Part shown: piece after piece, positions 1 to 32,000 of the stretch | How the letters are laid out: each line of letters begins with the position of its first letter | Position numbering within the stretch: the stretch's first letter is position 1 | Assembly (NCBI GenBank): GCA_030614005.1 | Contig: JAUWKS010000001.1 | Coordinates: forward strand, 30,001-62,000 | Origin: Candidatus Heimdallarchaeota archaeon | GTDB lineage: Archaea > Asgardarchaeota > Heimdallarchaeia > JABLTI01 | Direction of reading: 5' to 3' | Length of the DNA stretch: 32,000 nucleotides | Position numbers and translations under genes: made by a program | Notes under the pieces: generated by a model | What the model saw: only the letters and a program-made list of their open reading frames with translations | Told to the model about the DNA's origin: nothing | Databases searched by the model: none

Positions 1-349
1 GTATTTTTTCATAAGAATAGATCATCCCCTTAGTCGGATGGAGAATGAAACCAATATTTTGAAAAGTATTCTTTTTCGGAGTAGTAGCCAGAATCGAACT
101 AGCAATATTAATATTATATTCTTCACAAATTTTCCCAAGGAATTTCAAAGTTTGACTTGAATCAATTGCTTCTGCTAAACTTGAAAATTGACTATAAGCA
201 AATCCAGTGCTGAATAATTCAGGTAAAACAACTAAGTCTATTTCTGAACGGTAATTTTTTGCTATCGCATTTTTTACTCTCTGAAGATTCTCCTCTTTCT
301 TTGCAGGAGAGATTTCCATTTGATATATTGCAACAGTAAGTTCTTTCAT
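1..349 (-). CDS. Carbon-nitrogen hydrolase (nitrilase/omega-amidase family), partial, runs off the window start
   Basis: Manual translation from ATG at 349: MKELTVAIYQMEISPAKKEENLQRV...IDLVVLPELFSTGFAY, with the LPE catalytic-Glu motif. GAGG SD upstream; 18 bp downstream of xth. Not in the supplied ORF track. Confidence 0.88.
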   Translation of the reverse strand, partial: MKELTVAIYQMEISPAKKEENLQRVKNAIAKNYRSEIDLVVLPELFSTGFAYSQFSSLAEAIDSSQTLKFLGKICEEYNINIASSILATTPKKNTFQNIGFILHPTKGMIYSYEKI

Positions 350-367
350 AGTTTTTTCCTCATGCAA

Positions 368-1162
368 TTAGATTTTCAATTTCAGACCAACAGGGCAATG
401 ATCTGAACCAGTGACATCTGGTAAAATATACGCATCAATAATTCTATCTTTTAAATCTTCAGTTACAAAGAAATAATCTAATCTCCAACCTATATTCCTC
501 TCTCGAGCGTTTGTACGAACTGACCACCACGAATACTGTTCTGGTGCATCTTTGTGGATGTATCGAAAACTATCAATGTACCCCATTTCGACTACTTTAT
601 CGAGCCATTCTCTTTCCATAGGTAAGAAGCCAGATATTTTTTCATTTGCTTTTGGTCTTGAAAGATCGATAGGCTTATGAGCGGTGTTCACATCTCCACA
701 GAAAATAACTGATTTCCCTTCTTCTCTTTTCTTTTCGGTAAAACTTAGGAAGGCGTCATAGAAATCCATCTTATATTTTAGCCTCTCACTATTCTTTTTC
801 CCATTTGGAAAATAAACATTGCAAATTACAATATTGGAATGTTCTATAGCAACAATTCTTCCTTCTTTATCCAATCGTTCTACGCCTATTTTATGTTCTA
901 TGGTTGTTGGCTTTTCTTTCGAATAGGTTACTACTCCACTATACCCTTTCTTTTCAGCAGAACTCCAATGGCTCTGAAATCCCGGAGGATTGATCATTTC
1001 TTCGGTAACTTGTTCTGGATTAGCTTTTGTTTCTTGGAGACATAGAATATCAGGTGAAGTTTTATCTAACCAAGATAAAAAATTATTATCCTTATAGATT
1101 GTTTTTTTTGAGACAGCTCTAATACCATTAACATTCCATGAAAGCAATTCCAATGTTTTCAT
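368..1162 (-). CDS. xth: Exodeoxyribonuclease III / AP endonuclease
   Basis: SWNVNGIRA, LCLQETK, NVYFPNG, GDVNTAH, GWRLDYF and GSDHCP motifs. Confidence 0.97.
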   Translation of the reverse strand: MKTLELLSWNVNGIRAVSKKTIYKDNNFLSWLDKTSPDILCLQETKANPEQVTEEMINPPGFQSHWSSAEKKGYSGVVTYSKEKPTTIEHKIGVERLDKEGRIVAIEHSNIVICNVYFPNGKKNSERLKYKMDFYDAFLSFTEKKREEGKSVIFCGDVNTAHKPIDLSRPKANEKISGFLPMEREWLDKVVEMGYIDSFRYIHKDAPEQYSWWSVRTNARERNIGWRLDYFFVTEDLKDRIIDAYILPDVTGSDHCPVGLKLKI

Positions 1163-1311
1163 ACAGACACTTCATATTCAATTTTGAACTGCTCATTAAT
1201 ATATCAATCAAATATAAAAATAAAATTGAGTTTTCAGTTGTGGTTACTAATCTTTGAGTAACAATACATTATCTTTTTAAGCTATATCCTCTACCGTAAA
1301 TTGGTGATTAT

Positions 1312-1671
1312 TTGACTAGACGTAGACGAACAAGAAGATATCATAGCATATACCAGATTGCAGAAGTCCTTGCTATTATCGCAGGAATCGTAGGTATCAT
1401 TATTGCTGTTCTCGGATTATTGAGTAGCGCACTTGGTGAATCATGGTTTTGGGATGGCACCTTCAGTTTCCTATCTGGTGTTCTCAATGTAATTTTAGCT
1501 ATAGTTTTTTCCGCATTAGTGCTACTTATTGGATTAGGAACGATATTCTGGGATATCAGAGGATTGGTTATTGGAATTATAGTGATCATTCTATCTATAT
1601 TCATGCCTGGTATTGCTTTAATCCTCGGAATTGTTTCGGGTGTACTTTTTATCGTAGCGGATATCGCTTGA
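1312..1671 (+). CDS. Small integral membrane protein (about 4 TM), unknown function
   Basis: TTG start after GGTGA SD; Arg-rich N-terminus then hydrophobic helices; followed by a T-tract. Confidence 0.7.
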   Translation: MTRRRRTRRYHSIYQIAEVLAIIAGIVGIIIAVLGLLSSALGESWFWDGTFSFLSGVLNVILAIVFSALVLLIGLGTIFWDIRGLVIGIIVIILSIFMPGIALILGIVSGVLFIVADIA

Positions 1672-1687
1672 AGAATATTGAAGAAGA

Positions 1688-1713
1688 TTTTTCTTTTTCA
1701 TTTTTTTCTTTTT
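1688..1713 (+). terminator. Oligo-T archaeal-type terminator
   Basis: tttttctttttcatttttttcttttt shortly after the stop at 1671. Confidence 0.55.
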
Positions 1714-1742
1714 CAGTCCTCGAAATGAATAATATAACAAAC

Positions 1743-1768
1743 TTTATAATAAGTTTGGATAACCTAAC
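1743..1768 (+). promoter_or_regulatory. TATA box plus DtxR/MntR-like operator upstream of feoB
   Basis: TTTATAAT (1743-1750) followed by the imperfect palindrome GTTTGGATAACCTAAC (1753-1768, 12/16 self-complementary), resembling the TTAGGTTAGCCTAA iron box. Confidence 0.55.
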
Positions 1769-1816
1769 AATATCAACAGTATAACATTCAAAATCCAAAG
1801 GAGATAAGCAAAATAG

Positions 1817-3799
1817 ATGGCAAGAATAGCTCTCATTGGAAATCCAAATGTTGGTAAAAGTGTAATTTTTAATGAGCTAACAGGATTAAATCAAACAATA
1901 GCCAATTTTCCAGGGTGCACTGTAGAGAAAAAAGAAGGTGAACTTTCACATGAAGATCAGATAATCGAAGTAATTGATTTACCTGGGATTTATTCTTTAT
2001 CAACACATTCCATCGATGAGCAAATATCTCGAGAGTATATTATTAATGATGATCCAGATTTGGTCGTCGTAGTTCTAGATGCATCTAATCTTGAAAGAAA
2101 TCTGTATCTCACGGTCCAATTAATGGAATTAAACACTCATCTGTTAATTGTTCTAAATATGATGGACTTAGCTCAAGGAAAAGGTATCAATATTGATGCC
2201 AATCGTTTATCAAAAAATCTTGGTATACCCGTCATCGAAACGATTGCTTCTAAAGGAATAGGATTAGATGAGCTTAAAGGGAAAATTTGTGAGTGTCTTA
2301 CTTCACCCAATCTTGCAAAACCATTAGTTTGGAATAAAAAAACAGGCGAAAATATTGAGAAGATTCTGAAATCAATTAGCCCCTATACATCAAGAATTGA
2401 AAAAAAATATCCACTTGAGTGGGTAGCCACTTCATTACTTGAAGAAGATGATTATGTTTGGGAGCTGATAGAAAACATTGGTGTCTCAAGAGAGGAATTA
2501 GGACCAAAAATAACGAAATTAATAGAAGAAAATTTCGATGGTGATGCAATAGTTCCTTTGGTTGATGCAAGGTATGAAATAGTTAATTCTTATATGACTG
2601 ATGTCCAGCAAAAATACACCGGACGTCGATGGGCACTTAGTGATATGCTCGATGAAGTCTTAACCAATAGATTTCTTGGTATTCCAATATTCCTAACTAT
2701 TATGTGGGGTATGTTTCAGCTAACTTTTACTGTTGGAGCTCCACTTGTTGGTTTAATTGAATTGGGTTTTGACAAATTAGGTGTTCTTGTCTATTATCTT
2801 TCCAATTTACTAGATGGTGCAGGGGATGGTTTTAATCCAATTAGTGATTTCATTGTAGGAGCAGTAATTAATGGTGTAGGTTCAGTTCTATCATTTCTTC
2901 CTTTCATTGTGATACTCTTTATTGCTATGGCAATATTAGAAGACACGGGATATCTATCTCGAGTTGCTTACTTAATGGATAAACCCATGAGTAGAATAGG
3001 ATTACAGGGTCAGTCCATTATTCCAATGCTTTTAGGTTTTGGTTGCAATGTCCCAGCGATTATGGCGACTCGTGCAATAAGAAACGACAAAGATAGAAAA
3101 ACAACAATATTAGTGAACAGTTTTATGCCCTGTTCAGCAAGATTACCAGTTTATATTTTCATTGCTGGGGCAATTTTTCCGACATTTGCAGGACTGGTGA
3201 CTTTAGGTCTCTATATTTTGGGCATACTTGTTGGAATATTATTTTCATGGATTTTTAGAAAAACGTTGTTTAGAGGAGAAAAATCAGATTTAATTATTGA
3301 ACTTCAACCATTTACTAGACCAACACCCAAGAGCGTATTCATAAAAATGTGGAATCAGACTAAAGAATTCTTAAAAAAAGCAAGCACAATTATTCTTGTA
3401 TCCCTTATGATAATTTATCTTCTAAATCAAGCAGGCATAATGACGTATCTCGGAAGAGGTGTTTCATTGCTATTTTGGTGGATGAAAACAAGCGATGGTT
3501 CACCAATTGGTTGGGAATATGGTGCTGCTTTGTTATCTGGTTTAGTAGCAAAGGAAGTAGTTATTGGTACTTTGGGTACTTTGGTAGGATCATCTCTTGA
3601 ATTATTAGGTCCCGCTGCAGGTTTGGGTTTTCTAGTATTTATAGCCCTCTATGTTCCATGTATCGCTACATTAGCAGTAATAAAACAAGAAACAAAAAGT
3701 TGGAAGTGGATGCTGTTTTCGCTTATGTTTACAATAATTGTTGCATACGTTTTTTCAGCTATTTTCTATTTCATAGTTCATGCAATTGTAAGTGTGTAG
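1817..3799 (+). CDS. feoB: Ferrous iron transport protein B
   Basis: G1 GNPNVGKS, G2 NFPGCT, G3 DLPG, G4 NMMD; gate motifs GFGCNVPA, PCSARLP, LYVPCIAT; polytopic membrane domain. Confidence 0.97.
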   Translation: MARIALIGNPNVGKSVIFNELTGLNQTIANFPGCTVEKKEGELSHEDQIIEVIDLPGIYSLSTHSIDEQISREYIINDDPDLVVVVLDASNLERNLYLTVQLMELNTHLLIVLNMMDLAQGKGINIDANRLSKNLGIPVIETIASKGIGLDELKGKICECLTSPNLAKPLVWNKKTGENIEKILKSISPYTSRIEKKYPLEWVATSLLEEDDYVWELIENIGVSREELGPKITKLIEENFDGDAIVPLVDARYEIVNSYMTDVQQKYTGRRWALSDMLDEVLTNRFLGIPIFLTIMWGMFQLTFTVGAPLVGLIELGFDKLGVLVYYLSNLLDGAGDGFNPISDFIVGAVINGVGSVLSFLPFIVILFIAMAILEDTGYLSRVAYLMDKPMSRIGLQGQSIIPMLLGFGCNVPAIMATRAIRNDKDRKTTILVNSFMPCSARLPVYIFIAGAIFPTFAGLVTLGLYILGILVGILFSWIFRKTLFRGEKSDLIIELQPFTRPTPKSVFIKMWNQTKEFLKKASTIILVSLMIIYLLNQAGIMTYLGRGVSLLFWWMKTSDGSPIGWEYGAALLSGLVAKEVVIGTLGTLVGSSLELLGPAAGLGFLVFIALYVPCIATLAVIKQETKSWKWMLFSLMFTIIVAYVFSAIFYFIVHAIVSV

Positions 3800-3812
3800 G
3801 AGGTAAAGAAAA

Positions 3813-4607
3813 ATGAATGAGAACGAAACCAATAATTACAAAATAATCAAAGACATTCCTGCTTCAGAATTAGAAGCTCATCCTGAACTTACACATGAGA
3901 TTAAGAAAAAAGAATCACGATTATCAAAATACATGAGAGAACGTCGTAGATCACAAATTCCAGTAAGACATATTTGGTTACTCAATCTTCCAATTGTTAC
4001 AAATATAATTCTTGTATTCTCCATTATTCTTGGATTACTGTTTCTCTATTTTGGAGTGATGGGTGCATTGACAATTGTTGGATTTACAGAACAAAATGTT
4101 TGGGTGATTTATGATGTCATGTGGATTTTCGGATGGGAAGGAAATGCTATCACAGGTTTTGTACTTATAATCATTGGAGTAATTATGCTTTGGTCTGTTC
4201 CCCATTATTTTCAAAATAACGTACAAAAAGCTGACTCATATCTTGTCATTAGTTCTGGTTTAGGAGTACTGTTTGCTATTATTTATATTTTTGTTATCCT
4301 CGCTGATCTCCTCTCTTGGTTAGTGGACTTTCTAACTACAAATGTAGTGAATCCACCAGATACCTATTTCTATTATCCTGTACTTTTGGGTTTGATAGCA
4401 GCTCCACTTTTCCGAGCATTATCTGTGAGGCATATTGTTTTGCCTCCTTCAGAGAAGCAACCCGAAGACTACAGTACTCAACATTTTAAAAAAGAGATGA
4501 AAAATTGGCGAGATAGTTACAAAAGAAAGCATTTGGGAGATAACTATGGAAGAAGAAATAAAAAAGGAAAACATCGACATCACAGACGGAGGAAAAGGTG
4601 GGAATAA
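3813..4607 (+). CDS. Membrane protein (about 4 TM) of unknown function in the feo operon
   Basis: GGAGG SD, 13 bp after feoB; hydrophobic core; His/Arg/Lys-rich tail; stop overlaps the feoC start (TAATG). Confidence 0.8.
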   Translation: MNENETNNYKIIKDIPASELEAHPELTHEIKKKESRLSKYMRERRRSQIPVRHIWLLNLPIVTNIILVFSIILGLLFLYFGVMGALTIVGFTEQNVWVIYDVMWIFGWEGNAITGFVLIIIGVIMLWSVPHYFQNNVQKADSYLVISSGLGVLFAIIYIFVILADLLSWLVDFLTTNVVNPPDTYFYYPVLLGLIAAPLFRALSVRHIVLPPSEKQPEDYSTQHFKKEMKNWRDSYKRKHLGDNYGRRNKKGKHRHHRRRKRWE

Positions 4608-4864
4608 TGCTTTCAAGGGTACTAAACTATTTGAAAAAAGGTGGAGATGCAAATATCTCAACCATGTCAAGAAAACTGGATATTGAAAAAGGAACTATCG
4701 TTATGCTTCTTGATCAACTCGTTAAAAGAGGATATTTAGAAGAAGTTACTCCGATTATTGAGTTGACAGACAACTGCACACCAATGAAGTGTTCAGGATG
4801 TGCTAAAGCATCCAGTTGTGGTCCTTTATTAACTGCTAAATACAAATTAATAAAGATGAAATGA
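4607..4864 (+). CDS. feoC: FeoC-like winged-helix protein with Cys cluster
   Basis: wHTH-like MSRKLDIEKGTIVMLLDQLVKRGYL plus C-x4-C-x2-C-x5-C; ATG at 4607 is coupled to the upstream stop. Confidence 0.8.
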   Translation: MLSRVLNYLKKGGDANISTMSRKLDIEKGTIVMLLDQLVKRGYLEEVTPIIELTDNCTPMKCSGCAKASSCGPLLTAKYKLIKMK

Positions 4865-4897
4865 GCCTCAAAAATTTTTTTCTAAAACATCTAGAGC

Positions 4898-6355
4898 CTA
4901 TTTTCCAATTGCTTCTTTGCCTGTAAAGGACAAGTCATCTGTGGAAAACAATTCTCCTTCAGCATTGTAATCTGAACCGGTAAGTCCTTTTCTCGAGGAG
5001 TAAATCATCCCTAGTACCATTACAATTGTCAAGAAAATTGCTGCTGCAAGAATGATGAACTTTGGTGCGACATAAGCTGCAATAAGTGAAACAATTCCCA
5101 TACCAGTTAGTCTAGCAATTCCTTGAAGGAGTTGTTGGGCTCCAAATACTCGACCTTGTTTTTCAAATGGTATCTGCTCTTGAATTAATGTTGGAGCAGG
5201 GATATTTATACAAACAATTCCTATGCCAAACAACATTAAAATAATAACCATCAACCATACAATCCTAGTGAATGCAAATAAGAATAATACACCAGTTAGA
5301 CCCGCAAGAGCCATATTTAGCATCAATATTTTTCTGTTTATCTTACCAATACGCATCAATATCAAAGCAGTTATTATTCCTGATAAGCCCATACCAGCTT
5401 GTAGATATCCATACCAAGATTCATCTAAGCCCATCTCTCCTTGTAAAACAACAATAAAGAGTACATTAAATGTTGCAAAAGAGAAAATTGCAGAAGCAAA
5501 TATAACCAACATATAAGCTATTTTTGGTGTTTGTTTTATTGTTCTGTAACCAATGGCAATATCATCTATAAGACTCTTAATCTGTCTGCTAAATCCTACC
5601 GCTTTCTCAGGTCTCTCAACTTTCGGAGTTTTTGTCCCGAAAACCAGTAGTAATATAATCATTGTAAGCGAAAATGCAAAAGTCGAAGCATCAAATATGA
5701 AGCTACCTAAATAGCTTACACTTGCAATAATTCCTGCAAGAACAAACCCAACAATTGTTGCAATTTGGTAAACAGTTGCACCAATAGAATTTGCTACTAG
5801 GAGATTTTTCTTCTTAACAACTAATCTTGTATAGGCATTCCTTGCGGGGAAAAAGAATGCACCAGCTGTTGAATTAATAAATGTCAAAATAAACAAGGGC
5901 CATAAAACGTGAATATAATTGAAAACGTGCAATTCGGTGATAAACCCATACGAATATTCTAAATGATAAATTTCCTCAACAATCAAATAATTTCTAAGTA
6001 AATAAATTACAACGAATCCAAGGGAAGCGAACATGCTGATGAGATTAGACATTAACATAATTTTTCTTTGATCAAATCTATCCGTGTAAACTCCAGCTAA
6101 AGGAGTAAAGAGAACATAAGGTAACCAAAATGTTATCGATAGCAAACCCATCAAAGTTACGCTTCCAGTAGAAGCGAAAATGTAGAACTGTAATGCTAAC
6201 CAGGCAACTGATGCACCAATATTCTGTGCAAATTGGGCTGTAAAAAGCAAAACATATGATCCGTTTTTCAAAACTTCAATTATAGAGGCAGGTTCAGTTC
6301 CATTCTGGATATTAACATCACTGATAGTATCTGTTCCTTTCTCTGAAGCTTCCAA
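4898..6355 (-). CDS. MFS transporter (DHA3/macrolide-efflux-like)
   Basis: About 12 TM; motif A-like AGVYTDRFDQRKIM; QEQIPFEKQGRVFG repeat motif. TTG start uncertain. Confidence 0.9.
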   Translation of the reverse strand: MEASEKGTDTISDVNIQNGTEPASIIEVLKNGSYVLLFTAQFAQNIGASVAWLALQFYIFASTGSVTLMGLLSITFWLPYVLFTPLAGVYTDRFDQRKIMLMSNLISMFASLGFVVIYLLRNYLIVEEIYHLEYSYGFITELHVFNYIHVLWPLFILTFINSTAGAFFFPARNAYTRLVVKKKNLLVANSIGATVYQIATIVGFVLAGIIASVSYLGSFIFDASTFAFSLTMIILLLVFGTKTPKVERPEKAVGFSRQIKSLIDDIAIGYRTIKQTPKIAYMLVIFASAIFSFATFNVLFIVVLQGEMGLDESWYGYLQAGMGLSGIITALILMRIGKINRKILMLNMALAGLTGVLFLFAFTRIVWLMVIILMLFGIGIVCINIPAPTLIQEQIPFEKQGRVFGAQQLLQGIARLTGMGIVSLIAAYVAPKFIILAAAIFLTIVMVLGMIYSSRKGLTGSDYNAEGELFSTDDLSFTGKEAIGK

Positions 6356-6469
6356 AATAAATTCACCAATAGAATTAATACGAAGTGTATTTTGGATGTT
6401 AAAAAATGTTCTTTTAGCTACTACCTTGAATAGTCAAAAGAACAAAAATAAATTGCATGCGCTATTTAC

Positions 6470-7828
6470 TTATTTTTTGATTGCTATTTTTGACTGAAAC
6501 TCAGAATATATCTGAGAATATTCTTTTTGCCAATTAGTTATTCCATCAGGTGAAGCAGGATATTTGGTTGTCATTTGATGAACTTTTTCAATGTAATTTG
6601 GCAAGAGATTAAATCGCTGATTTGGTAGTTGCGACCAAATTTGTCCCAGCTTTCTCGAGAGGTGCATCAATTGTTCATACTCTCGAGCATAGAATATTTT
6701 ATCCATTGGTAAATATCCTTCCGCTAATGCATGATTTAGTTCAACATCAGGAATGTTTTGCAATAATATACGATAGAAATCTAAAATACTGTATCGCTGG
6801 CAATATTTCTCTAGAATTTTCTGATTATAAATCCAAAGACCTTCCTCAGAAACAGTTTGGTCAGGAACTACTTTTGCGGCTATTTTTCCAGCAATATATC
6901 CAGAAGCCAAAGATGCTCCAAGTCCTCCACCGTGCAATGGATTTACAATTGCTCCTGCATCTCCAGTTAGAATAATATTATCTTTAACATGAGTGGGTAT
7001 TGGATGTCTCGTAGGAACAAATCCTCCTCCGGAATTTAGTACTGTACTTGATTGGAATCTGCTTATCATATTTGCTTGATAGATTTCTTTGGGAGATAAG
7101 TTTTTTATCCAAGTTTTAGGAATACCCGTCCCCATATTGTATTCATTTCCACCTCTACTGAAAAACCACATATAGCCCCCTTTTGTTATATCATAACTAA
7201 ATTCGAAGATAGCGCTATCAGAATATTTTTCTGGTACATTCCCTTCAAGGGTGCAAATTTCACGATAACAGTAATACTGTTCGTCATCTTTCACTTTGGC
7301 ATATTCATCGAAAATACCAAAATCTTCTCTTATTTTTGAATTGAAACCTGAGCCATCTATAAGTAATGGCGCCGATAAAACCAATGGTTCTGCTTTATTT
7401 GTAGTAAATTTTGCTTCAACAGTATTTCCTTTCTGCTCTATTGAGTTCAGCGTTGATTTATCAAACAATGTTATTTGATCATTTATTGTTTCGTTAAGAA
7501 GAACTTGACCGAATTTGTGACGATCAATTATTGCTAATTGTCCTTGAATTGGAATTGAGAAATCAGTTTTGCTATCTGGGGATATGATATGAGCATTTTG
7601 AATTACATTTCTAACTACTTCATTTTCTCTTAGAGGATAACCGAGACTTTCTAAAAATTCAATATGTTTTATTCCAATGCCGTCTCCACATATTTTGCTC
7701 CCAATTTGACCCTTCGTTTTTCTATCTACTAAAGCTATTTTTCCTAAACCTTCTTTTGCTGCGGAATAAGCAGCAAGACAACCTGCAGTACCTGCACCCA
7801 CAATAATAACATCATATGAAGCGTTCAC
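6470..7828 (-). CDS. Geranylgeranyl reductase family FAD-dependent oxidoreductase (DGGGPL reductase-like)
   Basis: YDVIIVGAGTAG, KICGDG, GGYMWFF, LTGDAGAIVNPLHGGG motifs. GTG at 7828 after GGTGG SD preferred over the track start at 7900. Confidence 0.9.
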   Translation of the reverse strand: MNASYDVIIVGAGTAGCLAAYSAAKEGLGKIALVDRKTKGQIGSKICGDGIGIKHIEFLESLGYPLRENEVVRNVIQNAHIISPDSKTDFSIPIQGQLAIIDRHKFGQVLLNETINDQITLFDKSTLNSIEQKGNTVEAKFTTNKAEPLVLSAPLLIDGSGFNSKIREDFGIFDEYAKVKDDEQYYCYREICTLEGNVPEKYSDSAIFEFSYDITKGGYMWFFSRGGNEYNMGTGIPKTWIKNLSPKEIYQANMISRFQSSTVLNSGGGFVPTRHPIPTHVKDNIILTGDAGAIVNPLHGGGLGASLASGYIAGKIAAKVVPDQTVSEEGLWIYNQKILEKYCQRYSILDFYRILLQNIPDVELNHALAEGYLPMDKIFYAREYEQLMHLSRKLGQIWSQLPNQRFNLLPNYIEKVHQMTTKYPASPDGITNWQKEYSQIYSEFQSKIAIKK

Positions 7829-7995
7829 CTGTAAATCCACCAATAATTTCTGCTTAGCATGTATGTCAACTATTGAAATAAAAATTTTACTTAATATCAT
7901 TTAGCTAGTAAGATTTTATTATAACTCTTATATGATATATTTTTAAGAACAAAGATAAAAGTAAGTAATGTTATCTTAATATGAGGTGTTCACAA

Positions 7996-8484
7996 ATGAA
8001 AAAATTGGTAGTTTATTATTCATTTGAAGGTGGTACCAAAATTATTGGCGATGCTATTGCAGAAGAAATCGGAGCAGATATTTTAGAACTAAAGTTGATG
8101 AGAGAAGTTAAGAAAAAAGAGTACATGAAAACATATCTCGGACCCAAGCAAGTACTAATGAAAACGGCTCCTATTTTGAAACCCTACAAGTTCAAACCAC
8201 AAGATTATGATCTAATAATTATTGGTACACCGATTTGGGCAGGAACATTCGCACCTGCAATTCGAACGTTTTTCACATTAGATAAATTTAATGATAAAAT
8301 GTTTGGATTATATTATTGTTTTGCAGTTCAAACCGGTTTAATATCGAAGCATCTAAGAAAGGAATTAAAGAACAATATCATTTTAGATGAAATTGGTTTC
8401 AAGAACCCATTAGAAACTTATGCTGATAAGGGAATTGAAAGAGCTAAGAAATGGGCTAAGAACTTATTAAATAACATTCAATAA
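7996..8484 (+). CDS. Flavodoxin (Flavodoxin_4-like)
   Basis: VYYSFEGGT FMN loop and IIGTPIWAG; ATG at 7996 after GAGGTG SD. Confidence 0.88.
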   Translation: MKKLVVYYSFEGGTKIIGDAIAEEIGADILELKLMREVKKKEYMKTYLGPKQVLMKTAPILKPYKFKPQDYDLIIIGTPIWAGTFAPAIRTFFTLDKFNDKMFGLYYCFAVQTGLISKHLRKELKNNIILDEIGFKNPLETYADKGIERAKKWAKNLLNNIQ

Positions 8485-8583
8485 ACATTTAAACGTTAAA
8501 ATTGGTTTGAGTGCTGTTAGAATCGGATTGAATATATTAATCAAATTCCAGTTTGAAAGGCAGTATACTATTGGTGGAAATAT

Positions 8584-9930
8584 ATGAGCAATTCAGAGTC
8601 AAAACATGATGGTAAAAAAAACCAGATGAATGATAAGAAAGAAGAGACTCGAAAAATTATCAAATACAAAGTTGATACTTCAGGAAAATTATTTTCGTTT
8701 ATTTCATCTCCAAAAATTCCATGTGTCTATCGATTTTGGGCTACTTTGAAGGATTATGTTAATGTCATAGATTTACAAAAAGCAGTAGACAATATAATGA
8801 AACGTTTTCCTTATTATCATGTTACACTCAAGAAGGGGTTTTCTTGGTTTTATTGGCAAAGAACTACTAAAAAAGTACATGTTTCAATGGAAAGAGAATA
8901 TCCTTGTCAATATATACCAATCCGTGAGCCAAATACTATACCATTTCGAGTGATCGCTAAGAATAATCAAATAATCATTGAATTTAATCATAGTTTGACT
9001 GATGGCTCTGGCGCATTGATATTTTTAAAATCACTAATTGCAGAATATTATCACATCCGGGGATTACTTTTAACAGAATGGGAAGGCATTTTTAGAGTGG
9101 ATCAACAACCAAAAGAAGAAGAAACAGAATATTCCATTCGCAAACACTTTCGATTAGGAATACCAAAAGTAGGTAAATCTTTGAGGGCTTTCCATCTTCC
9201 ATTCCACAGGATAAATCATGGTATATTCATTGTTACCAATGGAAAAATGAATGTTAAAGATGTTCTAAAAGTCTCTAAAAAATTCGGTGTAACCCTTACT
9301 GAATTTATTGCTGCAATTTACATTGATGTTCTACAAGACATCCTTCTCAGTTTACCACCAAAGCAACAAAAGAGGCTTAAACGCCCTATTCGTATTATGG
9401 TACCAATCAATATTCGTAATCACTTACCTTCTAAGACAATGTGGAATTTTACCGCTTTTGTTGTCCCAGGAATTGATCCACGATTAGGTGACTTTACTTT
9501 TCAAGAAATAATTGACCAAGTCCATCATTACAAAAATTTACAAGTAAATAAGAAATTCATTGTGCAACAGATATCTTCGTATATGGCTATAGAAGGAAAT
9601 ATAGGACTTATATCTCCACGATTCATCAAAAAATGGTTTATTAGACCAATATATCGCAACATAGGTGAAAATATTTTTTCAGCTTTTATGACAAATCTGG
9701 GTGTAACCTCACTTCCTTCGCCATTAAGTAATGAAGTAAAGGATATTCAACTTCTTCCAATGAATCATCCATACGTAAAATCAAGTTGTTCATTATTGAC
9801 TTACAACAACGAACTCAACATTAATTTTGGTCGCTGCATAGAGGAAAGTATAGTTGAAGATAAATTCTTTGCAAAATTACAAGAATTTGGGATCAAAGTT
9901 AAAATTACAAAAATGAATGAGGAAAATTAA
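8584..9930 (+). CDS. Alcohol acetyltransferase / condensation-domain (CoA-dependent acyltransferase) family protein
   Basis: HxxxD motif (NHSLTDGSG), PINIR and TNLG motifs. Confidence 0.8.
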   Translation: MSNSESKHDGKKNQMNDKKEETRKIIKYKVDTSGKLFSFISSPKIPCVYRFWATLKDYVNVIDLQKAVDNIMKRFPYYHVTLKKGFSWFYWQRTTKKVHVSMEREYPCQYIPIREPNTIPFRVIAKNNQIIIEFNHSLTDGSGALIFLKSLIAEYYHIRGLLLTEWEGIFRVDQQPKEEETEYSIRKHFRLGIPKVGKSLRAFHLPFHRINHGIFIVTNGKMNVKDVLKVSKKFGVTLTEFIAAIYIDVLQDILLSLPPKQQKRLKRPIRIMVPINIRNHLPSKTMWNFTAFVVPGIDPRLGDFTFQEIIDQVHHYKNLQVNKKFIVQQISSYMAIEGNIGLISPRFIKKWFIRPIYRNIGENIFSAFMTNLGVTSLPSPLSNEVKDIQLLPMNHPYVKSSCSLLTYNNELNINFGRCIEESIVEDKFFAKLQEFGIKVKITKMNEEN

Positions 9931-10025
9931 TCCTCATGAACAATTTCTCCTATACTTTTGAGAACAGCAACTGATTTTTCATCTGTGAGAATTTTAGGTG
10001 TTGTATCAACCAATTTTTCAGGCAT
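9927..10025 (-). CDS. Possible 32-aa small protein or gene remnant
   Basis: Manual translation MPEKLVDTTPKILTDEKSVAVLKSIGEIVHED*; its stop shares the TTAA at 9927-9930 with the convergent acyltransferase stop. Confidence 0.3.
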   Translation of the reverse strand: MPEKLVDTTPKILTDEKSVAVLKSIGEIVHED

Positions 10026-10040
10026 TTCTTGAAAAATAAT

Positions 10041-10058
10041 AATCAATTTAAATTGATT
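10041..10058. promoter_or_regulatory. Perfect 18-bp palindrome AATCAATTTAAATTGATT upstream of top6B
   Basis: AATCAATTT and AAATTGATT are exact reverse complements; function not established. Confidence 0.4.
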
Positions 10059-10179
10059 TTACTGGTTTAAATTTATAACGCAAGTGGTATTTTATACCAA
10101 ATACTCTATCCATCTTACAAAAAATTATAATGCTAAAAGAATGATAAAACATTAGAGCGCATTAATTGAGTGATAGCAA

Positions 10180-11715
10180 TTGAGTAAAGTGGAATTTAAA
10201 CAACTTAGTCCGGCAGATTTTTTCTATCGCAACAGGGAATTAGCTGGTTTTGATACTCCTACAAAAAGTCTCTATACAGCTTTCAGAGAGATATTGGAAA
10301 ACTCTTTGGACGGTGCAGAAATAGGCGGTATTAATCCTGATATATTTATCGTAATTAAAAAGAAAAGTGAAGACGTTTACACGATTTTCATAAGTGATAA
10401 CGGAATAGGTATTCCTGGTAAAAAAGTACCTAATGCTCTAGCGAAGCTTCTTTTTGGTGGGAAATATGTTGAACGACAATCCAGAGGGCACTTTGGACTC
10501 GGAGCATCAATGACCGTCCTATATTCTCAAATTACAACCAATCTACCAACACGAGTATTAAGTTGTACAAGAGGGAGCGATGAAATTGATGAATATCATT
10601 TAATGATTAATATCCAGCGAAATGAACCAATCATCAGATATCATGCTAAATTACCCAACAAGAAAAAATGGCATGGCGTAACTGTTGAAGTGAATATCGA
10701 AGGAGATTATGGACGAGCGCATCCAAAAATCTTAGAATACATAAAAGCGACAGCAATGGTAGCACCATACGCAAACATAACATTCATAGACGCCTATGGC
10801 ACGCTTTATAAATTTAATAAAGTGATAGACGAAGTTCCAAAGCTAGGTGAACCAGTATTACCTCATCCAAGAGGAGTCGATACTGAAAAAATGCTTCGAT
10901 TGTTAAGAGTCGCGAGACAAAGATCAATGAATAAATTCCTTCAAAATAATTTCCAACGAATAGGAGAAATAACAGCAAAGAATTTCCTTAAATTTGTTGA
11001 TATTAAACCAGACAAAGACCCTCAAAAACTAGAGCACGATGAAATTGTTCGAATAGTTCAAGGAATGAATTCCTTTGAAGATTTTCTCAGCCCCGAAACA
11101 AAATGCCTTTCCCCAATTGGAGAGAATGTTCTTACTAAAGGCATAATGAAAGAATTAGAACCTGACTTTGTTACAGCAATTACGAGAAGACCACAAGCAT
11201 ATTCAGGTCATCCTTTCGTCATTGAAATTGCTTTTGCTTATGGAGGAAAAACAATTGAGAGAAGCTCCGAGCCAAATCTATTCCGATTTGCAAATAGAAT
11301 ACCACTACTGTATGATCAGTATGCAGACGTTTCAGCCAAAGTGATTCGAACATTCAACTGGCGAATGTATAAAGTTCCAGATAATGCTCAATTAGCTATC
11401 ATTACTCATGTTGCTTCTACCAAAGTTCCGTATAGAACTGCAGGGAAAGAATCTATTTCCGATCGAGAGGAAATTGAACGAGAAGTGAGATTAGCTATGC
11501 AGGTTTGTGCTAGAAAGCTTCGAGTGTATCTTTCAAGAATTGATAGAGAACATAGACAAGCAATACGAACAAGCATTTTTGAAAAATATGTTCCATACAT
11601 TGCTCGATTTGCCACTAGACTTAGTGGAAAGAAAACTATTCCCTCTACAGACTTTGTAGTAGGAGGAGGAGAAGCAAAAACTGAAGATCAGAAAGTCAAT
11701 TCAGGTGTGAAATGA
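10180..11715 (+). CDS. top6B: DNA topoisomerase VI subunit B
   Basis: GHKL motifs EILENSLDG, DNGIGI, RGHFGLGAS; H2TH region; RFANRIPLL transducer motif; TTG start. Confidence 0.97.
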   Translation: MSKVEFKQLSPADFFYRNRELAGFDTPTKSLYTAFREILENSLDGAEIGGINPDIFIVIKKKSEDVYTIFISDNGIGIPGKKVPNALAKLLFGGKYVERQSRGHFGLGASMTVLYSQITTNLPTRVLSCTRGSDEIDEYHLMINIQRNEPIIRYHAKLPNKKKWHGVTVEVNIEGDYGRAHPKILEYIKATAMVAPYANITFIDAYGTLYKFNKVIDEVPKLGEPVLPHPRGVDTEKMLRLLRVARQRSMNKFLQNNFQRIGEITAKNFLKFVDIKPDKDPQKLEHDEIVRIVQGMNSFEDFLSPETKCLSPIGENVLTKGIMKELEPDFVTAITRRPQAYSGHPFVIEIAFAYGGKTIERSSEPNLFRFANRIPLLYDQYADVSAKVIRTFNWRMYKVPDNAQLAIITHVASTKVPYRTAGKESISDREEIEREVRLAMQVCARKLRVYLSRIDREHRQAIRTSIFEKYVPYIARFATRLSGKKTIPSTDFVVGGGEAKTEDQKVNSGVK

Positions 11716-11716
11716 A

Positions 11717-12841
11717 ATGTCAAAACAAAAACCGGAAAATCGTGCAGAAAAAATAAAGCAACAATCATTTGATAAACTAGTTACACTTGGAAATAAAATA
11801 TACAAGCAACTCCAAGAAGAAAAATATCCTGAATTTGATATGCCATCAAGAACGAGCTCTAATATCTACTATGATGAAAAAACAAGACAATTTTCACTCG
11901 GGAAGAAGAAAATTAGAAGATCGTCAAGAAATGTTAGACATCTGAAACCGTTTCTACAAACAATGTTCGTTGCAATGTTCGCTGCTCGAGACCTTTTAGA
12001 ACCAGGAAGAACAAGCACATTGAGAGATCTGTACTATTCTTCAGAATCAGCAATGGCAAAAATGTTCAAAAACCAATCTGAATCGGACAATATTATCACC
12101 GATGTAGAATCAATTATTGGAATGGCTCGAGAGGATTTCAATATTTTTCCAGACGCTCGAAGCACTATTTATGGCGACCTGACTATTTCCTTCAAAGATA
12201 AGAAAACTGGAAACAAACGCGAAATTAATCTCACATTTAACCCAGATGGACAAACAATAGGTCCAACAATGGTTAGAAGTGATTTTGTAAAAACATCAGC
12301 AAAAAAGGTAATCTGTATCGAATCAGGTGGAATGTTTCAGAGATTAATTGAAGAAGATGCAGATGAAAAATTTGATGCTATTCTTGTCCATCTAGCAGGG
12401 CAAGCACCAAGAGGAACTAGAAGAATAATCAGAAGATTAAATGAAGAAATGGGATTACCTGTTTACGCATTTGTAGACGGAGATCCCTGGGGCATTCACA
12501 TCTACAATGTCATTGCTGCTGGTAGTGCTAGTGCAGCTCATCTTTCTGGTTTAACGACACCAGATGCAGTTTGGATGGGATTAACAGCCACAGATATAAC
12601 AAGATATGAACTTCCAACAGATCAATTTACTAAAGGAGACACAACTCGTACGGTTCAATTACTTCGTGACCCTCGTTATCAGAAGCCCTATCTTCAAGAA
12701 GAGTTAAAGAAATTCCTAAAGCTTAAACGAAAGGCAGAGCAACAATCTCTTACTTCAAAGAGTCTTACTTTTGTTGTTGATGAATATTTACCCGCAAAAT
12801 TCAAGGAAATTGAGAAATTACAGAAAGCAGGAAAAATCTAA
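11717..12841 (+). CDS. top6A: DNA topoisomerase VI subunit A
   Basis: TLRDLYY catalytic Tyr; TOPRIM IESGG and DGDPWG; KAEQQ motif; 1 bp after top6B. Confidence 0.97.
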   Translation: MSKQKPENRAEKIKQQSFDKLVTLGNKIYKQLQEEKYPEFDMPSRTSSNIYYDEKTRQFSLGKKKIRRSSRNVRHLKPFLQTMFVAMFAARDLLEPGRTSTLRDLYYSSESAMAKMFKNQSESDNIITDVESIIGMAREDFNIFPDARSTIYGDLTISFKDKKTGNKREINLTFNPDGQTIGPTMVRSDFVKTSAKKVICIESGGMFQRLIEEDADEKFDAILVHLAGQAPRGTRRIIRRLNEEMGLPVYAFVDGDPWGIHIYNVIAAGSASAAHLSGLTTPDAVWMGLTATDITRYELPTDQFTKGDTTRTVQLLRDPRYQKPYLQEELKKFLKLKRKAEQQSLTSKSLTFVVDEYLPAKFKEIEKLQKAGKI

Positions 12842-12843
12842 CA
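12806..12843 (+). repeat. Direct repeat copy 1 (top6A 3' end; putative attL)
   Basis: gaaattgagaaattacagaaagcaggaaaaatctaaca; 33/38 identical to 15380-15417, last 20 nt identical. Confidence 0.85.
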
Positions 12844-12882
12844 GTTCTTCCTCATTTATTAAACGTTGGTTTTAAAATAACA

Positions 12883-13320
12883 TCAACGTTTCCTTTTTTT
12901 AATTATTATTGGAATTATTACTGAAGTCGGAATGATTAATGAAGCACCAATTGAACCAATAATTATTGCATTTCGCACTGTGTTATCTTTATTTTCGATA
13001 ATTCTCCAAATGGCTAAAGGAAGAGCAGGTTGAACACTACTAGGATCAACAGTAAAACAAAAGATATAGTCCCCTTTTATGAAAGGGTCATAGATAGAAT
13101 AGATTTCTTGTTCTTCTGGTTTTGGTTCAGAAATAAATACGAATTCATTCTCATTGTTTTTCCCTAACAAACCACTGACTCCTTTGAATATATTATCATT
13201 ATAAGCAAGAAATCGATTAGTCGTAAAATCTATTGCTAGGTGCTGGATATCTTCATGAAAAAAAAATACTAACCAAATATCTTAGACAGGTATGTTTTTG
13301 TATCTATTTATCGAAGACAT
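12883..13320 (-). pseudogene. Remnant of a C-terminally anchored membrane/surface protein
   Basis: Ends in a TM helix plus KKRKR; frame open to 13281, in-frame TAA at 13282-13284, upstream ATG at 13320; no signal peptide. Confidence 0.5.
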
Positions 13321-13943
13321 ATCTTTTTTCTCTTTTTTGTTGTATACTTGCTCAAGAATTTTCTATTATGTAAAATTTTCATCTATTCTTTGTAAATTGA
13401 ATATATTCATGAAAAAAACACTTTTTTTTAAAGACTAGGTCATCAACTTTCAAAAACAAGTTTTTTTGCCGTTAGAGAAATCGCAAAGTGGATATTGACA
13501 AATTATTAGTATTATTTTTTCCCCTCTTTAAATATTTATGACATGGAGAAAAAAATGATTTAAATAAAAAGTTACTTATTATCTATTTAATGGTCATGAG
13601 CTCCATAAAATTAGACTCATACACTAAGAAACCTTTCATTGGTTAAATACTAGCACCATCTAAGCTTTATTCTCATTGATGAAAGTTAATGTTTTTTGAT
13701 GTATCCCTCAACAGAGCTTAAAATTGAACTTTATTTAGAACCAGTATAAAAAAAAGAAGCGTAAGTAAAGTATACTAAATAAGTACACATTAAACTTATA
13801 AAAAATAACCAGTGAGAAAGCTTGTCCTCGATTTACTTAAAAGAAGAGAAAAGTACAATAGCGAAAAGATATATTAATATCTAATATCAAATATTGTTTG
13901 GAGAGATATTATTTTTCTATTACAAAATAATTGGTGAGTTAAT

Positions 13944-14723
13944 TTGAAAAAGGAATATAGATTATTACAAATTTTAATAATTATAGCATTGCTTTTGACA
14001 TCTCAAATTCTTTCAGTAATCTCTTATGGACATGATTTTACTTTCCCATTTTATGATTATTCAGAAGGGGATGTAGCATACATTATCAATGATGAGTATC
14101 AAGGAATAAATAATACTCAACCATCTATAGATATTAAGTCTTTGAACAATAATATTACTTCATCACAAATAGAGCTTAATTTGTATGGGATACCAATACT
14201 TGATCCATCTCACGGTTATAGAATACTAATAAATTGGAATGGGGTGTTAAACTTTAATTATATATATATATTAGAAATTCAGAACTGGAACCTTGCTGTA
14301 CCCTCCACATCAAATATTACTCTCTGTTTTGCAGGGGGACTAAGTGGTTTTGGTATTTCAAATGGATCATATACTAGGCTTTGTAATAGTTCGGGAACAC
14401 CTATCTTAACTGAATCCAGGAACAATACTGTGAGTCTAGTTGGAAACTCACTTGTCTTTCCTTTCAACCAAACCTTGATAACAACTCCATCAAAACCTGT
14501 CGATGTTCTGGTTGTTACCACATACAATAGTACCACATCAGAAATATCAGGTACTTCAACTTCAGTCATAAAGAAAACATGGATAGATTCAACGGAAGAT
14601 AAATATATTTTAGATTTGTACAATATGGTAACAGCTCAAATAAAAATTAATCTTGTAATTTTTATTGGTATAATTGGAATAATAGGTACAAGTCAAGTTA
14701 TTTATTTGAAAAGAAGGAAGTAA
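13944..14723 (+). CDS. Secreted, C-terminally membrane-anchored cell-surface protein, unknown function
   Basis: GGTGA SD and TTG start; signal-peptide-like N-terminus; Ser/Thr/Asn-rich body with many N-x-S/T sequons; TM plus KRRK tail. Confidence 0.8.
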   Translation: MKKEYRLLQILIIIALLLTSQILSVISYGHDFTFPFYDYSEGDVAYIINDEYQGINNTQPSIDIKSLNNNITSSQIELNLYGIPILDPSHGYRILINWNGVLNFNYIYILEIQNWNLAVPSTSNITLCFAGGLSGFGISNGSYTRLCNSSGTPILTESRNNTVSLVGNSLVFPFNQTLITTPSKPVDVLVVTTYNSTTSEISGTSTSVIKKTWIDSTEDKYILDLYNMVTAQIKINLVIFIGIIGIIGTSQVIYLKRRK

Positions 14724-15379
14724 TTAATTATTTTCTTCTATTTTTTTCTCAATCATCCTCGAAAACTCTGTTAAAAAAATTTATTATTGTGATAGTATTC
14801 TTTTCTTTTTAAAAGGTAAAAAATTAAATATTTATAAAAAAATGCTAATAAATTGAGAAGTTTAGTATTACAATTATGTAGTTGATATTCTTCTTGAGGA
14901 TGTTGTTCGAGAGTTGCGTTTGCGTGATGTTCCTGAACTTCTCTTTCTCCATTCTGAACATAGAATCAAATATTGACTGATCCTTCCGGAATAGAACCTA
15001 GTTTGAGGGAAATCTTCCTCTGCAATTCTAGTTCTATATTTGTGTTTTTGCCTCAGTAACTGAAGCTCAAATTGATTTGAGTATTTTTAAACAGGACGAG
15101 AGCAGAGAGAAGCCCCCGTCACAGGAAAAGGGAGTTATTTATTTTATAGAGAGAGAGGTTTATGGGATTTGAAGAATAGACCATTCTTCAGTAGAGTAAT
15201 AGGAATTTAGCTATTTAAAGCTCTAAATGGAATACTTTCTTGTATCTCTTTAAGCTAACCAATTTAATGAGATGGAATCACATCTTGAGAGTGATCTACT
15301 TATGTCTCATGGTTCTTATCATCCCCCTTGGAGAGAAACGGAAGAAGACCGAAAAAAGAAGGCATTATTCTTACGGTAT

Positions 15380-15417
15380 GAAATTAGAGAATTACAAAAA
15401 GCAGGAAAAATCTAACA
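15380..15417 (+). repeat. Direct repeat copy 2 (displaced top6A 3' end; putative attR)
   Basis: gaaattagagaattacaaaaagcaggaaaaatctaaca encodes EIRELQKAGKI* versus EIEKLQKAGKI* at the end of top6A. Confidence 0.85.
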
Positions 15418-15443
15418 TTTTCCTGCCACGTTTTCTTTTTTTT

Positions 15444-16154
15444 CTATCCCGTTTCTGTCTCTCTTCCTATAGGGATTTTTTTCTTTACACTCTCTAATAG
15501 CCTTATTAATAATGCAATATCTAGCGATAAAACAATTAGCCCCGATGTTAGATGTAGAAAACCATTTGCACCTATTACCCAATCCATTAAAATATTACTC
15601 CAAGGTGGACCAATGGGTAGAATGAGAGCAACAGGTATACACAGTAAAACAACAATAGTGCCTATATATCTAACAGGCATTTTGAATGCTAATGTTAGAA
15701 ACATAAAAAATATACTGTAAGCTATCACAACTAAGGGGTTGAAATAGAATAATGTCCCTACAAAAACTCCTAACCCTTGTCCCCCATTAAATTTTAACCA
15801 GATAGGATAATTATGACCAATAACACATAAACCAGGACCAAGTATACACATGAAGGTATGGTAGATGTTTGATCCATCCAAAGCAATAAAATGTTTTAAA
15901 GAAAAAATATGGTCAATAAGTGCAATTGCAAGAGTTCCTTTAAAACAATCAAGAAGCAAGACAATATAACCGAATGTTATCCCAAACGTTCTTACTGCAT
16001 TCATTGCACCAGGGTTTCCGGTATTGTAATCTCTTAAATCCTTTCCTTTTACTAATTGCCCTAACCAAACAGAGGTAGGTATCGAACCAAGTAAATAGGA
16101 CCCAATACAGGCTAATATAATCCATAATATATCTATAGCTGCCATTTCTATCAT
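15444..16154 (-). CDS. plsY: PlsY-family glycerol-3-phosphate acyltransferase homologue (divergent motifs)
   Basis: YLLGSIP, DLR...GNPGAMNAVR, LDCFKG, GHNYPIW..F.GGQG motifs; multi-TM. Start could be 16145. Confidence 0.85.
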   Translation of the reverse strand: MIEMAAIDILWIILACIGSYLLGSIPTSVWLGQLVKGKDLRDYNTGNPGAMNAVRTFGITFGYIVLLLDCFKGTLAIALIDHIFSLKHFIALDGSNIYHTFMCILGPGLCVIGHNYPIWLKFNGGQGLGVFVGTLFYFNPLVVIAYSIFFMFLTLAFKMPVRYIGTIVVLLCIPVALILPIGPPWSNILMDWVIGANGFLHLTSGLIVLSLDIALLIRLLESVKKKIPIGRETETG

Positions 16155-16420
16155 ATCGTTGGAAATAGTTGATAATTAGCTTGATTATGAAAAGAGGTTA
16201 TTTTTAAATGTTGATTACAACCATCATTTTTGAGAAATCGATACGAAATATTTTTTTTGTGCTTATATAAATCAATAATTGGTAAATGATAGCTAAATGT
16301 CCGTTTTTCAAAATCAACTTTAAAGAAATTAAACAAACCAAAAAATGGGTTGATTCGTATAATATATAAAGAACTCATTACAAATATTAATACAGTCAAT
16401 ATGAGGGGGAAATAATTCAT
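16151..16420 (-). CDS. Hypothetical protein (doubtful)
   Basis: Long open frame in very AT-rich DNA whose stop overlaps the plsY ATG (ATGA); no recognisable motif; 5' end abuts the divergent receiver gene. Confidence 0.25.
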   Translation of the reverse strand: MNYFPLILTVLIFVMSSLYIIRINPFFGLFNFFKVDFEKRTFSYHLPIIDLYKHKKNISYRFLKNDGCNQHLKITSFHNQANYQLFPTI

Positions 16421-18847
16421 AATCAAATCAATGTCCTTCACCTTGAAGACAATAAAAAAGATGCAGAGTTAATTGAAGCAATGCTCACGTCTGAGCAAAT
16501 TGATTTTACTATTTTTCTAGTAGATAATCGTGAAGATTTTCTAAAAATATTGAACGAAAAAAAAATTGATCTAATTATTGCTGATTACAGCCTTCCCTCA
16601 TTCGATGGTCTCTCTGCTCTAAATTTACTACTAGAAATAAAACTGGACATTCCATTTATTTTTGTCTCTGGTGTTTTGAGTGAAGATGTAGCAATTGAGG
16701 CATTACATCATGGAGCAACAGATTATATTGTAAAGTCTAAGTTAGAAAGATTGATCCCATCGATTAAAAGAGTAATTCAAGAAATAAATGAAAGAGAACA
16801 AAGAAAAAAAATGGAGGAGGAAATTACTCAACACGAAGCAATGTATCAGAAAATAGGTGAACGTGTTCGAGGTTTTTTAAGGATGGATCTCCCCTCAGGA
16901 AAATTCACTTTAGTTGACAAATACTTTGTTGAGTTAAGTGGTTATTCAATGAATGAATGGTATCAAACACCAAATTTTCTTCAAAAAATTATCCATCAAG
17001 ATTTTCATGAATACTTTAATGAAAACTTCAAGAAAATGCAACAAGGAATTGTACCGAAAGTAATGGAGTATAAAATAATCCGTAAAGATGACAAGGTACG
17101 TTGGTGGATACAATTCAATCTTGGAGCATATGATATTGATCAAAAATTAATATCAATGTCAATGATAATTATTGATAACACTGAAATCAAGGAATCACAA
17201 TTAAAATATCAACACATATTTGAAAATGCTATTATTGGAATCTTTAGAATAGATATTAAAGCTGGTGAAATAACTGATGCTAATGATACAATGGCAAGAA
17301 TTTTCGGTTATGCATCAATTGATGAATTAAAAAAATATACAGCTAAGATTTTTAGCAATTTTGAAGAACAAAGAGAACCATTTCTTAAAATTATCCGTAA
17401 TGAAGGTTACGTTTTAGGATATCAGATGCGAGCAATAAAGAAAGACGGAACACCTATATGGATTAATTTATCTGGAAAATTATATCCTAGTGAAGGTTAT
17501 GTAGAAGGTTTTTTAATCGATATTTCTGATCGGAAAAAAGCTGAAGAGATGCTTGAAAGAGATAGAAGAGCATATCAAATTATGTCTGAAGCAGCATTGC
17601 AAGCAGAAGATATACCTGACTTGTGCAATCAAGTTTTAGTTGGACTTGTTGAAAACCTATATTTTGATTTTGGCGTTGTTCATTTGTATAATAAGGAAGA
17701 AGAATTACTTGAGCTAGTTGTAACTCATGGGATTACTAAAAAAGTCATTAAAGAAATAGAAAAAATTGCCTTGGATGATCCAGACTGTTTAACAGCAAAA
17801 GTTGCTAGAACTAAAAAAGCGATTTTTTCCCCAGATATAAGTAAAAGTAAAAAGTATCATCAGAAGAAGATATCACTTCACTCACCTGTTGTACAAGGTT
17901 TTGTTTCTTGGCCTATTTTAAATGCTGAAGGAAATTTACTTGGTACGGTGCAAATTTCATCAAAGAAACCTAAAGAACTACTTGAAGAAGATAGAGCTAT
18001 CTTTGAAACACTTGTGAAATTCTTCGCTATTGCTCTTGAAAGAAAGTTTGGAGAAAAAGCTCTACAAACGAGTGAAGAAAAGTATCGAAATTTATTTCAA
18101 GAAACACCTATAGGGATTTTATCTTGTGATAAAAAAGGAGTCATTCAATCTGTTAATAAAACAGCTCTTCAGATTCTTGGCTCACCTTCTGAAGAAGCAA
18201 CCAAAGAGATCAATCTGTTAACCTTTCCATTGTTAGTCAAATTTGGAATTTCCAAAGATCTCAAAACGTGTTTGAAAACTGGTGAAATGATTCAGAATGA
18301 AAGAGTATATAGTACAAAATGGGGTAAGGAAATCATTCTCCTTTACAAAATATTCCCCATGAAAGATCAAGATGGAAGTATTATAGGAGCTATGTCAACC
18401 TTTGAAGACATATCTGATAGAAAACATAATGAAAAATTACTTCTGGAAAGTGAGAGAAGATATAGATTGCTCGCTGAAAACATCACTGATGTTATTTTTA
18501 CACTAAATCTAAACTGGGAAATCACATACGCTAATCCTGCAATTAAAAATTTAATTGGATACACTGATAAAGAGATATTAGTAAAAAATCTGACTGAACT
18601 TCTTAAACCTCATTCATTAGAGTTAGCTTTTAAAACACTCTCAGAAGAGCTTGAAATTGAGGTAGAAGAGGACAAAGATCTTCACAGATCAAGAATAATA
18701 GATCTTGAGTTTAATTGCAAAGATGGATCTTCTGTTTTAGTAGAAGCCAAAGTCACTTTTCAACGTGATAATGATGATAAAGTAGTCGGTATGTTGGGTG
18801 TTCTCCGAGATATCTCCAGAAGAAAAGAGATGAAAAGTAAAGATTAG
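16415..18847 (+). CDS. Response regulator, REC-PAS-PAS-GAF-PAS-PAS, no output or kinase domain
   Basis: In-frame upstream extension gives INVLHLEDNKKDAELIEAML (receiver beta1); IADYSLPSFDG phospho-Asp; FVSG; DYIVK; repeated PAS C-terminal D(I/N)(S/T)xxK motifs. True start uncertain (no in-frame ATG before 16481). Confidence 0.85.
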   Translation: MHNQINVLHLEDNKKDAELIEAMLTSEQIDFTIFLVDNREDFLKILNEKKIDLIIADYSLPSFDGLSALNLLLEIKLDIPFIFVSGVLSEDVAIEALHHGATDYIVKSKLERLIPSIKRVIQEINEREQRKKMEEEITQHEAMYQKIGERVRGFLRMDLPSGKFTLVDKYFVELSGYSMNEWYQTPNFLQKIIHQDFHEYFNENFKKMQQGIVPKVMEYKIIRKDDKVRWWIQFNLGAYDIDQKLISMSMIIIDNTEIKESQLKYQHIFENAIIGIFRIDIKAGEITDANDTMARIFGYASIDELKKYTAKIFSNFEEQREPFLKIIRNEGYVLGYQMRAIKKDGTPIWINLSGKLYPSEGYVEGFLIDISDRKKAEEMLERDRRAYQIMSEAALQAEDIPDLCNQVLVGLVENLYFDFGVVHLYNKEEELLELVVTHGITKKVIKEIEKIALDDPDCLTAKVARTKKAIFSPDISKSKKYHQKKISLHSPVVQGFVSWPILNAEGNLLGTVQISSKKPKELLEEDRAIFETLVKFFAIALERKFGEKALQTSEEKYRNLFQETPIGILSCDKKGVIQSVNKTALQILGSPSEEATKEINLLTFPLLVKFGISKDLKTCLKTGEMIQNERVYSTKWGKEIILLYKIFPMKDQDGSIIGAMSTFEDISDRKHNEKLLLESERRYRLLAENITDVIFTLNLNWEITYANPAIKNLIGYTDKEILVKNLTELLKPHSLELAFKTLSEELEIEVEEDKDLHRSRIIDLEFNCKDGSSVLVEAKVTFQRDNDDKVVGMLGVLRDISRRKEMKSKD

Positions 18848-19202
18848 TCAATTTTACTTGACACCTTATCAACCATTTTCCATTCACCTTTAATTTTAAC
18901 AAAATTGTGAAAATCGTAATACCAATTAGCATATTGTAATTTTACACTGGCAATTGTTCCTTCTATTTGAATGGAAAGAATTTTGATAATAGCTTTATCA
19001 TACCATTCCTTCTTTGCTTTTTCATCTGGAAAGCGTACATGATCAGGTTTCCAGTGATCGTAAAGTTTCTTGCTAGTTTCAACATTGCCTAAAAATAGTC
19101 TTGCATCCGGATGGACAACAGAAATCATTTTCTTATAATCTAACTCTCTTGAACCTTCAATATATGTGCTTATCGTTTTTTTAGTTTTTCAAATTCAGTC
19201 AT
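18844..19202 (-). pseudogene. NTF2-like (putative lumazine-binding type) protein with a one-base frameshift
   Basis: ATG at 19202 reads MTEFEKLKKR*; adding one A in the A7 run (19176-19182) joins it to TISTYIEGSRELDYKKMISVVHPDARL...GEWKMVDKV, 119 aa. Confidence 0.75.
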
Positions 19203-19380
19203 AAGAATCCCAATTCACTTAGTTGATAGCAGATAATTAATATTGTCGGTAGTCTTCTTTTGATTTAATTACAAAAATTTATAGTTTCGATTACAGATTA
19301 ATATTTTATCCTTGAACCTTTCTTTGAGTTCATGGTTTGGCAACACATCCTTTACGGAACAAGGTTGGTGACTCATCACA

Positions 19381-28298: not shown

Positions 28299-29351
28299 AT
28301 GCAAAGGGAACAATGCAATCTCAATGGGAATTCGGAAGCGGAAAACGTATATCTTTGTAAGATATTACTATTTACTAAAGATGCACGTGAAGTTGCTGAA
28401 AAACTCAAACCACTATCAGAAAATTCTGTAAGCACTAATTGTCTTAATACGATTGGTATGTATCCACTAGTAGAGCATATCCAAACGCCTCTAGGAACGC
28501 TTGCAATGTCCATTTGGATAATTAATACTGAAGAAAGATTTTCCCAATTCAGGATGGGTTATTATTCAGGAGCATCACAATCTATCGTTTTATGTAGTGA
28601 TCAAGAAGAACTAGACAACTTCGAACGATTATATCTCATGACCCCAACAGGTGTTCCTACAACAGTTTTAGCAAAAATTAACAATGATAATGAAATTCCC
28701 CTCGATCAAGAAAATTTCCTACTAGCTAATGAATCATTATTTGAAAACCAAGGACGAATAATAAATTATCGAAATATTGCCGATTTGCAGTCAATTAGAA
28801 CAATTTTCAAAGATATTGGCAATAAAATATCTGAGGATATTGCTTCAGGACAATATCACACATTTACGCCAGACTTAGTTTCTCCATCCAATATTTACAG
28901 ATTCTATAACAAGGAATCATTTGATAAAGTTCAACAACTAGTTGGCAATCTCGGATATGAATTAAATGAAAGAGGCATTGTAAGTATTTCAAAATCCGAA
29001 TTTTCCTTTGAGGTCGATTTCTATCGAAACCAAGTTACAGCTTACATTAGTAGTTGCTTACATTGTGAAAAGAAGTGCAAGCATTATAGAAAACTCTGTG
29101 TAATTGAAGAGGATCAAGGTTATTCTAACAAAATACATTTCGATAACCTCAGAGCATTGGCAATTTTGTACTCGATTCATGATGGTGATTTTGAAAAATT
29201 ACAAGGTAAGAGTGAGAAAGAAGATATTGATTTTCAGCTTCAGCGGTTGAAAAATCATTACCTAGTTAATTGTAAATTCGAACAAGAAGAGAGAAAATTC
29301 CAAAAACAATCACTAAAAATTTCCCAATTAAAGAGAAAGAAATCAAATTGA
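28299..29351 (+). CDS. Degenerate Rab-like small-GTPase-fold protein with C-terminal Cys-rich domain
   Basis: YLCKILL / NTIG / SIW / ERF / YYSGA at Rab spacing; G1, G3 and G4 lost; CxxCxxxCxxxxxxC cluster. Confidence 0.7.
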   Translation: MQREQCNLNGNSEAENVYLCKILLFTKDAREVAEKLKPLSENSVSTNCLNTIGMYPLVEHIQTPLGTLAMSIWIINTEERFSQFRMGYYSGASQSIVLCSDQEELDNFERLYLMTPTGVPTTVLAKINNDNEIPLDQENFLLANESLFENQGRIINYRNIADLQSIRTIFKDIGNKISEDIASGQYHTFTPDLVSPSNIYRFYNKESFDKVQQLVGNLGYELNERGIVSISKSEFSFEVDFYRNQVTAYISSCLHCEKKCKHYRKLCVIEEDQGYSNKIHFDNLRALAILYSIHDGDFEKLQGKSEKEDIDFQLQRLKNHYLVNCKFEQEERKFQKQSLKISQLKRKKSN

Positions 29352-29464
29352 TGTAAGCTATTGCAAAAAAGTTTAATTTAGGTATTTTTATTCATTCACA
29401 AAGCATCTTATAGATTAAGAATAGTGTTTTATAGTTAATTAGTATACAAAAAATGGTGAAATGA

Positions 29465-31030
29465 ATGAGTATACAAAAAGAAAATGTTATTCCATTTATT
29501 ATTGATTCTCGTCGCGATAATTTAGTGCCAATTGAGGCTGAGTTGGCTTTTGTTGTTGGAGTAGTAGGAGATAAGATAAAAAAGGGAGGGTTATTTAAAA
29601 AAGCTAAAGAACGGTTGACTCAAGTATCAAAGTTTTATTGGCGTTTAACTGTTGATACCTATGCCCGTCGATTAATCTTAGTTGATTCATTAGGGTTGTA
29701 TGGTGGTGGAACGGGCATTCAAGATTTGCCTCTTGCAAATGTTGAAGCACACATAAAAGCCATTGATGATGCAACTACACTAAATGCATTTTCAAATAGT
29801 CTTAGTGAAGCAAATAATATGCTTGTGCTCTCTACAATAGAATATCCTGTTTTTGATAAACATTTCACTAAAACAACACTTGATTTAGCAAGAAACAAAT
29901 CGAGTGAAGATATGATTGACACACCATTGATTTTACCCTCATTTGAAAATACTATTAGTACTGATTTCCTTGAATCTCAAACAGAGGTCACCAGGTTACA
30001 AGAAATTCAAGAGATACTACAAGAAATGACTCAAAATTGGCTTGCAGATATTAATGATAAAACTGATTCAATTGAAAGGGAATATGCTAATAGAATTAAC
30101 CATACTCAGGAAGATGTTGAAGAACGTGTGGAAAATTTTGAAGAGCGACTGAATACCTATATTGATTCTGACCTTGAAAAAGCAAATAGCGCAATTTACA
30201 AATTACTCTCTAGATTTGAAGGAAGTACTCTAGGATTGACAGGAATTATTACTCCTCTACAAGAAGAGACTCGAGATATTCTACGCAATATTCCATCTAC
30301 TGAAACACCAAAATTCCAAGCAAATATCTCAGCTTATCTAAAGAAAGCTAAAAATCAGATTGGAAAAATTAATGCGAAGGTAAAAGATGTTGATAATGAA
30401 AGAAAGCAATTAGAAAAAGCTCTCATGTCCATAGCGCAAACACATCTTAACAATAAACAAAAAGCAAATGAAGATTTTGAGAGAAATAAATCCTCTGCAC
30501 TCTCTCAAGTCGATGAGTTACAAGTTAAAAGAGATCGATCTCTTTCAAATCTTCTAGATCAAAAGGAATCTATTAAACAAAATACAGACGAAATGATAAA
30601 TAAAATTGAAACAATGATCAAAAATCGTTTCGAGTTAGCAAAAAATGCTACTGTCAACCAGTCAGGAAACATTCCTACTGATATTATCATTTCAGCATTT
30701 TTGGTAAAGTTTCAAGATAAAGACAAATCAAGATATTTTGTAATACCTCCTTTAGCTAAACCTCGTAGTCGACATATTGACTATCCAAATGCTGAAAGGG
30801 ATTCTGCTATTTCGGGAGGGAAAGAAACAGCTGACAAATTAGCTGCCGAAATAGTTTTTAATCGAAGATTAAAATCATCATTTGATGCTTTGAATGCAAC
30901 AAATTATATTGCGACAGGTGAATTTGCCGGAGCAGTTCGACAAGGATTAGCCTATCTATTGGAAAACAAAATGATTGGTAAAAAAAACTCTAAAAAGATT
31001 GTTGACTTGTTAAATGATCTTGGGTTTTAA
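29465..31030 (+). CDS. Coiled-coil protein of unknown function
   Basis: GGTGA SD; globular N- and C-terminal regions around a long charged heptad-rich region. Confidence 0.8.
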   Translation: MSIQKENVIPFIIDSRRDNLVPIEAELAFVVGVVGDKIKKGGLFKKAKERLTQVSKFYWRLTVDTYARRLILVDSLGLYGGGTGIQDLPLANVEAHIKAIDDATTLNAFSNSLSEANNMLVLSTIEYPVFDKHFTKTTLDLARNKSSEDMIDTPLILPSFENTISTDFLESQTEVTRLQEIQEILQEMTQNWLADINDKTDSIEREYANRINHTQEDVEERVENFEERLNTYIDSDLEKANSAIYKLLSRFEGSTLGLTGIITPLQEETRDILRNIPSTETPKFQANISAYLKKAKNQIGKINAKVKDVDNERKQLEKALMSIAQTHLNNKQKANEDFERNKSSALSQVDELQVKRDRSLSNLLDQKESIKQNTDEMINKIETMIKNRFELAKNATVNQSGNIPTDIIISAFLVKFQDKDKSRYFVIPPLAKPRSRHIDYPNAERDSAISGGKETADKLAAEIVFNRRLKSSFDALNATNYIATGEFAGAVRQGLAYLLENKMIGKKNSKKIVDLLNDLGF

Positions 31031-31044
31031 TGAACTAGAAGTGA

Positions 31045-31644
31045 TTGAGTATGGTCAATGAAAGCAAAATCGTGATTGTTGGTGGTGTTCCTGGTGTTGG
31101 AAAAACCACTGTAATCAATCTAGTTCTAGAGCTTGCTAAAGCAGAAAAAATGAAAATATTAACAATTATTTTTGGTTCTGTTATGATGGAAATTGCTTCT
31201 GAATTATTCAATATTCAAGATAGAGATAAATTACGTAAATTGCCTTCAGATAAACAGAAAATTATTCAAAAAGAAGCAGCTATTAGAATAACCGAACGTT
31301 CATGGCATAAAATGACCATCGTTGACACTCATTATACAATTAAAACTAGAACAGGTAAATACTTGCAAGGCATTCCAAGTTGGGTTTCAAATGCCTTAAA
31401 ACCTAAATTACTTGTAATAATTGAAACAAATCCAGAAGATATCTCTAAACGTAGAGATGTTGATGATTCGCGTTTACGAGATGAAGAAAATATTGATCTT
31501 CTCAAAGAACACCAAGAAGTAAATCGAACATCAGCTATAACCATCTGTCAAAAAACAGGAGCATTGCTTGCAATAATCAAAAATAAACAAGGGCAAGCTG
31601 ATGAAGCGGGAGCATCACTCTTTAGATATTTGAAAAGCATCTAA
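31045..31644 (+). CDS. adkA: Archaeal-type adenylate kinase
   Basis: GVPGVGKTT P-loop, FGSVM, RDKLRKL, VDTH, YLQGIP. Start is TTG 31045 or ATG 31051. Confidence 0.92.
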   Translation: MSMVNESKIVIVGGVPGVGKTTVINLVLELAKAEKMKILTIIFGSVMMEIASELFNIQDRDKLRKLPSDKQKIIQKEAAIRITERSWHKMTIVDTHYTIKTRTGKYLQGIPSWVSNALKPKLLVIIETNPEDISKRRDVDDSRLRDEENIDLLKEHQEVNRTSAITICQKTGALLAIIKNKQGQADEAGASLFRYLKSI

Positions 31645-31654
31645 TTTCTGTTTT

Positions 31655-31674
31655 TTTACCTAATTTAAGGTAAA
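31655..31674. terminator. 7-bp inverted repeat after adkA (terminator or operator)
   Basis: TTTACCT-aattta-AGGTAAA followed by a T-tract. Confidence 0.35.
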
Positions 31675-31783
31675 TTTCCGCTTTTTTTTTAAGGAAAAAC
31701 CATAAAAATTAAAAACAGTCTTATATTATATGGTCATAAAATAAGCTGATGATTTTAAAATAATAAAACAGGTTGAAATACAA

Positions 31784-32000
31784 ATGGCAGGAATATGGTT
31801 AATAGGAGCTTATGGAGCTGTATCAACAACTACCTTTACAGGTATAGCAGCAATAAAAGCTGGCGCTGCTCCAAGAGTTCAATCAGGAATAGTCACAGAA
31901 TCACCTGAGTGTGATCCAATACGCAGTAAGTTTCCAATCGAAGATATAAACCTCGGTGGAAGTGAAATACGATTTCTAGATAAGAATGCTTATCAAGCAT
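31784..32000 (+). CDS. ino1: myo-inositol-1-phosphate synthase, partial (5' end)
   Basis: Manual translation MAGIWLIGAYGAVSTTTFTG...LGGSEIRFLDKNAYQA resembles the Archaeoglobus-type MIPS N-terminus (WLVGAYGIVSTT ... GGHEIR ... NAYEA). Not in the supplied ORF track. Confidence 0.9.
   Translation, partial: MAGIWLIGAYGAVSTTTFTGIAAIKAGAAPRVQSGIVTESPECDPIRSKFPIEDINLGGSEIRFLDKNAYQA

Follow-up and report, generated by a model that had tools for sequence, protein, structure and literature searches.

A fixed, non-autonomous insertion at the 3′ end of top6A in a Heimdallarchaeota genome and its possible origin by short homology in a terminator hairpin

Introduction

In the genome of a Candidatus Heimdallarchaeota archaeon, the sequence around the stop codon of the conserved topoisomerase gene top6A is repeated downstream, and the second copy also ends in an in-frame stop codon. 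The two copies share 20 identical nt that span the stop codon, and a repeat so placed in a conserved gene resembles the att scar of a tyrosine integrase. The original prediction read the locus in this way, as an element that had given top6A a new tail and had later lost its integrase. The question is whether the repeat is such a scar or the product of another kind of event. The window analysed, i.e., the whole stretch of DNA, is 32,000 nt long. Its genome (G000) was compared with those of related archaea, which at NCBI are also named Candidatus Heimdallarchaeota archaeon.

Direct repeat and boundaries of the insertion

Positions 12806–12843 and 15380–15417 are identical at 33/38 nt, and the last 20 nt (12824–12843 and 15398–15417) are the same in both. 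Copy 1 is the end of top6A (11717–12841, translated EIEKLQKAGKI) and copy 2 the end of a 47-aa ORF (15272–15415, EIRELQKAGKI); both are closed in frame by TAA. The left junction lies directly after the plus-strand copy 1, following position 12843 (TAACA/GTTC). With 2574 bp taken out, the stop codons of top6A and of the adjacent plsY-like gene are 28 bp apart. The repeat, its in-frame stops and this gap are as originally described.

Chance or an assembly artefact is hardly credible as an explanation. The repeat is A-rich and the genome has an A+T content of 67%, which would favour fortuitous matches; however, the 20-mer AAAGCAGGAAAAATCTAACA is found at exactly two places in the 3.6 Mb of the genome, one at the stop codon of top6A and the other 2574 bp downstream, and the count remains two in the whole assembly when two mismatches are tolerated. 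The window contains no further direct repeat of 20 nt, and 200 windows simulated with a Markov-1 model contained none at all. In addition, the two copies coincide with indel boundaries. Both junctions are spanned by independent assemblies, namely Logan contigs from four metagenome runs of two studies, all of which carry the islet, and the ENA contig L100; an assembly artefact is therefore ruled out, and this explanation is effectively refuted.

Homology to the related genomes G001, G010 and L097 stops at the top6A stop codon. In G001 it is regained 20 nt past copy 2, and in L097, the closest relative, the interval is wholly absent; in both, other and unrelated sequence follows top6A. The predicted insertion, bounded exactly by the repeat, was borne out by these empty sites, with breakpoints at the two repeat copies. 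The interval 12844–15400 is a real, fixed and non-autonomous insertion.

Chimeric structure of the second copy

Copy 2 opens with 21 nt (15380–15400, plus strand) that contain all five mismatches between the copies and are the native sequence of a Zn-ribbon gene. Full-length Zn-ribbon paralogues read EIRELQKTMRLC across the region that matches the start of copy 2. Homology to the paralogues on contigs C6, C41 and C10 ends at position 15400, where the paralogues go on with QKTMRLCTKCG. The top6A-derived portion of copy 2 is its last 17 nt only (15401–15417, plus strand), comprising the last four codons, the stop codon and CA. Thus the duplication is only 17–20 nt long. An att site of 38 nt, as first proposed, is at odds with the origin of the first 21 nt, and descent of both copies from a common att core across the 38 nt failed when tested. 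A crossover near the shared GAAATT is likewise contradicted, all five mismatches lying within the Zn-ribbon sequence.

The gene that was cut off belongs to a multi-copy module consisting of a promoter and a Zn-ribbon gene (15068–15400, plus strand), which ends here after codon 43. The module shows 90% identity to G000:C6:9257-9586, 86% to a copy on G010:C41 and 84% to one on G010:C10, and these copies begin at one common left boundary. A full paralogue, P0001, has 93 aa. The Zn-ribbon family is limited to this genus, and no relatives were found in a search of viral contigs. None of the four Cys of the ribbon is present in the 47-aa ORF, which is a fusion artefact.

Native Zn-ribbon sequence, GAAATTAGAGAATTACAAAAA, matches the top6A tail at 16/21 nt. 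A match of at least 16/21 to this tail occurs at a fraction of only 2.5e-5 of genome positions, and a join guided by homology is therefore indicated. The right junction is a homeologous join, at which a cut-off Zn-ribbon copy passes directly into the final 17 nt of top6A and the original hairpin arm behind them.

The top6A tail and its terminator hairpin

The top6A gene (plus strand) is intact. It is preceded by top6B (topoisomerase VI subunit B; 10180–11715, plus strand; Pfam Topo-VIb_trans, E = 1.6e-59, and HATPase_c), which ends 1 nt upstream. The Top6A protein has the Pfam domains TP6A_N (winged helix with the catalytic Tyr, E = 1.1e-15) and TOP6A-Spo11_Toprim (E = 1.8e-52), and is 52–56% identical to Top6A of Bathyarchaeia, Odin and Jord archaea. 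Its tail, KEIEKLQKAGKI followed by the stop codon, is of the ancestral type: copy 1 differs at 1/36 nt from the tail of the insertion-free G001. Top6A of G000 has kept its own ancestral C-terminus, and thus a replacement C-terminus is not supported in this genome. The idea of an element-supplied tail also finds no match in the DNA after copy 1, which lacks a hairpin arm of the top6A type.

In the native top6A terminator hairpin, the 17 nt that were duplicated make up the 5′ arm and the loop, which holds the stop codon. This native terminator is now orphaned next to the plsY-like gene (15401–15443, plus strand), where it has a perfect 9-bp stem (GCAGGAAAA / TTTTCCTGC), an 8-nt loop containing the stop codon, and a T-run after the stem. 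The fold of copy 2 with its flank has an energy of -11.8 kcal/mol (z -4.07), equalled by 0/200 shuffles. The copy 1 tail with the new islet flank alone folds weakly (-4.2, z +0.36) and no better than shuffles; the left flank is therefore not the hairpin arm of another top6A locus. Tail-embedded hairpins of a like kind are found in G001, G010, G003, G006 and L085, and on G010:C38.

The top6A gene of G000 is thus left without the 3′ arm of its former terminator; it reads into the islet, which brings a hairpin of its own with a 10-bp stem and a run of seven T (12861–12899). The region 12818–12905 has a total folding energy of -13.2 kcal/mol (z -2.67), and the islet hairpin is now the likely terminator both for top6A and for the gene remnant that follows.

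We infer, with a confidence slightly better than even, that the islet arose by an integrase-independent insertion at short homology in the top6A terminator hairpin, with duplication of the 17–20-nt arm and loop. Recombination of this kind would be guided by short homology and would need no recombinase. One possible route is a template switch at the stalled hairpin, with ectopic DNA used as the template; on its return the new strand would have annealed a short way upstream of the hairpin, so that the 17 nt were copied a second time. One-ended invasion or end-joining could give an equivalent product. The event would have taken place in the intergenic hotspot between top6A and the PALP gene.

Content of the islet

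The islet is a 2.6-kb mosaic of decayed and movable accessory pieces. At its left end is ORF95 (12883–13170, minus strand), the translation of which has a TM segment and the motif KKRKR. Its frame is open upstream with no start codon, and neither a paralogue in the genome nor a Pfam match was found; it is apparently the C-terminal remnant of a surface or membrane-anchored protein. An AT-rich non-coding stretch follows (13171–13906) with a direct repeat, 13244–13264 and 13398–13418, at a spacing of 154 bp. A population variant without 13252–13405 was found in run X1, in which a contig joins 13251 to 13406 with 13 letters shared. Deletion between short repeats is therefore active within the islet, as a 154-bp polymorphism.

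The next piece is a movable cassette (13907–14753, plus strand) with ORF259 (13944–14723). The cassette is 82% identical to G001:C5:1977-2820, where its counterpart sits in a 1195-bp insertion; the corresponding site is empty at G000:C73:32538/9. The ORF259 protein (259 aa), which is rich in N-x-S/T sequons, starts with a signal or TM sequence and has a TM anchor at its C-terminus; it gave no Pfam match. A repeat piece at 14870–15012 is 81% identical to G000:C77:9947-10090, and the Zn-ribbon module completes the islet.

A search of 12700–15600 against Rfam (E<=1) gave no match. No inverted repeat joins the islet ends, and there is no Pfam match to a transposase or Cas1. A transposon or casposon was rejected, there being neither terminal inverted repeats nor a transposase or casposase. 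A casposon or Cas1-type staggered cut with target site duplication was also rejected, because that mechanism leaves the homeology at the junction unexplained, in addition to the absence of terminal inverted repeats and of a Pfam Cas1 match.

Displaced tails in related genomes

In two congeners, G010 and G003, the tail of the intact top6A is foreign, and the ancestral one has been displaced downstream: by 7.1 kb in G010, as a fragment of 345 nt, and by about 0.5 kb in G003, as one of about 87 nt. The displaced fragments keep both their ancestral tails and their ancestral downstream flanks. The imported tails pair with their own new flanks as hairpins, unlike copy 1 and its islet flank in G000; imported gene tails travel with the matching hairpin arm. 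A tandem duplication in G010 was rejected because nothing beyond the top6A piece is duplicated. P0036 holds the 5′ part of top6A only.

In G010 the Zn-ribbon promoter module lies within about 90 bp upstream of the displaced 345-nt fragment, a coincidence that is not predicted by a purely random one-step event in G000. It is a hint that both inserts descend from one ancestor, or that some mechanism couples the module to top6A. A two-step history would account for it. An ancestral insertion like that of G010, with imported DNA, the Zn-ribbon module and, displaced behind it, a long piece of the top6A 3′ end, would first have entered top6A by Campbell-type or anchor-based (HFIR-like) recombination. 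A later deletion between codon 43 of the Zn-ribbon gene and the homeologous displaced tail would then have left 17 nt, with G001 and L097 having lost the insertion or never having had one. In its favour are the displaced fragments of G010 and G003 with their ancestral tails and flanks, the deletion at short direct repeats observed in the islet itself, and the 16/21 homeology, which is what the proposed trimming deletion would use. However, the module copies do not form orthologue groups: the islet copy is only 77% identical to the G010 insert copy and 86–87% to the copies on C6 and C41, and the nearest relative of the G010 insert copy is C41 of the same genome. Because copies resemble the paralogues of their own genome, module similarity is ambiguous between one insertion and two. 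Apart from the module the two inserts share nothing, and the left flank in G000 is not a top6A-type hairpin arm, unlike what an imported top6A 3′ end would bring. The closer relatives G001 and L097 are without the insert, and two steps therefore need extra losses. We consider this history unlikely, and retain the single short-homology insertion as the preferred reading.

Search for an integrase

To be a decayed site-specific integrative element, the islet would have entered by an attP x attB crossover in the top6A tail, with an integrase since lost or acting in trans. In favour of such an origin are the exact direct repeat of 20 nt at the stop codon, the empty sites in relatives and the repeated use of the same gene end in three species. 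Archaeal integrative mobile genetic elements (iMGEs) do use 3′-distal parts of protein genes: 14 of 68 thaumarchaeal iMGEs are in such regions, one with a replaced stop codon, and archaeal att sites are often <25 bp (PMC6563490). A scan of the G000 genome also revealed other exact gene-tail repeats, e.g., one of 44 nt at a distance of 7.9 kb after aEF-2 and one of 56 nt at 16.4 kb on C110.

A Pfam search of the islet ORFs and of the G010 and G003 inserts showed no integrase, recombinase or other hallmark of a mobile element. Genome-wide, the G000 assembly gave no match to PF00239, PF00665 or PF01867 and one match to PF00589, a single tyrosine recombinase on another contig at G000:C58:20347-20658. 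This assembly is 90% complete, and a trans-acting recombinase could therefore have been missed. Later loss of an integrase, as proposed, gains nothing from the three inserts. In a metagenome scan with Top6A, eight loci (78–84% identity) had neither an extra tail copy nor an adjoining integrase, and the viral contigs searched included none with a top6A fragment or a relative of Top6A. Among the contigs of the four runs, neither a joint that skips the islet nor a circle junction was found; contigs drop rare variants, and this is therefore no evidence against rare excision. The right end of the islet lies within a cut-off gene of a host family, the adjoining 16/21 homeology is not explained by a site-specific enzyme, and the lengths of the duplications differ widely (17, about 87 and 345 nt). 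An integrative element is accordingly a doubtful source of the islet. The suggestion that a protein-gene att site in top6A might be undescribed holds in part: such sites in protein genes of archaea have been described (PMC6563490), and no paper naming top6A as a target was found.

Comparison with known systems

The closest parallel is with the orphan 3′-end arrays at Rhs and T6SS effector-immunity loci, for which homology-facilitated illegitimate recombination (HFIR) has been proposed (PMC5361080, which cites de Vries & Wackernagel 2002 and Prudhomme et al. 2002). There too a conserved upstream anchor gene is followed directly by new DNA, old 3′ pieces are pushed downstream, and one junction is illegitimate with no integrase. 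G010 and G003, with imported and displaced ancestral tails, are a close fit. In G000 the conserved anchor gene and the illegitimate junction at short homology (16/21) are present; a 3′ part of donor type in the anchor gene was seen in G010 and G003, but not in G000. The differences are that the host is an archaeon and the gene a housekeeping topoisomerase rather than a polymorphic toxin locus, with DNA uptake only putative. In addition, the anchor tail in G000 is unreplaced, the displaced piece is 17 nt, and the junction is in a terminator hairpin.

With the archaeal iMGEs in protein genes the islet shares a short direct repeat over a gene end, an empty site in a relative and a preserved frame. 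However, those elements carry integrases or casposases and other MGE genes, whereas the islet has none and its repeat copy is fused by homeology to a cut-off gene of a host family. In E. coli, e14 and phage 21 integrate into the 3′ end of icd, encode an integrase and supply a substitute 3′ end, an alternative of 165 bp. There too an essential gene receives the insert at its 3′ end and is left with that end duplicated, a pattern that G010 and G003 resemble; in G000 there is neither an alternative end nor an integrase. Among Asgard hosts, the Heimdallarchaeal mobile elements HeimV1/V2 and aloposons (PMC8813620) and the integrated MGEs of Atabeyarchaeia (PMC11529989) are similarly integrated with short att repeats. 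Unlike the islet, they are located at tRNA genes or an 11-bp AT-rich site, have integrases or giant genes, and have been shown in circular form.

Gene-tail hotspots and moving cassettes

Top6A is conserved across the genus, whereas the content downstream differs in every lineage, and the distance from top6A to the PALP gene varies between about 25 bp and about 10 kb among relatives. With the imported tails of G010 and G003, the 3′ end of top6A is therefore a recurrent insertion point in a variable top6A-to-PALP region. A search of 12842–26000 for older scars of the top6A tail found none; a 15/16 tail match at 21663 is inside a glycosyltransferase ORF and was dismissed as chance.

The plsY-like cassette (15438–16345, minus strand; gene 15444–16154, Pfam G3P_acyltransf) is outside the islet and is older content of the hotspot. 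Between top6A and the sulfotransferase gene it is absent in L097 and G010, and the same 908-bp unit (87%) is also found after rpl2 in another lineage, L104. The G000 assembly is without rpl2, and its contig C7 ends at the site corresponding to the L104 location. Roughly 1-kb promoter-to-terminator cassettes thus come and go among lineages at the hotspot, and the ORF259 and plsY cassettes move with no att-like sequence at their ends.

The whole pattern might reflect an economy of integron-like cassettes in this Heimdallarchaeal genus, with no integrase linked to it and with the terminator hairpins at the 3′ ends of the conserved genes top6A, aEF-2 and rpl2 as targets, although we rate this as quite improbable. 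The cassettes, of about 1 kb, would be the ORF259, plsY, Zn-ribbon, hicBA and vapBC modules. The mover would be an unrecognised trans-acting or structure-specific recombination, and its footprint a duplication of the 17-nt arm and loop.

Significance

The genome of an Asgard archaeon of the Heimdall group gains and loses accessory genes without recognisable mobile-element machinery. The landing points are conserved gene ends with built-in terminator hairpins, and the junctions are probably formed at short homology. Annotators are warned by this locus against taking every neat repeat across a stop codon for an att site. The wider pattern consists of several gene-tail hotspots and of small cassettes located at different sites in sister genomes. 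If an enzyme drives this pattern, the archaea most closely related to eukaryotes would prove to have a new system of gene cassettes.

The direct repeat and the content of the islet

In the window, top6B (10180-11715) and top6A (11717-12841), each clearly recognised by Pfam, precede a convergent plsY-like gene annotated on the minus strand (15444-16154). The direct repeat that the original prediction placed at the top6A stop is present: positions 12806-12843 (copy 1) and 15380-15417 (copy 2), 2574 bp apart, are identical at 33/38 nt, and the last 20 nt are exact. The 20-mer AAAGCAGGAAAAATCTAACA is the sole 20-nt direct repeat within the window, has two sites in the whole 3.6-Mb assembly even when 2 mismatches are tolerated in a genome-wide search, and a repeat of this length was found in 0/200 windows simulated with a Markov-1 model. 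Both junctions of the islet, the interval 12844-15400 between the copies, are spanned by independent assemblies (Logan contigs from 4 runs of 2 studies, and a 12.3-kb ENA contig); thus the islet structure is real. No islet-skipping or circle joints were found in the contigs covering the region (contig-level data from 4 runs, in which rare variants are dropped), and the islet is fixed in the sampled populations.

The islet is a mosaic. It consists of a hairpin terminator; ORF95 (12883..13170, minus strand), an open frame without a start codon, resembling what is left of a membrane-anchored protein at its C-terminal end; a non-coding, AT-rich stretch of ~740 bp; ORF259 (13944-14723, plus strand), which encodes a surface-type protein of 259 aa and lies in a cassette of 847 bp; a repeat piece of 143 bp in common with contig C77; and a truncated Zn-ribbon module. 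A Pfam search of the islet ORFs found no recombinase genes. In the congener G001 the ORF259 cassette is at another site, within an insertion of 1195 bp that separates a MetAP-like gene from ecfT, and contig C73 of the window's genome (G000) is the empty version of that site. Positions 13252-13405 are missing in one metagenome strain via deletion between two 21-nt repeats, a live case of short-repeat recombination inside the islet.

A multi-copy repeat of roughly 75-90 nt (...ATCTCTGGT.C.CC.CTAGGAACAG.TGAG.GGAGGGTTC...) is found in G001 (L078, contig C5, 1892-1982), where it adjoins an ORF258 cassette, at the 3′ end of the related locus L104, and at the ends of G000 contigs C124, C79, C117 and C11; contig ends are a frequent location.

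Copy 2 is a chimera with a Zn-ribbon gene

Copy 2 is the end of a 47-aa ORF (15272-15415, plus strand) that is the 5′ part of a gene for a 93-aa Zn-ribbon protein. A full paralogue is on G000 contig C6 (...ALFLRYEIRELQKTMRLCTKCGQF...), and more copies are on contigs C41 and C10 of the congener G010; no members of this family were found outside the genus. Homology of the window DNA to the paralogues is 84-90% and covers a conserved promoter/leader and 43 codons, from a common left boundary at 15068 to a right edge exactly at 15400, after GAATTACAAAAA. Thus the residues EIRELQK of copy 2 are native to the Zn-ribbon gene. All five mismatches of the 38-mer fall in this native sequence, and the top6A-derived part of copy 2 is only GCAGGAAAAATCTAACA (17 nt, plus ≤3 ambiguous A's). 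The repeat is therefore not the 38-nt att-type repeat that had been proposed, as 21 nt are native to the Zn-ribbon gene and 17 nt come from top6A.

The 21 nt preceding the right junction are identical to the top6A tail at 16/21 positions, and matches as good occur at 2.5e-5 of all G000 genome positions, which indicates that the right junction is a join guided by short homeology. The 21 nt are not an att arm that has diverged. A decayed scar made by an integrase is a possible origin of the islet, but it leaves the homeology unexplained.

The top6A terminator hairpin

The 17 duplicated nt fold with the DNA beyond copy 2 into a 9-bp stem with no mismatch, GCAGGAAAA / TTTTCCTGC, with an 8-nt loop that holds the stop codon and a T-run 3′ of the stem. 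The fold, at -11.8 kcal/mol (z -4.07), was equalled by 0/200 shuffles. Hairpins of the same design, embedded in the gene tail, close top6A in G001, G010, two further congeners (G003 and G006) and the related locus L085, and one is also found in a stray top6A tail fragment on G010 contig C38. Thus the original top6A terminator is copy 2 plus its flank. The duplicated segment matches exactly the 5′ arm and loop of that terminator, and the left junction (TAACA|GTTC) is at the boundary of loop and 3′ arm. When copy 1 is folded together with the islet flank, the result (-4.2, z +0.36) is not better than that of shuffles; 20-60 nt further on there is a new hairpin, which has a T7 run.

The stop codon is inside the terminator hairpin in every lineage examined (window 12818-12843 and 15392-15443; L039:3207-3260; L038:3706-3775; L043:2905-2965; L085:2250-2305). 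The last top6A codons and the downstream arm co-vary among lineages, a compensatory variation across the coding/non-coding border.

The islet in relatives and the ancestral top6A tail

The interval is missing in G001 and in L097, the closest relative found; it is thus a true insertion, as predicted. G001 Top6A is 94% identical to that of G000; homology to the window is lost at the top6A stop and is back at 15437, and the 240 unrelated bp between hold a DegV-like C-terminal fragment (44 aa, L039:3271-3405, between top6A and plsY), which is another gene-tail scrap of the same hotspot. L097 (Top6A 98% identical in protein, 95% in DNA) has ~600 bp between top6A and a sulfotransferase gene (97% identical to window 19307-19664), and is without the islet, plsY, orf96 and the PAS gene.

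The G000 top6A tail differs from that of G001 at 1/36 nt and is nearly the same as a displaced ancestral tail in G010. Thus G000 Top6A has kept the ancestral C-terminus, and the replacement C-terminus of the original prediction is not found here. Imported tails of the kind that the original prediction envisaged are found instead in the two congeners G010 and G003.

In a search of 41 genomes, the canonical top6BA pair of the window was found only in family f1. Nearly every genome of the class has a second Top6A/Spo11-like paralogue (in G000, C67:32313-33347, minus strand), with a length of 400-480 aa and an identity of 28-33%.

The region between top6A and the PALP-family gene

Ancestrally, the gene next to top6A throughout the genus is a convergent one of the PALP family (window 22987-24195). 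The spacing is ~25 bp in L085, and 1.5 to ~10 kb of lineage-specific genes in other lineages; the 3′ side of top6A is an insertion hotspot. The intact top6A of G010 has a foreign tail (EIEKMKKEGKL-stop) followed by a 7.1-kb insert with an SBP_bac_5 gene, an FtsX/MacB-type permease and unknown ORFs, in which no integrase was found. Beyond it is a decaying 345-nt top6A fragment that keeps the ancestral tail and, by comparison with L097, the ancestral downstream flank. In G003, intact top6A has another tail (EITKMQKSGEI-stop), then a DUF1330 gene and a displaced top6A fragment of ~87 nt with a G006-type tail and flank. Each of these imported tails forms a stem with the flank next to it (12 bp in G010, 10 bp in G003), which is also new; therefore tail and flank came together from another top6A locus. 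Contig C38 of G010 (L047, 2066 bp), circular-looking with 106 identical bases at its two ends, carries two foreign-type top6A tail scraps (318-402 and 1638-1664) adjoining broken toxin-antitoxin genes, namely a truncated MazE/AbrB antitoxin gene and a PIN toxin gene reduced to its C-terminal half, and also an alpha/beta hydrolase gene.

In G010 a Zn-ribbon promoter module like that of G000 is immediately upstream of the displaced top6A fragment. Its presence in both inserts reflects either shared ancestry or a mechanistic link, between which the similarities do not discriminate. Because the module is shared, a two-step history, in which a G010-like long duplication came first and was later trimmed by deletion at the same homeology, stays a serious rival to a single insertion.

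Other variable units were also seen. The plsY-like gene and its upstream region form a 908-bp unit (window 15438-16345) that is found in L104 (3064-3969) after an rpl3-rpl4-rpl23-rpl2 operon and before a tRNA gene, and that L097 and G010 lack in the interval from top6A to the sulfotransferase gene; it behaves like a movable cassette. Window 20565-22969 (a hicBA-type cassette and a GT28-type glycosyltransferase), absent between the sulfotransferase and PALP genes in G001 and G010, is a second G000-specific indel of the same variable region. Two inward-facing Zn-ribbon genes flank cargo at orthologous loci, a Schlafen/AlbA_2 gene in G000 (L046, contig C6, 7189-9385) versus ~1.1 kb of other DNA in G010 (L081, contig C41).

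Recombinases and other gene-tail repeats

The G000 genome (90% complete) has one PF00589 match, at the end of contig C58; serine recombinase, rve and Pfam-detectable Cas1 were not found in it, and no Top6A or Zn-ribbon relatives were found in viral contigs. A genome-wide scan for ORF-tail repeats (≥16 nt, within 25 kb downstream) gave 13, the following two among them. The stop region (-14 to +30) of the elongation factor 2 gene on contig C83 (aEF-2, 744 aa, stop at 6061, plus strand) recurs as an exact 44-nt copy 7860 bp downstream, with three large minus-strand ORFs between the copies; in other archaea, casposons classically target aEF-2. On contig C110 (stop at 51222, minus strand) a 56-nt gene-tail sequence has an exact copy 16390 bp downstream, and the 16.4 kb in between hold large unknown ORFs.

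Origin of the islet

The closest known parallels are the orphan 3′-end arrays of Rhs and T6SS loci, which have been ascribed to homology-facilitated illegitimate recombination (PMC5361080), iMGEs that occupy 3′-distal parts of archaeal protein genes (PMC6563490), and the Heimdall and Atabeya elements, which use integrases to enter tRNA genes or short sites rich in A and T (PMC8813620, PMC11529989). The observation behind the original prediction stands, and its interpretation is partly supported. We infer that the islet was inserted into the terminator hairpin of top6A independently of a recombinase, guided by short homology. Either a template switch at this hairpin or a one-ended repair event of equivalent effect would account for the re-copied 17-nt arm and loop, the 16/21 homeology found where the copying returned, the truncation of the donor gene and the lack of element machinery.
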